IMG/VR virus record: IMGVR_UViG_3300035703_000055
Location: 15,094 to 79,093 of that record
Length of the DNA: 64,000 bases
Reading direction: 5' to 3' (one strand)
Source of the DNA: a virus
Shown here: positions 1-64,000 of the stretch, one piece after another
How positions within the stretch are numbered: the first letter of the stretch is position 1
How the letters are laid out: every line of letters begins with the position of its first letter
Notes under the pieces: model-generated
What the model was told of the DNA's origin: nothing
What the model saw: only the letters and a program-made list of their open reading frames with translations
Databases searched by the model: none
Program-made: the position numbers and the translations under genes

Positions 1-78
1 GAATTATGCGAACAGGGTCAAGCTGCATGAATGCCTCACGTCGTCCGTCAGCCGGCCCGCCGACAAATAGGGCTGACA

Positions 79-279
79 TCATGGCTTGTCCTTAAAAGTT
101 GGCAGAGGCGCCCAGTGCGTCCACCCCTGGCCTTTGACAAAGTTTCCGTACACGGCAACTCCCATGCGCTCATTGATGAGTTGCAGCTTGCCGCTGGGTG
201 GCGCTATTTCTGTGACGGCAATCCAGTGGTAGCCGGTGTCGACCACGGCGGCGCCGTCAGATGTTTTCTTGATGCTCAT
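79..279 (-). CDS. Hypothetical phage protein
   Basis: 66-aa ORF overlapping the upstream gene; ends WTHWAPLP, typical of small phage early proteins. Confidence 0.65.
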   Translation of the reverse strand: MSIKKTSDGAAVVDTGYHWIAVTEIAPPSGKLQLINERMGVAVYGNFVKGQGWTHWAPLPTFKDKP

Positions 280-475
280 TTTTTACTCGGTCCTTGTACT
301 TGTTGAAGCGCCATGAGGTGGCATCGGTTTCGATGCGCAACCACACGGCCTCTTTCTCTTCTGATGTCATCTCTGTCCAGCGGGCCACCTCAAGGTAGTG
401 GCGGCCGCAGCCGGAGCAGATGTCTTTGTAGAGCACATCGCAAACTGCGATGCATGGGCTGTCCGGTCGGGTCAT
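257..475 (-). CDS. DUF1289-like Cys-rich protein
   Basis: SPCIAVC...CSGCGRHYLEVARW motif; ATG at 475 overlaps the upstream TGA. Confidence 0.75.
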   Translation of the reverse strand: MTRPDSPCIAVCDVLYKDICSGCGRHYLEVARWTEMTSEEKEAVWLRIETDATSWRFNKYKDRVKNEHQENI

Positions 476-705
476 TTTCTTGCCTTTTCTTTTGCGGCCT
501 CGTACTTCTTCAGCCACTTATCGAACTCTGGCCACACGGGGTCGTTCTCGTCGGCCGGGTCGTACGGCAAATTGCCGGCAGAGTCGTACGAGAACGATGG
601 CCCGCAGTAGGTGTGATAGTCGACCCACACGTAGCGATTGCCGACGTGCAGGCGACCCCATGGGTTGGTGCAGATGATGCCGCCGGGGATGCGTGTGCAG
701 GTCAT
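472..705 (-). CDS. Hypothetical protein
   Basis: MTCTRIPGGIIC...; ATGA overlaps at both ends. Confidence 0.65.
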   Translation of the reverse strand: MTCTRIPGGIICTNPWGRLHVGNRYVWVDYHTYCGPSFSYDSAGNLPYDPADENDPVWPEFDKWLKKYEAAKEKARK

Positions 706-914
706 GAAACCGCCCTGACGGCTTCGTGCCACATTGAGCCAATGAAGATGGCCAGCAGGATTGCCGCGCCCAGTGCCAGCCTGCCGATGAGCAGAAACGG
801 GATGCTGGGCTGGTCTTGGTCGAGCCTCTCCTTAGCGCAGCGGATTCGCTCAATGCGAACAGGGCAGTCTCTGCCTTGCCGGCAGTTGCCGTAGTCATCG
901 CAGCAATTGCTCAT
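702..914 (-). CDS. Hypothetical membrane protein with Cys-rich N-terminus
   Basis: MSNCCDDYGNCRQGRDCPVR plus a hydrophobic helix; GGAG RBS. Confidence 0.7.
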   Translation of the reverse strand: MSNCCDDYGNCRQGRDCPVRIERIRCAKERLDQDQPSIPFLLIGRLALGAAILLAIFIGSMWHEAVRAVS

Positions 915-1303
915 GGCAGGCTCCTGCTCATGGCGCCCTTGACCCCGCCGAGTTCCTTGCGCGCAGCCTTGCGGCGCTGAATCAGCAGGTGAACCTCGTA
1001 GCAATGGCAGCACTCTGCGCCGTGCTCATCGTTGGTGATCGCCTCCCAGACGGCATCGCCGTCTTCGCAGATCTCCGGCTGATACCAGCGCCAGATGTGC
1101 ATCCGCTTGTCGCGGTTCTTCGTGTCAAAGTGATCCGGGTGGTCTTCACGCTGGAGGCCAAACGGGGTCTGCTTCAAAGCACGCGAACCGTTAATCCCTT
1201 GGCAGAGCTCAAGCCGTTCGCCAATACGGTGCGTGTAGTCCTTGAGGTCGCGGTTCAGGCGCGCATAGCGCTGCACCAGCTCGAGGGCTTTGTCTGGCGT
1301 CAT
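911..1303 (-). CDS. Hypothetical protein
   Basis: MTPDKALELVQRY...; ATGA overlap, GGAGG RBS. Confidence 0.65.
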   Translation of the reverse strand: MTPDKALELVQRYARLNRDLKDYTHRIGERLELCQGINGSRALKQTPFGLQREDHPDHFDTKNRDKRMHIWRWYQPEICEDGDAVWEAITNDEHGAECCHCYEVHLLIQRRKAARKELGGVKGAMSRSLP

Positions 1304-1476
1304 GCAGCCTCCAGGCGTTCCTTGGCCTTGACGACGCACTCATTGCAGATGTGCTTGTCGATGCCGTTGCTTATCATGTGCCGGACCTGGCTCTCGGCCT
1401 TGCCGCAGAACGAGCACTTGGTCTCCTGCTTTGGCTTCTCGGGTGGCGCGTCGAATGGGATGATGTTGTCGGTCAT
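1300..1476 (-). CDS. Stand-alone ClpX-type C4 zinc finger protein (58 aa, below ORF-track cutoff)
   Basis: Hand translation MTDNIIPFDAPPEKPKQETKCSFCGKAESQVRHMISNGIDKHICNECVVKAKERLEAA; CSFCGK..ICNEC signature. Confidence 0.8.
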   Translation of the reverse strand: MTDNIIPFDAPPEKPKQETKCSFCGKAESQVRHMISNGIDKHICNECVVKAKERLEAA

Positions 1477-1850
1477 GCGGCCTCTTTTTCGGTGATGAAT
1501 GACAGATCAAACCCGCGTGCAAAGAAGCCGTACTTCTTCTCAATCGCCGCCTCAATCTCTTTCTTGATGGTGCTGGCGCGCTTGGTCTTCTCGGTGTAGA
1601 GCGAGTACGTGACGCGAGTTCCCCAAACGGTTTCGTTGGCATGCAGGCTGATGCTTGGCTTGTCCAGGCATGTGTCCCAGTCGCACTTCTCCTTGCGGAT
1701 CGAGGTGAAGCGGTAGTCGTTGATGGCGATGTACTTGTCGTTCTCGCCGATGACGTCGAATGCCGTGACCTCAAACTTCTTGTCTCGCCCGATGATCCCG
1801 GGGTTTGCTGGGTCAGTGACTTCGACGCGGTAGTGGTTGATCTTCTTCAT
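1473..1850 (-). CDS. Hypothetical protein
   Basis: MKKINHYRVEV...; ATGA overlaps. Confidence 0.65.
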   Translation of the reverse strand: MKKINHYRVEVTDPANPGIIGRDKKFEVTAFDVIGENDKYIAINDYRFTSIRKEKCDWDTCLDKPSISLHANETVWGTRVTYSLYTEKTKRASTIKKEIEAAIEKKYGFFARGFDLSFITEKEAA

Positions 1851-2086
1851 GGCTTGGGCTCCTCGGCCAGGCCTTGCCACATCTTGGTTTGGACGGCGAA
1901 CTCGAACTCGGGGTTGGCGGCGGCCTCATCCACAGTGCGGTGAGTGCAACCCCAGATGCGATCGGTCGCATCAAAGTAGCTGCAACCAAACGGGCCAAGG
2001 TTGCCGTCCTCATCAATCTGCTGGGTCGCGTAAACGCCCGAGCGCACCGGGAGAATGCTTGCTGGAAATACGGGTGTGAGTTTCAT
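1847..2086 (-). CDS. Hypothetical phage protein
   Basis: 79-aa ORF in the coupled gene chain. Confidence 0.65.
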   Translation of the reverse strand: MKLTPVFPASILPVRSGVYATQQIDEDGNLGPFGCSYFDATDRIWGCTHRTVDEAAANPEFEFAVQTKMWQGLAEEPKP

Positions 2087-2274
2087 TTGCGTGCCTTCTT
2101 TCTGTAGGCGGTTTCGATGGTGTCGCGCAGCCAGACGGAGATGCCGCAGTTGGCGGCCAGCTCATCCAGCATCTGCTTGTGCAGTGGCGTGACGACGGCG
2201 TTGATGCGCTCGGTACAGCCGGCCGCGCCATCAAGTGCGGGGCGGCCTGGCGATCGCTTCTTTTCTGTCTTCAT
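2083..2274 (-). CDS. Ribbon-helix-helix-like DNA-binding protein
   Basis: GRPAL...ERINAVVTPLHKQMLDELAA...ISVWLRDTIE pattern. Confidence 0.6.
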   Translation of the reverse strand: MKTEKKRSPGRPALDGAAGCTERINAVVTPLHKQMLDELAANCGISVWLRDTIETAYRKKARK

Positions 2275-2510
2275 GCGGTCTCGCTTTCTTTGAGTTCGTG
2301 CTGGCCTCGGTAGACATCGTTGGCAATGCGAAGCTCGCACTGCATGTCGTAGTTGCCCATGGCCAGCGGTTGATTTGGAACGGTGTTGATGGTCAAGACA
2401 AAGCCGTATTCGAAAGCCAGGTCGGTGAGTGCTTGTGCTCGCTGCTTCAGGCCTTTTATGGCTTGCTCGAGCTCCTCTTGCGAGTGGATCTGGTTGGGCA
2501 TCGGTGTCAT
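2271..2510 (-). CDS. Hypothetical protein
   Basis: 79-aa ORF, GGAGG RBS, ATGA overlap. Confidence 0.6.
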   Translation of the reverse strand: MTPMPNQIHSQEELEQAIKGLKQRAQALTDLAFEYGFVLTINTVPNQPLAMGNYDMQCELRIANDVYRGQHELKESETA

Positions 2511-2890
2511 GCGGCCTCCTGCAGCAGTTCGTAGAAGGCGGGGCGCTTGAAGTACTCGATCTTGAAACCGCCCCAGCGATCAGCCTCAGGGCCAACCAGA
2601 CGGCCTTCGCCATCGCTGAACAGCACGGCAACGCAGTCTTGGTTGAAGTCGCGCGCAATCTGATTCAGGGCGTTGAGGACGATGTTTTTCTGAGCGTTGA
2701 ACTCAAAGGTGATGACGGCCGTGTGCTCGGTGGCCTGGCCGTCCGGGCCTTCGTATGAGGCCTCGCGAACTTCGCCGATGGCGCGCGTGAAGAACTTGCG
2801 GACGCTGGCGATGACGACGTTGTAGCGTGCGCCCAGTTCGGCATCGGCGACGCTCTTGCTGTCCAGTTCGACGTTGATGATGGCTTGCAT
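2507..2890 (-). CDS. Early protein, possible SAM lyase (T3 gp0.3-like) fold
   Basis: CAGGAG RBS; SYEG...TEHTAVI...IARDFNQDCVAV resembles the TEEKTV...NEWEQDCVLV core of T3 SAMase as recalled. Confidence 0.45.
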   Translation of the reverse strand: MQAIINVELDSKSVADAELGARYNVVIASVRKFFTRAIGEVREASYEGPDGQATEHTAVITFEFNAQKNIVLNALNQIARDFNQDCVAVLFSDGEGRLVGPEADRWGGFKIEYFKRPAFYELLQEAA

Positions 2891-2956
2891 GTGAAACTCC
2901 TGTTGCTTCAAAAACCGTTTGTTGCTGGCCGGGCCAAAAAAACCCGGCCATTCCGA

Positions 2957-3187
2957 TTAGGCGGTGACCTGCTCGGGGTTGTGCAGGGTGGTGCGATTGC
3001 CAGGGCCAGAGTTGGTCCAGGCGATGGCCGCGGCGTTGCGATCGGCTTCGGTGTCAAAGTCGGCCCAGCTGTGGAAGTTCAGGCCGCTGTACTTGGCCAG
3101 GCCGAACTTGCCGGCGTCGCGGGTTTTGATGGAGTGCTCTTCGACTGCTTTGGCGTTGAGCCTGGTGATTACGTTCAGGTCTTGCAT
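2957..3187 (-). CDS. Hypothetical protein
   Basis: AAGGAAAC RBS; first gene after the promoter at 3245-3272. Confidence 0.65.
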   Translation of the reverse strand: MQDLNVITRLNAKAVEEHSIKTRDAGKFGLAKYSGLNFHSWADFDTEADRNAAAIAWTNSGPGNRTTLHNPEQVTA

Positions 3188-3244
3188 GGTGTTTCCTTGA
3201 TGCTGTTTGGCTGCGTCTCCAACGAAATGTTGTCGACGGAATGA

Positions 3245-3272
3245 ATTGTTGCACAAAAACAAGATGTTGCAA
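3245..3272 (-). promoter_or_regulatory. Early sigma70-like promoter
   Basis: Minus strand TTGCAA-N16-AACAAT; near-identical boxes at 6874-6902 and 9381-9409. Confidence 0.65.
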
Positions 3273-3309
3273 ATGTTGCGCAACAATAACCTTCAATTAT
3301 GGTGGGGTA

Positions 3310-3795
3310 TTACCGGATGAGTGAGGCGAATGGGTTCAGGTGCTTGCGCGTCTTGTGAAGGCGCACGCGACTGACCAGGGCTCCGCTCACGCCGTGGCGC
3401 CTTGCTGCGTCGGCGACCGACTCGCTGGACGCCCGGATGTCGATGACCTGCCAGTCCTCAAGCTTCTTCAGGGGGTGGCCCATGACCTGGATCTTGACCA
3501 GGCGCGTTGGGTGCGAGCCGCCGATCTTTCCGAGGATCTGCATGTGCTTCGACTTTGTCATCGACGCCGCATGCTCTGGGTTGACGCACAGGGGGTTGCC
3601 GCACTTCGCCGGGTTGACGTGGCCATCACGCCAGATGCCCTTGGCCCTGGCCATGAGCGTGCGAACAGCGACGCGCTTGTGGTCGATGGTCAGGTATGGG
3701 CGGCCGCCTTGCACGGTCCCGCCTGTCCACAGCCAGCACTCGCCCTCCTCGACGTAGCGGCCCTCAATGCGGGCGATGATTTCTTCCAGCGTCAT
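3310..3795 (-). CDS. HNH-like (His-Me) domain plus C-terminal HTH; probably degenerate nuclease
   Basis: ECWLWTG...KCGNPLCVNPEH...AARRHGVSGALVSRVR. Confidence 0.7.
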   Translation of the reverse strand: MTLEEIIARIEGRYVEEGECWLWTGGTVQGGRPYLTIDHKRVAVRTLMARAKGIWRDGHVNPAKCGNPLCVNPEHAASMTKSKHMQILGKIGGSHPTRLVKIQVMGHPLKKLEDWQVIDIRASSESVADAARRHGVSGALVSRVRLHKTRKHLNPFASLIR

Positions 3796-3959
3796 TACTT
3801 GATGTCCTTGTAATACTTCTTTGCTTGCTCTGCCGCCTCGATCTGCGCGCCCGATCGCTTGGGCTCATCTGGTCGCCAGATGTACATGTCGCTGTACAAG
3901 GCCCAGGCCATGAAGACCCAAAGGCCGGCGTAGAAAGCGGTCAAAATTTTCTTGGTCAT
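3795..3959 (-). CDS. Small membrane protein (54 aa)
   Basis: MTKKILTAFYAGLWVFMAWALYS...; GAGGA RBS; coupled at both ends. Confidence 0.6.
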   Translation of the reverse strand: MTKKILTAFYAGLWVFMAWALYSDMYIWRPDEPKRSGAQIEAAEQAKKYYKDIK

Positions 3960-4141
3960 TTCTGTTCCTCAGTTGGGATGCGGGTGCAGTCTTTGTCGGC
4001 GCTGTTTTCGCGGCCGCTCATGATTCCTGTGCGCGGCCCCCATGTCTGGCCTGGCAGGTCAACCCAGCGCAGGCACTTCTGGCAGTTGCTGTCGGGCGCT
4101 TCGGGCTCGCAGCGGTGGTAGTCGTAGGGTAGGGTTCTCAT
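3956..4141 (-). CDS. Cys-rich hypothetical protein
   Basis: MRTLPYDYHRC...CQKCLRW. Confidence 0.6.
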   Translation of the reverse strand: MRTLPYDYHRCEPEAPDSNCQKCLRWVDLPGQTWGPRTGIMSGRENSADKDCTRIPTEEQK

Positions 4142-4151
4142 GCCGGGTCCC

Positions 4152-4607
4152 TTACTTCAATGCGCTGGAGATCTTGTCGAGCTTCCCGCTCTTCTCCAGC
4201 TCCGCAAGGGTCGACATGGCCGTGGCAGCTCGCTCGAGCAGCAATACGTAGCGCTCCAGGTTCGCGAAGTTCGCCGTCTTCTCAACCTTCATCAAGCCGG
4301 AAGCAAGGTCGTCCGCAGCTTTGCGCACGTTGCCCGACACCTTCTTGATGTTGGCCTGCAGCTCATCAGATGTGGCCATCAATTTGCTTGCGTTGCGCTT
4401 GAACATCTTCTCGGCCGTCTCTGCGATCTCTGATGCCTTTTCGTAGTCTGTCGTTACCATTTTTGCTTTCCTTGTTGCGTAAGTTCCGTTTTCGTTCAGT
4501 AGTTCGTCTGCAATTGCTTTGGTGATCTTCTCGACAGACCATCCAGGCCCGTGCCTGTCTATGACGTCTGGCTTCAAGCCATCAATCGATGCGCCAACGT
4601 TTCTCAT
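4152..4607 (-). CDS. Coiled-coil hypothetical protein
   Basis: MRNVGASIDG...; GAGG RBS; helical composition. Confidence 0.65.
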   Translation of the reverse strand: MRNVGASIDGLKPDVIDRHGPGWSVEKITKAIADELLNENGTYATRKAKMVTTDYEKASEIAETAEKMFKRNASKLMATSDELQANIKKVSGNVRKAADDLASGLMKVEKTANFANLERYVLLLERAATAMSTLAELEKSGKLDKISSALK

Positions 4608-5110
4608 GCTGTTACCTCTGTGTTCTTGATGTGTTTCTGTGCCCACTCGCGCATGTGCTTCCAGCGGCGCTCGGCTGCGTTTGTGATGCTGGCGCGGACC
4701 GTCTTTTTGTGCTGGCCGTAGTCCGGGTAGTAAGGGCGCATTGGCCCGCAGATCTCGACCTGGACCCAGTCCCAATCCGAAAAGCACTCGTCGTTCTCGT
4801 AGACGATCTCGCGCACCATGGCTTCGGACAGACCAAAGGCCTTGGCCACCTGTGTCCAGTCCTCAGGGTCAAGGGCCGTGAGCTCGACGCCTCGGGCATC
4901 GCCAACGACGCCCAGGGTGCAGAACTCGCCATCGGCACTCACCAGGGACTCCGAGGCCAGGCGCTTCTCTGGCATGGCGTCAAGCGCCGCCACCAGCTCG
5001 CGCAGGAAGGCCTGGCCACGGCTGCCGCGCAGGGCGCTTGCAACAGCGCCGCGCCATCGGATCAAGCCCCAGTTGTCATCGCAATCGTCGTTGTATCCGC
5101 TGCGGCTCAT
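4604..5110 (-). CDS. Conserved phage hypothetical protein
   Basis: MSRSGYNDD...RWRGAVASALRGSRGQAFLREL; coupled overlaps. Confidence 0.75.
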   Translation of the reverse strand: MSRSGYNDDCDDNWGLIRWRGAVASALRGSRGQAFLRELVAALDAMPEKRLASESLVSADGEFCTLGVVGDARGVELTALDPEDWTQVAKAFGLSEAMVREIVYENDECFSDWDWVQVEICGPMRPYYPDYGQHKKTVRASITNAAERRWKHMREWAQKHIKNTEVTA

Positions 5111-5403
5111 GCTGTCACCTCAAGCTCTTTCTCTGTGTTGATCTTGGTGCTGGGTGCTGGCGGCCGAATGGGCTTGAGCACCTCGTCGGGGACTGGGCCT
5201 TCCATGAGGTGGCACACCTGGCCCAGGATGTTGCGGTAGGTGATCAGCCCCTTTGCGCGGCAGATCCAGACCTGGCCGCCATGCATCAGGGTGACGCCGG
5301 TCTTGCCGTGGTCGTCGGCCTCAAGCACGTCGACAAAAAGGCCGATGTTCTCGGGGATGTCGCTGGCGATGATCACAGCCAGGTCGCCGGGTTTGCAGTT
5401 CAT
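5107..5403 (-). CDS. Phage hypothetical protein
   Basis: MNCKPGDLAVI...VPDEVLKPIRP. Confidence 0.7.
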   Translation of the reverse strand: MNCKPGDLAVIIASDIPENIGLFVDVLEADDHGKTGVTLMHGGQVWICRAKGLITYRNILGQVCHLMEGPVPDEVLKPIRPPAPSTKINTEKELEVTA

Positions 5404-6068
5404 GCGGCCTCCTTTTGTTTTCCGGTGGCCAGCTCTGTCAGCTTTGCTCGGAAAAACTCAAATTCGCGGTCATCAAAGCGCCGCGGCATCAAGATCGACA
5501 GCAGCTCTGGGTGTGCTGTGTGCTGAACCACTACGGCTGCATCGGGCTTCTCTTGCCAAAAAATGATGCTGTTTTGGTCTGAGACGGACGTGTTGAGGCG
5601 CAGGTAGTCGGACAGGTAATTAGTCGACAATGACGCGGCGCATCCTGGCTTTAGGCTCTCCCAGCAGGGGAGCACCCGTCGCCAGTCGGGGTAGTTGCCG
5701 ATGATCCAAGGGTCACCTGGCATCACGTAGCTCTCGAGGCCGTTGTGCTCCTGGTCAAAATCAACGCCAACCGATACTCGCTTGCCTTGCGCGATCACCT
5801 TGAGTGCCGCGCTTGACCGAGCCTTGCAGGCGGAGATGAACTGGCTGTCAGCGCGCACGATCAGGCCGCGGCCCTCGTCTCCCTCAATTAAGCCGTGCTT
5901 GTCGTAGGCGACCGTGAGGCGATGGCCATCGCAGCCGATGATGTAGACGCCGGGCCGATCGCCTGCCGCTTCGACGCGGATGCCGTTCAGGTAGTAGCGG
6001 ATGTCACGCTTGCCTGCGAATGGGGCAACAAGCGGGATGAATTTTCGGTCGAACTGAAGGCGGATCAC
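5400..6068 (-). CDS. DNA polymerase III beta-clamp-like protein (partial fold)
   Basis: RDIRYYLNGI, CDGHRL, GNYPDWRRVLP and terminal ILMPRR echo the DnaN central and C-terminal domains. Confidence 0.65.
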   Translation of the reverse strand: MIRLQFDRKFIPLVAPFAGKRDIRYYLNGIRVEAAGDRPGVYIIGCDGHRLTVAYDKHGLIEGDEGRGLIVRADSQFISACKARSSAALKVIAQGKRVSVGVDFDQEHNGLESYVMPGDPWIIGNYPDWRRVLPCWESLKPGCAASLSTNYLSDYLRLNTSVSDQNSIIFWQEKPDAAVVVQHTAHPELLSILMPRRFDDREFEFFRAKLTELATGKQKEAA

Positions 6069-6283
6069 AGCAGGCCCCCTTCCGAGTCGTCAGAGGGGAG
6101 GTGCTGCACCGTGATCTCCTCCATCCATGCGGTGTCATCCTCGTTCTGATTCAGTGGATTGCCGGAGTGTGTGCAGGAGGGGCAGGGTGGGCTGATGTGG
6201 CAGCTGCAGTTGCCATCGCTGCCGTACCGCCCTTCGAAATCCTCGCGCTCAGCTTGCGCCTCAGGTGTCAGCACTTTGCTCAT
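6065..6283 (-). CDS. Hypothetical Zn-binding protein
   Basis: CSCHISPPCPSC motif; GGAGG RBS. Confidence 0.6.
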   Translation of the reverse strand: MSKVLTPEAQAEREDFEGRYGSDGNCSCHISPPCPSCTHSGNPLNQNEDDTAWMEEITVQHLPSDDSEGGLL

Positions 6284-6543
6284 AAAGCCTCCTGTGCGAT
6301 GTTGCGGATTTCCCAGAGCGTGTCGGGCACAGCCGGGCCGGTGGACTTGTCGTGCGCCAGGTCGGCGATGTGGGACAAAGCGAGCGACTGGTCGACGGAG
6401 GTCTGGACGACCTCCTCCCAGCCGATGGCCTTGAGCACCTCGGCCTCGATGGCCTCGTGATAGTGGTGAAGCCAGATGGCCCCGTACTTTTCGCACGTCT
6501 TGGCGCGGATCTCGCCGGCGCGCTCGGGTGTGATGATGGGCAT
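6280..6543 (-). CDS. Hypothetical protein
   Basis: AGGAG RBS, 87 aa. Confidence 0.6.
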   Translation of the reverse strand: MPIITPERAGEIRAKTCEKYGAIWLHHYHEAIEAEVLKAIGWEEVVQTSVDQSLALSHIADLAHDKSTGPAVPDTLWEIRNIAQEAL

Positions 6544-6572
6544 GTAAAACTCCTAAGGTTGGTGGTGAAAAA

Positions 6573-6842
6573 TCAGATGCCGTCGGTGATGACGGAGGCA
6601 GGGTCGTCGTCAATCCAGACGTCAACCCTGATGCCCAGGTCGGCGAGGTAGTCGCGCTTGGCCTGGCCGGCTGTGCAGTGGACCTCGAGGTCATCCGGCA
6701 AGATGACGGGGGCGAAGGCTCGACCGGTGCAGATCAGCACGCGGTGGCCAGCCAGGCGAGCGGCCGCAATGAACTGACCCCACAAGGCTGGCGCTGCGGC
6801 GTAGGTGCCGTCATAGTCGATGGCGAATGTTTGCTGTGTCAC
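6573..6842 (-). CDS. Minimal cap-less HAD-superfamily phosphatase
   Basis: DYDGT, CTGR, K and WIDD motifs I-IV; GTG start after CAGGAG. Confidence 0.7.
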   Translation of the reverse strand: MTQQTFAIDYDGTYAAAPALWGQFIAAARLAGHRVLICTGRAFAPVILPDDLEVHCTAGQAKRDYLADLGIRVDVWIDDDPASVITDGI

Positions 6843-6873
6843 TGATAGCTCCTGAATGTTGCTGTGTGAAGAG

Positions 6874-6902
6874 ATTGTTACGCAACAAACAAAAAGTTGC
6901 AA
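6874..6902 (-). promoter_or_regulatory. Early sigma70-like promoter
   Basis: TTGCAA-N17-AACAAT on the minus strand. Confidence 0.65.
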
Positions 6903-6920
6903 ACACAGCAAAAAAAGACC

Positions 6921-7124
6921 CTACGAATTTGTCGGGCTTTGCTCCAGCAAGTGGGCCATGCGCATGTCGATGAGCTGCATCGCTGCGTGGTAGTCGGCCA
7001 GGGCAGCGCGCAGCACCGGGTCTCTGTTGAAGATGTTGGGGTAGTACTCCCTGGCGGCCGTCTCGTAGCCCTTGTCGTCGCGCCAGTACTCCCACATGTG
7101 CAGCTCGCAGTCTTTGTTGCTCAT
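6921..7124 (-). CDS. Hypothetical protein
   Basis: MSNKDCELHMWEYW...; GAGG RBS. Confidence 0.55.
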   Translation of the reverse strand: MSNKDCELHMWEYWRDDKGYETAAREYYPNIFNRDPVLRAALADYHAAMQLIDMRMAHLLEQSPTNS

Positions 7125-7231
7125 AGCGGTGCGTCCTCTGTTTCGCTGATGCGCTTGAGTCGGTAGGCGCGCTCCTGGGCCGGCGTCCATGGCACAGGGC
7201 CAGATGGGGGAGGGAAGGGCCAGGTGTTCAT
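7121..7231 (-). CDS. Small hypothetical protein (36 aa)
   Basis: MNTWPFPPPSGPVPWTP...; ATGA overlaps at both ends. Confidence 0.5.
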   Translation of the reverse strand: MNTWPFPPPSGPVPWTPAQERAYRLKRISETEDAPL

Positions 7232-7401
7232 GCTGTTTCTTTCTGGCCAATGGCGGCCTGCCATGCGCGCCATGCGACGCGGGTTGTTTCACTGATGTAG
7301 CCCTTGCCCGTGCGAACCAGGCAGGCAGAGGTGTGCGAGGCTGAGTACCAGGCCTCAAAGGCGATGCGCTCATCGCTGACGGGTTGCTTGCTGATGCTCA
7401 T
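7228..7401 (-). CDS. Small hypothetical protein (57 aa)
   Basis: ERIAFEAWY...AWRAWQAA pattern common in phage early proteins. Confidence 0.55.
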   Translation of the reverse strand: MSISKQPVSDERIAFEAWYSASHTSACLVRTGKGYISETTRVAWRAWQAAIGQKETA

Positions 7402-7730
7402 CACGCCTCCGCCTTGGCAATCACGGCATGGATGCGGTCAACAATGCCCAGGGGCACGTCGTACTCGCTCCAATAGCTGGCGGACTCCTGCAGCTCCTTG
7501 AGCACGGCCAGCAGCTCGTTGCGCTCGGCCTTGATGGCGTTGAAGTGCTCGACGCAGTCCAGGTTGGCCTTTCGCAGCCTGAACTCCTCTTCGTCGCGTT
7601 CCCGGCTGATGCACACCGGGCACCCGTAATAGTCGGTGCCCTCGTGTGTGCCGTCTTTCGAGATGGAGACCTCCCCAGTGCCGCCGCACAGGGGGCATTC
7701 GTCGTTGTGGTTTTCGGCTTGCGCGTTCAT
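7401..7730 (-). CDS. Zn-finger plus coiled-coil hypothetical protein
   Basis: CPLCGGTG...GCPVC; ends IAKAEA. Confidence 0.65.
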   Translation of the reverse strand: MNAQAENHNDECPLCGGTGEVSISKDGTHEGTDYYGCPVCISRERDEEEFRLRKANLDCVEHFNAIKAERNELLAVLKELQESASYWSEYDVPLGIVDRIHAVIAKAEA

Positions 7731-8071
7731 GCTGCACGACCTTTCTTGCTCGGAGGGGCGCTGTGATGCGCGATGAACTCCATGGGTGTCGCGAAGATCG
7801 CTTCTCGGTCGGCAGGCAGGCGATGTTCTTCAGGCTGCCACTTCGCCACGTTGCGGCGGTAAATTGCCAAGCCGGCGCAGCGGCTTCCAGCGTGTACGTG
7901 ACACTCCACCACCTCATCGGAGTGGCACAGGCCTGCGTATTGTTCTGGTGTGGCACCGCCCAGCCAGCCGTTAAGTGAATCGCGGCGCAGTGGGCAGTCG
8001 CTACAGGCTTTTGTTAGCTGCCTGGATGCTGGCGCGGCCTCACCGCGTGAAATCAGTTTCTTCATGTTCAT
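7727..8071 (-). CDS. Cys-rich protein (DUF6283-like)
   Basis: CSDCPLRRD..GWLG..CH..CAG motif. Confidence 0.6.
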   Translation of the reverse strand: MNMKKLISRGEAAPASRQLTKACSDCPLRRDSLNGWLGGATPEQYAGLCHSDEVVECHVHAGSRCAGLAIYRRNVAKWQPEEHRLPADREAIFATPMEFIAHHSAPPSKKGRAA

Positions 8072-8277
8072 GCTCCAATGGTGTCGATGTAGTCATCCAG
8101 GACTGATGCCCGGGTGAAGTTGGCGCTGTCGCGCTTGAGTTTGGTGGCCTCTCCGTCCTGAACAAAAAAGCTCAGGCCAGAAACAACTTCGCGAACGGTG
8201 TAGGCGGTGCCATGGCCGAACTCAACAACGTCGTATCGCTCGCAGCAGGGGAAGAGGGCGGTGACTTGAAACATCAT
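8068..8277 (-). CDS. Hypothetical protein
   Basis: Coupled ORF. Confidence 0.5.
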   Translation of the reverse strand: MMFQVTALFPCCERYDVVEFGHGTAYTVREVVSGLSFFVQDGEATKLKRDSANFTRASVLDDYIDTIGA

Positions 8278-8477
8278 GTGCCCCTTGTGCCCCACTCGGG
8301 CATTTCAAATTTCGGGTCAACGAAGTCGTCTGGGATGGCTTCGGCCTTGTCGCGCCGTTGCCTGGCCTGGTCTGCCCAATACTTGCTCGATTCGCCGGTT
8401 GTGACGCTGGCGTAGTAGTCGAGCTGTTTGGCACTCGAGATCAGGCCCTTGTAGGTCAGTGTGTCTTGCTTGGCCAT
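8274..8477 (-). CDS. Hypothetical protein
   Basis: MAKQDTLTYKG...; GGAGG RBS. Confidence 0.55.
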   Translation of the reverse strand: MAKQDTLTYKGLISSAKQLDYYASVTTGESSKYWADQARQRRDKAEAIPDDFVDPKFEMPEWGTRGT

Positions 8478-8478
8478 G

Positions 8479-8709
8479 TCATGCCTCCGTGTGACGTTCA
8501 ACCAGGGCTTCGGCGTCCTCAAAGTCTGCCGGGTTGCCCGTGAGCCGGAAGTCAGACAGCAGAGCGTCAACAGCTCGCGCCTTGGGGTGGTCCCGGTTCT
8601 CAATGAGCCAGGCGTGGATGATTTGAGTGCGCAGGTTGTCATGCAGACGGCACAGGTGGGCGTGCGCAACCCGCGCTGCAGACAGTCGGAAGTCGGCTGA
8701 GGTGATCAT
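8479..8709 (-). CDS. Hypothetical protein
   Basis: 76-aa coupled ORF. Confidence 0.55.
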   Translation of the reverse strand: MITSADFRLSAARVAHAHLCRLHDNLRTQIIHAWLIENRDHPKARAVDALLSDFRLTGNPADFEDAEALVERHTEA

Positions 8710-8951
8710 GCTGCGTACTCGATCAGTTCTTTGGCGTTGGCCAGGACCTTGCCGGCTTTGGCGCGGCGGCCGCCGGCGAGTAGGTGTCCAGCGTGAATGA
8801 CGCCACCGACGGCCGCGGCCCAGTACTCGTCGCGCTTACCGAGCGGCACAGCCAAAAGCTTGGCTTGGGCGGCCTCGATCTTCTTGGCCAGGCCGCCGCC
8901 ATCGGTGCGCTGGGAGATGGCGAAGCCGCCGTGTTGTTGGGTGGTTTGCAT
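8706..8951 (-). CDS. Hypothetical protein
   Basis: GAGGAG RBS; MQTTQQHGG... Confidence 0.55.
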   Translation of the reverse strand: MQTTQQHGGFAISQRTDGGGLAKKIEAAQAKLLAVPLGKRDEYWAAAVGGVIHAGHLLAGGRRAKAGKVLANAKELIEYAA

Positions 8952-8961
8952 GGTTTTCTCC

Positions 8962-9132
8962 TCAGCGGTGAGTGCAAACGCCGGCGTCAATCAGCGACAC
9001 AGCCAAGCGGCCGTATGCGCCCTGGAGCTTCCAGACCCAGCCCTTGTCGATGCCGTCCTGGATGAACTCGATGATCTGGTCATCGTCGAGGTCGCCGTTT
9101 TCAAAGGCGATGAGCTGGTCAATGTTGGGCAT
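8962..9132 (-). CDS. Conserved small phage protein (56 aa)
   Basis: MPNIDQLIAFENGDLDDDQIIEFIQDGIDKGWVWKLQGAYGR...; AAGGAG RBS. Confidence 0.7.
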   Translation of the reverse strand: MPNIDQLIAFENGDLDDDQIIEFIQDGIDKGWVWKLQGAYGRLAVSLIDAGVCTHR

Positions 9133-9141
9133 GTTGGCTCC

Positions 9142-9345
9142 TTAAGCGACCACGGGGGCCTGGGTGTTGATGTCGTAGACAGTGTGACCGTCGACCTTGC
9201 GGCCGGCGTCGATGAAGGCCTTGGCTGTGTCCAGCGTCAGGAAGGGCACGAACTGGGTGTAGGGCGTGACGTCGCCCAGGGGCACGTCAAAAACGCCGCT
9301 GCGGTGGCGGATGCCGATGTCTTTGTGATTTGAGTAGCCGACCAT
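9142..9345 (-). CDS. Hypothetical protein, first gene of leftward operon
   Basis: CAGGAG RBS; MVGYSNHKDIG... Confidence 0.6.
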   Translation of the reverse strand: MVGYSNHKDIGIRHRSGVFDVPLGDVTPYTQFVPFLTLDTAKAFIDAGRKVDGHTVYDINTQAPVVA

Positions 9346-9380
9346 GTGAACTCCTGTAAGTGATTGATTGCGATGAAGTA

Positions 9381-9409
9381 ATTGTTGCACAACAAAGAAA
9401 AAGTTGCAA
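9381..9409 (-). promoter_or_regulatory. Early leftward promoter
   Basis: TTGCAA-N17-AACAAT. Confidence 0.65.
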
Positions 9410-9501
9410 CGCATACCCACACAGAAACGTCGGGTATTTGTTGAGCAGTCAATGAAATCGCGAAGAAGTCGCTCGAGGTTTCCAACGTAAATGCCTGTCA
9501 C

Positions 9502-9542
9502 GTAACAAAAATGTTGTTACATGGCAAACATTTTGTTATACT
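9502..9542 (+). promoter_or_regulatory. Rightward promoter overlapped by operator-like palindromes
   Basis: TTGTTA-N17-TATACT; GTAACA-N7-TGTTAC and AACATTTTGTT. Confidence 0.6.
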
Positions 9543-9632
9543 CGCCCACATTGCGCAGACCCTCGAGTCTTCGCTCATAAGAACAACATGCCAGTGGCTT
9601 CCCCCTTTGAGGGCGAAGCCTTGCCAAATTTC

Positions 9633-9707
9633 AGCGGGTTAGCTCAGTAGCAGAGCAGCAGGTTCATACCCTGAAGTGCGGAGGTGCGAGTCCTTCACCC
9701 GCAACCA
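9633..9707 (+). tRNA. tRNA with CAT anticodon (Met/fMet-like, or Ile2)
   Basis: Cloverleaf AGCGGGT/ACCCGCA, GCTC/GAGC, CAGG-TTCATAC-CCTG, GGAGG-TGCGAGT-CCTTC; encoded CCA. Confidence 0.85.
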
Positions 9708-9720
9708 GCACCACTCGACC

Positions 9721-10497
9721 ATGATCAAACGATTCGGAATCAACAGGTCCGGTCGCGATTTCGTGGTCGGAGACATACACGGCCACTTCAGTCTGCTAAC
9801 AAAAGCATTAGCTGAGATCGGTTTTGACGAGAAGGTGGACCGGCTTTTCAGCGTCGGCGACCTGGTCGACCGCGGCCCCGAGTCGGAAGACGTCACAGAG
9901 TGGCTCGCTCGCCCCTGGTTCCACGCAGTGCGCGGCAACCACGAGCAGATGGCCATTGACGCCCGTGTGGGCTACTTCAACGCCAGGGACTACCTCATGA
10001 ACGGTGGAGCCTGGTTCATGTCCCTGCCAAGGGAGTACCAGCGCTTCTACACGGACGCCTTCGAGGCGATGCCGATCCTGATCGAAATTGAGGTGCAGCA
10101 CCCAACCTGGCCGGATTCGCAGCTCGTTGGCCTGGTTCACGCCGGATGCCCAATGGACAGTTGGACCGAGCTCAAGGAAGAGCTAGTCAAGCAAAGCCAG
10201 ATCACTGGCAGCCTGGGCAACTACGTTGAGAGCAACTGCCTCTGGTCTCGCACCCGCGTCATGGCGGGCGACCCAAAGGCTGTGGCTGGAATTCACAAGG
10301 TGATTTCTGGGCACACCCCAACCAAACAACCGATCGAGCTGGGCAACAGCTTGTTCATCGACACCGCCGGCTGGATTCCCAATGCGGAGACAGCGGCATT
10401 CACCTTCGTGGAGTTGCCTTCATGGCTTATCCACTCCGTTTCAACAAGTGCAGGGCGGCAGCCCGCAGGAAGTAACGAGCATGCCGCCACCAGATAG
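9721..10497 (+). CDS. Metallophosphoesterase (NinI/PPP-type phosphatase)
   Basis: GDIHG, GDLVDRG, RGNHE, GHTP, IDT motifs. Confidence 0.9.
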   Translation: MIKRFGINRSGRDFVVGDIHGHFSLLTKALAEIGFDEKVDRLFSVGDLVDRGPESEDVTEWLARPWFHAVRGNHEQMAIDARVGYFNARDYLMNGGAWFMSLPREYQRFYTDAFEAMPILIEIEVQHPTWPDSQLVGLVHAGCPMDSWTELKEELVKQSQITGSLGNYVESNCLWSRTRVMAGDPKAVAGIHKVISGHTPTKQPIELGNSLFIDTAGWIPNAETAAFTFVELPSWLIHSVSTSAGRQPAGSNEHAATR

Positions 10498-10849
10498 CGC
10501 AGACATCGCTGTAGCGATTGCAAAAATGGAAGCCATCTCTGGCGACTTGGCTGAGGTGAAAGCCACCATGCGAGAGCTCGCCAATGCCGTGTCAAGGTTG
10601 GCCGTGATTGAAGAGCGCCAGAACGGGACCAATGAGTCCCTGGGTCGCGCCTTCGCAGAGATCACCAGGCTGACTGGCCGCGTCGTCTCCCTCGAGCAGT
10701 CGCAACCAATCCAGAAGCAGTCCAGCGACCTTGTCCAGGCTGCCGTCAAATACATCGTGGCCGCCGTACTGGGCGCAATCCTCGCAGGCTTCCTGCGCGT
10801 GCCCCCAGCAATGCCAACCGGAACACCGCCAGCTTTGACTGGCAAGTAA
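10481..10849 (+). CDS. Coiled-coil protein with C-terminal TM helix
   Basis: Heptad pattern followed by YIVAAVLGAILAGFL. Confidence 0.7.
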   Translation: MPPPDSADIAVAIAKMEAISGDLAEVKATMRELANAVSRLAVIEERQNGTNESLGRAFAEITRLTGRVVSLEQSQPIQKQSSDLVQAAVKYIVAAVLGAILAGFLRVPPAMPTGTPPALTGK

Positions 10850-10852
10850 GAC

Positions 10853-10975
10853 ATGAACGATCAGAACAACCAAACCCAGGAACCGCAAGGTCTCGACCTC
10901 GAGTCGGACGCGCCACTGGGTCAACCCGCTTGCCCGCTGAACCCCGAAGACGGGGAGTGCGAAGCCTGCCAGTGA
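10853..10975 (+). CDS. 40-aa acidic peptide ending ACPLNPEDGECEACQ
   Basis: Hand translation; exactly fills the gap between its neighbours. Confidence 0.65.
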   Translation: MNDQNNQTQEPQGLDLESDAPLGQPACPLNPEDGECEACQ

Positions 10976-10983
10976 GGTAGGCC

Positions 10984-11484
10984 ATGACCGAGGCAGGGAA
11001 GAAACACGTTGACTGGGAGCTGGTAGAGAAAGACTTCCGCGCCGGCATCAAGACCGTGCGCCAGATCGCAGAAGAGCGTGGGGTTTCCCACACAGCGATC
11101 CTGAAGCGCGCAAGGCGTGACGGTTGGGAGCGAACAAAGCGAGCTGTGCCAGCTACTGAAGACAGGTCTGTTGCGGTTTCCGAGGTCGGTCCAAACATCA
11201 ACTACGGCAATGTGCCCGGCTTCGTGTATGTGATCTTCGTGTACACCGGCTCGGAGTTCTTTTACAAGATCGGCCAGGCCAGCAACGTCGACGCGAGACT
11301 GAAGAGTCACCAGACCTCCAGCCCGTTCGAAGTCCGCATCGCTCTCGCATACTTCGTTGACAACATGCGCAGGGAGGAATCAACCCTCCACGCAATGTTC
11401 GCCGACAAGCGCATCCGTGGCGAGTGGTTTCAATTGGAGCGCGAAGACCTCGAGCTCATTGCCAAGAGGAGTCTGTTGGCATGA
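10984..11484 (+). CDS. TerS-type HTH fused to GIY-YIG (T5orf172/MUG113-like) nuclease domain
   Basis: DWELVEKDFRAG...KRARRDGWER plus GFVYVI..YKIG..RL..HQTSSP..LH..F..KRIRGEWF. Confidence 0.8.
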   Translation: MTEAGKKHVDWELVEKDFRAGIKTVRQIAEERGVSHTAILKRARRDGWERTKRAVPATEDRSVAVSEVGPNINYGNVPGFVYVIFVYTGSEFFYKIGQASNVDARLKSHQTSSPFEVRIALAYFVDNMRREESTLHAMFADKRIRGEWFQLEREDLELIAKRSLLA

Positions 11485-12113
11485 GTGAAGAAAAGATTGT
11501 CGACTGGGTCGCTGTAGAGAAGCACTACAGAGCCGGCCTGAAGTCCCTGCGTACCATCGCAGAGGACAGCGGTATCACCGAAGGTGCCATCCGCAAGCGC
11601 GCAAAGCGTGACGGCTGGACGCGGAATCTTGAAGAAAAGATTCAGCAGAAAGCAAAAGAAAAGGTACGCAACGCAGCGGTACGCAACGACAGTACGCAGC
11701 TGACACCGAAGTCAGAGCGTGAGACTGTTGATAAGTATTCCGACATCGTCGCGCATGTGGATGAGATCCAGCGCGAAGACGTCAAGCTGGCCGTAGATGT
11801 CAGCCGCAGCCAGCTCAAAGAGCTCGCCGCCCTGGGTGATCCCAAGTTCCACGAAGTGCTCGAGGCAATCGCTGAGGCATTCGACGAGTCAGGTCCAACC
11901 GCAAACGGTGGCTGGAAGACTGACAAGGTCAACGAGCTGTACCGCTACATCATTTCCCTGGCTGGCCGGGTAAAGATGTCCAAAGAGATCGCGGGCAGCC
12001 ACGGTGTTTACATCCCGCTGCAGCGCAAGATCTTCGGCCTTGACCAGGAGAAGCAGTCGACCAGCGAGATCGACATGCTGCTCAAGCGCATCAATGAGGC
12101 TGGCGAGCTGTGA
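11481..12113 (+). CDS. terS: Terminase small subunit
   Basis: DWVAVEKHYRAG..IRKRAKRDGWTR HTH; directly upstream of TerL. Confidence 0.8.
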   Translation: MSEEKIVDWVAVEKHYRAGLKSLRTIAEDSGITEGAIRKRAKRDGWTRNLEEKIQQKAKEKVRNAAVRNDSTQLTPKSERETVDKYSDIVAHVDEIQREDVKLAVDVSRSQLKELAALGDPKFHEVLEAIAEAFDESGPTANGGWKTDKVNELYRYIISLAGRVKMSKEIAGSHGVYIPLQRKIFGLDQEKQSTSEIDMLLKRINEAGEL

Positions 12114-13645
12114 GCGCGCTGTCCGAACAAGAGCGCGAGCAGGCGATCCGCCTGGTCCGCAACAACCTGCTGGTCCATGCTGCGCACTGCGCAAAGATCA
12201 AGGACAAGCAAGGCAAGGTCACGCCGTTCATCTTGAACCGTGCCCAGCGCTATGTGCATGAGCGCCTTGAAGAGCAAAAGCGCGAGACTGGAATGGTCCG
12301 GGCTCTGGTGCTCAAAGGGCGCCAACAGGGCATCTCGACCTACATCGGCGAGCGCTACTACCACCAGGTCTCGACGCAAGGCAAGAGCGCCTTCATCGTG
12401 GCCCACGAAGACAAGGCCACCTCGAACCTGTTCGAGATGGTCAAGCGCTACCAGGACCACAACCCGCTGGCACCAAGCACCAAGGCTTCGAACGCCAAGG
12501 AGCTGCTGTTCGGCGCGATTGATGCGGGCTACAAGCTTGCAACCGCAGGCACTGACGACGTCGGCCGCGGTAACACTGGCCAGCTGATCCACGGCTCTGA
12601 GTTCGCCTTCTGGCGCAATCCTCAGATGCACTTGGCCGGCTTGGGTAACACAGTGGCCGACATGCCTGGCTCTGAGATCATTCTCGAGTCCACCGGCAAC
12701 GGCCAGGGCAATGCCTTCCACTTGATGTGGCAAGAGGCAGAGGCCGGCAACAACGGCTTCATCGCCATCTTTGTGCCGTGGTTCTGGCAAGAGGAATACC
12801 GGCTTCCGGTGCGTGACAAGTTTGAGCTGTCACCGGACGACGAAAAATACATGCGGGCTTACGAGCTCGACATGGAGCAGATGCAGTGGCGGGCGAACAA
12901 AATCGCTCAATACGGCAAGGGCTTTGAGTGGCTGTTTGACCAGGAATACCCGGCAACCGCCAGCTTGGCCTTCCAGAGCTCGACACTGAACCCGCTGATC
13001 AGCCCATCCGATGTGATGGCCGCTGTGAACAGCAAGTACTTTGACCAGGTGGGTCCGCTGATCATCGGCGTCGACCCTGCTGGTGATGGTGCCAACGACC
13101 CTGACCGCACGGCCTTTGTGTTCCGACGTGGTCGCGTGATCCCTAGAGTCGAGTATCACAAGAGCAAGACCACGATGCAGATCGTCGGCATGCTCGTTGA
13201 GATCTGGAACACCGAGCGGCCTGACGCGATCATCATCGACAAGGGCGGCCTGGGAGCTGGTGTTGTTGACCGCCTGCAGGAGATGAATGTCCCTGTCATC
13301 GGCATCAACAGCGCCGAGCGTGACATGGACTCCGACACCTACGAAAACATCCGCGCCGGCATGTGGTGGCGGATGAAAGAGTGGTTCGAGAACAGCCCCG
13401 TGCGCATGCCCAACGATGCCGCTCTGATCAGCGACATCACAGCGCCACAGCCAGACGAGCACTCGACGGGCCGAAAGCTTCTCGAGTCAAAGAAAAAGAT
13501 GGCCAAGCGCGGCATTCGATCGCCTGACGGTGGTGATGCGCTGGCTCTGACCTTCTCTGTGCCTGTTGCCAAGCGCGCGGATGCCATTGGTGGCTTCCAG
13601 ATGATGGGCACACAAGGCAACGCGCCAACAAGCGCCGGATATTGA
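12110..13645 (+). CDS. terL: Terminase large subunit
   Basis: LKGRQQGIST Walker A, HGSEFAFW, ILESTGNG, IGVDPA and SPDGGDALALTF nuclease motifs. Confidence 0.95.
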   Translation: MSALSEQEREQAIRLVRNNLLVHAAHCAKIKDKQGKVTPFILNRAQRYVHERLEEQKRETGMVRALVLKGRQQGISTYIGERYYHQVSTQGKSAFIVAHEDKATSNLFEMVKRYQDHNPLAPSTKASNAKELLFGAIDAGYKLATAGTDDVGRGNTGQLIHGSEFAFWRNPQMHLAGLGNTVADMPGSEIILESTGNGQGNAFHLMWQEAEAGNNGFIAIFVPWFWQEEYRLPVRDKFELSPDDEKYMRAYELDMEQMQWRANKIAQYGKGFEWLFDQEYPATASLAFQSSTLNPLISPSDVMAAVNSKYFDQVGPLIIGVDPAGDGANDPDRTAFVFRRGRVIPRVEYHKSKTTMQIVGMLVEIWNTERPDAIIIDKGGLGAGVVDRLQEMNVPVIGINSAERDMDSDTYENIRAGMWWRMKEWFENSPVRMPNDAALISDITAPQPDEHSTGRKLLESKKKMAKRGIRSPDGGDALALTFSVPVAKRADAIGGFQMMGTQGNAPTSAGY

Positions 13646-13661
13646 CGAGGGAAGCAAAGAA

Positions 13662-14036
13662 ATGAGCAAGAGCACCAAGCCAGTCTGGGACAAAGCCCGA
13701 CCCAAAGATCTGGGTGACTCCAAGCCATTGACGCCCGCACAGAAGTCCAGCGCGAAGGAGTCCGCCGCAAAGGCTGGTCGACCTTATCCCAATCTGATTG
13801 ACAACATGAAGGCCGCACGCCGCGGAAGCCAAATGAACGACACCGAATACGAAGACGCCTGGAAAGAGGGCGAAGAGGGCGGCAAAGAAGCCGCTCCAGC
13901 CACTGAGGCTGTCAAGGCCGCCAAAAAGGCCGCTGACGAGTCCGAGCAGGGCGAGTTCATCAAGGCCTACGCCGAGATCGAAGACGCCGAGAAGAAGGAC
14001 GAAAAGAAGCCCGGCGACAAGGATGAGTCCAAATGA
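13662..14036 (+). CDS. Two-part small protein (basic N-terminal, acidic C-terminal)
   Basis: AGRPYPNLIDNM module followed by MNDTEYEDAWKE; internal ATG at 13833. Confidence 0.7.
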   Translation: MSKSTKPVWDKARPKDLGDSKPLTPAQKSSAKESAAKAGRPYPNLIDNMKAARRGSQMNDTEYEDAWKEGEEGGKEAAPATEAVKAAKKAADESEQGEFIKAYAEIEDAEKKDEKKPGDKDESK

Positions 14037-14398
14037 AGAACGCCGGCGAATTCGTTCTGACCTTGCTCAACGCCCGCACAGCTGCGCACATCGCGCACCT
14101 GAGCGTGTCCGGTGTTGGCAGTGATGCTGCGCACCGCGCCCTGGCCGCCTTCTACGACGGCATCCCTGACCTGGCCGACCGCTTTGCCGAGTCCTACATG
14201 GGCTGCTATGGCGAGCTGATCAAGTTCACCGGCTCCAGCTTCAAGCTGGAAAAAGACCCGATCAAGATGCTTGAGAGCCTGAAGTCCGTCATCGAGACCG
14301 CTCGCAGCGAGTGCGACAAGCCCTACCTGCAGCAGATCATCGACGACATGCTCGAGCTGGTCTCCAGCACGAACTACAAGTTGAAATTCCTGAAATGA
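14033..14398 (+). CDS. Ferritin/Dps-like four-helix protein (DUF5856-like)
   Basis: AHIAHL..AAHRALAAFYD..LADRFAESYMG..YKLKFL. Confidence 0.7.
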   Translation: MKNAGEFVLTLLNARTAAHIAHLSVSGVGSDAAHRALAAFYDGIPDLADRFAESYMGCYGELIKFTGSSFKLEKDPIKMLESLKSVIETARSECDKPYLQQIIDDMLELVSSTNYKLKFLK

Positions 14399-16677
14399 AC
14401 CAAGACAACCTCGAGTACGAGTTGGCCGCTGCTGAGCAGTTGGCTCAGCCAGACAGCCACGCTCCGTCTCAGGTTGATGCCCTTGGTGCGACCTTGCTGG
14501 CCGAGTTCGCACAGGCCGAGCTGGATCGCCGCCAGACCGAAGAGCGCTGGCTCAAGGACCTGCGCCAGTACAAGGGCCAGTATGACCCTGAAGTCCTGGC
14601 CAAGATCGGCCCCAACCGCTCCAAAGCATTCGTGCGCAAGACCCGGGTCAAGATCAAGACGATCGACTCGCGTGTGGCCGATCTGCTTTTCCCTGCCGGC
14701 TCAGAGAAAAACTGGGAGATCGACAGCACTCCCAAGCCTTCCATCTCGCCTGAGCAAAAGCAGCTGATCACCAAGCAGATCCTGCAGAGTGTCGCCGCCC
14801 AGGCTCAGCAAGCAGGCCAGCCAGCACCCACACGAGTGCCTGACGAGGTCGTCGAGCAAGCCGTCATCAAAGTGGCCAAAGAGTCCGCCAAGCGGATGTC
14901 CAAGGTCATTGAAGACCAGCTGGTCGAGGCTCGCTACAAGCAGGTCGCACTGCAAGCCATTCACTCTGGCCACCTGTACGGCACCGGCGTGATGAAGGGC
15001 CCGCTCGTTGAGCGCAAGGTCCGCACACGCTTTGTGCAAGAGGGCAACAACTGGGTAGCCAAGAGCGAGACCTACGTGGTCCCGTTCGTGGACTTCGTGC
15101 CTCTGTGGCGCTTCTACCCCGACATGTCGGCCAGCGAGCTCGATCAGTGCCGCTACGCCTACGAGCGCCACCAGATGACCAAGGCTGACCTGGTCGACCT
15201 GAGCCAGCGCAAGAGCTTCAACAAGACCCGCATCGTCGCTTACATCAAGGCCAACCCGGCCGGTGAAGTGAAGCTGCGCTACTTCGACAACGAACTGCGA
15301 GTCATTGGTGAGCGCAACGCCACCCAGGGCAACAAAGCCGGCACTTACGAGGTGCTCGAGCGTTGGGGCTGGCTGGATGGCGCTCAGCTCAAAGAGGCTG
15401 GCGTCGCCATCTCTGAAGACCGCATCCACGAGACTTTCTTCTCGAACGTCTGGCTGTTGCCAAACGGCGAGATCATCAAGGCCGTGCTGCAGCCAATCAA
15501 TGGCGTGACCTGGCCGTACCACCTGTACCACTTCGACAAGGACGAGACATCGATCTTTGCCGAGGGCATCGCCTCGATCATGCGCGATGACCAGACCATG
15601 ATCAATGCGTCGACCCGCATGATGCTGGACAACGCTGGCATCACCGCTGGCCCTCAGCTCGAGGTCAACCCCTCGCTGCTGGCCAGTCTGGACAAGGTCG
15701 AAGAGCACTTCCCCTGGAAGATCTGGCTGCGCAACAACTCCAATCCAGGCGCTGCAGCCGTTCGCGTGCTCGAGATGCCCAATGGCTTGGCCACACTGTC
15801 CAGCATGGCCGATCGCTTCGAGAACAACGCTGACGAGACCACGGCCATTCCCCGCTACATGACGGGCGAAAACGTGGGCTCAGGCGCTGCCGGCACCGCT
15901 TCTGGCATGTCCATGCTGATGGGCGCGGCCAACATCGTGATCAAGGACCTGATCACCAACTACGACGAGGGCGTCACACGTCCCTTCTTGCAGGCCCTGT
16001 ACCGCTGGAACATGCAGTTCCACAAGGAATCCGCCATCAAGGGTGACTTCGACGTCAAGGCCCGCGGCGCTGCCAGCCTGGTGCAAAAGGAAGTCCGAGC
16101 CGCTCAGCTCAACGAGTTTGCGGCCATGACATCCAACCCAATGGACGCCCCATACATCAAGCGCGACGCATTGCTGCGCCAGCGTGCCGAGGCTCACGAG
16201 CTGTCCGACGTCGTCAAGACCGAGGAAGAGGTGATGGCCGAGCAAAACAACGAGATGGCGATGATGCAGCAGAAGGCCGCGATGGCTCAGCAACAGCTGA
16301 TCATGGCCGAGCTCGAGAAGAAAGTCGCATTGCTGTCTGCCCAGGCCGCCAAGGCCATGGCCGAGGTCGAGCTGATCGCCGCCAAAGCTGTCAGCACCAA
16401 GGTCGAGGCTGTCTACGCCGCCCTGCAAGCCGGCGGCACCGCCACATCGACGCCGCTCATCGCGCCAGCTGGTGACGAGATCTTGCGCTCGAGTGGATGG
16501 CAAGACGCCACGCCTGATCCGACGATTGCCCAGCTGGGTGGACCACCCGTTCAGCCCGATGGCCAGATGGTTCAGCCGCCCATGGCACCAGCTCAGCCTG
16601 ATGTGCCCAACGTCGAGGCACCGACCGGCATGCAAGGTCGCCGCGAAGGCATCGAGACGCCGGCGATTGACGCATGA
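14395..16677 (+). CDS. Portal protein
   Basis: 760 aa after the terminase; YGTGVMKGP, FYPD, TASGMSMLM podovirus portal motifs. Confidence 0.9.
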   Translation: MNQDNLEYELAAAEQLAQPDSHAPSQVDALGATLLAEFAQAELDRRQTEERWLKDLRQYKGQYDPEVLAKIGPNRSKAFVRKTRVKIKTIDSRVADLLFPAGSEKNWEIDSTPKPSISPEQKQLITKQILQSVAAQAQQAGQPAPTRVPDEVVEQAVIKVAKESAKRMSKVIEDQLVEARYKQVALQAIHSGHLYGTGVMKGPLVERKVRTRFVQEGNNWVAKSETYVVPFVDFVPLWRFYPDMSASELDQCRYAYERHQMTKADLVDLSQRKSFNKTRIVAYIKANPAGEVKLRYFDNELRVIGERNATQGNKAGTYEVLERWGWLDGAQLKEAGVAISEDRIHETFFSNVWLLPNGEIIKAVLQPINGVTWPYHLYHFDKDETSIFAEGIASIMRDDQTMINASTRMMLDNAGITAGPQLEVNPSLLASLDKVEEHFPWKIWLRNNSNPGAAAVRVLEMPNGLATLSSMADRFENNADETTAIPRYMTGENVGSGAAGTASGMSMLMGAANIVIKDLITNYDEGVTRPFLQALYRWNMQFHKESAIKGDFDVKARGAASLVQKEVRAAQLNEFAAMTSNPMDAPYIKRDALLRQRAEAHELSDVVKTEEEVMAEQNNEMAMMQQKAAMAQQQLIMAELEKKVALLSAQAAKAMAEVELIAAKAVSTKVEAVYAALQAGGTATSTPLIAPAGDEILRSSGWQDATPDPTIAQLGGPPVQPDGQMVQPPMAPAQPDVPNVEAPTGMQGRREGIETPAIDA

Positions 16678-16913
16678 GCGATTCGATGACCCAGATGCGG
16701 GCCTTGGCCGACACCTCGGTCATCGTCCAGGAATACGCCGGATCTGACGCCATCAGGCATGTGGAGAACATGCTCGAGGCGCTCGAAGAGGTCTACAAGG
16801 CCGAGCTCGCAGAAGTGACCGCAGAACAGCTGGTCGCCCTGCAAAGCAAGCTCAAGCAGACCGCACTGATCCGCAAGGTACTGCGCAAGGAAGCGCAGCT
16901 GCCGAAACTTTGA
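16674..16913 (+). CDS. Small head-associated protein
   Basis: Between portal and scaffold; ATGA overlap. Confidence 0.65.
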   Translation: MSDSMTQMRALADTSVIVQEYAGSDAIRHVENMLEALEEVYKAELAEVTAEQLVALQSKLKQTALIRKVLRKEAQLPKL

Positions 16914-16991
16914 ATCTTCAGCCCCTGCGCAAGCAGGACAGTATGAAGCCGGGCGACCGGCTTTTTTGGAAGCCGATCGAAAGGAAACTCA

Positions 16992-18077
16992 ATGGCAACC
17001 ACGACAGAACAGTTGAAAGACGACGAAGCAGCATTTGCTTCCGCCTTCAACGAAGACCAAGCCCCAGCCGCTCAGATGTCGGAAGACGAAGAGTTTGGCC
17101 TGGCTGAACCTGCAGCAGAAGAGCCTGCCGCCGAAGCCAAAGACGGCGCCCCTGAGATGGAGTCCGAAGACGCTGGCAACGCCAACGACGGCGAGGCTCC
17201 TGCTGTTGCGATCGTGATTGACGGCGGTGAGCTCGAAGAGGCCGCCGACCAAGCCAATGCCAAAGACAGCGCCGAAGCCGCTGCTGATGCTGGCCAGATG
17301 GGCGACACTGTTGCCATGGCAGAAGAGGGCGCAGAAGACACCGCCGCCATGGCCAAAGAGATCCAGCGCTTGAAGTCCTGGGAGGGCCGCCTGAAGGCTA
17401 TGGAAGCCAAGCTCAAAGCCGCTGGCGCCGACACCGAGGAAGAGCAGACAGAAGCCGTGGCCGAGGCCATCGAGAAGTCTGCAGACGCCACAGACACCCC
17501 GGCCGACGAAGAGAAGGTCGAGCAGATCGCTGAGCAGGTCGAAGACGGCCAGATCAGCGTGACCCAGGCCATGAAGCAGCTGGCCGACGACTTCGGTGAC
17601 GAGTTCGTCAAGATGATCGAAGCCATCGCCACAGCCAAGGCCCGCGAAGCCGGCAGCCAGGTCGTAGGCGAGCTCAAGGGCACCGTCGACGAGATCATCG
17701 GCGACATCGTGGACACCAAGGCCAAGGCTCACTTCGAGAAGATTGCCGACGCTCACCCCGACTTCAACGAGATCGGCGAGAGCGAAGAGTTCAAGGCCTT
17801 CATCGACGCCATGCCTGAAGAAGGCAAAGGCGCAGCACTGGACACGATCGCCAACGGCTCTGCCAAGTCGATCATCAAGCTGCTGAACGATTTCAAGGCA
17901 GTCAACAAGTCCGGCGGCGACGCAGCTCCCGAGCTGACCGAAGCCAAGGAATCGATCCTGGACGAGGTCTCCGAAGACCAGATGGACGCCGCAGAAGGCG
18001 TGCGCTCCAGCGGCATGAAGCTGCCTGAGCAACCCGCCAAGTCGGACGACTACGAGTCGGCCTGGTCGGAGTTCTGA
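16992..18077 (+). CDS. Capsid scaffolding protein
   Basis: Highly acidic; KSWEGRL and IADAHPDF motifs; position before the capsid gene. Confidence 0.8.
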   Translation: MATTTEQLKDDEAAFASAFNEDQAPAAQMSEDEEFGLAEPAAEEPAAEAKDGAPEMESEDAGNANDGEAPAVAIVIDGGELEEAADQANAKDSAEAAADAGQMGDTVAMAEEGAEDTAAMAKEIQRLKSWEGRLKAMEAKLKAAGADTEEEQTEAVAEAIEKSADATDTPADEEKVEQIAEQVEDGQISVTQAMKQLADDFGDEFVKMIEAIATAKAREAGSQVVGELKGTVDEIIGDIVDTKAKAHFEKIADAHPDFNEIGESEEFKAFIDAMPEEGKGAALDTIANGSAKSIIKLLNDFKAVNKSGGDAAPELTEAKESILDEVSEDQMDAAEGVRSSGMKLPEQPAKSDDYESAWSEF

Positions 18078-18469
18078 TGGCTCAGTACGGAGGCCGTGAG
18101 ATCGGTCTGAAGCCGAGCGACGCAATCGCCGCCGAAGCCCGCAAGGGTCTCGAGTGGCGCAGCGAGTTCGGCCGCGGAGGCACTGAGGTCGGCATCGCCC
18201 GGGCTCGAGACCTCAGCAACCGCAAGGAGCTGTCGCCCGACACCGTTCGGCGCATGCACAGCTTCTTCTCGCGTCACGAGGTCGACAAGAAAGGCGAGGG
18301 CTTTTCTCCTGGCGAGAAGGGTTACCCGTCCAACGGCCGCATCGCATGGGCCCTTTGGGGTGGCGATGCAGGCGCATCCTGGGCTCGCGCCAAGGCGGCA
18401 ACCCTGGACCGAATCGACGAATCAGGCAAAGACGGCGACGACTACGCCAAGGCCTGGAACGAAAAGTAA
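18077..18469 (+). CDS. Head-region conserved-domain protein
   Basis: RGGTEVG..RA..L..RMHSFFSRHE..AWALWGGD domain seen in phage head modules. Confidence 0.75.
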   Translation: MAQYGGREIGLKPSDAIAAEARKGLEWRSEFGRGGTEVGIARARDLSNRKELSPDTVRRMHSFFSRHEVDKKGEGFSPGEKGYPSNGRIAWALWGGDAGASWARAKAATLDRIDESGKDGDDYAKAWNEK

Positions 18470-18865
18470 AGCGTCCCCGCTCTGCGAAAGCATCGGGCTT
18501 GAAGCCTCATCGGAGGCCGCTGCGACCCAGGTAGCGTTACGACACTGGGACCCATTCAGCTGATCCGCCATGCGCGGAAACAGTATCGAGGCCGCTGGCA
18601 TTGCCGGCGACCTCAGCCAGTTTGTGGAAGTAGCCACTCCGTGCTGCCTCACAGCCGGTGTAGCAGGATGCACCGGTAACCAAACATCCTGCACCTTGGA
18701 GCACGACAACCAGTCGCGCATGAGACAAAGAATTCGGGACACGCCTCGGCGCCCCACATGAGTTCAGCGGATCTGCACACGGCAAACGGGAAATCCATCG
18801 CTCCTTTCAAGATGGCTGTTACCAACAGCAAAAGACTCTTTTAGCCATTAACAAAGGAAATCACC
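18470..18865 (+). ncRNA. Candidate large structured RNA / capsid mRNA leader
   Basis: Many nested complementary segments and a potential pseudoknot; no credible ORF. Confidence 0.6.
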
Positions 18866-19849
18866 ATGGCATCTACCTCTTACGGCGACATCTCGCCCCG
18901 TACCGCAGCCTACGCAGAAAAAGAACTGCTCAAGCGCGGCCTCCCCTACCTCGTCTTGGAAAAGTTCGGTCAAGCGAAAGCTCTGCCCGCCAACTCCACC
19001 AAAGTGATGAAGTTCCGTCGCTACACAGCGCTGAGCAACACACCCGTGGCCTTGACCGAAGGCGTGACCCCATCCAGCCAGCAGCTGTCCGTCACTGACG
19101 TGACCGCTACCCTGAGCCAGTACGGCGGTCTGACCACGATCTCTGACGTGATCTTGGACACCCACGAAGACCAGACCTTGAACGAGGCCGTGGCTCTGTT
19201 GGGCGAACAAGCCGCCCAGATGATCGAGAAGATGCGCTTCGGCGTGCTGAAAGCTGGCACGAACGTGCTGTACGCCAACGGCTCCGCTCGTACCGACGTG
19301 AACACCGAGATCTCGATCGACGTGCAGCGCCGTGCCGTGCGTGCTCTGAAGCGTCAAAACGCTCGCTTCATCACCACCATCATCCGCTCGACTCCTTCGT
19401 TCGGTACAGAGAACGTGGCCCCTGGCTTCGTGGCTCTGATCCACCCCGACGTGGAAGCTTCCGTGCGTTCCCTGACTGGCTTCGTTCCTGCTGAAAAGTA
19501 CGGCACGATGACTCCATGGGAAGGCGAGCTGGGCAAGGTTGAGGACGTGCGCTACGTGTCGTCCACCATCTTCAGCCCATTCGCTGACGCTGGCGGCGCC
19601 AAGGGCAGCATGCTGTCCACCACTGGCACTTCTGCCGACGTGTACCCGATCCTGTTCTTGGGTCGTGACGCTTACGGCATCGTGGCCTTGAAGGGCGCCT
19701 TCGCTCTGACCCCCATGGTCGTGAACCCCAAGCCTTCGGATTCCGATCCTTTGGCCCAGCGTGGTCACGTCAGCTGGAAGGGCATGCAGACCGCCGTGAT
19801 CTTGAACGACGCGTTCATGATCAGGGTCGAGGTAGCCGCTCGCGCCTGA
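18866..19849 (+). CDS. Major capsid protein, N4-gp56 family
   Basis: YGDISPRTAAYA, FRRY, LTEGVTP, DPLAQRG.V.WK motifs; strong codon bias; AAGGA RBS. Confidence 0.93.
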   Translation: MASTSYGDISPRTAAYAEKELLKRGLPYLVLEKFGQAKALPANSTKVMKFRRYTALSNTPVALTEGVTPSSQQLSVTDVTATLSQYGGLTTISDVILDTHEDQTLNEAVALLGEQAAQMIEKMRFGVLKAGTNVLYANGSARTDVNTEISIDVQRRAVRALKRQNARFITTIIRSTPSFGTENVAPGFVALIHPDVEASVRSLTGFVPAEKYGTMTPWEGELGKVEDVRYVSSTIFSPFADAGGAKGSMLSTTGTSADVYPILFLGRDAYGIVALKGAFALTPMVVNPKPSDSDPLAQRGHVSWKGMQTAVILNDAFMIRVEVAARA

Positions 19850-19870
19850 TAAGGCCTGAGCGCTGAAACA

Positions 19871-19893
19871 AGGGCTCCTTCGGGGGCCCTTTT
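19871..19893 (+). terminator. Rho-independent terminator
   Basis: AGGGCTCC-TTCG-GGGGCCCT-TTT. Confidence 0.75.
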
Positions 19894-19976
19894 CCATTGG
19901 TGCGTCGGATAAATAACGACGACCAACCCGATGCCGGGGCGGGCAATCCCCGGCAATTTTTCTGTGAGGTATTCCA

Positions 19977-20330
19977 ATGTCCGATTCCAAAGTCACCACC
20001 CTTGACGACGCGGCCGCTCTGGCTGACGCAACCGTCGCCGCCAAAGCCAAGACATCCGTCACCAAGGCCAAAGGCGCAAACCACGACTCAGCTCTGTCTG
20101 GCGACAAACAGATCCTGACCATTCACCAAACCAACGACGACGGCGGCAGCGAAGACGTCTTCATCGGCATCAACGGTTACGGCTACCAAATCAAGCGTGG
20201 CGAGCCCGTTGAAGTGCCCAAAGAAGTTGTGCAAGTGATCGCCAACGCCAAGCAAGAACTGATGACGTTCGGCAAAGACGGCAACGTGATCTCGCGCACC
20301 ACTCCACGCTTCCCCTACTCCGTTCAGTAA
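19977..20330 (+). CDS. Virion structural protein (post-capsid gene)
   Basis: VFIGING..YQIKRG.PVEVP motif. Confidence 0.75.
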   Translation: MSDSKVTTLDDAAALADATVAAKAKTSVTKAKGANHDSALSGDKQILTIHQTNDDGGSEDVFIGINGYGYQIKRGEPVEVPKEVVQVIANAKQELMTFGKDGNVISRTTPRFPYSVQ

Positions 20331-20340
20331 GGCCTGACCC

Positions 20341-21123
20341 ATGTCCAACACCCTTGTCAAAGACGTCCTGTACCGCGTGTCGGTCCAGTTGCACGACATT
20401 AGCCCGCAGTTCACCCGCTGGACTCAGCGCGAGCTCGTGTCTGCTCTGAACGACGGCCAAAAGGCCATCGCCAAGTACATGCCGTCCTCCTGCTCAAGGG
20501 TGGATGCAGTCAAGCTCAAGCCCGGCACCAAGCAATCGATCGACACCATCCTGGCCACTGACATCAAGCCAGGCGACGGGTCTACCGCTACCAAGGTGCT
20601 GGGCAACTACTTGCAGGGCGTGATCCGCAACATGGGCTCTGATGGCCTGACGCCCGGCACCGCGGTTCGGATTGCCGACCGTGAGGTGCTGGATGTCAAC
20701 ACGCCCAACTGGCACACCGTGACCGGCACACCAGTGTCGATCTACACGTTTGATCCGCGCCAGCCCAAGATTTTCTATGTGTCGCCAGGCGTTCCGTCGA
20801 CCGGCACAGCATGGCTCGAGGTCTCGTACCTGGCTGACCCCGTTGAGGTTTCTCTGGTTGGCGACTACGCCATGGACGGCACGGACGACACCGTGATCAG
20901 CATTGACGACAAGTTCGTCGATGACCTCGTCAACTACATCCTGGCCCGCGCCTACATGAAGGACGCCGAGTTCGCCGGCAACGGCGGCCAGGCTGCCATC
21001 CACGTCAACCTGTTCACCGCGTCCATCAACGCCCAGGTGGTCGCGCTCACAGGCGTGAACCCAAATCTGCGCGCGTTGCCCATGAACCCCAACGTGCCGG
21101 CTCCGTCGGCTCCAACGGCGTAA
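20341..21123 (+). CDS. Head-tail adaptor (DUF6682-like)
   Basis: RWT..EL...LNDGQ; LVNYILARAYMKDAE. Confidence 0.75.
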   Translation: MSNTLVKDVLYRVSVQLHDISPQFTRWTQRELVSALNDGQKAIAKYMPSSCSRVDAVKLKPGTKQSIDTILATDIKPGDGSTATKVLGNYLQGVIRNMGSDGLTPGTAVRIADREVLDVNTPNWHTVTGTPVSIYTFDPRQPKIFYVSPGVPSTGTAWLEVSYLADPVEVSLVGDYAMDGTDDTVISIDDKFVDDLVNYILARAYMKDAEFAGNGGQAAIHVNLFTASINAQVVALTGVNPNLRALPMNPNVPAPSAPTA

Positions 21124-21126
21124 CCC

Positions 21127-21765
21127 ATGAAGCTCGACGACTTTCTCCCACACCTGCTGCCTGAGTTGCCAGGCTGCCCGGACATGATCATCAAGCAGCA
21201 GCTGCTGTTTGGCGTCATCGAGTTCTGCCAAGAGACACACGCCTGGAACGAGATCCAGGACCCGATCCAAGTGCTCGAGAAGCAGTACGAGATCGACGTC
21301 GAGACGCCTCGCGACACCCGAGTCGTTGCGGTCAAGGACGTCTGGGCATCCAGCCGCAAGTTGCGCCCGGTCACCATGCCGCAGCTGTTTGAGCTGATGC
21401 CGAACTGGCAGACAGCAGAAGGCTCGGAGCCCACCTACTACAACGCAAGCATCGACTACCGCACGATCCGGATTTTCCCGATCCCGTTTGGCACGAATCG
21501 CCAGACGCTGACGATGCGCGTCGCCTACGCGCCAGAGATGACCGCTACGACGATTCCGGACGAGCTGGCCATCAAGTACTGGGACGCCCTGATCGGAGGC
21601 GCCAAGGCCCGTCTGATGACGATGCCGGGCAAATCCTGGAGCAATCCAGCGCTCTCGCTCTACAACCGCCGCCTGTTCGACGACGGGATTCTCAAGGCGA
21701 AGATCAGCGCACTGCACGACCGGGTCGAGGGCAGTCTTTCAGTTCGACCCCATCCATTCGCCTGA
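21127..21765 (+). CDS. Adaptor/tail tubular protein
   Basis: LPGCP..IEFCQETHAW..GAKARLMTMPGKSWSNP. Confidence 0.7.
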   Translation: MKLDDFLPHLLPELPGCPDMIIKQQLLFGVIEFCQETHAWNEIQDPIQVLEKQYEIDVETPRDTRVVAVKDVWASSRKLRPVTMPQLFELMPNWQTAEGSEPTYYNASIDYRTIRIFPIPFGTNRQTLTMRVAYAPEMTATTIPDELAIKYWDALIGGAKARLMTMPGKSWSNPALSLYNRRLFDDGILKAKISALHDRVEGSLSVRPHPFA

Positions 21766-21777
21766 CCGAGGTTCGCC

Positions 21778-22104
21778 ATGGCAGAAAAAATCAAACTCGT
21801 TCGAGGCGACACCCGCCCTCAGCTGCAACTAACGCTCACCAACGAGCTCGACGATCTGAATGTCGACCTGACGGATGCCACGCTTGTCATGCGCTTTCGC
21901 CAGGCCGGCTCCGATCAGGTGCTGGACACGCTCAACGGCATCGTGACTGACGGCGTCGGCGGCAAGGTCGTGTTCCTGTGGAACCTGAACACGCTCAACG
22001 TCGAGCCAGGAGACTACGAGGGCGAGATCGAGATCACGTTCCCATCGCTTGAAGTCCAAACCGTCTACGAGCTGCTCAAGTTCCGAGTTCGTCAGGACTT
22101 CTGA
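21778..22104 (+). CDS. BppU-like Ig-fold structural protein
   Basis: IKLVRGDTRP..VDLT..GDYEGEIEITF. Confidence 0.65.
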   Translation: MAEKIKLVRGDTRPQLQLTLTNELDDLNVDLTDATLVMRFRQAGSDQVLDTLNGIVTDGVGGKVVFLWNLNTLNVEPGDYEGEIEITFPSLEVQTVYELLKFRVRQDF

Positions 22105-22970
22105 TGGTCAAGATTGGCATCTTCATTGAGGCGATTCAGGTTGCAGTCGCCCAGGGTGCAATCACCGCACAAGTTGGCGCAGAAGCCATCAAGTACTACG
22201 CCGAAGTCGGCGAATTCTTCCTGCGCCGCAACGCTTTTGACGCCACGCAGACGACCGATGAAACGCTGCTGGAGATCACCAAGCGCCTCCAGGATGCGAT
22301 GGTCGCGATCGATGTCGCCACCAAATCTCTGGGCCGCGGCATCAACGACGCGATCGCCGCCTCAGAGGTGGTGTCAAAGGGCCTCGGAAGGTCGGTCTCT
22401 GATAGCTCGGTTGCGTCCGACACAAGCGTGCGTGCTTTTGGCAAGGCAGTGACAGAACTGATTGCCTCTTCCGAGTCGCTGCAGCGCATGGTGGGCAAAA
22501 CGCTCGCCGATACGGCAGCATCCGCCGACGTCGCCACCAAGGGCTTCAGCAAAACTGCCAGCGATGCCGCGGCCATAAGCGACGTCACATCCAAGGGTTT
22601 CGCCAAGACCGCCGCAGAGGCACTTGTCGCGTCGGACTCAGTCCTGGTTGCGTCAGTCAAAGATCTGGCCGACGCCGTCAGCGTCACAGACGACATCAAC
22701 GGCAGCGCCGTCGCAGACGACGACCAGACCATACAGTTTGTCAAGTCATTGACAGACCCCATCACCGCGGCCGATTTGCTTCAGCGAATTGCAAGCTACA
22801 GCCGCGCGTTCACAGAGTCCCTGTCTGCTGCCGACGTGGCCAGCAAACATACCTCAAAGGCCGCGACTGACTCAGCCGCAACCTCCGAGCAAGGCCAGAT
22901 CTTTCTGCAGAGCTACGCCGATGGGACGTACTTCGCAGAGGACTACGTCGGCACCACAACCACCTTTTGA
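22104..22970 (+). CDS. Repetitive virion fibre protein
   Basis: ~19-aa repeats K-x-x-x-D/E-x-x-x-x-S-D/E; C-terminal YFAEDYVG. Confidence 0.7.
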   Translation: MVKIGIFIEAIQVAVAQGAITAQVGAEAIKYYAEVGEFFLRRNAFDATQTTDETLLEITKRLQDAMVAIDVATKSLGRGINDAIAASEVVSKGLGRSVSDSSVASDTSVRAFGKAVTELIASSESLQRMVGKTLADTAASADVATKGFSKTASDAAAISDVTSKGFAKTAAEALVASDSVLVASVKDLADAVSVTDDINGSAVADDDQTIQFVKSLTDPITAADLLQRIASYSRAFTESLSAADVASKHTSKAATDSAATSEQGQIFLQSYADGTYFAEDYVGTTTTF

Positions 22971-22982
22971 AAGGCAATACCC

Positions 22983-23426
22983 ATGAACACTCAAGAATTT
23001 CTCAAAGTCGTCGGCAACGTCGATGTTGTACTGACCGGCGCTGACGGCCAGATCAAAGACCAGCGCGAGATCAAAAACCTGGTCGTTACCAGCGGCCTGG
23101 CCTTCATCGCCAGCCGCATGCGCGACGCCTCCGCCTCTGTCATGTCTCACATGGCCGTCGGCGCCGGCACCACTGCTGCCGCCCTGGGCAACACCGGCCT
23201 GGTCTCCGAGCTCGGTCGCGTGGCTTTGACCTCGACCACCGTGAACTCCAACCAGATCGTGTTCACCGCCACATTCCCTGCGGGCACTGGCACTGGCGCT
23301 GTGACTGAGGCCGGCATCCTGAACGCTGGCGCTGCCGGCACCATGCTTTGCCGCACCGTGTTCAGCGTCGTGAACAAGGACGCAGGCGACACTTTGTCGA
23401 TCACCTGGTCTGTGACCATCTCTTGA
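22983..23426 (+). CDS. Virion structural protein
   Basis: NLVVTSG, MAVGAG, TEAGILNA motifs. Confidence 0.75.
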   Translation: MNTQEFLKVVGNVDVVLTGADGQIKDQREIKNLVVTSGLAFIASRMRDASASVMSHMAVGAGTTAAALGNTGLVSELGRVALTSTTVNSNQIVFTATFPAGTGTGAVTEAGILNAGAAGTMLCRTVFSVVNKDAGDTLSITWSVTIS

Positions 23427-23516
23427 TCCACTGAGCTGCTCTGGGGCTCGCGCAATGCGGGCCCGCGCGCTTCCCCTGCGCCATCACTGTAAAAAACCCA
23501 GGCACAAGGCAACTCA

Positions 23517-25811
23517 ATGGCTTCTCTCACTCTACGTCTCATCAAAGGCGAGCCGCTCACAAACGCTGAGTTGGACGCAAACTTTTCCAACTTGGACGCC
23601 GATGTGGCGTCGCGCCTGCTTGCGTCCAGCAATTTGTCGGACTTGGCCAGTGCCGCCACAGCTCGCACAAACCTTGGCCTGGGCAACGTCGAGAACAAGT
23701 CATCGGCCACGATCCGCTCGGAGCTGACCAGCCTGAACGTCACAACGGCACTGGGTTTCACGCCTTACGACGCATCCAACCCGACCGGGTACATCACCAG
23801 CGCCGCGCTGTCTCCGTACCTCACGAGCGCATCGGCCGCATCGACCTACCTGGCATTGGCTGGCGGCACGATGGCCGGCAGCCTCACGCTGAACGCCGGC
23901 ACAGCCAACGGCCTGGCCTACCTCAACGGCTCCAAAGTACTGACCACTGGGTCTGCACTGACGTTTGATGGAGCACTCCTTGGTGTCCCATCCATCGGCC
24001 AGTCTGGCTCTGGCATTTACGGGTTCTTCAACAGTACCGGCGCTGGTAATGCTTGGGCGAGCTACCGATATAACGGCTCGGAGATTGGCGAAATTGGGCA
24101 AGGCAGCGGAATCATTTCTGGCGGCTCAAATACGGATTTCGGAATCCGTGCAACCAACAATTTGGTCTTTGGCATTTCGTTTAACGAACAAATGCGCCTG
24201 ACCAGCACAGGTCTGGGTATTGGGACGAGTTCGCCACAGACAAAACTTCAAGCTGATGGAACTTCGGCTGGGGCTTTGCTGAACGTCTTGACCCTGCGGA
24301 ACGGTTCGGCTGTTGCCAACTCGGAAGTTGGCATCTTCTTTGCGCCTACTGACCAAACTACCAATATTCGCGGCGCTCAGATTTCAGCAATCAATGACGG
24401 CGGCAACAATGTTGGATTGAAGTTCTACACAGGCGCTGGTGCCTCTATCACTAGCAAAATGTTGCTCGACTCCTCCGGCAACCTCGGCTTGGGGGTTACT
24501 CCGAGTGCTTGGCAGGCTGCACTTGGGAAAGTTATTCAGCTTGGTACTGGCGGCGCAATTGTGGGCGACAGCGGGGCCGGTCGTCTTCGTTCTATCGCAA
24601 ACGCTTATTTTGATGGTTCAAACTGGAGGTATATCGTTAACGGGTATGCCACCTATATGTACCAAGACGGATTCACTGGAGCCACGTCTTGGCAACAAGC
24701 CCCCTCCGGCACAGCAGGCAACGCTATCAGCTTTACTCAGGCGATGACGCTGGATGCGAGTGGACGACTGTTGGTTGGCAGCACCTCTGCCACAAGTGGC
24801 CTGGCATCCGGAGCACTGCAGGTCGGTTCTGGGCTTTCTGGCCTTACCAACACCGGCTCCCTTGTTGCCCCGACCATTGTTACTTCCGGCTCCCTTGAGT
24901 TCAATTTTGATGGGGTGTCAGGAGCTCAACGTCACGGCCGCATCACGGGTAACGGCACTACCAACGGCGGCCCATACGCAGGCGGCTTGGATTTTGAGTA
25001 CTACGCTTATGACGGAAGCAGCGCGTACCGGTGGTACACGGGTGCGCGTATCACCTCCGGCGGCACGCTTTGCATCAACACGACATCAACTACAAATTCC
25101 GCAAAGCAGGTTGTCGCGGCCGCATATCAGGGTGTTGGTGTGTTTTCTTGGGCGTCACGGTTTGGCGCTGACAGTTACACCGGCGATGGCGGTGACTATG
25201 CGGTAATCGGTTTTGGCGTTGAGACCAGCTCATTCTCTAAAGGCGCATTTGGCTGGAAACGCACCGGGTCGTATGACCGTGGCGCTTTTGTCTGGGCCAT
25301 CAACAATGAACTCAACGGCAACAGCGCTGTAGCCACCGATATAAAAATGATGTTGTCTCCTGCTGGGGGGCTGTCCCTTGGAACCACGGTAGACCCTGGC
25401 GCAGGTGCCATCTACGCCACTGGCAACATCACGGCCTACTACTCCTCGGACGCCAAGTTCAAGGAAAACGTCACCGAAATCCCGAGCGCCGCAGCCACCG
25501 TCCTCGCCATCGGCGGCAAGCTCTTCGACTGGACCGACGAATACATCGCATCGCACGGAGGCGAGGATGGCTACTTTGTTCAAAAGCAGGACTTCGGTGT
25601 CATCGCTCAGGACGTGTTGCGCGTCTTCCCTCGCGCTGTGCGTAAGCGTGCAGATGGCTCACTGGCAGTGGACTACGAAAAGCTCTCAGCGCTGGCCTTT
25701 GCGGCTATCGCAGAGCAAGAGGCTCGCATCAATGAACAGCAGGCTCGCATCGATGAGCAAGAAGTTCGCATCGCTCGCCTTGAGCGGCTCATCGAGGCGC
25801 GTCTGCAATGA
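23517..25811 (+). CDS. Tail fibre with C-terminal intramolecular chaperone (S74-like)
   Basis: Repeated M-x-L-x-S-x-G-x-L-x-x-G units; SSDAKFKENV..GVIAQDV..VDY plus coiled coil. Confidence 0.85.
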   Translation: MASLTLRLIKGEPLTNAELDANFSNLDADVASRLLASSNLSDLASAATARTNLGLGNVENKSSATIRSELTSLNVTTALGFTPYDASNPTGYITSAALSPYLTSASAASTYLALAGGTMAGSLTLNAGTANGLAYLNGSKVLTTGSALTFDGALLGVPSIGQSGSGIYGFFNSTGAGNAWASYRYNGSEIGEIGQGSGIISGGSNTDFGIRATNNLVFGISFNEQMRLTSTGLGIGTSSPQTKLQADGTSAGALLNVLTLRNGSAVANSEVGIFFAPTDQTTNIRGAQISAINDGGNNVGLKFYTGAGASITSKMLLDSSGNLGLGVTPSAWQAALGKVIQLGTGGAIVGDSGAGRLRSIANAYFDGSNWRYIVNGYATYMYQDGFTGATSWQQAPSGTAGNAISFTQAMTLDASGRLLVGSTSATSGLASGALQVGSGLSGLTNTGSLVAPTIVTSGSLEFNFDGVSGAQRHGRITGNGTTNGGPYAGGLDFEYYAYDGSSAYRWYTGARITSGGTLCINTTSTTNSAKQVVAAAYQGVGVFSWASRFGADSYTGDGGDYAVIGFGVETSSFSKGAFGWKRTGSYDRGAFVWAINNELNGNSAVATDIKMMLSPAGGLSLGTTVDPGAGAIYATGNITAYYSSDAKFKENVTEIPSAAATVLAIGGKLFDWTDEYIASHGGEDGYFVQKQDFGVIAQDVLRVFPRAVRKRADGSLAVDYEKLSALAFAAIAEQEARINEQQARIDEQEVRIARLERLIEARLQ

Positions 25812-26356
25812 CATTACCTGCATCAGGATCAATCAGCTTAGGGCAGGTGAATACCGAGCTGTCGCGGTCTGCAACGGCCGCAATCAGCTTGAATGAAACT
25901 GCAGTGCGCACCCTATTTGGCAAGGCAAGCGGTGCGATCTCAATGGCGGACGGGCGAGGCAAAGCGAACGCCTTCACGACCACGCCAACAGGCAGCGCGT
26001 ACAGAGGCACCGGCAGCTCGGCGGGTTACGTCAACGGCTACATCAGATCTGACCTTGGGGGTGTGTACTCGGCGCTCGGCTCGATCTCTGTCGGTACGTA
26101 CAAGGGCTTCACCATCCAGGCGCTTTACTCGCGAATCTACAGCGACGGCTATGACCAAAGCTATGGCCTGATCTTGGTCGGCAACTCAACGTCTGCCATC
26201 CCAAGCGTGACCTATGTGACGCCGTCCGACTGGGGCACGATCACCGGCGTCTTTGATGGCACGTACACGCGCTACACCTACACCGTAGGCCTTGGCGATG
26301 GACCGGCCTACACGGACGGCATCAGCGGCCTTGCCATTCAGATACTGCCGGCGTAA
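25808..26356 (+). CDS. Tail-fibre adhesin/tip protein
   Basis: MTLPASGSISLGQVNTEL...ISMADGRGKA attachment domain. Confidence 0.7.
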   Translation: MTLPASGSISLGQVNTELSRSATAAISLNETAVRTLFGKASGAISMADGRGKANAFTTTPTGSAYRGTGSSAGYVNGYIRSDLGGVYSALGSISVGTYKGFTIQALYSRIYSDGYDQSYGLILVGNSTSAIPSVTYVTPSDWGTITGVFDGTYTRYTYTVGLGDGPAYTDGISGLAIQILPA

Positions 26357-26367
26357 GGCTTGACATC

Positions 26368-26598
26368 ATGACACTGCCTCAACTCCCCCAAGACAAAGCC
26401 AGCCACGTCCTGTACGGGCTGCTGGCGTTCTGCGTGTTCGGTCTCATCAGCCCCGTCTTGGGCTTTCTTGCTGCCGTCTTCATTGGCGCCGCAAAAGAGG
26501 CTTGGGATCGCTGGACAGGCAAAGGCCATGTCGAGTGGGCTGACTTCATCGCCACTACCGCCGGTGGCGGCGCTGGCCTTTTCTGCACTTTTCTCTAA
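26368..26598 (+). CDS. Small membrane protein
   Basis: DKASH..GAAKEAWD..EWADFIAT with hydrophobic helices. Confidence 0.7.
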   Translation: MTLPQLPQDKASHVLYGLLAFCVFGLISPVLGFLAAVFIGAAKEAWDRWTGKGHVEWADFIATTAGGGAGLFCTFL

Positions 26599-26607
26599 GG
26601 ACTCACC

Positions 26608-26931
26608 ATGACCACTTTCAAAATCGCCAACCTTGACCGCCACACTGCTGACGGCTTTGTCACTGTCGCGCACTGGACTGCATCGCAGACCGACGGCGAG
26701 TTCACCGCTTCGACCTACGGCACCGTGGGCTTCGTCAAAGAGGACGGCGTCAACCTGATCCCCTACGAAGACCTGACCGAAGAGCAGGTGATCGGCTGGG
26801 TGAAGGGCGCCCTGGGCGAAGAGCAGCTGGCCGCCATCGACGCGTCCCTGGCCGCGAACATTACCGAGCAGAAAGCACCCAAGGTTGCCAGTGGCACGCC
26901 TTGGTCCGATTTTAAAAAATCTGCAAATTGA
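26608..26931 (+). CDS. Tail-fibre-associated protein
   Basis: IPYEDLTEEQVIGWVK..GTPW motif; TAAGGA RBS. Confidence 0.7.
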   Translation: MTTFKIANLDRHTADGFVTVAHWTASQTDGEFTASTYGTVGFVKEDGVNLIPYEDLTEEQVIGWVKGALGEEQLAAIDASLAANITEQKAPKVASGTPWSDFKKSAN

Positions 26932-26967
26932 CAAAACCGTCAAAGGCTCAAAAGCCGAGAATGCAGC

Positions 26968-27005
26968 CAACAAAAAGTTGCCTGGACAACAAAGATGGAT
27001 ATAAT
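26968..27005 (+). promoter_or_regulatory. Promoter upstream of lysis region with palindromic site
   Basis: CAACAAAAAGTTG overlapping TTGCCT-N16-TATAAT. Confidence 0.6.
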
Positions 27006-27052
27006 TCGCGCGCCAATTTTGGTACGCGTTCCATTTCTGTGAGGTAACCCCT

Positions 27053-27238
27053 ATGTCCATTCAACTGAATGTTGAAATCCAAGAAACCCAGGTCATTCTG
27101 GCCGCCCTGGCGAAGCAACCCTTCGAGCAGGTCGCCGATCTGTGGTTCAAGCTGAAGAACCAGGCCGAGCAGCAGCTGCAGGCCAAGCCCGCCGCCGAGC
27201 CTGGCCCCGCGCCAGACGAAGCCAACACAGAGGCCTAA
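27053..27238 (+). CDS. Hypothetical protein
   Basis: ILAALAKQPFEQV; GAGG RBS. Confidence 0.65.
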   Translation: MSIQLNVEIQETQVILAALAKQPFEQVADLWFKLKNQAEQQLQAKPAAEPGPAPDEANTEA

Positions 27239-27250
27239 GCCTCACCCCTC

Positions 27251-27281
27251 AAAGCCCGCCAAGTGCGGGCTTTGTTCTTTT
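27251..27281 (+). terminator. Rho-independent terminator
   Basis: AAAGCCCGC-CAAGT-GCGGGCTTT then T-rich. Confidence 0.7.
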
Positions 27282-27294
27282 GGAGCCCCTCGCA

Positions 27295-27498
27295 ATGAAA
27301 CTCATCGACGACTGGAAGCACATTCTGCGCAAGGCCTGGTCCGTGCGCCTGATGATCCTGGCGGCGCTGCTGTCTGGCATTGAGGTGGCTCTGCCGTTCT
27401 TCGCCTCGGAGATCCCGCTGGGCACATTCGCGATCGCGTCTGCTGTCGTGACGGCCGCAGCTCTGATTGCCCGCGTCGTGGCGCAAAAGGAGGCCTGA
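27295..27498 (+). CDS. Holin
   Basis: MKLIDDWK..AWSVRL; two TM helices; directly before the lysozyme. Confidence 0.75.
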   Translation: MKLIDDWKHILRKAWSVRLMILAALLSGIEVALPFFASEIPLGTFAIASAVVTAAALIARVVAQKEA

Positions 27499-27971
27499 TG
27501 GCACTGCAGCGAAAACACATTGCAGCCCTGGCTCTGAGCGCGAGCGCGTTTGTCGGCCTGGCTGTGCATGAGGGCTACAGCGATCGCGCCTACACACCGG
27601 TTCCTGGCGACGTGCCGACGATCGGCTTTGGCACCACAGGGGGCGTCAAGATGGGCGACACCATTACTGCGCCTCAAGCGCTAATGAGAGCCCTGCAGGA
27701 CGTCCAGAAGTTCGAGGGCGCGCTCAAGAAGTGCGTCAAGGTGCCGCTGCACCAGTATGAATACGACGCGTACACCAGCCTGACCTACAACATCGGCGAG
27801 AACGCGTTCTGCGGCTCGACCCTGGTGCGCAAGCTCAACGCGCAGCAGTACGCCGAGGCTTGCGAGGAAATCAAGCGCTGGGACAAGTTCAAAGGCCAGC
27901 CCCTGCGCGGCCTGACCATCCGTCGCAACAAGGAGTACCAGCAATGTATTGGCGCATCACAGCAGCACTGA
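27498..27971 (+). CDS. Endolysin, GH24 lysozyme (SAR-type N-terminus)
   Basis: HEGY..Y...GDVPTIGFG (E-D-T triad); GLTIRR. Confidence 0.92.
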   Translation: MALQRKHIAALALSASAFVGLAVHEGYSDRAYTPVPGDVPTIGFGTTGGVKMGDTITAPQALMRALQDVQKFEGALKKCVKVPLHQYEYDAYTSLTYNIGENAFCGSTLVRKLNAQQYAEACEEIKRWDKFKGQPLRGLTIRRNKEYQQCIGASQQH

Positions 27972-28438
27972 TCGTCGCCGCCTTGCTGGCGGGCACGCAC
28001 TGGAAGGCCTACGTCACCGGCAAGCAAGCCGTGCGGGCTGAGTGGAACCTGGACATCCAGAAACGCACCGAGCAGGCCTTGGCGGCCGAGCAGGCAGCAC
28101 GCGACCAGGAGCAGCAGCTCGTGGCCGCAAAACACAAAGCAGAGGAAGCCTATGTCAACGAAAAACGCAAAGCAGCTCGCGCTGCAGCTGGCGCTAAGTC
28201 TGAGCTTGATCGGTTGCGCGACGCCATCGCCGAGCGTGGTGCAGGTGAGACCTGTGCTGATCCCAGCCCCCAGCCCCGAGCTGATGCAGGAGCCCGACTT
28301 GAGCAAGAGCTACTCGGACATTGTGCGGGAGCTCTTACGGAGCTGGCAGCAGAAGCTGACCGACTGGAAGCGCTCGTCGTAGGCCTTCAGGGTTACATCA
28401 AGGGCACCTTGCTCAAGCAATCCTCGCCACAGCCTTAA
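27944..28438 (+). CDS. i-spanin (Rz-like)
   Basis: N-terminal TM plus coiled coil after the endolysin. Confidence 0.8.
   Translation: MYWRITAALIVAALLAGTHWKAYVTGKQAVRAEWNLDIQKRTEQALAAEQAARDQEQQLVAAKHKAEEAYVNEKRKAARAAAGAKSELDRLRDAIAERGAGETCADPSPQPRADAGARLEQELLGHCAGALTELAAEADRLEALVVGLQGYIKGTLLKQSSPQP
28152..28382 (+). CDS. o-spanin (Rz1-like) nested in Rz
   Basis: Lipobox LIGC; Pro-rich body; alternative frame inside Rz. Confidence 0.8.
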   Translation: MSTKNAKQLALQLALSLSLIGCATPSPSVVQVRPVLIPAPSPELMQEPDLSKSYSDIVRELLRSWQQKLTDWKRSS

Positions 28439-28499
28439 TCTGTGCGCACCACACCTCACCAAGTCGGGCTGGACGCCCGGCGCACAGAAAGCAGTACCA

Positions 28500-29690
28500 A
28501 TGGTCATTGATGAAAACCTGAAGCAGTTCGCCACCGCGCGGCAGGTCGAGTACATCGACGCACTCAAAGCGCACGGCGGATGGCGAGCAGCCGCCCGACA
28601 CCTCGGCATCAGCCACAAGAACATCTTCAAGGCGATCAAGTCCTTGGAGAAAAAGGCCGCCATGCGCGGCTACGCACCAGGGCACGACTTCACCCGCCCA
28701 GTGCCCGACATGTTCGTGGCCAAGGGCGTCTCCACCTACTACAACAAGGACGGCAAGCCGACCGGGCAGTGGGTCAAGGCAAGCTTGGATGACCAAAAGC
28801 GCATGCAGGCCATGCAGGATGCGATTGCAGCCCTGTGTGACGACGTGCCGCGGGTCAAGTCCACGCCAGCACCCGGCATTTCCAGCGAGTCCCTGGCCAC
28901 CGTCTACACGCTGACCGACTCGCACGTCGGCATGCTGTCCTGGCACCGCGAGACTGGCGAGGACTGGGACCTGGAGATCGCCGAGCGCGTGCTGACTGGT
29001 TGCTTCCAGGCCATGGTCGACGCATCGCCCGCCGCCGGCGTCGGCATCGTCAACCAGCTGGGCGACTTCCTGCACAGCGACGGCTTGTCACCCGTGACGC
29101 CAACCTCTGGCCACATCCTCGACCAGGACGGCCGCTTCAGCAAGGTCGTCGAGGTCGCCGTGCGCGTGCTGCGCTCGGTTGTCTCCATGGCTCTGGCCAA
29201 GCACCCCAAAGTCATCGTGCTCATGGCCGAGGGCAACCACGACATGGCCTCGAGCGTGTGGCTTCGCGTGCTGTTCAAGACCCTGTTCGAAAACGAGCCC
29301 CGCGTCGAGGTCATCGACTCGCCCCTGCCGTACTACTGCATTCAGCACGGCAAGACCATGCTGGCCTTCCACCACGGTCACTTGAAGAAGAACGACCAGC
29401 TGCCGATCCTGTTTGCCTCGCAGTTCCCGCAGATCTGGGGTGGCACGACAAAGCGCTACGCCCACACCGGCCATCGCCATCACATCGAAGAAAAAGAGCA
29501 CTCCGGCATCACCGTGATTCAGCACCCAACGCTGGCAGCGCGCGACGCCTACGCAGCCCGCGGCGGCTGGGTTGCCGAGCGCCAGGTCACCAGCATCACT
29601 TATCACTCTGAGTTTGGCCAAGTGGCTCGCCACACCGTCACCCCCGAAATGATCGAGCCGACAGCAACAAAAAGTTGCATCAGCGGCTAA
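28500..29690 (+). CDS. HTH plus calcineurin-like metallophosphoesterase
   Basis: TDSHVG, GDFLH, EGNHD, HHGH, GHRHH. Confidence 0.8.
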   Translation: MVIDENLKQFATARQVEYIDALKAHGGWRAAARHLGISHKNIFKAIKSLEKKAAMRGYAPGHDFTRPVPDMFVAKGVSTYYNKDGKPTGQWVKASLDDQKRMQAMQDAIAALCDDVPRVKSTPAPGISSESLATVYTLTDSHVGMLSWHRETGEDWDLEIAERVLTGCFQAMVDASPAAGVGIVNQLGDFLHSDGLSPVTPTSGHILDQDGRFSKVVEVAVRVLRSVVSMALAKHPKVIVLMAEGNHDMASSVWLRVLFKTLFENEPRVEVIDSPLPYYCIQHGKTMLAFHHGHLKKNDQLPILFASQFPQIWGGTTKRYAHTGHRHHIEEKEHSGITVIQHPTLAARDAYAARGGWVAERQVTSITYHSEFGQVARHTVTPEMIEPTATKSCISG

Positions 29691-29703
29691 AATCGGAGCC
29701 AAC

Positions 29704-31329
29704 ATGGCAGCAATCTTGATCAAGGCTTTTGATGGCCTAAAACCTTACCTCGATCCACTCTTGCTGGGTGCATCTGACGCAAGCGCAGCGCGCAACGTCG
29801 TGCTGTCCAGCGGAAGCATTGAGCCGCTCAAGGGCTTCACCACGCTTGCCGGCCTGACGAAGTCGCTGCCAAAGACCCTGTTTCGCTACGGCAATTCAAG
29901 CAACGAAAACGAGTACTGGCTTGAGTTCACCGAGGAGACAGACGTGATCCGCTCTGTCGCCGTCGAGGACCCCTATGGCCGGATTTACTGGACCGACGGC
30001 AACACGCCCAAGTACGCCCCATCCAGCCTGATCCTGAGTGGCTCGAGCTACCCTGGCGGCTCTTACACGCTTGGCATTCCTGCGCCAGCCTCAGCTCCGA
30101 GCGTTTCGGGTAGCGCGCCATCTGTGTCCGCCCTGGGCGAGACTCGGACCTACGTCGTGACGTACGTCAGTGCGTACGGCGAAGAGGGCCCGCCATCCGC
30201 TGCGTCAGTCCTGGCGACCGTTGATCCGGAGCAGCCCGTCTTTCTGACCAGCCTGCCAGTTGCCCCAGGTGGCAGCTACAACATCACCCTCAAGCGCATC
30301 TACCGCTCCTCGACCGTTGGCTCGTCAGCACAGTTTCAGTACGTGACCGAGCTGCCAATTGGTCAGACCACATTCACCGATGAAGTGGCTCAGTCCGACC
30401 TGGGTGAAGTGCTGCTGACCGAGACATGGGTGGCTCCGCCTGCAACTTTGCAGGGCCTGAAGATGCTGCCCAGCGGCGTCGCCGTCGGATTCTCGGGCAA
30501 CACGGTGTACGCATCCGAGCCCAATCTGCCGTACGCCTGGCCGCACAAGTTCCCGCTTGACTCCAAAATTGTCGGCGTTGGCGTGTTCCGTCAGAACGTG
30601 GTTGCACTCACCAACGACTACCCATTCCTGCTGACCATGACCGACCCGGCCGCCGTGTCGCCGGAGCGGCTCGAGTTGCCCCAGGCGTGCGTATCAAAGG
30701 CCTCCATCGTCGACACCGGCGATGGCGTGATCTACGCCTCCCCTGATGGTCTTGTGACGATCAGCAACAGCGGCGTGTCTGTCCTGACGCTCAAGCACAT
30801 CACGCCAGAGCAGTGGGCCGCCTACAACCCGTCCTCAATCAAGGCCGTCTGGCACGAAAACCGATACCACGCCACATTCACGCGAGCCGATGGCACGCGC
30901 GGCATGATGATCTGGGACTTCTCGGGCACCGGCGCCATCTTCCGGGAGAGCGATCTTGGCTCGGAGGGGCCCATCACCGCCATGTACAGCGACGCGCGCA
31001 CAGACACACTGTACTGCGCATACGAAGGCAACATCGTTCGCTTCAACCGCGGCTCGAACCTGACCTCGCTCTGGGGAAGCAAGACCTTCCGCCTGGCATA
31101 CCCGGCCAACTTTGCGGTAGCCGCGGTCGACGCCAACGCATTCCCATTGACGATGCGCATTTACGCCGACGGCGCCCTATGGCACACGCGCACAGTGACC
31201 AGCCGAGAGCCGTTCCGACTGCCGGATGGCCCGCGATCGCTGGACTGGCGCATCGAGGTCGAAACAGTCCACGAGGTCACTCGCATTCGCATGGCCTCAA
31301 ACACCGATGACCTGAAGGCGGCTGTCTGA
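29704..31329 (+). CDS. Tail nozzle/stabilisation protein
   Basis: YVVTYVSAYGEEGPPS, RIYRS, SEP..PYAWP, YASPDGLV. Confidence 0.75.
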   Translation: MAAILIKAFDGLKPYLDPLLLGASDASAARNVVLSSGSIEPLKGFTTLAGLTKSLPKTLFRYGNSSNENEYWLEFTEETDVIRSVAVEDPYGRIYWTDGNTPKYAPSSLILSGSSYPGGSYTLGIPAPASAPSVSGSAPSVSALGETRTYVVTYVSAYGEEGPPSAASVLATVDPEQPVFLTSLPVAPGGSYNITLKRIYRSSTVGSSAQFQYVTELPIGQTTFTDEVAQSDLGEVLLTETWVAPPATLQGLKMLPSGVAVGFSGNTVYASEPNLPYAWPHKFPLDSKIVGVGVFRQNVVALTNDYPFLLTMTDPAAVSPERLELPQACVSKASIVDTGDGVIYASPDGLVTISNSGVSVLTLKHITPEQWAAYNPSSIKAVWHENRYHATFTRADGTRGMMIWDFSGTGAIFRESDLGSEGPITAMYSDARTDTLYCAYEGNIVRFNRGSNLTSLWGSKTFRLAYPANFAVAAVDANAFPLTMRIYADGALWHTRTVTSREPFRLPDGPRSLDWRIEVETVHEVTRIRMASNTDDLKAAV

Positions 31330-33308
31330 TGATTGGCGTCGCCTCACTCATTGCGCCGGCTATTGGCCAGATGCTCGGACCAGAAACCAAGGTCCCCGCA
31401 ATCCCAGCCGTCACTGAAGGCAACGTCGCGCAGACGCTGCGCCATGTCAAGCACCTATTGGATGTGCGCGAGGGTCGTCTCGGCGACCTGATGGATGCCA
31501 ACGTCACTTTCCGTGACCTGGTCAACACAGGCCTGGCCGTCAAGCCAAACTGGTCATCGCCAACATACCCGGTTGCGCCTCCCAACATCTACTCGGACGG
31601 CTACAACCCAGCAACCGACTACACCCCGCCCGCGGCACCAGGAAACGTCACGGCAACCGCCGGCATTGGAACCGTCATCCTGCAGTGGGACACACCCGCA
31701 TACCGCAACCACTCGTACGCCGAGGTGTGGCGCGCAGAGACCAACTCACTGGGAAACGCCGTACTGCTAGGCACCAGTGACACGCGCTTCTACGCCGACT
31801 CGATTGGCGCCAACGTCACTCGCTATTACTGGGTGCGCTTCGTCTCTGTTGCAAACATCACAGGGCCATACCAGGGCATCAGTGGTGTCGTAGGCCAGAC
31901 GGGGCAAGATCCAGAATACCTGCTGCAGCTGCTGCAAGGACAGCTCTCAACGTCGCAGCTCAACACCGCACTGAACAACCGCATCAACCTGATCGACGCA
32001 TCGTCTTCTGTCGTCGGCTCTGTGGCCCACCAGGTCAACCAGGAAGCTCAGGCGAGGGCGACCGCGATCCTGGCTGAGGCATCTGCTCGGGCAACCGAAG
32101 ATAGCGTCCTGCAGACTCAGATCAACACGCTGTCTGCAGCCTCGTCAGGAGACTTCCAGGAGCTGATTGCAGCACTTCAGGAAGAGCAAACCGCGCGGAT
32201 CGCTGGAGACACGGCAGAGGCAACGTCGCGTGAAACGCTGGCCACGCAGATGCGCGGCACGTACACCGGCACCGACATCACCCAGATCACCTCGGGTTTG
32301 ATGTTTTCGGAGCGTCAGGCGCGATCCAGCGCAGACAGCGCTCTTAGCACCAGTATCACTGGTCTCAGTTCCACCGTCACGAACAACTACAACACGCTCA
32401 ACGCAGCCCTGCAGACTGAGTCGACGACACGCGCGTCCGCCGTGAACTCACTGTCGACGCAAATCACGACGCTGCAGTCAACCGTCACCAACAACAACTC
32501 CACGCTGACCGCGGCGATCCAGTCCGAGGCGACCACGCGCGCAAGTGTCGACGGTGGCTTGCTGGCGCAGTACACCATCAAGGCCGACGTCAACGGCTAC
32601 GTGTCCGGCTTCGGCCTGGCCAGCACCTCGAACAACGCCGCGCCGACGTCCGAGTTCCAGGTTCGCGCCGACGTATTCAAGATCGCCTCACCAAGCGGTC
32701 CCGGCATCGTGCCCGCAAGTCCGTTTCTTGTGCGCACAACGCCCACGACCATCGGCGGCGTATCCGTCCCGGTGGGCGTCTACATCCAGGATGCGTTCAT
32801 CGCAAACGGCACGATCTCGAATGCCAAGATCGCCAACGCAGCCATCGACAACGCCAAAATCGCCAACCTGGATGCGGCCAAAATCACCACCGGTCTGATC
32901 AGCGCCGACCGCCTTGATGCGGGCGTTATTACCGCCAAGGTGCTGACGGTAGATTCGGCCAAGGTGACCGGCCAACTGACAGCCAACCAGATCAACGGCG
33001 CCGGCCTGACGATCACCGGCGGGCAGTTCACCGGTTATGCATGGCCGTCGTCCGGCCGTGGCTTTTACCTGGGTCCATCAGGCTTTCTTCTCGGCAACGC
33101 CAACAACGGCACGTTCTTCCAGTACGACCAGGCCGGCGGAAACATCTATACCAACGGCCTGTCAATCGTGAACGGCAACGCCACATTCAGCGGCAACCTA
33201 AATGTCGTGAGTCCCACCGGCACCGCCCGCATGGAGATGACCAACACCGTGATCCGCGTGTTTGACGCCAATAACGTCGTCCGGGTCCGCATCGGGTACT
33301 TGCTGTAA
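31329..33308 (+). CDS. Tail fibre/spike (FN3, coiled coil, DUF1983-like)
   Basis: YYWVRFVS; DVNGYVSGFGL; AFIANGTI.NAKI; RVRIG terminus. Confidence 0.8.
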   Translation: MIGVASLIAPAIGQMLGPETKVPAIPAVTEGNVAQTLRHVKHLLDVREGRLGDLMDANVTFRDLVNTGLAVKPNWSSPTYPVAPPNIYSDGYNPATDYTPPAAPGNVTATAGIGTVILQWDTPAYRNHSYAEVWRAETNSLGNAVLLGTSDTRFYADSIGANVTRYYWVRFVSVANITGPYQGISGVVGQTGQDPEYLLQLLQGQLSTSQLNTALNNRINLIDASSSVVGSVAHQVNQEAQARATAILAEASARATEDSVLQTQINTLSAASSGDFQELIAALQEEQTARIAGDTAEATSRETLATQMRGTYTGTDITQITSGLMFSERQARSSADSALSTSITGLSSTVTNNYNTLNAALQTESTTRASAVNSLSTQITTLQSTVTNNNSTLTAAIQSEATTRASVDGGLLAQYTIKADVNGYVSGFGLASTSNNAAPTSEFQVRADVFKIASPSGPGIVPASPFLVRTTPTTIGGVSVPVGVYIQDAFIANGTISNAKIANAAIDNAKIANLDAAKITTGLISADRLDAGVITAKVLTVDSAKVTGQLTANQINGAGLTITGGQFTGYAWPSSGRGFYLGPSGFLLGNANNGTFFQYDQAGGNIYTNGLSIVNGNATFSGNLNVVSPTGTARMEMTNTVIRVFDANNVVRVRIGYLL

Positions 33309-33592
33309 TGAGCACGGGCATTGAGCTTTTTAACGAGTCGGGGGTCAAGTACTTCTCGACCGCCTCGCAGACTTGGAGCTACATCGGATCACTCATCGCT
33401 CCAGCAGGGTCCTCGGCGACGGCAACATTTGCCTCCATTGCGCTGATGAGCGAGGTCATTTTCCAGCGCTCCCTTGTCGACGACGTGCCCGGCAACCAGG
33501 AGGCAATCGTCCACACCGCCTATTTGAGTGGGAACACAGTGGTCGCCCAAGGCGGCTCTGTGCGAAGCCTCATCATTGTTTTGGGGCGATAA
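33308..33592 (+). CDS. Tail-tip accessory protein
   Basis: MSTGIELFNESG-type N-terminus; coupled. Confidence 0.65.
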   Translation: MSTGIELFNESGVKYFSTASQTWSYIGSLIAPAGSSATATFASIALMSEVIFQRSLVDDVPGNQEAIVHTAYLSGNTVVAQGGSVRSLIIVLGR

Positions 33593-34546
33593 ATGTACGG
33601 GGCGCTTGTCAGAAACGATGGCGGCCAGGTGCTCATCTCGAGCGAGGTTGAGGCGCTGCACTACGGCGGCCCGGCCTCATACCAATCGACCCTGCTATCA
33701 GGCCTCACGGACTTTCCGACCTACGACAACGACAACGGAACCAGCACCCTGTCTGGCCGGCACATTCACCGCTACATCTTTACGGCAAACAGTGCGCCAC
33801 TGTTCTTCATCAAGCCCGCGGTCGTTGGCTATTTTCATGGAATCCTGCAGCAGTTCAACATCGGCAGCACATGGTATGTCGATGTGATTCAGGGAGGCCC
33901 GGTATGGTCACCACCAGCTGTCTACGCCTTCGTCACCGCTTCAAACCTGCCAGCCAGCAGTCAGACGCATGGCATGGCGACATACCTGGCGAACGGCACC
34001 ATGGCATTTGATAGTCGACTCAAGCCACTGGCGATCTACAACGCGACGCAAGTCATTCCACCCACCATCCCTTGCGATGGCGGAAAACCGACAGAGTCGG
34101 GTCAGTATGACTACCCCTGGAACGACGCCAACCTCGATCACGACTTTCGCTGCGACACCACATACAACAGCTACAGCTTGCCAACGACAGATCCGCTGTC
34201 GAGCCTGATGTTCTCCGCGCCCTCGATTGCACAGGCCGTCTACTCGCGAATCAAGCGCGGATTCAAGCGCTCAAGCGGGACGTATAGCAGCCAGGACCAC
34301 TGGTCAACGGCTCTTTGGTGGGCGATGTACCACTCCGCCTATCGACTGCAGTACGGAGCGATTCATGCCGGATGGGCCGTGTACGCAGCTGACTTTGCCT
34401 TCTCTTCAACGTGGGAGAGCAGCAGCTGGTACGAGTTCAGCGGTGGCGGCGGCTCTGTGCAAACAGGAAACAGGCCGTTCAACGACAAAACCATCAACCT
34501 GACGCCAAACGTCATCATTGTTGCAAATGCCAGTTATTACACCTGA
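33593..34546 (+). CDS. Tail-tip/receptor-binding protein
   Basis: MYGALVRND..; [13 protein letters not shown]. Confidence 0.65.
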
Positions 34547-35750
34547 TCAGCTCAAGAACGCGTTTGAGATCGTCTACATCAATGGTGGTGAGATCTACAA
34601 GGCGCCAAGCGACAAAGAAGCCTTCTTGCAGTACAGCGCCGACGATGATGCCGACCCTGTGTTTCCATTTCGAAAGTTCGACGGCAAGCGCTACTTTGTG
34701 GCGCAGGAGTTCAAGGATTTCTTTGGCAACATCGGGCCGTCGGGAATTAGCATGGAGCGCCACAATGCCTGCCCGTACGTGAAGCTTTGGTGCGGACTTG
34801 GCGCCAAGTCCTCAGAGGACACCCAGGACTGCGACATCTTCTTTTCCGTCGACTCCACCACTCAGTTGCGGCAGATCGCTCAGCACTACGGCCTGCCATA
34901 CCCAATTGACGACGCGATCGGGCGGATCATTGACACCGCACCAGACACAATCAACTGGAAGAACGCAGGAGGCAAACCGATCGTTTTAGGGGCAGTCAAG
35001 ATTGTCGCCGGCAAGCCGAGCCTGCTGAAGCTGTACACCTACCCAAAGCCCTTTGGCACCTGGGATGTCTGGATGTATGGCGCCTCCTACCTCGATGGCG
35101 GCAAGTGCTGGGAGAAGGGTGCCGTCTACGTGAAAGAGACTGGCGGCATCGATTTGCCTGGTGCCCAGATGCGCGGCGAAAAGAGCTTCAAGAAGGCCGA
35201 GGTGATCTACACCGAACGCGCCGACGGCGTTCGCACCAGCTACGCCTACACCCGCGGCCAGGACTTGTTTATGTTTTGGCAGGGCAATGAGATCCGCGCA
35301 GATGGCAGCATTGAGCGCGTCAAGCGCTACGAATCAAGCCAAATGGTTCGCAGGATGATTGGCCGCGTGAAGAAGGGTCCTGATTTTGCCGAGTTCGACT
35401 TGTGCCCGGACGTGCCGTTTTGGCTTGGCCGCAGCTGGTACGACGACAAGGACGAGCAGGAGCTCCTGTTTGCGATTGCCGATGGCAGTGGCACCCTGGA
35501 GGCTGTGTCTGCGCACTACGGCCTGCCGCTGCCGTACAACGACAGCCAGAAACAGATTCTCGACACCCGCCCGGAGCTCTACCGAGCCCGTCACTATGAC
35601 CTGCTGGGGTTGGGTGAGGGCAGCTATGTGCCGGTGGTCGTGGGCAGCGTGACATTTATCAGCGGCAAGCCATCGCGGCTGTTGCTGTACACATTCATGC
35701 GCCCCTGGGACTTCGACGAAAAGATTCAGCTCCCAGACTTCCCGTCGTAA
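34518..35750 (+). CDS. Unknown protein with internal duplication
   Basis: Two copies of HYGLP.P..D..I.DT.P..VVG.V....GKPS.L.LYT. Confidence 0.75.
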
Positions 35751-35855
35751 TTTGTTGTCTGCTCAAGCAAAACATGCAATGACGAGCGCATGTGCTTACC
35801 ACGCCAACAAAAAGTAGTCAACAAATTGTTGGTATTGCGGTAAAATCGGGCGGCC

Positions 35856-36479
35856 ATGCCTACACTCGCCGCCATCGATCAAGCCAAGCCCTTCGCCACG
35901 AAGGCTTCGTTTGCTGGCGCCTCCGAGATCCTCATTGCCGACGGATTCCTTGTGAATCCCGACGCCGTGCGTGAGGATGCCCTGGCGGCAGACTTTATCG
36001 ACTGGCAGGGTCACGATGGCCAGGTCTACAAGCGAGTCTGCCTAAAACCTGTCCCAGGCCTGCAAGAGGCCATCGAGCGCGTGTACGGCCCCGTCGAGAT
36101 GTTTGGCCAGGGATACCGGCTCAACTTCGCGGGCGAGATGCCAAACCAGTCGATCCACTCGGATCTGGGGTGGGGCTCACATGCCGCGGTGATCTATCTC
36201 TGCGACGGCCCAGGCGGCACCGCATTCTGGCGACACATGAACACCGGAGCGACCCGCATTGAGGTTGGCGACCACGAGCTGTTCGACGCAATCGGTGGCG
36301 ACTGGGAGCTCGAGCAATCCTGGGAAATGGTTGGCCTGGCCGAGCTGGCCTACAACCGAGCAGTCCTGTACGACAACGCGCTGTTCCACAGCCGCTATCC
36401 GTTCGAGGCCTTCGGCACCGACAAGCATGACGGCCGCCTGATCGCGGTCGCTTTCTTTACGCCGGAGACGCTCAAATGA
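35856..36479 (+). CDS. 2OG-Fe(II) oxygenase (DUF6445-like)
   Basis: IHSD, VIYL, GGTAFW, YNRAVLY..FHS, RL. Confidence 0.8.
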   Translation: MPTLAAIDQAKPFATKASFAGASEILIADGFLVNPDAVREDALAADFIDWQGHDGQVYKRVCLKPVPGLQEAIERVYGPVEMFGQGYRLNFAGEMPNQSIHSDLGWGSHAAVIYLCDGPGGTAFWRHMNTGATRIEVGDHELFDAIGGDWELEQSWEMVGLAELAYNRAVLYDNALFHSRYPFEAFGTDKHDGRLIAVAFFTPETLK

Positions 36480-36925
36480 TCCGGCGCGCTACCCAGGCAG
36501 ACATGGAATCCGTGCTGCGCATGGGTGAGCGCTTCTATCGCTCATCGCACTACAGCGGCTGGGCCGACTTCTGTCGCGAATCCTCGCGCAAGCTGGTGCA
36601 GATGGTCATCGACACGGGCGTGCTGATGATCGCTGATCAGGACGGGCAAGACGTTGGGATGGTCGGACTTGTGGTGGCTCCGTTCATGTTCAACAACGAC
36701 AAGCTCGGCGCCTACGAAGTGTTCTGGTGGGTCGAGCCCGAGGCTCGCGGCGGCATGACTGCCTGGCGCTTACTGAAGTCCATCGAAGAGGTTTGCGCCG
36801 AAATGGGTGTGGCTTCGATTCAGATGGTAGTTCTGTCCGACTCTCCGGAGCAGGCAGCAAAGATGTACGAGCGCGCTGGCTATGTTCACAGCGAGACGTC
36901 GTTTACAAAGATTTTGAGGAACTGA
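36476..36925 (+). CDS. GNAT-fold acetyltransferase
   Basis: MIRRAT..WWVEPEARGG..YERAGY. Confidence 0.85.
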   Translation: MIRRATQADMESVLRMGERFYRSSHYSGWADFCRESSRKLVQMVIDTGVLMIADQDGQDVGMVGLVVAPFMFNNDKLGAYEVFWWVEPEARGGMTAWRLLKSIEEVCAEMGVASIQMVVLSDSPEQAAKMYERAGYVHSETSFTKILRN

Positions 36926-36926
36926 T

Positions 36927-37883
36927 ATGGCAGCAATTACTTCAGCTGTAGTTGGCGCGGTAGGGGTGGCAAGCTCCATCTCTTCGTCGCGAAAGGCAGG
37001 CAAGGCGCAAGACCGCGCAATCGCGGCATCAGAGAGCGCCGCAGCAGAGCAGAACGCGCTGAGTCGCGATCAATTTGACTGGAACAAGGAAATCTACGAG
37101 CGCGACACTGCACCCATGCAGCGCCGGCAGATGGAGATGCAGACCAAAATCTCCGAGGACGCACTCGCTCGAGCTGCCAAGCAAGACAAGCTGGCCGACG
37201 AGCAGAAGGCCTACTACGACGAGACGTTCAAGCCCATCGAGAAGAAGGTTGCCTCTGAGGCAATGGAGTACGACTCCGACGCCAACGTCAATAGGCGCTC
37301 GGGCATAGCTGCGGCCAACGTCAACCAGCAGTTCAGCAATGCACGCGGGCAAAGCGCTCGCTTGGCCGGCCGATATGGCCTTGGCTCCACGGCATTCTCC
37401 GGCCCCGCCGGTGCTGCTGAGCGAGCACAGGCTCTGGGTGCTGCTGGCGCATCCACAGGCGCTGCATTCGACACCATGGATAAAGGCATTCAGCTTCGCG
37501 CTGGTGCAGCAAACTTCGGCCGCAACATGCCGAACACCGCACTGACTGCCATGAACGGCGCGAACAGCTCGAGCGGCGTTGCAGGCGGCGCGGCCAACTC
37601 CGCGCTCAATGGAACTATTTCTGCAACCGCCGGCATGAACAACGCCTACGGCTCACGCATAAACACAATCGGCTCGTCGACGGGCATTCTCACATCGGCA
37701 CTGAACAACAGTGCGCGGTTTGCCAGCGCGGATGCGGCAGGTTGGGGTGGCTTTGCCGGCGGGATGCTTCAGCGCGGCCTGAGCGGCATTGAAAAGCAAG
37801 GCGGCTTTGGCGGCATGTTTGGCGGGTCGACCTTTCAGGCTGACCCTGGCGCGTACGCGTTTGGCTCACAGAGTTGGGAATAA
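36927..37883 (+). CDS. Internal virion/DNA ejection protein
   Basis: Gly/Ala-rich hydrophobic N-terminus plus coiled coil; after GNAT as in podoviruses. Confidence 0.7.
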   Translation: MAAITSAVVGAVGVASSISSSRKAGKAQDRAIAASESAAAEQNALSRDQFDWNKEIYERDTAPMQRRQMEMQTKISEDALARAAKQDKLADEQKAYYDETFKPIEKKVASEAMEYDSDANVNRRSGIAAANVNQQFSNARGQSARLAGRYGLGSTAFSGPAGAAERAQALGAAGASTGAAFDTMDKGIQLRAGAANFGRNMPNTALTAMNGANSSSGVAGGAANSALNGTISATAGMNNAYGSRINTIGSSTGILTSALNNSARFASADAAGWGGFAGGMLQRGLSGIEKQGGFGGMFGGSTFQADPGAYAFGSQSWE

Positions 37884-37886
37884 ATC

Positions 37887-39662
37887 ATGGCACTTGAATT
37901 TGGTGGATTGGGATCGGCGCTTTTCGCCGGCATGCGCGAGTTTGAGCGATCAGAAGACCGCGAGATTGCTCAGAAGGACCGAGAGGCCGCACGCAAAGAG
38001 CGCGAGGAAGATCGCGCTTACCAGCGCCAGCAGCGCGAGTACCAGGCCAGTCAGCAAAAGCGCACGCTCGCCGACCAGACTCGCGAAGATCAATTCCGAG
38101 ATGGGTTGGCCGGCGTGCGAACCATGGATCAGGTCAGCGAACCCGCGGTTGGGACAATCAACGGTAACGATGCTTTCGCCTTGCGCGATGACGAAGGCAA
38201 TCTGATGCCCGGCGCCGTCGAGACAAAGCCTGCGCAGACCGTTACGCGTCAGCGCAACCGGGATGACATCATGGCCGACTACGCCGAGATCGCTCGCAAG
38301 TCCGGCAAGATGGACCAGGCGCTCAAGTTCGATGAGCTGGCAGCCGCTGAGTCCATGAAGCGTGGCAAGGCCCTGTTTGCCCAGTGGAGCGCCGCAACCC
38401 CTGATAGCGGCAACCTCGAAGAGGCAATCAAACAGGCCACCCAGATCTACAACGGCGACCGCCTGCCGGGCCAAGTCCAGGGCTACAAGATGAACCCCGA
38501 CGGCAGTGCCGTGGTCAACATCAAAAACACCGCCACCGGCCAGGCTGTGCCGGTGACGTTCAAGAACGTCGCCGAGCTCAAGCAAGGCCTCGAGGGCTAT
38601 TACAGCCCTGAGACTTTGGATGCATACCGCAAGTCTTTGCGAGAGGCTGCGCTGAAGGCAAACGAACCCAAGGTCGTCAATCCTGGCGGCGCACTCGTTT
38701 CCGGCGGCAAAGAGGTCTACAAGAACACCACCGACCGCGTGCAGATCGGCGAAGACGCCGACGGTAACCCGATCTACGGCAAGCCAGCCACATCTGGCCG
38801 CGGCGCAGGCACTGGCTCCGGCAAGGCTCCCAAGGAGTCGATCGACGCTGCCACCGACTTGCTCAAGGACTTCATGGGCAAGGCCGACGGCTCGCCAGAG
38901 GGCGCCCAGCGCCAGGCTCGCGCTGTGAGCCTGCTGGATGGCATCTACTCCGGCAACCCTGGCGTCTCGCCTCGCACGGCCGCTGCAATCGCTGCAGACG
39001 CCTCTGCTGACCCGACTCGCGTCTCGCTGCAGATTGACAACCGCACCGGCCTGATTGGCAAGGTCTACAGCAACCCCGACCTGGACGGCGGCCGCCAGTA
39101 CAACCTGGCCCCGAACGGCGCTCAGGTTGCCGAGATGGAGAAGGCTGTTGGCAAGCAGGGCATGGTGCAGGCTGTCAACGGCATGATCGAGTCGATCGCT
39201 GCTGGCGCGCCCGAAGAAAATCGCGCTGCCGTTCGCGACCAGCTCATCGCCGTGGCTTCGAACCCAACTGCTCGTGCCGAATTCTTGGCTGCCGCAAAAG
39301 AAGCCGGCCGCGACACGCAAGCTCTGAACCGCCAGCTGGATCTGGTGAAGTCCTACGTGCCCGCGCCCAAGGTAAACACCAAGGCGTCAGCCGTACCGCA
39401 GCCAGGCGGCCTGCGCCAGCAAGCCGCTGACCCCACTTCGCCAGCTGGTCGCGCACAGGCACGTCAGGCTGAGTTGCGTGCAGAAGCCTCACGCAAGGAG
39501 CAGGAGCGGATGGCTGCACAGCAAGCCCTGTCCAAGCAGTTCCAGGCGGACAAGGCGACGCTTGACCCACTTGCACTCGCTCAGAAGTACGACCCATTGC
39601 GAGGTCGGCTGCCGATGGCTGATGCGGCTGAGCTGCAGCGCATCGAACGAAACATTCGCTGA
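37887..39662 (+). CDS. Internal virion/DNA ejection protein
   Basis: Helical charged N-terminus; position in ejection module. Confidence 0.65.
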   Translation: MALEFGGLGSALFAGMREFERSEDREIAQKDREAARKEREEDRAYQRQQREYQASQQKRTLADQTREDQFRDGLAGVRTMDQVSEPAVGTINGNDAFALRDDEGNLMPGAVETKPAQTVTRQRNRDDIMADYAEIARKSGKMDQALKFDELAAAESMKRGKALFAQWSAATPDSGNLEEAIKQATQIYNGDRLPGQVQGYKMNPDGSAVVNIKNTATGQAVPVTFKNVAELKQGLEGYYSPETLDAYRKSLREAALKANEPKVVNPGGALVSGGKEVYKNTTDRVQIGEDADGNPIYGKPATSGRGAGTGSGKAPKESIDAATDLLKDFMGKADGSPEGAQRQARAVSLLDGIYSGNPGVSPRTAAAIAADASADPTRVSLQIDNRTGLIGKVYSNPDLDGGRQYNLAPNGAQVAEMEKAVGKQGMVQAVNGMIESIAAGAPEENRAAVRDQLIAVASNPTARAEFLAAAKEAGRDTQALNRQLDLVKSYVPAPKVNTKASAVPQPGGLRQQAADPTSPAGRAQARQAELRAEASRKEQERMAAQQALSKQFQADKATLDPLALAQKYDPLRGRLPMADAAELQRIERNIR

Positions 39663-39700
39663 GCTAAAGACGGCGCACACGAACCAAAGAAATTCGACAC

Positions 39701-42700
39701 ATGGCACAACAAGACTTCTCTCTTCTCCTGAGCGCCCTGCCGGGCTCCGAGTCACCCGCTCCCGCTGCAAGCCAAGCGCCTGCGCGCAGTGGCGACAACG
39801 TCTCGAATTTCGTGGGCACCTACCTGCCCCTTGCTCAGCGAGTCTCAGAGAAGACAGGCGTCGCGCCTGAAGCCTTGCTTGGCCAGTGGGGCTTGGAGAC
39901 CGGCTGGGGCAAGAGCGTCATCCCGGGCACCAACAACCTGGGCAACATCAAAGACTTTTCCGGCAAGGGCCCGAAAGCCGTCGACAACATGACCAAGTCG
40001 ACTGACGCCTACCGCGCCTACGAAACGGTCGACGATTTTGGTGACGACTTCGCTGGCCTGCTGTCGCGCCGCTACCGCACCGCACTGAACGCCGGCGGCG
40101 ACACCCAGAAGTATTTCAACGAGCTCAAGCGCCTAGGCTACGCCGAAGACCCGAACTACGTGGCTTCTGGCGTCAAGGCCGCCAAGATGGTTTCCAATGT
40201 GCTGGGCACCAGTGCAGGCCAGGCTCCTTCATTCAGCAATGCGCGCCCACTGACGACCGACCGCAGCATGGGCGAGGCCCTGGCCGACAACCTGTTGGGC
40301 GCAGCATCTGGCGTGGTCACCGGCGCAAAGCTGCTGACCGACACTTTTGGTGCAGACAACCGCGTGTCGCAAGCCCTGGGCGACACCACCAAGGCGCTGA
40401 CCGACAGCCAGTCCCAATACCGCAAGGATCAACGCCAAGAGCGCGCCTTCGAAATCAAGAATGCCGAGGCGTCCGGCAGCACCTGGAACGAGATCGTTGC
40501 CAACATCGGCGGCTTCCTCGAGGCGCCTGTTGAGACCACGCTGAATGCCTTGGGCACCAGCGCCCCGACACTGCTGATGGCAGTCATCCCAGGCCTTGGA
40601 CAAGCTCAGGCCGCCCGGTTCATTCTGCAGGGCGCGGCCGGTGCTGCGCAGGGCGTGGGCGCCGCCAAGAGTGGCATCTACGACGCGGTGCGCAACGAGC
40701 TCGAGGCTACAGGCAAGTACACCGCCGATGAGGCCGCCAAGATCGCCGCCGGCGCGCAGGCGTACGACAGCGAGAACGCTGGCAACATCGCCATCAACGG
40801 CTTGCTTGGCCTGGTGGCTGGCACCTCCGGTATTGAATCGGTGGCGGGCCGCCTGGCTGGCCGCAAGGTTGGCCAAGAGACAGCTCGTGGCATTGCTGGC
40901 CGTGCCGGCATGGGTGTGGCCAAAGAATCGCCCGTCGAGGGCGCGCAAGGCGGCTTTGAGCGCTACACATCCAACGTCGCGCTGCAGAACGAAGGCTTCG
41001 ATGTTGACCCCATGCAGGGCGTCGCTGGCCAGGCTGCCGGCGAAGCGATTGCATCCGCTCCTGGTGGTGCCGCATTCGGCGCACTGGATCGCGGCGTCAC
41101 ACCTCCTCCCGCTCCCAACCCCCTGCAGTCCGTTGTTGACCAGGCGCAGAAGCCCGGCAGCGTGCTCTCGCGCGCCGTGGTGTCCACCGGCGTCACTGAT
41201 CAGCCAGTCGTTCCCGTTGAGAACACGATCGTTCCCGGCCAGGAAACAGTCGCCGGCGCACAAACCCAAATCGGGGTTGATCAAACCCAAATCGGGAACA
41301 CTTCCAATCCAACTGGCCCTGGCCCTTCCGCCGATCCGTTTGCCCGCAAGGCAGCCGAGCTCGAGCAAGTCATCCGCAGCCAGGACCTGATTCGCTCCAT
41401 CCGCACCGATGGCGCAGGCCTCAACGGCGTGATGTTCGACCTGCGCACCTTGCGCGACCCGAGCGCTCGCGAAGACATCAAGCAGGCCGCACAGCAGCGC
41501 ATCGAAGAAGAAATCACCTGGGCCCAGACCAACTACAGGCCCAAGCCTGAGATGGACACGGTGCAGGGCACGCCAGGCTTTGAGCCCATCGACCCAGCTC
41601 GCCAGCCCGAGCCTCGTGGCCAAGACGTCATGGGCCTGGACATCGTCCGCGCCACACTGCGTGACCCGCAAATCGGACCCAAGGTCAGCGACACCGATCG
41701 CCAGGAAATCCTGCGCTTCTCGGCTGACGCCCAGAACCCAGGCCTCCCGCTCCAGACACGCCAGCAAGCAGCTCAGCAAGCCATTGAGCTCGTCGGCCGC
41801 TATCGCGCTGCCATGGAGCCCCAGGTTCAGCCCGCAGCGGATTCCGCTTCGCCTGAAGAGCAACAAACTGTTGTCGATCAAACAGCGCCCGTTGCCGATG
41901 AAACAACAGCCCGCACACCCGCCGGCGCTGGCCCAGCCTTGTTCCGCCGCCGCGCCGAGACCATTGGCCAGCTCGTGGCCAACGGCTTTGAGACCGTGCA
42001 GCGCCGCCCAGACGGCTTCTTCCTGACCAACACCAAGACCGGTCAGGAATTCAAGCTGGACAGCATGGCCGACGCGCAGATCGCTCGCAATCAGATCCAG
42101 AAGGCTGTTGACGCCAAAGCCAACACCGCTGCCGCCAGCCCACTGAATGACCTGGCCGAGCCCACGCAAGCTCAGATCGAAGCCGGCAACTACAAGAAGT
42201 CGGACGTCATCGACCTGAACGGCATGAAGATCAAGATCGAGAACCCCAAGGGCTCGGTCCGTCGCGGCACGTCTCCTGACGGCGTCATGTGGGAGACCAA
42301 GATGGCTCACCACTATGGCGAGTTCCAGGGAACCGTCGGTGCTGATGGCGACAAGCTCGATGTGTTTGTGGGTCCACGCCCAGACGGCGACAAGGTCTAC
42401 GTCATCGACCAGGTCAACGAGGACGGCTCCTTCGACGAGCACAAAGTCATGATGGGCTTCACCTCGGAAGAGGCTGCCCGCGCCGGCTACCTGGCCAACT
42501 ACGAAAAAGGCTGGACCGGTCTGGGTGCCATCACCGAGATGCCGGTTGCCGACTTCAAAACCTGGGCCAAGTCACGCCAGGCCAAGAAGCCTGCAGCGAG
42601 CATGGCCAAGCCCGCCGCCGCTGCGCCTGTCGCCGAGACTGCGGCCGCGCCTGCAGCCACTCCTGCCGCCCCAAGCACTCAGGGCCAGTTCGCCACCGCG

Positions 42701-45700
42701 GACGAGGCCAAGGCCTACATCTCCCAACAGCGCCGCACAAACGGCAACGTCTCTGGCCTGCCGCTACAGATGGCTGACGGCACCTTTGGCATCGCCATCA
42801 AGGGCACGCCTCAGTACGCCGAGGCCGAGCGTCAACGTGACGAACGCGATGCCCAGGCAGCCAAGTCTCAGGGCGAGTTCTTCACCGTGCCCGATGGCGG
42901 CAAGCAGAAGAAGCTCAAGCGCGTCAAGAAGTCGGCCATGCCCAAGAAGGCCAGCCCGCGCCGCATGGGCGAGCCTCGCGCACTGACGCAAGACGAAGCC
43001 TCCATGATCGAGCAGGTCGCCGCAGTGCTGGGCAAGAACGTCGTGTTCTTCGAAGCCCAAGGCGATCGCATCGGCGACGGCTTCATCCTGCCGAATGACC
43101 CAAGCACGCTGTACGTGGCGACCGAGACCACAGTGAATCCTCTGGCCGTGTTTGGCCACGAGTTCTTCCACGGCCTGCGCGAGACCAACCCCGAGGCCTG
43201 GAACGCGATTGCAGCCGTTGTGCGCACCCGTGTGGCCGATCCCAAGGGCTTCCGCGAGGACTACTACCGCGGCGGCGACGACAGCCAGCTCAGCGAAGAG
43301 AAGGGTGGCGAGCTCGAGGAGCTGGTCTCCGATCTGGGCGGCAACCTGATGATGGACCCGACTTTCTGGCGCGACGTGTTCGCCAAGATCGGCGAGGACC
43401 ACGGCAAAGACGCCAAGGGCATCATCGCCCGCCTGGCCGCCGCCATCGAAAGCCTGATTGCTCGCGTGATGAAGGCCATGGCCCAGCCTGGCTTCCGCGC
43501 CAACGATTTTGTCAGCGACATCGAGTCCATCCGCAACGCCTACAAAGACGGCCTGGCCGACTTCATCAAGGCCGCCGGCGTCAACAAGGCCTCAATGGGT
43601 GCCGAGGTCGCCAAGGCCAAGCAGGGCCTGCTGAAGACGCCCGATCGCGCCGCACAGCCTGGCTCACTGACCGTTGAGGGCTACCACTTCAGCCAGCAGC
43701 CTCGCGCCGTGTTGACGACCGGCCTGTTTGGCACTGGCCTGAATGGCAGCGCTCGCGACGAAATCATGAACGCCGATGACCAGCGCCTGCGCCAGCGTCT
43801 GTCGTTCTACGTCAACAAAGGCACCGGCATCAACCCCGAGGCTGGTGTTGGCGCCTACGCCCACAAGGCAACGCTCACCAACATCTACGACAGCGACGCC
43901 GATCCACTGCGCCTGCGCACCGGTGATGCCCGCGCATTCGAGTCCAAGGTGCTCGACGCTGGCTTCAGCGGCTACCTGGCCCGAATGGACGGCACACAGT
44001 CCGGCAACGTAGTGCTGCTGGGCAACCAGACCGTCAAGCCCGAGTTGCTGGGCACCGGGCCCGTCAAGGGCGCCAAGGTTGTGCCAGCCCCGCAGCAGCG
44101 AGACCAGGACACTGCCGATCGCCTGATGGCCAGCAAGGATCTGCCGGCCGGCATGCTGAGCCCTCAGCGCTGGTCTGAAGTGCTCATAGCGCAAGACCCT
44201 GAGCTCGCCGCCCAGCTGCTGGACATCGGCGCATTCGAGGGCTCCAAGGGCATGTACAAGGACGAGCTCGCCGCCAAGGTGCGCTCGCTCGGCGGCCAGA
44301 TCCGCAAGTCGGCCGACCGCGCCAAGAGCGAATACGACGCCGTCGTCGCTCAGTACAAAGGCACCGATGCCTGGATGAAGGCGCCCAACGGCGAAGCCAC
44401 CAAGCTGTCCGAGCGTCAGTGGGTGCAGGTCCGCACGCCAAGCTTCAAGAAGTGGTTTGGCGACTGGGAAGCCGCACTCGCCAAAGGTGGCGTCTGGGCT
44501 GTCGAGGATGTGTCCAAGGCTGTTGGCGAGAACGGCGAACCCCTGGTCGTCTACCACGGCTCCGACAAGGGCGGCTTCACTGAGTTTGAGGCACCTGGCG
44601 GCAGCGGCCGAGGCGACCTCGGCATCTGGACCACGCCGGACTACGGCATGGCCAAGAGCTATGTGCGAAAGGGTCGCGCTCGCGACGTCGACCTCTCGAC
44701 GCCCAGCCAATCAGAGCTCGAGGATGCGGGCTACGAGTTTTTCGGCCTAACCGATGACGACACCGAGTCCCCTGGTCAGTACTACGACGAGCCAAATGGC
44801 GACAGAAACGGGCCATTTGAGACGGAGCAGGAGGCTGTCGCAGATGCGGCCACCTCGTTTGAGGGCGAGGCCGGCGTTCAGCCTGGCATCTATGCCCTGT
44901 TCATCAACATCCGCAACCCCAATGAGTCCAACTTTGAGGGCGCGATGTGGAACGGCGAGCGCATCGACCAGTTCCAGGTCCGCGACGAGAACGATGAGCC
45001 CGTCTATGACAAGGATGGCCGCGGGTACTTTGACCGCGACACCGCAGAAGCTCTCGTTGAAGCCAACCCTGGCGCAGAAATGCAGCCGGCTGATCCGAAC
45101 TTCGAGACCACAGACGACGTGGTTCGCGAAGCCCTTCGCAACGACAACGACGGCGCCATCATCCGCGAGGTGATCGACGACGGCGGTGGCCCAGGTTACT
45201 TCCTTGACCCGCAGGACATCTTTGTCGCCTTTGATCCCTCGCAGGTCAAGTCCGCCGACTACAACAACGGCGAGTTCAGCGACAGCACCGGCGATCTGCG
45301 CAAGTCGGCTGATCGCAAGTCACTCAAGCGCGAAGACCCGTTCGAGATGTCGACCCGAATCCCGACAGCCAAGGGTAAGGCTGTCGAGGATCACATGGGC
45401 GATTTGTTGATCTCCGACTTTGGGTCCGGCAAGAGCCAGGAGAGGTGGATCAACACCGTCTCGGGCATCGTCACGCAGTACCCAAACTACCGCGAAGCCG
45501 ACAGCGCGAAGACGCCAGAGAAGAAGCTTGAGCGCCTGATCCGCCAGATGACAGACAACCTGGTGTGGCTGCACAACCAGGTTCCGGCAAGCACACGCAA
45601 GCGCAGCAAGCTCTGGTACGACGGCGCCAACGCCATTGCCGAACGCATGGCCAAGCGCTACGGCATCACCGAGCCTCAGGCTGCCGGCATTCTTGCCGTT

Positions 45701-48019
45701 CTGAGTCCGCAGAAAGACTGGTTCATGAACGTGAGCCTGGCCGACCGCGTGGCCTCGATCATGGCTGAGCGCCAGAAATTTGCCTGGTCTCCACAGATGG
45801 AAGCCACGTCCAAGCGAATCTACGGCGGCGCGCAGTACCAAGTGGCCCTGGATCAGGTTCGCGGCAAAACGCTGGGTGGCCTTGATGACGACTACCTCGC
45901 CTCAATCTGGCTGCGTGTTTACGACCAAACCTACAACAGCCGCTCGTTTGACATTGTTTCGCCCGAAGGCGACATGCTTGCCCGCGCTCAGACCAAAAAG
46001 GGCGTCGACGCCAACGTGGCATGGGGAGGCAACAGCACCATCGCCAAAGCGATCGCAGTCTTCCGTGATGGCGGTGTGGGGCGCATTAGCTCGGAGCTTG
46101 GCACCAAGCACAAGGTTCGCAACTTCTACAACAACATCCTGGTTCCAAACAGCCGCAATGGCCACGTCACGATTGACACGCATGCTGTGGCTGCAGCACT
46201 GCTGCGTCCGCTGTCGGGCAATTCACTCGAGGTCAAGCACAACTTTGGCGGCGCCAGCAACGCAATCTCCGGTCTGCAGGGCACATACGCCCTGTACGAA
46301 GAGGCTTATCGTCGCGCAGCCAAGGAGCTCGGGCTCTTGCCTCGAGAGCTTCAATCGATCACCTGGGAAGCTATTCGCGGGATGTATGTCCCAGGATTCA
46401 AATCGCAGCAGAAAAATGTTGACGGTATTGATAAAATCTGGACTCAATTCAAGAAAGGACGTCTGAGCTATGACGGAGCAAGAGAACTCGCAATCGAAAC
46501 TGCTGGAGGCATTGAAGCCCCTAGCTGGCTCGGACGCAACCCTGGCGTTTATGTTGAAGAACAGCTTGCCGCTGAATCTGACGACGTATCTGGAGATGGA
46601 GTATCCGGAGGGAGCTCCGAAGACATTGTCATCCGAGCAGTTGGCGATGATTCCGGAGCCCCTGAGGCAGGCATCCGCCGCTCAGGAGATCGAGACGGAG
46701 CAGGACTCGATTCGAGCGGAAGCCGTTCGCAGGGAGAAGGTGCGCAAGATGGCGCAGGACGCCTCGCGCCGCTTCCCGGCTACGCCCACGGCAACATCCA
46801 AGGGGCGGCAGGGCCGGACCCGCGGATAGTCGAAGTCGCCGAGAAGTACGCGCGCGACAACGGGATCACGCTTGTCCGTCAGGCCGAGTATGTCGAGGTT
46901 GATCCCGAGCGAGCCGCGCGCATTGCGGATGCCTACCAGGCAATGCCGCATGCGCCTCAAGACCCACGCGTCAAAGAGGCGTTCCGGAACCTGATCAGCC
47001 AGACCCGCGCTCAGTACGACGCGCTCATCGAAGCTGGCTACGAGTTCACGTTCTTCGACTCCAACAGCGACCCATACCAGGGCAACCCCTGGAGTGCCAT
47101 GCGGGACTTGCGCGCCAACAAGCGCATGGCCGTGTACGGCACCTATGACGGCTACGGCACCGAGGGCATCACCGCCAAAGCGGCCGATGACAACCCAATG
47201 CTGGGTGACACCGGTTTGCAGTGGAAAGACCAGGGCGGCCAACTGCGCCCAGTGGCGGCCAACGACCTGTTCCGCGCTGTGCATGACGCTTTTGGCCACG
47301 GCCTCGAGGGCGCAGGCTTCCGGGCCCAGGGCGAAGAAAACGCATGGCAGGCCCATGTGCGCCTCTTCACTGGCTCGGCCGTCGGCGCCATCACGAGCGA
47401 GACCCGCGGCCAAAACAGCTGGCTGAACTACGGCCCGTACGGCGAAACAAACCGCACGGCAAAGCTTGAAGGCACCGTTTTCGCCGAGCAGAAAACCGGT
47501 CTCATGCCAGAGTGGACATGGAGTGAGGGTGTGGCCGCAGATGCCGGCGACATCCGAAAGAGTCCTGCGCGCCGCAATGACCTTATGGCCGCAAAGCTGT
47601 CCCGCGTCGGCATCAAAAGCGCCGACGACTTTTGGAGGACCTGGCGCAATCTGATGGTTGGCACCGCCGGCCCAGATCCACGCCTGTCGGCGATCGGCTC
47701 GACTGATTCACAGGTCCAGAGGGTTGAGGGCCTTGTGCGGGCGCACAGGATTGACGCTGACGACTCCGGCATTCTGAGCGTACTCAAGGGGTACGACACC
47801 AAGCCCGAAGGCGCCAAGACCGGCGGCAACGAGGATGGCGTCGTCACCTCTGCAATCGCAAAGCGAATCTTGGAGAGCGCGGGCGTAAAGCCAACCGTTG
47901 AAAACGCGGTTGCGGCATACGAATCGCTGCCAGGCAGCGCTCAACAAAATGTTGTTGATGCAACATACAATCAACGCATCGCCGCCCTCAAAGATCTCAT
48001 CTCCTGCCTGAAGAAATAA
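39701..48019 (+). CDS. Giant polyvalent internal virion protein (muramidase, InPase-like, HExxH peptidase, two ART-like, glycosylase-like and HDxxGH modules)
   Basis: LGQWGLETGWG..NNLGNIK..GYAEDPNY; IENPKGS..DGDKLDVF; GHEFFH; YHFS; FKKWFGDW..PLVVYHG; WYDGA..LSPQ..KVRNFY..VTIDTH; FRAVHDAFGH. Confidence 0.85.
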   Translation: MAQQDFSLLLSALPGSESPAPAASQAPARSGDNVSNFVGTYLPLAQRVSEKTGVAPEALLGQWGLETGWGKSVIPGTNNLGNIKDFSGKGPKAVDNMTKSTDAYRAYETVDDFGDDFAGLLSRRYRTALNAGGDTQKYFNELKRLGYAEDPNYVASGVKAAKMVSNVLGTSAGQAPSFSNARPLTTDRSMGEALADNLLGAASGVVTGAKLLTDTFGADNRVSQALGDTTKALTDSQSQYRKDQRQERAFEIKNAEASGSTWNEIVANIGGFLEAPVETTLNALGTSAPTLLMAVIPGLGQAQAARFILQGAAGAAQGVGAAKSGIYDAVRNELEATGKYTADEAAKIAAGAQAYDSENAGNIAINGLLGLVAGTSGIESVAGRLAGRKVGQETARGIAGRAGMGVAKESPVEGAQGGFERYTSNVALQNEGFDVDPMQGVAGQAAGEAIASAPGGAAFGALDRGVTPPPAPNPLQSVVDQAQKPGSVLSRAVVSTGVTDQPVVPVENTIVPGQETVAGAQTQIGVDQTQIGNTSNPTGPGPSADPFARKAAELEQVIRSQDLIRSIRTDGAGLNGVMFDLRTLRDPSAREDIKQAAQQRIEEEITWAQTNYRPKPEMDTVQGTPGFEPIDPARQPEPRGQDVMGLDIVRATLRDPQIGPKVSDTDRQEILRFSADAQNPGLPLQTRQQAAQQAIELVGRYRAAMEPQVQPAADSASPEEQQTVVDQTAPVADETTARTPAGAGPALFRRRAETIGQLVANGFETVQRRPDGFFLTNTKTGQEFKLDSMADAQIARNQIQKAVDAKANTAAASPLNDLAEPTQAQIEAGNYKKSDVIDLNGMKIKIENPKGSVRRGTSPDGVMWETKMAHHYGEFQGTVGADGDKLDVFVGPRPDGDKVYVIDQVNEDGSFDEHKVMMGFTSEEAARAGYLANYEKGWTGLGAITEMPVADFKTWAKSRQAKKPAASMAKPAAAAPVAETAAAPAATPAAPSTQGQFATADEAKAYISQQRRTNGNVSGLPLQMADGTFGIAIKGTPQYAEAERQRDERDAQAAKSQGEFFTVPDGGKQKKLKRVKKSAMPKKASPRRMGEPRALTQDEASMIEQVAAVLGKNVVFFEAQGDRIGDGFILPNDPSTLYVATETTVNPLAVFGHEFFHGLRETNPEAWNAIAAVVRTRVADPKGFREDYYRGGDDSQLSEEKGGELEELVSDLGGNLMMDPTFWRDVFAKIGEDHGKDAKGIIARLAAAIESLIARVMKAMAQPGFRANDFVSDIESIRNAYKDGLADFIKAAGVNKASMGAEVAKAKQGLLKTPDRAAQPGSLTVEGYHFSQQPRAVLTTGLFGTGLNGSARDEIMNADDQRLRQRLSFYVNKGTGINPEAGVGAYAHKATLTNIYDSDADPLRLRTGDARAFESKVLDAGFSGYLARMDGTQSGNVVLLGNQTVKPELLGTGPVKGAKVVPAPQQRDQDTADRLMASKDLPAGMLSPQRWSEVLIAQDPELAAQLLDIGAFEGSKGMYKDELAAKVRSLGGQIRKSADRAKSEYDAVVAQYKGTDAWMKAPNGEATKLSERQWVQVRTPSFKKWFGDWEAALAKGGVWAVEDVSKAVGENGEPLVVYHGSDKGGFTEFEAPGGSGRGDLGIWTTPDYGMAKSYVRKGRARDVDLSTPSQSELEDAGYEFFGLTDDDTESPGQYYDEPNGDRNGPFETEQEAVADAATSFEGEAGVQPGIYALFINIRNPNESNFEGAMWNGERIDQFQVRDENDEPVYDKDGRGYFDRDTAEALVEANPGAEMQPADPNFETTDDVVREALRNDNDGAIIREVIDDGGGPGYFLDPQDIFVAFDPSQVKSADYNNGEFSDSTGDLRKSADRKSLKREDPFEMSTRIPTAKGKAVEDHMGDLLISDFGSGKSQERWINTVSGIVTQYPNYREADSAKTPEKKLERLIRQMTDNLVWLHNQVPASTRKRSKLWYDGANAIAERMAKRYGITEPQAAGILAVLSPQKDWFMNVSLADRVASIMAERQKFAWSPQMEATSKRIYGGAQYQVALDQVRGKTLGGLDDDYLASIWLRVYDQTYNSRSFDIVSPEGDMLARAQTKKGVDANVAWGGNSTIAKAIAVFRDGGVGRISSELGTKHKVRNFYNNILVPNSRNGHVTIDTHAVAAALLRPLSGNSLEVKHNFGGASNAISGLQGTYALYEEAYRRAAKELGLLPRELQSITWEAIRGMYVPGFKSQQKNVDGIDKIWTQFKKGRLSYDGARELAIETAGGIEAPSWLGRNPGVYVEEQLAAESDDVSGDGVSGGSSEDIVIRAVGDDSGAPEAGIRRSGDRDGAGLDSSGSRSQGEGAQDGAGRLAPLPGYAHGNIQGAAGPDPRIVEVAEKYARDNGITLVRQAEYVEVDPERAARIADAYQAMPHAPQDPRVKEAFRNLISQTRAQYDALIEAGYEFTFFDSNSDPYQGNPWSAMRDLRANKRMAVYGTYDGYGTEGITAKAADDNPMLGDTGLQWKDQGGQLRPVAANDLFRAVHDAFGHGLEGAGFRAQGEENAWQAHVRLFTGSAVGAITSETRGQNSWLNYGPYGETNRTAKLEGTVFAEQKTGLMPEWTWSEGVAADAGDIRKSPARRNDLMAAKLSRVGIKSADDFWRTWRNLMVGTAGPDPRLSAIGSTDSQVQRVEGLVRAHRIDADDSGILSVLKGYDTKPEGAKTGGNEDGVVTSAIAKRILESAGVKPTVENAVAAYESLPGSAQQNVVDATYNQRIAALKDLISCLKK
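46470..46829 (+). CDS. Putative overprinted small protein in +1 frame of the polyvalent gene
   Basis: Globular-looking DATLAFMLKNSLPLNLTTYLEMEYPEG..EQLAMIPE; AAGGA upstream; host frame is low complexity here. Confidence 0.55.
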   Translation: MTEQENSQSKLLEALKPLAGSDATLAFMLKNSLPLNLTTYLEMEYPEGAPKTLSSEQLAMIPEPLRQASAAQEIETEQDSIRAEAVRREKVRKMAQDASRRFPATPTATSKGRQGRTRG

Positions 48020-48025
48020 AGCACC

Positions 48026-51000
48026 ATGGCCACATTTACCAACTGCCTGCAAATCGTCAACGCAATGCCTGAGCAGGACCAGGACGCACTCCTGACCCGG
48101 CTCGATGAGCTCCAGGCTCAGGGCATGAGCCCAAAAGAGGCGCAGCTGCAGGCGGCCATTGACGTGCTGACGCAGATTGAGCAGGCGGCCGATCCCGATT
48201 CGGGACTGGATAGCGTCGACATCCGCTGGAGCCCCCGACGCGAGCCGGCGCCGGAGAAGACCGTCAAGGCATACAAGCTGTTCCGTGTTGACGCCCGGCA
48301 GCCTGGGAAGCTATTCCCGCTCTTCGTGAATGCCAACGAGCCGATCGACATGGGCGCCTGGCTCGATGCCGATGAGGGGCCAATGCAGGGCGGCAAGGTC
48401 AAAAGCAAGCTCGGCCCGCTCGCTTACCGTCCGGGCTGGCATGCGGGCGATCTGCCAATCGCAACGCACATTGGCGGCAAATCAAACGCAGCGCTTAAGA
48501 AGCCTGACTTGCGCCCGGACAACCAGGTCTGGGCCGAGATTGAGATGGCCGCGGATGTTGACTGGCAAGCCGAGGCCACTAAGCGCGGCACCAACGCCGA
48601 CGGCAAGCTGGTTGCCGTGCGCGCTCACATCACCGACCAGATCCCGGTGAACGGCTTCTACCGCTACAAGACCAACCCCAACATGACGGGAAACTGGCTG
48701 ATTGGCGGCTCAATGAAAGTCAATCGCATCCTGTCCGACGCGGAAGTCGAGCGCATCAATGCCGCCGCCGGCGTAGCGGACCTCCAAAGGGAAGAGCCAT
48801 TTGACGCCAAGAAGTACGGCTTCAAGATGCGCAAGTCTGTCGACCGCCCTCAGTTCTACAGCCAGCTGCAGCGCGCCATTGAAGGCGTGCCTGATCGCCT
48901 GAGCAACATGGGCGCCCTGGGCTGGAAGCAGTGGATCGACTCCAACGGCCCGAAGCTTGGCGTCAAGAAGGAAGAGATCGAGTGGTCCGGCATCAAGGAC
49001 TACCTGGACCTGCAGGGTAAGGCCAAGCTGAGCAAGGATGACTTGTCCGCGTACCTGGATGACTCGGGCGTGAAGATCTCTGAGGTCATGAGTGACGACG
49101 ACAAGCCAAAGCGCACTATGGAGCTGCGCAAAAAGGCTGACGCCGCCATGGACCAGGCCAATGCCGCACTCATGGACGCCACGCCCGAGATCCGTCAGGT
49201 GGACTTCCTGAACCTGCGCAATTGGGCAGAAGACGTCGAGGCTGGCAGCGAGTACGCCGAGGGCAAGATTGCCGAAATGAATCTGACTGACGAGCAGATG
49301 AAAGCTGTCCGTCAGTACGGCCGCGCTACCGCGCTTTACAACAAGGCCTACTCAGCCAACGCGAACGCCGAGGTGCGCAAGTCCAAGTACGGCCAGTACA
49401 CCCTGCCAGGCGGCGAGAACTACCGCGAGCTGCTGATCACGCTGCCGCGCGAAAACCCTGTTGCCGGCGTATCTCCTGTTCAGGCAGCTCGCGTCTTGTA
49501 TGGCAAAGAGTTCTCGCAACTGACTGCTGAACAGCAGGCCGAGGTCAAGCGAAAGATTGACGACGACAAGCCTTCGGCCACCTATATGTCCAGCCATTGG
49601 CAAGAGCCCAACGTCCTCGCCCACATCCGCATCAACGACCGCGCAGATGCGGACGGCAAGCGCGTGCTCTTCGTGGAAGAGGTGCAGTCCGACTGGGGTC
49701 AGGAAGGCAAGAAGAAGGGATTTGCGGGAGATGGTCGCGCCGTACCAGATGGAATTGGTGGATACAAAGTCGTCGACAAGTCTGGTAACGACGTGCTTGG
49801 CAAAGATGGTCAAGTCATCAGTGCGGACACGCCTGCAGAGGCGATGGCCCAGGTGAAGTCCGGAATCCCTTCCGCCCCCTTCGTCACCAAAACCGAAGGC
49901 TGGCTCAACCTCGCACTAAAGCGCATCGCCATGATGGCGGTAGAAGGCGGCTACAACAAGGTGGCCTTCGTCAACGGCGAGCAGTCTGCTGATCGCTACG
50001 ACCTCAGCAAGCAAGTTGAAGAGATCAGGTATCGCCCAAACGCCGATGGCACCTATGACGTCGCTGCCTTTGACATCGGCATGGAGAGGCGGGTGCTGTC
50101 GGAGCCAGGCGTGCCACTGTCAAGAATCGAAGAGTTGGTCGGAAAAGATATTGCAAAGAAAGTTGAAGCCGGCGACGGTAGAGCCGGTAGTGATCGCTGG
50201 AAACTCTTGACTGGCGTTGACCTCAAAGTCGGCGGCGAAGGCATGAAGACCTTCTACGACCAAATCGTGCCCCAGGCGCTCAACAAGCTGCTGCCCAAGC
50301 TCGGCGGCGAGAAGCTGGGCGCTGTTGAGATTGAGGGTCAATTCACCGATGAGCAGAAGCGCCAGGTCAACGACGCATACGGACGCGGCACTCGCGATGA
50401 TGTGGAGCGCGTCAAGGGCATGAAGCCCGGCTTTATGCAGCAACCCGGCTTCGATGTCACCGACAAGATGCGCGAGACCGTTGGCGCAGGCCTGCCGCTG
50501 TTCAGCCGTGATCGCCAGGCGCCCGATACGCCTGCATTCCGCAAGTGGTTCGGCGACAGCAAGGTAGTGGACGCCAAAGGCAAGCCACTCGTTGTGTACC
50601 ACGGCACTGTCAAGAGCTTCGATGAATTTAACGCGGACGCCGAGCCATACAGCTACGAGAGCGACCGGGGTAAGCAATTCTTCCTGGACAACCCGCAAGG
50701 CGCGAGCGACTACGCGATTGGCACATCCGACGCCTATGGTGGCAACGCCAATGTTATGCCGGTTTATTTGCGCATGGAGAACCCGCGCATTGAGGAAGTT
50801 GACGGCCCGCCATCCGAGTGGTGGGACAGCAACGCCGACGCCCTTTACTGGCAGATGGACGTGGTCGACGGTGGCCACGACGGGCTGATTGTTCGCGGCG
50901 ACGGCGAGACCATGTATGTCACAGCCAATCCCGCTCAGATCAAATCGGCAACCGGAAACCGGGGCACGTTCGACGCGACCAACCCTGACATCCGCAAGGC

Positions 51001-53728
51001 CGCCGATCGCCCCTGGTTTGAGGATCTGAGCAAGCTAAAGGTCTCGACTAACTACCAGCTCGGCGACCTGCTGAAGAGCTCGAAGAAGCTGTCCTGGTGG
51101 GATCGCACCGTCGGCACGCAGTACAACCTGGCCACCAAGCAGCCCGAATTCAAGCGCGTGTTCGATGCGGTGCAGTCGTTCATCAACGACGTGTCGGCCT
51201 ACGCCACCCGTGCGGCCGACATGGCTCCGACGATCCTGCCAAAGCTGGAGTCGTTCAAGGACATCGTCAAGCAGCCGATGACGCCTGAGGATGTGGCCGC
51301 CCTGCGCGACCCGGTCTTCGGTGGCACGCTGAAGTACGCCCGCGACGAGAACGGCAAGCTCATCGAAACCGATGACGTCCAGAAGGCCGGCGTGGTGTTC
51401 ACTGACGAAGAGCTGAAGACCAACTTCAAGCTGACCGACGACCAAATTGGCCTGTACCGCCAGTTCCGCAAGTCGGTTGATCAGAGCGTCACCGACCTGG
51501 CGCTGTCGGACATGGTCCGCTACCTGGGCGAAGACGGTCGCGACATCGCTGAGACCGTTATGGCCAGCGGCAACGTGGACGTCGCTGTCGGCATCATCAA
51601 CTCGCACCTGGGCGACCTGGCTCGCGAGAAGCCAACACGCACTGACTTGCTCGAATCAACCCGAACAGCCATTGAGCTCAAGGGCGACCAGGCCAACCGC
51701 CTGATGGACCGCGGCTACGCGCCTCTGTCTCGCTTTGGCCAGTACACCACCTACGTGGTCGGCAAGGACGGCGAGCAGCTGTACTTCGGCATGTTCGAAA
51801 ACGAGCGCGACGCTCAGAAGATGGCGCGCGAGATGCGCCAGCAGTACCCCGATGCAACGGTCAGCACGAGCACCATGAGCCAGGAGAGCTACAAACTCTT
51901 CAGCGGCGTGACGCCCGAGACGCTGGCCTTGTTCGGTGACTCGCTGGGCCTCGAGGAATCGGGCATCGACACCAAGTCCGAGGTCTTCCAGCAGTACCTG
52001 AAGGTCGCCAAGACCAACCGATCGGCCATGAAGCGCCTGATCGAGCGCAAGGGTATCGACGGCTTCAGCGAGGACGCAGGTCGCGTGCTGGCTGGCTTCG
52101 TTTACTCCAACGCCCGCCAGATCTCGACCAACCTGCACGCAGGCGAGATCGGCAAGGCCGCTGCGGACGTCAAGGACGGCGACGTCAAGGACGCTGCGAT
52201 CCGCCTGATGGAGTACATCCAGAACCCACAGGAAGAGGCTCAAGCCATCCGCGGCTTGTTGTTCACCCAGTTCATCGGCGGCTCGATTGCATCGGCCCTG
52301 GTGAACATGACACAGCCGTTCACAATGACCGCTCCCTACCTGGCGCAGTTCGACGGCGTGACGGGTGCGACCCGGCGCATGGGCGAGGCCATGAAGCTGG
52401 CGACCCGCGGGGTGCGTAACGACGCCGACCTGCAGGACGCCCTGAAGCGCGCAGAAGACGAGGGCATTGTCAGCCCCCAGGAAGTACACCAGCTCATGGC
52501 GCAGGCCCGGGGCAGGGGCTCCCTGATCACCGGCGACGGCACCAAGATGGGTGACGCTGCGGCCAAAGCCAACAACTTCACCGCAAAGCTGGGCTTGGCC
52601 TGGGGCAAGGCCTTCTCCGCGGCCGAGCAGTTCAACCGCCGCATCACCTTCATTGCCGCCTACAAGCTGGCTCGTGACAAGGGCATCGAAAACCCATTCG
52701 CCTTTGCCGAAAAAACCATCGCCGAAACCCAGGGCATCTACAACAAGGGCAACAAGCCCGCGTGGGCCCGTGGCGCCATCGGTGGCACGCTGTTCACCTT
52801 CAAGCAGTACTCGATCTCCTACGTCGAGTTCCTGCGCCGCATGTGGGGCAACGGACCCGAGGGCAAGAAGGCTGTCGGCCTGGCGCTCGGCGTGCTCTTC
52901 ATGAGCGCCGGCCTGGGCGGCATGCCTGGCGCTGACGACTTGGATGACGTCATTGACGGCTTCGCCCAGCGCGTGCTTGGCAAGAGCTTCGACAGCAAGC
53001 AAGCGAAGAAGGAATTCTTCGCCTCGATCCTGGGCCAGTCCGGCGCAGAGTTCGTGATGACCGGCTTGACAGGCCTGCCTGGTGCGCCAATCGATCTGTC
53101 TGGCCGCCTGGGCCTGGGCAACCTGATCCCTGGCACCGGCATCTTCACGAAGAAGACCGACTATGGCCGCGACGTCGGCGAGATCTTCGGGCCGGCTGGC
53201 TCCTTGTTCAAGCAGGTGGCCACTGGCGCAGGCAAGCTGGCGCAGGGCGACGTTGCCGGAGCCGCCAAAGAGGTCGCTCCAGTTGCCGCTCAGAACGTCA
53301 TCAAGGCCGTCGACATGGCGGTGATGGGTATGTACCGCGACACCAGGGGTCGCAAGGTCATCGACATCGAGCCATGGGAGGCAGTGGCCAAGGCCGTCGG
53401 CTTCCAGCCTGCCACCGTCAAGCGAGTGCAGGATGCCACGGGCACTCAGCAGAACTTGATCGGCCAGAACAAGCTGCGCGAGACCGAGATCGCCGACAAG
53501 TGGGCCGCCGGCCGGATCGAGAAGAACCCATCCAAGGTCGAAGAGGCCAAGGCCGAGCTCGCCGAGTGGAACCGCAAGAACCCAGAGAGCCCGATCAGCA
53601 TCGACGCCAGCCAGATCAACCGCCGCGTGCAGCAGGCGATGATGGAAAAAGCTCGACGCCTGGAGAAGACGGCTCCGAAAGAGATCCGCCAGTCAGTGCG
53701 CCAGGAGCTCGAGCGCGCATCAAACTGA
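48026..53728 (+). CDS. Large polyvalent protein with PLxRFG domain
   Basis: KAYKLF..RPGWH; FYSQL..LFVEEVQSDW; FRKWFGDSKVVD..VVYHGT (ART-like); GYAPLSRFG. Confidence 0.85.
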   Translation: MATFTNCLQIVNAMPEQDQDALLTRLDELQAQGMSPKEAQLQAAIDVLTQIEQAADPDSGLDSVDIRWSPRREPAPEKTVKAYKLFRVDARQPGKLFPLFVNANEPIDMGAWLDADEGPMQGGKVKSKLGPLAYRPGWHAGDLPIATHIGGKSNAALKKPDLRPDNQVWAEIEMAADVDWQAEATKRGTNADGKLVAVRAHITDQIPVNGFYRYKTNPNMTGNWLIGGSMKVNRILSDAEVERINAAAGVADLQREEPFDAKKYGFKMRKSVDRPQFYSQLQRAIEGVPDRLSNMGALGWKQWIDSNGPKLGVKKEEIEWSGIKDYLDLQGKAKLSKDDLSAYLDDSGVKISEVMSDDDKPKRTMELRKKADAAMDQANAALMDATPEIRQVDFLNLRNWAEDVEAGSEYAEGKIAEMNLTDEQMKAVRQYGRATALYNKAYSANANAEVRKSKYGQYTLPGGENYRELLITLPRENPVAGVSPVQAARVLYGKEFSQLTAEQQAEVKRKIDDDKPSATYMSSHWQEPNVLAHIRINDRADADGKRVLFVEEVQSDWGQEGKKKGFAGDGRAVPDGIGGYKVVDKSGNDVLGKDGQVISADTPAEAMAQVKSGIPSAPFVTKTEGWLNLALKRIAMMAVEGGYNKVAFVNGEQSADRYDLSKQVEEIRYRPNADGTYDVAAFDIGMERRVLSEPGVPLSRIEELVGKDIAKKVEAGDGRAGSDRWKLLTGVDLKVGGEGMKTFYDQIVPQALNKLLPKLGGEKLGAVEIEGQFTDEQKRQVNDAYGRGTRDDVERVKGMKPGFMQQPGFDVTDKMRETVGAGLPLFSRDRQAPDTPAFRKWFGDSKVVDAKGKPLVVYHGTVKSFDEFNADAEPYSYESDRGKQFFLDNPQGASDYAIGTSDAYGGNANVMPVYLRMENPRIEEVDGPPSEWWDSNADALYWQMDVVDGGHDGLIVRGDGETMYVTANPAQIKSATGNRGTFDATNPDIRKAADRPWFEDLSKLKVSTNYQLGDLLKSSKKLSWWDRTVGTQYNLATKQPEFKRVFDAVQSFINDVSAYATRAADMAPTILPKLESFKDIVKQPMTPEDVAALRDPVFGGTLKYARDENGKLIETDDVQKAGVVFTDEELKTNFKLTDDQIGLYRQFRKSVDQSVTDLALSDMVRYLGEDGRDIAETVMASGNVDVAVGIINSHLGDLAREKPTRTDLLESTRTAIELKGDQANRLMDRGYAPLSRFGQYTTYVVGKDGEQLYFGMFENERDAQKMAREMRQQYPDATVSTSTMSQESYKLFSGVTPETLALFGDSLGLEESGIDTKSEVFQQYLKVAKTNRSAMKRLIERKGIDGFSEDAGRVLAGFVYSNARQISTNLHAGEIGKAAADVKDGDVKDAAIRLMEYIQNPQEEAQAIRGLLFTQFIGGSIASALVNMTQPFTMTAPYLAQFDGVTGATRRMGEAMKLATRGVRNDADLQDALKRAEDEGIVSPQEVHQLMAQARGRGSLITGDGTKMGDAAAKANNFTAKLGLAWGKAFSAAEQFNRRITFIAAYKLARDKGIENPFAFAEKTIAETQGIYNKGNKPAWARGAIGGTLFTFKQYSISYVEFLRRMWGNGPEGKKAVGLALGVLFMSAGLGGMPGADDLDDVIDGFAQRVLGKSFDSKQAKKEFFASILGQSGAEFVMTGLTGLPGAPIDLSGRLGLGNLIPGTGIFTKKTDYGRDVGEIFGPAGSLFKQVATGAGKLAQGDVAGAAKEVAPVAAQNVIKAVDMAVMGMYRDTRGRKVIDIEPWEAVAKAVGFQPATVKRVQDATGTQQNLIGQNKLRETEIADKWAAGRIEKNPSKVEEAKAELAEWNRKNPESPISIDASQINRRVQQAMMEKARRLEKTAPKEIRQSVRQELERASN

Positions 53729-53757
53729 CGGTACTTCTCAACAAATACCGACACTTT

Positions 53758-53783
53758 GCCCACCCTTTGGGGTGGGCTTTTTT
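53758..53783 (+). terminator. Late operon terminator
   Basis: GCCCACCC-TTTG-GGGTGGGC-TTTTTT. Confidence 0.85.
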
Positions 53784-53830
53784 CTTTTGGGGTCAACAAC
53801 TTGCAAAAATGAGTTCGCGTAGAATGGGAA

Positions 53831-53956
53831 ATGCAACATGCCCCATACCTCTGCGCTGCATTCATCCTCATCGGTCTACTGGCCCTGGCGATGGCGCATC
53901 CTGTCACTGCAATCCCGATCGCGCTGGCGCTGTACGCTATCTGGCGCACCTGCTGA
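53831..53956 (+). CDS. 41-aa hydrophobic two-helix peptide
   Basis: MQHAPYLCAAFILIGLLALAMAHPVTAIPIALALYAIWRTC; TAGAAT 5 nt upstream. Confidence 0.5.
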   Translation: MQHAPYLCAAFILIGLLALAMAHPVTAIPIALALYAIWRTC

Positions 53957-54200
53957 GTGATACTGATTGTGGTACTGGCGCTACACCGCCTGAAGAACCG
54001 CATGAAATAAGGCTCTTCGAAAGAGTCCGTCTCCGCCAGCGACCCCTCCGCGAGCGTTCGCTGGCTTCCAAACCACCACCTAAGTCCCTGATTTTCCTCC
54101 GAATCCCCGTTCGCGGACGTCCGTTCGCGTTCGCCGCCAGCCGCGCACGCCTGAGATACTGGCTGTGTTACCGGAGCCCTCCTGTGATACCGTGATACCA
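53957..54200. mobile_element. attP: tRNA-3'-like core with integrase arm repeats
   Basis: TCCGTCTCCGCCA at 54026-54038; G(T/A)G(A/G/T)TAC(T/C)(G/A) repeats at 53957, 53969, 54153, 54165, 54184, 54192. Confidence 0.65.
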
Positions 54201-54211
54201 GGGAGGTGGTC

Positions 54212-55441
54212 ATGGCCAGAGACCTGCTGACGGTCGCATCGCTGGAGTCGAAATACAAGGAAGCGGCCGCACGCGCAGCAGCCGACAGGACGCGCGTTCG
54301 AATCGCTGACGGCAACAACCTGCACCTGGTGGTGCGCGAGAACGGCACGGCCTCGTGGCAGCTGCTGGTGACGATGGCCGGCAAGCGCAGGCCGGTCACC
54401 CTGGGCAAGTGGCCCGACGTCACGCTCAAGCGCGCCAGATCGCTCGCTGACGACGCCCGGGACGTGGCTGCGGCCGGTGTCAGCCCTACCGAGAAAAAGC
54501 GCCAGGAACGGGCCAAGAAGGCCGTTGCCGAGCACGGCGACCTCACGGTGCGCAATCTCATGGTCATGTGGCTGGACAAGCACCGGGGCTCGACGGTGTA
54601 CATCGGCAACATCCAGGCCGCCTTCACCAAGGATGTGCTGCCCGAGATTGGCGCGCTGCACCCGGGCAAAGTGGAGCGCCGGCACATCATCGCGCTGCTG
54701 CGCAAGATGGAGCGCCGCAACGCTCTGGTCATGCTGCGCCGGCTGCGCATGTGGCTCAAGCAGATGTACGAGTTCGCCCTGGACGCCGAGATCGTGCCTA
54801 GCTCGCCAGTGCCTACCGGCCACCTCAAAAGCTTCATGGCGCCGGAGGAGGGGCACTTTGCAGCCATCACCAACCCGGACGACGTTGGGCCTTTGCTGCG
54901 GGCGATTGACGGCTATGGCCAGCCGGTGGTGCGCCTGGCGCTGCTGCTGTCCGCGCACCTGTTTCAGCGGCCGACTGAACTGCGTGAGGCCAAGTGGAGC
55001 GAGTTCGACCTGACCGCCGGCCGATGGGCGATCCCGGAGAGCCGGATGAAGATGGGTCGCGAGCACTGGGTGCCGCTGTCGCCGCGCGTGGTTGCGTTGC
55101 TGCGCCAGCTGCAGGGCATCGTGGGCGATGAGGGTTGGCTGTTTCCTGGCCGGCGCTACGACCAACCGATCAGCGAGGGCACGCTCAAGGGCGCCCTGGA
55201 TACCTTGGGCTACGCCGGAAGGCACACGGCACATGGCTTCAGGGCCATGGCGCACACGATTCTGGCCGAGCAGCTCAAGGTGGACGAGCGCTTCATTGAG
55301 AAGCAGCTGTCACACGAGGAAGAGAACAAGATCAAGCGGGCCTACAACCGTGCTGAGTTTTGGCAGGATCGTGTCAAGATGCTGCATGACTGGTCGGCGT
55401 GGCTTGACGCTCAGCAACGCGGTCCGCAATCCAGTCAGTGA
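54212..55441 (+). CDS. int: Tyrosine integrase, P4/IntA family
   Basis: Arm-binding N-domain; RPTELR, MKMGREHWVPLS, HGFRA, LSH, AY catalytic motifs. Confidence 0.95.
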   Translation: MARDLLTVASLESKYKEAAARAAADRTRVRIADGNNLHLVVRENGTASWQLLVTMAGKRRPVTLGKWPDVTLKRARSLADDARDVAAAGVSPTEKKRQERAKKAVAEHGDLTVRNLMVMWLDKHRGSTVYIGNIQAAFTKDVLPEIGALHPGKVERRHIIALLRKMERRNALVMLRRLRMWLKQMYEFALDAEIVPSSPVPTGHLKSFMAPEEGHFAAITNPDDVGPLLRAIDGYGQPVVRLALLLSAHLFQRPTELREAKWSEFDLTAGRWAIPESRMKMGREHWVPLSPRVVALLRQLQGIVGDEGWLFPGRRYDQPISEGTLKGALDTLGYAGRHTAHGFRAMAHTILAEQLKVDERFIEKQLSHEEENKIKRAYNRAEFWQDRVKMLHDWSAWLDAQQRGPQSSQ

Positions 55442-55577
55442 TTTCCTGCTCAACCCAGGCGCTGGCTGTGCCGATCTTCACCGGTCTGGGGAATTCGTCC
55501 TGGGCCATCATCTTGTAGACCGCGGTCTTCTTGAGCGAAACGCGCTCGAGTACGTCCGGCAGGCGGATGAGCTTCAC
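55374..55577 (-). CDS. alpA: AlpA-family excisionase/regulator
   Basis: LIRLPDV..VY..FPRPVKIG..AW..EI..WI; GTG start. Confidence 0.88.
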   Translation of the reverse strand: MKLIRLPDVLERVSLKKTAVYKMMAQDEFPRPVKIGTASAWVEQEITDWIADRVAERQATPTSHAAS

Positions 55578-56158
55578 TCGACTTCCTCGTGCTCCGGCCC
55601 TGGCTTGACGTGCTGAATAGCCAATCCGAGCAGACCCTCGCAATGGTGCAGCTGGCTCATGGCCATGGCGTGCAGGTTGCGGTCAGCCTTGTCCAAGACG
55701 GCCAGCATCAGGCGCTTCTCTTCCAGGTAGGTCACCGCAAACTTCGGGTCATGCTTGACGATCGATGAGGTGTTGCTCATCATGTCCGCGACCTTGATCG
55801 TCTGGACCCACCCGGGTGATGCATTGAGGCGACGGCGCGATGCGGCCTTGCGCTCAGCGCGGTTGCCCTCTTCAACATCAGAGAGCATGACAACGCCAGC
55901 CATCACGTCAACGCCAAACAGCTTCTCGAGCTCCGCCGGGTCGACGCCCTGATCCTCAACGCAGTCGTGCAGCCAGCACACAGCCAAAAGCTTGTCGGGG
56001 TGAATCTGAGAGTTGTGCCAGCCTGCCGACATTGCAATGCCGGCCACCTCCGCGAGATGGTCGGAGTAGGGGTTGTCGGTGTACTTGCGAAGCTGGTGCG
56101 CGTGCGCCGAGCGGGCAAATTTCATGGCCTCGAGTGCCAGTGTGCGTTCAGTCTGCAT
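55574..56158 (-). CDS. HD-domain protein, SpoT/Mesh1-type small alarmone hydrolase-like
   Basis: AH..Q.RK...PY..H, LHDCVED, IKVAD..SN. Confidence 0.85.
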   Translation of the reverse strand: MQTERTLALEAMKFARSAHAHQLRKYTDNPYSDHLAEVAGIAMSAGWHNSQIHPDKLLAVCWLHDCVEDQGVDPAELEKLFGVDVMAGVVMLSDVEEGNRAERKAASRRRLNASPGWVQTIKVADMMSNTSSIVKHDPKFAVTYLEEKRLMLAVLDKADRNLHAMAMSQLHHCEGLLGLAIQHVKPGPEHEEVE

Positions 56159-56510
56159 CGCTCATCCTTTTCAGAACGTCGGCCGCAAAATCGTTGCGGC
56201 GCTTGTTGAGGGCTCGGCCCATGCTCATGACCTCCTCGAGGTCCTTGTCGCTGATGTCGCCGCACGCCTTTGCGCCAATGCTTGAAACGATGCTCAGGCA
56301 GGCCTCGTGCAATGCAAGTGCCGCCTCTTTTGCGCCCTCGTCGGCAATCATGGTCAGCTTGCCGACCATGTCCATCAATTGAACGCACTCGAAGTTGATG
56401 GCCACCGCGTTGGCAAACGCCTCGCCTTTGACCGCTGCGGTAGAGGCAAGCATCTCTGTGATGTTTTCGCCGAGAGCCTCGGCTTCCTTGGTGAATTTTT
56501 CTTGGCTCAT
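56148..56510 (-). CDS. Hypothetical protein
   Basis: AAGGA RBS; helical. Confidence 0.6.
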   Translation of the reverse strand: MSQEKFTKEAEALGENITEMLASTAAVKGEAFANAVAINFECVQLMDMVGKLTMIADEGAKEAALALHEACLSIVSSIGAKACGDISDKDLEEVMSMGRALNKRRNDFAADVLKRMSDAD

Positions 56511-56512
56511 CT

Positions 56513-56680
56513 TTATTTCCTTTTCGCCTGGAAGCCGCGCCAGCAGCCAACACACCGCCACTTGCCGGGCGACATCTCAATGCCACCCGCTGGGTCCTTC
56601 TGCTTGCCGCACTTGCCGCACAGCTTGAAGCGCTGATCGTTCTTCAAGCTGCCTGGCAGCTCGACGGTTGGGCCGCTCAT
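56513..56680 (-). CDS. Small Zn-ribbon protein (55 aa)
   Basis: CGKC..GG..WRCVGCW by hand translation. Confidence 0.6.
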   Translation of the reverse strand: MSGPTVELPGSLKNDQRFKLCGKCGKQKDPAGGIEMSPGKWRCVGCWRGFQAKRK

Positions 56681-57126
56681 ACGCAGTCACCAAGGAACGG
56701 CTTCACAAACCGGCTTGACTTGCCGATCTTGCCGCCGGGCAAAATCACTGCAGTGCCGTCTTCATTCAGCTTCAGGTTGTTCGAGAAGATGACGCGGCGA
56801 TCAGCCTCTTCTTTGTCCATGCCGGCCAAGTAGGCGACGCCGTTTCCGGTCACCTCAACGTCGCACAAGGCATCCAGGAAGTTCACGCGATCCTTGATGC
56901 GGATGCTGGTTGCGCCCTGCTTGAGGCGGTGGGCCAGGCCCTTGAGGCGGGTGGAGACCAACACGAGGGATTCGTTGTCGGCCGCAGATCCAGTGACAAT
57001 CAGCTCGTCGAGCTGCTCGCAGATCTCCTCAAAGTGACAGCCGACCTGGGTGCCCAGGTTCTTGTCGTTTGGCTCTTTTCCGCAGGCCTTGAGCCAGTCG
57101 GCGGTTTGTTTGAAGTTGGATTTCAT
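56677..57126 (-). CDS. MazG-like NTP pyrophosphohydrolase
   Basis: HFEEICE..LDALCD..V..SN..K..GKI.K. Confidence 0.8.
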   Translation of the reverse strand: MKSNFKQTADWLKACGKEPNDKNLGTQVGCHFEEICEQLDELIVTGSAADNESLVLVSTRLKGLAHRLKQGATSIRIKDRVNFLDALCDVEVTGNGVAYLAGMDKEEADRRVIFSNNLKLNEDGTAVILPGGKIGKSSRFVKPFLGDCV

Positions 57127-57180
57127 AGTGAAGGTTTTGTTGGTGTGCCAACAAATTGTAGCACACCAGGCCAGAAAAAA

Positions 57181-57489
57181 TCACGACGCACTGTGAAGCG
57201 CATTCGAGGCCCTGCGGATGAGGTATGTCCTGACCAGCGAAACAGCGGTAAAGCACCACCCGCCCCACCAGTTGGTTGAGAGTGTCACGCCGTAGCCGCC
57301 AGTCATGAGTGGGATCATCACTGTGTTCATTCCCATGTTGAGAGCAAACCCGACAACGATGTGAACCCACGACTCAACGATTGCCCAGCGAGGCGTCTGG
57401 CCGGCGCCAGTGTTGTTGCGATAGTTGTACCAGGTGAACACCGCAACAAACACCATCGACGCCAACCCTAGAGCGGTGAGCAAGCTCAT
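57181..57489 (-). CDS. Small membrane protein
   Basis: QT....ES....VG..FT.VS.VR.Y..RR pattern often found near nucleotide genes. Confidence 0.65.
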   Translation of the reverse strand: MSLLTALGLASMVFVAVFTWYNYRNNTGAGQTPRWAIVESWVHIVVGFALNMGMNTVMIPLMTGGYGVTLSTNWWGGWCFTAVSLVRTYLIRRASNALHSAS

Positions 57490-58055
57490 GCGTGCTCCAC
57501 GTTGACGCCGTACTCGAGCGCCGCGCCAACCGCGTGCCTGAGCCGATCGATTGAGTCACTGTTGTCAATGACGTAGTCGTAGGGCAGGCTCGCGATCAGG
57601 TCTTCGCTGGCATGCGCACGCACGGGCTCGACGCCTGGGCGAATGATTTTCCAGATGACGCCGCCCTGGGCCTTGACCCATGCTGCCTCGTTTGGAAAAC
57701 GCACATCGCTGATCACCACACCGCGGCTGTCGTGCCGCGCGTACATGGCGATCTTGGCGGCCGCGATCTTGAGCCACAGATCGGGGTTGATGGCTCGCCC
57801 CCACTCTGTGCCCAGCTGCTGGGCCAGGGTTCGGTAGCTGGCGCCAATCTCAGGGATTGCCACCTCTTTGCGGTCACGGTCAGTCATCCAGCCGTTGTCC
57901 ACGCCGATGCTGTCAAACAGCGCGCTCAGCATGTCTCGGATCGGGTCGGCAAAGGCGATGCCGTCGATCTCGTGACGCTCCTCGAGGATCTCGCGCACCG
58001 TGTCTTTGCCGCTGCCGGCGTAGCCTGTCAGGCCGATCAGGAGGGGCTTGGTCAT
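57486..58055 (-). CDS. Deoxynucleoside monophosphate kinase
   Basis: IGLTGYAGSGKDT, FADPIR, QLGTEWGR, SDVRFPNE. Confidence 0.9.
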   Translation of the reverse strand: MTKPLLIGLTGYAGSGKDTVREILEERHEIDGIAFADPIRDMLSALFDSIGVDNGWMTDRDRKEVAIPEIGASYRTLAQQLGTEWGRAINPDLWLKIAAAKIAMYARHDSRGVVISDVRFPNEAAWVKAQGGVIWKIIRPGVEPVRAHASEDLIASLPYDYVIDNSDSIDRLRHAVGAALEYGVNVEHA

Positions 58056-58255
58056 AGCTCCTCCCACGTCTTGACCCAGTGGCTGCCGCGAACTTTGCCT
58101 TCGTCACCCAGCATAAGCACGCCACCGCTGTAATCAACGACACGCCTACGGGCAACAATCCGGCTCACATGCAGCGAGATGCTGCCGTTGTCATCGACCA
58201 GCAACACGTCAGGCTGCGGCTCGCGCTTGAAGAGGCGCTTGATGAATTCGATCAT
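58052..58255 (-). CDS. Hypothetical protein
   Basis: Coupled 67-aa ORF. Confidence 0.55.
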   Translation of the reverse strand: MIEFIKRLFKREPQPDVLLVDDNGSISLHVSRIVARRRVVDYSGGVLMLGDEGKVRGSHWVKTWEEL

Positions 58256-58731
58256 GCGTCCTCCCGTGTAACCGATTCGGACTCTGTGCCCGATGCCAGA
58301 TAGCCGGGTGTTGGGTACGAACCGTTGCCTCCGGGATGACCTTCCACGGGCCTCGCCACGTTGCGCTGCACGGTCTCGCGAACGGCGTGCGGCTTGAAAA
58401 CCATGGCCATTGCGTCCTTGTAGGCGCCGGCGCTGGCTTCGGCGACCTTCTTTTCCCAGACCGCGTCATTACCCTTGGCAACCGCGTCGCGCATGGCGTC
58501 GACCTGTTTGGCCTGCTCTGTGAGGCGGGCACTCAGGAGCTCAATGTCGTCGAACTGGCGGCTGTTCTTCTGAAGGAGGTCATCGACCTGCTTCTTCAAG
58601 CGGTCTCGTTCGTTGAGCGTCGACTGCAAGCTGTCTTTGATAGCCTTGATGCCCTCAAGCGCGTCCAGGCCGAACGTCTTCGATGCGACGAGGTCGTCGA
58701 TCTGCTGGAGTATTTGTTCGTTGGTGCTCAT
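58252..58731 (-). CDS. Coiled-coil hypothetical protein
   Basis: 159 aa, coupled. Confidence 0.65.
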   Translation of the reverse strand: MSTNEQILQQIDDLVASKTFGLDALEGIKAIKDSLQSTLNERDRLKKQVDDLLQKNSRQFDDIELLSARLTEQAKQVDAMRDAVAKGNDAVWEKKVAEASAGAYKDAMAMVFKPHAVRETVQRNVARPVEGHPGGNGSYPTPGYLASGTESESVTREDA

Positions 58732-59639
58732 TCGGTTTCTCCGGTTTGCATCTCGCCGCCCAGGGCCTCAATCAGCTCGGCGATCATCGGCGCCAGCAAG
58801 CCGGTCGACAGCGCAACATCGGAGTCGAAGCGGTCTTCGTTCTTGTCGGTGCCCGACGCATCCATCACGCCGTCCAAGAGCGCGATCTTCTTGAGCTGCA
58901 GGTGCTCGGTCAGCGTGACGCTCACCTTGCCGTCCCAGCTCATTGCCAGCTGCGTGGGCAGCTTGCCTTCGGTGATGTGCTTGCGAACCTCGGGGTTGTC
59001 GAGGTTGTGCTTGGCGAACTTCACGGTGGCAGAGTCTTCGCCGTTGGACTTGAGCACGCACTCACGCTCAATCGCAAATGCGCCGGGCATGTCCAGGTGG
59101 TCGCTCAGCAGCCACTGCGTCATGGCCGCCTGGGGTGATGTGGTGGTCTGGATCAGCGAGACCGTCAAGCCCTCGACTGAATGCAGCAGCGCAGAGACGA
59201 CGTCGTCGGCGGCAGACTGCGAGCCCGCGCCAATGACCAGCGTGCCGGCCTTGGGGTCAATCCACACCAAGATGTGCTTGAGCTTGGGGAATGCCTTAGG
59301 CAGCAGCGCATACACGGCCTCGTCCTTGAGGTCGCGCCGCTCTTTCTTGCCAGGCTTGCGACCAGTGGCCGCCTCAATGGCTTCGATCTGCGCGCTGACC
59401 AGCTTGTCGACCTCGCTGGATGGAACCGACTTGGTCTCAATGGCCAGCTTGGCGATCCATTGCCCACCGACGGATTCGACGAAAGCGCCGTTTTCCTCGC
59501 GAGGGGGAGTCCAGCCGATGGACTTGTCCTGCGTCGGGCCGCATGAGGCGAAGGCGGCGCTGGACAGCTTTTCGCTCAGCTCGCTGAGGCTGTGACCGAT
59601 CTTGTCGGCCAGCTTGTAAATGATTGCTTGTTTGAACAT
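58728..59639 (-). CDS. rdgC: Recombination-associated protein RdgC
   Basis: MFKQAIIY, S.GW.PP, LLPKAF, FDSDVAL..L...LGGE. Confidence 0.9.
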   Translation of the reverse strand: MFKQAIIYKLADKIGHSLSELSEKLSSAAFASCGPTQDKSIGWTPPREENGAFVESVGGQWIAKLAIETKSVPSSEVDKLVSAQIEAIEAATGRKPGKKERRDLKDEAVYALLPKAFPKLKHILVWIDPKAGTLVIGAGSQSAADDVVSALLHSVEGLTVSLIQTTTSPQAAMTQWLLSDHLDMPGAFAIERECVLKSNGEDSATVKFAKHNLDNPEVRKHITEGKLPTQLAMSWDGKVSVTLTEHLQLKKIALLDGVMDASGTDKNEDRFDSDVALSTGLLAPMIAELIEALGGEMQTGETE

Positions 59640-59654
59640 CGACTGCCTTTGGAG

Positions 59655-59894
59655 TTACGCAGAGACGCTTGCCAGAACGCGCTCGAGGGCGGGCTTGGAA
59701 AGGCCTGTGAGCATGCGATCGATGCTGGAGTGACGTGGGATGTGACGCTCGCGCGAGACGGCTTCAATCAGGCCGGGGGTGTTCACAACCACTTCTGTCT
59801 CGCCGGTGACTGAGTTTCGAATTCGTGCGGTGATCGCCTCTTTGATTGCCCGGACGGGCTTGAGTGTCGTGGCTGGTGTTTTGCGGAAGTTCAT
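59655..59894 (-). CDS. Hypothetical basic protein
   Basis: CAGGAG RBS; MNFRKTP... Confidence 0.55.
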   Translation of the reverse strand: MNFRKTPATTLKPVRAIKEAITARIRNSVTGETEVVVNTPGLIEAVSRERHIPRHSSIDRMLTGLSKPALERVLASVSA

Positions 59895-59919
59895 GTGGTT
59901 CTCCTGGTGATTTAAAAGT

Positions 59920-59982
59920 GGGCCTACTCGCTGCGTCCGTGGGTAGATCGCTAATCGCTCCCACGGCATCCGCTTTCGGCCC
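59920..59982 (-). ncRNA. Structured intergenic hairpin with loop-E-like motif
   Basis: GGGCC-GAAA-GC..CCGTGGG..CCCACGG..GC-GAGTA-GGCCC. Confidence 0.5.
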
Positions 59983-59988
59983 TATTCG

Positions 59989-60420
59989 TTACGCTTTGGC
60001 CGGAGCCTCTTCGGTCTCGGCTACTGCGTCAGCGTCGCCAACCAAGCCGGTCTCCGACGCGGATGTGCCGTCGGTTTCAGCAAAAGGGTTGGTGGCGGCC
60101 TCTTGCGCAGGCTCTTGCACGGGCTCCTGCACGGGCTCTTGCACGGACCCGGCCTTGGTGGCTTGGCCGATTTGATAAGGCATCCAGGTGGCGTACGCGC
60201 CGCCGTCCGGCGTTGTGGTGTCGGGTTGCACCAATTCAACATTGCTGCGCTGCTGGGTGCTGCCGTAGGCATCAAACACAGCCAGGTTGATCAGGCGATC
60301 GTTGTGAACGCCGGCCACGATGGCTGCCAGGGGTTGACCGCCGATGCGGCCAATGCCGTCATGAGGAGCTGGATAAAACCAGACAATGCGGCCGGGGGTG
60401 GGGGAGATGACTTGAGTCAT
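59989..60420 (-). CDS. Phage protein with VQEP repeats
   Basis: PTPGRIVWF..AAIV..INLAVFD..WMPYQ; 12-bp tandem repeats near 60107-60146. Confidence 0.7.
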   Translation of the reverse strand: MTQVISPTPGRIVWFYPAPHDGIGRIGGQPLAAIVAGVHNDRLINLAVFDAYGSTQQRSNVELVQPDTTTPDGGAYATWMPYQIGQATKAGSVQEPVQEPVQEPAQEAATNPFAETDGTSASETGLVGDADAVAETEEAPAKA

Positions 60421-60455
60421 GGGTTTCCTTGGTTTGGTTGATGAAATTGTTGAGC

Positions 60456-60974
60456 TCAGAAGGGAATGTCGTCGTCCATGTCGTCAAACCCGCCCGCTGC
60501 TGGCGCTTGTTGACGTGGTGCCTGGCCTTGTGCCTGTGGGCGCTGCTGACGCTGCTGAGGTGCGCCGTAGCCGCTGTCTTGCTGGCGGGCTGGCTGCTGA
60601 CGAGGAGCGCTGCCGCCATCGCCACCTGCGCCGCCTTGGCCGCGTGAGCCGAGCATCTGCAGGGTGTCTGCCTTGATCTCGGTCGCAAACTTTTCGACAC
60701 CGTCTTTGTCGGTGTACTTGCGTGTTTGCAGCTTGCCTTCGATGTAGACCTGGCTGCCCTTGACCAGGTACTGGCCGGCGATCTCAGCAAGCTTTCCGAA
60801 GAAGCTGATGCGATGCCACTCTGTCTGTTCGCGGGCTTCGCCTGTTGCTTTGTCTTTCCACTTGTCAGTGGTTGCGACGGCGATGTTGGCGACTGCGTCG
60901 CCGCTTGGCATGTAGCGGACTTCGGGGTCTTTCCCAAGGTTGCCAACGATAATGACCTTGTTTACGGATGCCAT
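60456..60974 (-). CDS. ssb: Single-stranded DNA-binding protein
   Basis: [29 protein letters not shown]. Confidence 0.97.
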
Positions 60975-60987
60975 GACTGGCCTTTCT

Positions 60988-61197
60988 TCAGTTGTAGTAC
61001 GAGGAGAGCTGGTTGTGAACGTAAATGAGCTTCTCCAGCTTGGTGCGCGAACTGGCGATGACCTTTTGGGCCTCGACGGCTTGCTTCTTGAAGGCAACCG
61101 ACGTCTCGTAAGAGCCGTTGTTCACCTTGTCGGGGACCTTCCGCAACATCTCTTTGATGCGGCCGGTGTAGTAGTCGGTTTGTTGTTGCTTATCCAT
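60988..61197 (-). CDS. Hypothetical protein
   Basis: 69 aa directly after a CATAAT box. Confidence 0.6.
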
Positions 61198-61266
61198 GAT
61201 GTTGATTATGCAACAAAATGTTGGGCAGCAAACAAAAAAAGAGATGTCCGACCGATTTTGTCGGGA

Positions 61267-61464
61267 TTAGCGCTGGCCAGGATTGAAGTTGACATAGGCG
61301 CGCTTCAACTGCAGGTACATGGCACGGGTGGACATCGGCTCGTTGATGACCCGGTCGTGCCCCCTGATGGTGGCGACAATAAGCTCGCGGGGCACGTTCT
61401 CCTTGTTGGTGTACATCTCGATGGCAGCCATCTTGCGCAACTTTTTTGCAGTTTTTCCGTTCAT
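61267..61464 (-). CDS. Hypothetical basic protein
   Basis: MNGKTAKKLRK..R..Y..LK; AAGGA RBS. Confidence 0.65.
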   Translation of the reverse strand: MNGKTAKKLRKMAAIEMYTNKENVPRELIVATIRGHDRVINEPMSTRAMYLQLKRAYVNFNPGQR

Positions 61465-61480
61465 GATTTTCCTTCTGCGC

Positions 61481-62671
61481 TCACGCGCCTTTGACACACA
61501 AAATTTGCTTGAGGACGTGAACCACGTCGACCAAGTCGGTCTGGTTGGACATGACCACGTCGATGTCCTTGTAGCTGCCGGGGATCTCATCCAGCACCGC
61601 GTCATCCTTGCGGCACTCAACGCCCTGGGTCTGCTCCACCAGGTCGGTCAGGGTGAATCGGCGACGCGCCTCGGTGCGCGACATCTTGCGGCCGGCGCCG
61701 TGGCTGCATGAGCAGTAGGACTGCAGATCGCCCTTGCCGCGCACGATGTAGCTGCGCTGACCCATTGACCCAGGGATAATGCCCAGATCGCCTTCACGGG
61801 CCCGAATTGCGCCCTTGCGGGTCACCCACAGGTTCTTGCCGAAGTGGCTCTCGCGTGCCACGTAGTTGTGGTGGCAGTTGATCGCCTCCTGGGTGATGGT
61901 GAATTCGACGGGGATGTGGCGGCGCAGAGCTGCAATCACCTTGGCCATCATCCGAGCGCGGTTCTCCAGCGCGTAGCCCTGGGCCCACTCGACGGCGGCC
62001 ATGTAGTCGTTGAAGTCATCGGTGTTCTCGGGCAGGTAGGCGAGGTCGCCATCGGGCAGGGTGATGAAGAACATCTCCATGTTTCGCTTGGCCTTCTCGA
62101 TGTAGTGCTTGCCGATCATGTTGCCAATGCCGCGCGAGCCGCTGTGCAGCATGATCCAGACGTCCTGGTTCTCGTCGACGCACAGCTCGATGAAGTGATT
62201 TCCGGAGCCGAGCGAGCCCATCTGGGTTGACGCCTTGACCAGAAACTTGTCGAGGTTGCCGCCGAACAGGGGGTCGACCACGGTGCGCTGGATCTCCGCG
62301 GTAATCAGCCCGATGTCGGTTGTGTGGTCGTGCGCGCCGCCTGCGCCCAGGGGCACATCGCGCTCAATCTGATCACGGATCGACTTGAGCGACTCGGGCA
62401 GATTGGACGCCTTGAGCGAGAGGCGCACGGCGTTCATCCCACAGCCGATGTCAACTCCAACCGCAGCGGGGATCACAGCCTTGTCGGTTGCGATCACGGT
62501 GCCCACTGTTGAGCCGATGCCGGCGTGAACATCGGGCATGCAGGCCACGCCATTGGAGGCAATGAAAGGCAGGCGAGCCAGGTTCTTAAGTTGTGTGAGC
62601 GCCTCGACCTCGATGTCTTCGGTCCAGATCTTGATGGGCCGCGAGCCCTGGTCGTGAACTACTTGCTTCAT
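61481..62671 (-). CDS. rtcB: RtcB RNA ligase
   Basis: MPDVHAG, VGVDIGCG, GSGNHFIE, HSGSRG, HHNY, PGSM, SHGAGR, YKDI. Confidence 0.95.
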   Translation of the reverse strand: MKQVVHDQGSRPIKIWTEDIEVEALTQLKNLARLPFIASNGVACMPDVHAGIGSTVGTVIATDKAVIPAAVGVDIGCGMNAVRLSLKASNLPESLKSIRDQIERDVPLGAGGAHDHTTDIGLITAEIQRTVVDPLFGGNLDKFLVKASTQMGSLGSGNHFIELCVDENQDVWIMLHSGSRGIGNMIGKHYIEKAKRNMEMFFITLPDGDLAYLPENTDDFNDYMAAVEWAQGYALENRARMMAKVIAALRRHIPVEFTITQEAINCHHNYVARESHFGKNLWVTRKGAIRAREGDLGIIPGSMGQRSYIVRGKGDLQSYCSCSHGAGRKMSRTEARRRFTLTDLVEQTQGVECRKDDAVLDEIPGSYKDIDVVMSNQTDLVDVVHVLKQILCVKGA

Positions 62672-62740
62672 GATTTCTCTCAAAGTTCTTGTTGGTGCTC
62701 CGTATTATGCAACAAATTGTTGGCGGCACAACCAAAAGAA

Positions 62741-62832
62741 TGGTGTTCGGTTTGGCGCTTACGACATACGCCGACGGTGCCGCCCGGGAACTCCCCGGGC
62801 CTTCACCCCCGCTACGCAGAGGTGCCGTCCGA
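62741..62832 (-). ncRNA. Candidate multi-stem structured RNA between the two ligase genes
   Basis: Three-way junction plus hairpin; ends ..AACACCA. Confidence 0.4.
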
Positions 62833-62841
62833 TTTAAGCAA

Positions 62842-63801
62842 TCAGTTCTTGTAGTCGAGCGAGATCGCCTTGAAGCTGTACGAGCTGTTGACGTCTCGGA
62901 ATACCAGGCCTTCACCCGGCGTCTTCTCGCCGTACTCGGCCGCGCTGGACATGTTGCGGATTGCGTCGTGACCAGGGAAGCCAGAGCCCGCGGCCACGAT
63001 AGATGCCATGGGGATCTCGAGACCCTGGCAGATGCCAACCAGTGCGCCGAAATGGGCGCGGCGACGCTCCGTGATGTTGTACAGCGTGAAGGCTGCGATC
63101 TCGAGCTCTGTCAGGCCCATTGGGTTGGCCTGGATGCCTGGGCCGACGACTTCAAACTGCAGAGCAAAGCCATGCGGCAGTCGCTCAAGGCCGAACTTGC
63201 GCGCGGCCTGCCAGTAGACGTTGCCGGCGCCGCTGGCCGTGAACTCCTTGAGCTCAAGGTTGCGACTGCAAACGTGCATGCCGTCGTCGTCATTCCAGAC
63301 CGTGCAGCTCGTGCCGTCGTACTTGAGGGTGGCCACCCAGTCAGAGCCGTGCATCAGCTCCTCCAGGCCTCGAACGCGCTGAAAATTCGGCTCATCGGTC
63401 TTGGGGATGAAGCTCGGGAAGTTGCCGCGCACGTCGCCGGCAATCGCGGCCGGGATGGGCTTTTCGTACTTGGTGACACCCAGGGCCTCAGTCATGTCGA
63501 TGCCGTCCAGCTGCAGGCCTTCTAGGCCATCTGCCTTGACGATCACGCACTCGCTGGGCACGCCCTTGAAGCGGGCCATGCGCACGCGCCATTTGTGGCG
63601 CTCCATGAAATCCCAGCGATCGCTTGGCTGGAGGATTGCATCCTGCAGAAACACGATGACGCGACTGAACAGGTTGATGTCTTTTCCGACCACCCCGGAC
63701 CAGGTGCCTTCGTCGCCGCAGCTGACGATGGCCTGGTGGATGCGGTCTGCGCCTTCGATTGCGTGAACAGCGGTCACTGTCCCGATTACTGCCAACTTCA
63801 T
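62842..63801 (-). CDS. ATP-dependent RNA ligase (Rnl2/DRB0094-like)
   Basis: IEGADRI N-domain; KYDGTS, FEVVGPGIQAN, EGLVFR, SFKAIS motifs. Confidence 0.9.
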   Translation of the reverse strand: MKLAVIGTVTAVHAIEGADRIHQAIVSCGDEGTWSGVVGKDINLFSRVIVFLQDAILQPSDRWDFMERHKWRVRMARFKGVPSECVIVKADGLEGLQLDGIDMTEALGVTKYEKPIPAAIAGDVRGNFPSFIPKTDEPNFQRVRGLEELMHGSDWVATLKYDGTSCTVWNDDDGMHVCSRNLELKEFTASGAGNVYWQAARKFGLERLPHGFALQFEVVGPGIQANPMGLTELEIAAFTLYNITERRRAHFGALVGICQGLEIPMASIVAAGSGFPGHDAIRNMSSAAEYGEKTPGEGLVFRDVNSSYSFKAISLDYKN

Positions 63802-63986
63802 TGTGGTGCTTTCTCAGCGGTCATTCGCTGCTTTAGTGCTTCCTGCATTCCCTGCAGGTCATAGGGGTTGATGGATTCGAACTCTTTGGCGGCGGCCCAG
63901 GCGTAGGCCTTCCACCCGGGCGCCCTGGCCAGTTGAACCAGGTGCTCCAGGATGGCTTCTGCATGGCTCAGCTTTTGTTCAGCCAT
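63798..63986 (-). CDS. Hypothetical protein
   Basis: 62 aa; ATGA overlap with the ligase gene. Confidence 0.55.
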   Translation of the reverse strand: MAEQKLSHAEAILEHLVQLARAPGWKAYAWAAAKEFESINPYDLQGMQEALKQRMTAEKAPQ

Positions 63987-64000
63987 GCTGTGCTTGCCCA

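Follow-up and report, generated by a model that had tools for sequence, protein, structure and literature searches.

A small gene overprinted on a linker of a giant phage polyvalent-protein gene and its predicted glycosylase-like partner module

The stretch of viral DNA analysed here (64,000 nucleotides; the window) carries a giant polyvalent-protein gene that encloses a second, much smaller gene on the same strand. Comparison across related genomes confirms that this embedded +1-frame ORF is a real gene rather than a shadow ORF of high-GC DNA. In the explanation that we consider quite probable as a whole, the embedded gene encodes a partner, and likely a keeper or inhibitor, of the module encoded just upstream, and the overlap is kept because the giant frame must be read through it. 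The features concerned are collected in Table 1.

Table 1. Features in and around the overlap (window positions).
Feature	Position	Strand	Remarks
Giant polyvalent-protein gene, 2772 aa, host frame	39701..48019	+	ORF list, Pfam
DUF7178 module, aa 1880-2280	45338..46540	+	Pfam E 1.4e-31; predicted HhH-GPD N-glycosylase-like fold
Shine-Dalgarno-like AAGAAAGGA	46451..46459	+	ATG 10 nt downstream
Small +1-frame ORF	46470..46829	+	119 aa, ATG start; inside the 2772-aa ORF 39701..48019
Small-gene conserved core, aa 1-68	46470..46673	+	dual-coding zone; tblastn and HMM matches, wobble phase switch
Main-frame G/D/S/E-rich linker	46530..46672	+	residues set by +1 frame, frame kept open
Main-frame junction motif IRRSGDR	46673..46693	+	begins exactly at the family small gene's normal stop
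Small-ORF C-terminal tail, aa 69-119, then TAG	46674..46829	+	clade-specific; alignment, substitution pattern
Next giant-protein module	46829..48016	+	no Pfam family; conserved in L001-L005 and L018

Conservation and dual coding of the small gene

A sequence-only reading of this DNA had proposed a hidden gene over the full length of the small ORF. The translation from its ATG reproduces the reported string exactly, and the upstream AAGAAAGGA described in that reading is present, about 10 nt before the start. Residues 1-68 proved to be conserved, whereas residues 69-119 are a run-on tail that owes its apparent conservation to the main frame. The conserved part belongs to a family of proteins of 60-65 aa with the core motif LPxTRENYLGLAYPEGxP, and the family's invariant or near-invariant residues (G20, D22, P34, Y40, Y45, P46, G48, P50 and P62) are intact in the window copy. 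The family's ATG is conserved and its usual stop falls directly after 'EIRQA'; in the alignment, the window clade has lost this stop after 'RQA' and added a tail of 51 unconserved residues. The AlphaFold2 model of the small protein reaches pLDDT 85-91 over residues 10-70.

The small gene is tightly linked to the DUF7178 module. Of 80 related viral loci, 79 have a P0001 match directly behind the module, with E-values of 1e-35 to 1e-18 in close relatives and about 1e-6 in distant ones, and a reverse search by the small-protein motif finds the module immediately upstream in all 65 loci, in agreement with the earlier proposal that the two travel together. The tBLASTn and HMM searches suggested in that proposal recover homologues in the same frame and place, adjoining or overlapping the module. 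Among bacterial and MAG loci, 12 of 19 carry the small gene, 11 of them in the +1 frame; across all loci the single exception to this frame is the genome locus L167, where it is +2. A profile search yields 538 homologues of 60-65 aa that are already called (E-values 1e-20 down to 1e-27 among the matches listed), all labelled hypothetical proteins and none bearing a family name. The idea that gene callers miss the gene thus holds for embedded copies, such as the unannotated one in GenBank OP947163, but not for these called homologues. The small protein has no match among Pfam, PHROG and PDB families. The small gene is absent or undetectable beside the most divergent DUF7178 modules: Roseobacter phage CRP-738, phage zth2-2 and 7 of the 19 genome loci encode DUF7178 proteins with no detectable small ORF, so DUF7178 can exist without the small protein, or its partner has there diverged past detection. 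That the small protein is the cognate partner of the module is well supported.

Relatives show three layouts of the pair: separated, overlapping by 22 nt and fully embedded. The small gene lies whole within the larger ORF, in a different frame of the same strand, in the window, in 46 class-B loci and in L001-L005. In the low-GC relatives L052, L060 and L077 the module ORF ends 22 nt after the small ATG, and in L138 the small gene stands separately, about 280 nt downstream of the module stop, where neither of the other two frames is open. The neighbours of the pair in low-GC relatives are non-structural genes, with a RusA-like resolvase on one side and the terminase on the other.

Judged from sequence, the gene has start signals of its own, a conserved ATG and a Shine-Dalgarno element. 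The four-nucleotide core of this element occurs in 51 of 54 unique family start contexts and the five-nucleotide core in 26 of 54, compared with 1.8% of other ATGs at the same loci. The window clade's version is weak (AAAGGA, 10-nt spacer), weaker than those of other clades. A +1-frame TGA at 46464-46466 stands one codon before the small ATG in the window clade, and a stop codon directly precedes the ATG in low-GC relatives; both ATG and preceding stop are kept in all six window-clade members, which come from different metagenomes.

Selection on both frames can be read from base composition and substitutions. Over 46421-46840, main-frame GC3 falls to 0.36-0.62 against a gene mean of 0.75, while the third position of the +1 frame reaches 0.64-0.84; no other such anomaly in the two giant genes is as long or as strong. 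Across 38 unique embedded relatives, diversity upstream of the overlap is highest at main-frame position 3 (0.43-0.52), and inside the overlap it is highest at +1-frame position 3 (0.37-0.44 versus 0.05-0.19). Substitutions silent in the +1 frame and replacing in the main frame relate to the reverse class as 9636:2768 in the overlap and as 4812:25435 upstream; the corresponding ratios within the window's own clade are 122:86 and 97:387. In each of 10 pairs compared within that clade, conservation is higher for the +1-frame protein than for the main frame. Over the tail, at 46674-46829, the pattern returns to main-frame dominance. When codons of the small protein are resampled synonymously, the main frame stays open with probability 0.044 in the window, 0-0.09 in most relatives and 0-0.003 in genomes of GC 0.42; it is nonetheless open in 46 of 46 embedded loci and in all six members of the window clade. 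The +1 frame is thus selected by the evidence of the wobble switch and substitution classes, and the main frame by its improbable openness. Because the main frame is open more often than chance allows, this comparative evidence shows that the stretch under the conserved core is truly dual-coded over the linker.

The main-frame reading across the small ORF is EEQLAAESDDVSGDGVSGGSSED, and the wobble switch, the substitution classes and the lower main-frame identity all bear out the original impression of a linker constrained by a second frame. The surrounding giant ORF has Pfam matches to Glucosaminidase (residues 43-156), InPase (823-957), ART-PolyVal (1610-1859) and DUF7178 (from 1941); several conflict-related domains, signature ones among them, lie on one polypeptide, as in polyvalent proteins. 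Its neighbours suggest that it may be a virion protein. Motifs of the junction type, found with the expression [ILM]R[KR]S..R, occur at 44300, 45296, 46673, 47552, 48221, 48827 and 50990, and in other relatives related tails of the form [VIL][KS]RGRxAP come after the small gene's stop. At 46740-46829 the main frame encodes the next module's conserved N-terminus. A codon-by-codon reading finds no in-frame ATG, GTG or TTG near the start of that module, so it can be made only by read-through of the overlap. The gene that follows the giant gene matches DarB-like antirestriction PHROGs.

Three readings would deny the window an independent, working small gene. In one, the ORF is a chance shadow whose protein-like look and GC3 shift come from G/D/E/A-rich linker codons of the main frame; the giant gene does carry +1-frame ORFs of 264, 228, 153 and 139 aa, so that length alone is not beyond chance, and milder GC3 shifts lie over Ala/Pro/Gly-rich stretches at 40961-41170, 41741-41980 and 49676-49855. 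The comparative data refute this reading, which we regard as scarcely conceivable: across genomes spanning 33-68% GC the frame and the amino-acid sequence are kept while silent sites vary, the start and stop do not move, and the gene also occurs free-standing. In the second reading, ribosomes would leave the giant frame by a programmed +1 frameshift and make a shortened giant protein that ends in a different C-terminal domain. Such a shift is geometrically possible since about 20 conserved codons overlap in every architecture, yet it is very improbable given the stop codons just before the ATG, the conserved ATG and Shine-Dalgarno element, the gene past the module stop in L138, the +2 frame in L167 and the lack of any shared slippery motif seen. 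It is also improbable, if somewhat less so, that a gene real in relatives is a decaying relic here, left after the module fused to the next so that only the linker matters. The lost family stop and unconserved tail, the weaker Shine-Dalgarno element and a within-clade selection signal (122:86) weaker than that of the larger clade would fit such decay; against it, the family's key residues are all intact, the ATG and its preceding stop persist across the six clade members, the +1 frame is the more conserved in every within-clade pair, and the substitution ratio runs opposite to that of the upstream control.

The upstream module and the predicted complex

The module, which contains WYDGA, LSPQ, KVRNFY and VTIDTH, had been called HhH-glycosylase-like from its sequence, and structural modelling agrees. 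In a wide VIA search with its AlphaFold2 model (pLDDT 82, pTM 0.85), the best 20 among 48,161 chains consist entirely of HhH-GPD or QNG1 proteins, led by the Tm1821 8-oxoG glycosylase (Z 8.7, rmsd 3.8, 184 of 209 residues aligned) and followed by QNG1 (Z 8.3), then AGOG, Mag1, MagIII, EndoIII, MutY and OGG1. These Z values, 8.7-4.8 over the top 20 with unrelated rows beginning at 4.1, are middling for a helical model. Foldseek returned no matches with the same model, Pfam matched DUF7178 alone even at E-values up to 10, and no glycosylase was among the hits to PDB sequences.

Across 23 relatives the module has 113 invariant columns, including L254, G255, K259, P270, D280 and T281. Helices 247-254 and 258-268 flank the invariant L-G-x-K hairpin (L254, G255, H258 and K259), which is followed by P270, G275, the invariant D280 and T281, and a helix at 281-288; we take the region of the invariant Asp to resemble the 'VDTH' of EndoIII. 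The model thus shows an HhH-GPD-like fold class with a candidate catalytic Asp. The module shares its predicted fold with the HhH-GPD enzymes (EndoIII/Nth, MutY, OGG, AGOG and MagIII) and QNG1 (DUF2419), and has the hairpin, P/G loop and invariant Asp in the expected order; it differs in having no sequence-level match to any of them and in being twice the size of minimal HhH-GPD enzymes. Since QNG1 ties with the DNA glycosylases, the module could act on a DNA base or on a free nucleotide.

Co-prediction, which the sequence-only reading had suggested as a check, places the small protein on the module with a score of 0.87, against 0.00 for the best of three controls. Of 80 solved complexes, 58 reach the mark for this score, as do 2 of 110 mismatched pairs; these counts apply only roughly here because our own alignments were used. 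The runs share at least 93% of contacts, with a partner pLDDT of at least 85. The small protein is predicted to bind on the side of the module where the helix-hairpin-helix and the invariant Asp lie, through residues that include P124, Q125, R193, K237, G255, K259, D280, T281, S293 and G294 on the module and G20, D22, Y45 and P46 on its own side; conservation at the interface does not significantly exceed that of the remainder of this very conserved fold (p 0.09 and 0.23). The small family is mostly acidic (54 members; median pI 4.4, median net charge -6), as is the window core (pI 4.5), but the cores of the close relatives L002, L003 and L005 are basic (pI 9.6-10.2), which weakens a general DNA-mimic reading.

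Mechanism and comparison with known systems

We propose that ribosomes would start at the small gene's own Shine-Dalgarno element and ATG within the giant gene and produce a small helical protein, conserved over residues 1-68 and acidic in most relatives. This protein would be the cognate partner of the DUF7178 HhH-GPD-type N-glycosylase-like domain just upstream and may act in the producing cell as its stoichiometric keeper or inhibitor, in the way that immunity proteins restrain toxin domains. The giant frame would have to remain free of stops over the small gene if the junction motif and the next module are to be translated, and for this reason the stretch may now be a disordered linker, with a sequence that arises as a by-product of the small gene. 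The predicted placement makes an inhibitor or 'immunity' protein plausible; inhibition, and any timing of it relative to virion assembly, we infer. More tentatively, and with somewhat less than even confidence, the arrangement could be a nested effector-immunity cassette, in which a phage-delivered HhH-GPD-type effector carries its own inhibitor in a second frame over the linker. In that case overprinting would persist because translation of the polyprotein has to cross the inhibitor gene before it arrives at the junction signal and next module.

The small protein might instead be a real partner of another kind, namely an obligatory subunit, an activator, an active-site lid or a folding or packaging chaperone. 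The same linkage and complex prediction apply to such roles, the basic cores of L002, L003 and L005 are unlike DNA mimicry, and the position of the low-GC pair among non-structural genes makes the logic of immunity during assembly less compelling. To our knowledge, however, HhH-GPD enzymes function as one chain with no small subunit; the predicted placement covers the hairpin and the invariant Asp, where substrate is expected; and distant DUF7178 proteins that lack the small protein are easier to reconcile with a dispensable regulator than with a required subunit. We therefore consider a subunit, activator or chaperone unlikely, though a good deal less remote than a relic, and retain a keeper or inhibitor as the preferred role.

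The nearest architectural parallel is the lambda Rz/Rz1 pair of two-component spanin genes, known in embedded, overlapped and separated architectures (PMC6139136, PMC5295617). There, too, a small gene with its own start lies wholly within a larger one in the +1 frame, the products form a complex (here a predicted one), and both pairs occur in all three layouts across relatives. The functions are unrelated, the small gene here lacking membrane or lipoprotein signals; the host frame is here a low-complexity linker of a multi-domain protein but in Rz a functional domain, and the enclosing gene can here be a polyvalent gene of 8.3 kb.

In its domains the giant gene resembles the polyvalent proteins of phages and conjugative elements described by Iyer et al. 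2017 (PMC5512222), as it carries a glucosaminidase besides the hallmark InPase and ART-PolyVal; that paper uses none of the words 'overlapping', 'frameshift' and 'glycosylase' and mentions 'immunity' only in other contexts. As in the effector-immunity pairs of polymorphic toxins, a small cognate protein, predicted to bind, comes right after an enzymatic module, but its gene is nested in the effector polyprotein instead of following it. Ugi, phi29 p56 and SAUGI, DNA-mimic inhibitors of uracil-DNA glycosylase (PMC3711442, PMC3902945), are likewise phage-borne, very small (56-110 aa) and mostly acidic, and sit on the nucleic-acid-binding face of an N-glycosylase-fold enzyme, as is predicted here. 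They block host family-1 UDG, whereas the prediction here points to an HhH-GPD-like module of the phage itself, and some members of the small family are basic. Profile, Foldseek and VIA searches give no PDB match between the small protein and known inhibitors, which has no bearing on mechanism because those inhibitors are mutually unrelated.

Implications for phage biology

These results add to phage biology a widespread, unnamed small-protein family with hundreds of database members, whose genomes span 33-68% GC and come from freshwater, marine, soil and subsurface samples, and they document long-lived dual coding in a clean case with statistical support. The series of embedded, overlapped and separated layouts offers a second system besides the spanins in which to study how overprinting originates and persists. 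DUF7178 gains a predicted HhH-GPD-like fold, a candidate catalytic Asp and a predicted regulator. We know of no protein inhibitor of HhH-GPD-type enzymes. If inhibition is true, the small protein would be a natural inhibitor of such an enzyme, the first as far as we know, and injected multi-effector proteins would need self-protection, like bacterial polymorphic toxins; if the cassette is true, it would be the first immunity-like gene inside a polyvalent-protein gene of which we are aware. For phage annotation, the linkers of giant polyvalent genes can hide functional genes, and the gene and module described here look like an enzyme-plus-keeper pair that standard annotation overlooks.

The +1-frame ORF and its relatives

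The window comprises the final 64 kb of an IMG/VR virus record of 79 kb. The small ORF lies inside a giant polyvalent-protein gene in a neighbourhood of genes for tail fibres and internal virion proteins; next comes a second giant gene, encoding a 1900-aa DarB-like protein. A sequence check bears out the particulars of the sequence-only reading: the translation of the ORF is identical to the string given there, AAGAAAGGA lies 10 nt 5' of the ATG exactly as stated, and both the G/D/S/E-rich stretch of the main frame (that of the giant gene) and the motifs of the upstream module match its text exactly. The length of the ORF is no evidence for a gene, as the giant gene (60% GC) contains other +1-frame ORFs of 264, 228, 153 and 139 aa. 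Third-position composition over the ORF is suggestive of coding. At 46421-46840, third-position GC is 0.36-0.62 in the main frame (gene mean 0.75) and 0.64-0.84 in the +1 frame, the longest and strongest anomaly of its kind in both giant genes. We rejected this shift as stand-alone proof of a gene because the G-starting codons of Gly/Asp/Glu/Ala linkers may cause part of it. Milder shifts towards the +1 frame in Ala/Pro/Gly-rich stretches are probably compositional. A crude sigma-70 scan of 45900-47000 found no internal promoter.

Features of the two giant genes, in window positions
Feature	Position	Strand	Description
Giant polyvalent-protein gene	39701..48019	+	2772 aa; Pfam Glucosaminidase, InPase, ART-PolyVal, DUF7178
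DUF7178 module	45338..46540	+	giant-protein aa 1880-2280
Small ORF	46470..46829	+	ATG start, overlapped by a main-frame Tyr codon; 119 aa, +1 frame of giant gene
Core of small protein	46470-46673		residues 1-68
Last module of giant protein	46829-48016		motifs HDAFGH and EENAWQAH; no Pfam family
Motif [ILM]-R-[KRW]-[SA]-x-x-R, first giant gene	44300, 45296, 46673, 47552	+	apparent module borders
Motif [ILM]-R-[KRW]-[SA]-x-x-R, second giant gene	48221, 48827, 50990	+	apparent module borders
264-aa ORF	40596-41390		+1 frame
Milder third-position GC shifts	40961-41170, 41741-41980, 49676-49855		to +1 frame; Ala/Pro/Gly-rich

Viral contigs searched with the module and its surroundings yielded 80 loci, 79 of which match the small protein in the +1 frame directly behind the module, with E-values of 1e-35 to 1e-18 in five close relatives and about 1e-6 where the modules are 47-51% identical. 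The reverse search, using the small protein's own motif, returned 65 viral loci, all 65 with the module immediately upstream; homologues accompanying the module, on which the sequence-only reading had staked its hidden gene, were thus found from both directions. The aligned products form a family of 60-65 aa (consensus ...D.VL.LLKK..LP.TRENYLGLAYPEG.P...LP.EIR.A) with a conserved ATG and a stop codon immediately after 'RQA'. Of 54 distinct start contexts, 51 have an SD core ahead of the ATG; a 5-mer SD core occurs in 26 of the 54, versus 1.8% of other ATGs at the same loci. Among bacterial and MAG genomes, the small gene is found at 12 of 19 module-bearing loci (+1 frame in 11), and a +2-frame copy exists.

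Public protein data contain 538 called homologues; all source-named ones are hypothetical proteins and none carries a Pfam domain. Searches of Pfam and PHROGs and a profile search of PDB found no match to the small protein, and proteins of 210-2000 aa included no longer fused form, which is weak evidence. Distant DUF7178 proteins (phages CRP-738 and zth2-2, and 7 of the 19 genome loci) have no detectable partner. Among GenBank phages, tblastn with the single small protein gave chance matches only; a profile search picked up OP947163, with a weak homologue in the +1 frame, but neither CRP-738 nor zth2-2. Reads from four metagenome runs yielded only contigs from related phages. In the OP947163 record (OP947163.1, Rhodobacteraceae phage LS06-2018-MD07; our locus L083), the DUF7178 module sits in a 9.3-kb gene annotated 'methyltransferase', and the homologue behind it (3950-4130, HMM E 0.002) overlies a low-complexity main-frame linker and carries no annotation.

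Gene layouts and selection on two frames

The small gene occurs in embedded, overlapped and separated layouts, the same series as is shown by spanin genes (PMC6139136). In low-GC relatives (L040, L052, L060, L077 and others) the module ORF ends 22 nt past the small gene's ATG, an ordinary overlapping gene pair. At locus L138 the small gene lies approximately 280 nt 3' of the module gene's stop, with both other frames closed. At 46 loci (GC 0.42-0.67) the module ORF continues for 78 codons across the whole small gene and stops exactly 38 nt 3' of its stop. In the window, its close relatives L001-L005, loci L013, L021, L086, L089, L091, L111 and L141, and phage OP947163, the main frame instead continues into further modules. 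The L138 module (L138:22-2202) carries an in-frame C-terminal fusion to a domain that on visual inspection resembles RelA/SpoT nucleotidyltransferases, and the small-protein homologue there (L138:2393-2947) forms the N-terminus of a longer separate protein of about 150 aa.

Nucleotide diversity in 38 unique embedded sequences switches frame at the small gene. Upstream, it peaks at main-frame position 3 (0.43-0.52 versus 0.02-0.22 at positions 1 and 2); between +60 and +200 of the small gene it is instead highest at +1-frame position 3 (0.37-0.44) and lowest at main-frame position 3 (0.05-0.19), and past the stop the main-frame pattern resumes. Similarly, overlap differences that are silent in the +1 frame and replacing in the main frame outnumber the reverse class by 9636:2768, compared with 4812:25435 in the upstream control and a neutral expectation of about 0.8:1. 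Within the window clade (the window and its closest relatives) the same counts are 122:86 and 97:387, all 10 pairs show higher conservation of the +1-frame protein than of the main-frame peptide, and the wobble switch spans 46530-46770, with the main frame again dominant beyond 46710. Residues 69-119 of the window's protein are a run-on from loss of the family's stop, and the partial conservation of this tail, L018 included, stems from the conserved main-frame start of the next module.

The main frame is maintained across the small gene as well. When the small protein was held fixed and synonymous codons were resampled, the main frame stayed open in 2-9% of trials for most relatives, 0-0.3% for genomes of GC 0.42 and 4.4% for the window; it is actually open in every embedded locus. 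Because no in-frame start codon lies close to the start of the window's next module, ribosomes must translate through the linker to reach it. The linker is unconstrained in its amino-acid sequence, and the small gene exploits this latitude.

At the very point where the core of the small gene ends, a conserved signal appears in the main frame. In the window it is IRRSGDR, which belongs to a set of seven [ILM]R[KR]S..R motifs found at module borders in the two giant genes. Other relatives have [VIL][KS]RGRxAP in the same place, either close to the C-terminus or ahead of the next module, and related tails terminate their stand-alone DUF7178 proteins. The recurring border motif may signal processing or packaging. 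The giant protein's last module turns up in L018 after a different upstream module and is therefore an independent shuffling unit; an HExxH (HEFFH) module lies upstream in the giant protein.

These data leave little doubt that the small ORF is a real gene, and a chance ORF is excluded. A +1 frameshift product of the giant gene is unlikely, given the stop codon just before the small gene's ATG, the conserved SD and the existence of separated and +2-frame copies. It is also unlikely that the gene is a relic in the window's phage, where the family residues are intact and selection is detectable within the window clade.

Predicted fold, complex and function

The upstream module belongs to DUF7178, a virus-only family for which a literature search found no publications. 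Sequence searches of PDB and Pfam returned only spurious coiled-coil or unrelated matches and no glycosylase family, and Foldseek against PDB gave no match. Exhaustive structural comparison of its AF2 model (pLDDT 82, pTM 0.85) returned HhH-GPD-type enzymes as all of the best 20 chains, with unrelated folds from Z 4.1, and the predicted fold thereby agrees with the HhH-glycosylase-like module proposed in the sequence-only reading. The best match is the Tm1821 8-oxoguanine glycosylase (Z 8.7, rmsd 3.8, 184 residues), followed by the queuosine hydrolase QNG1 (Z 8.3) and then AGOG, Mag1, MagIII, EndoIII, MutY and OGG1. The invariant residues run helix-hairpin(L-G-x-K)-helix, P/G loop, invariant Asp, helix, the order that defines the HhH-GPD superfamily, and we take 'TIDTH' to resemble the catalytic 'VDTH' of EndoIII. 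The substrate may be either a DNA base or a nucleotide.

The small protein is predicted as four short helices (pLDDT 85-91 over residues 10-70), with a long basic helix after the core in the window clade, and is acidic in most members (median pI 4.4). Foldseek against PDB found no match, ESM Atlas no usable one, and a wide structural search matched only the tail helix, to coiled coils. In controlled co-prediction, module and small protein scored 0.87, versus 0.00 for the best of three controls, which favours the pairing envisaged earlier; solved complexes reach this mark in 58 of 80 cases and mismatched pairs in 2 of 110, counts that are rough because our own alignments were used. At least 93% of contacts are shared between runs, and small-protein pLDDT is at least 85. 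The predicted interface involves the module's hairpin (G255, K259), invariant D280, T281, P124 and Q125 of LSPQKDW, R193, K237, S293 and G294 (module numbering), and G20, D22, Y45 and P46 of the small protein. Interface residues show no significant enrichment in conservation relative to the remainder of the fold, which is itself highly conserved.

Taken together, the small ORF is probably an embedded gene whose product is a cognate partner for the glycosylase-like module. As to what such a partner does, we tentatively favour an inhibitor or immunity-like keeper, a reading backed by its modelled placement over the presumed substrate face, its acidity and the effector-then-small-gene order; the main rival, an obligatory subunit or chaperone of the module, seems somewhat less likely.

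There are precedents for embedded genes, for effector-immunity pairs and for glycosylase inhibitors. We found no description, in the literature searched, of their combination here: a conserved partner gene that is overprinted on a polyvalent-protein linker and linked to an HhH-GPD-like module not yet characterised. Prophage-like loci that pair the module with the small gene also occur in the assembled genomes of two cultured strains, Pseudofulvimonas gallinarii DSM 21944 (L150) and Jannaschia seohaensis DSM 25227 (L151), which may provide experimental entry points.
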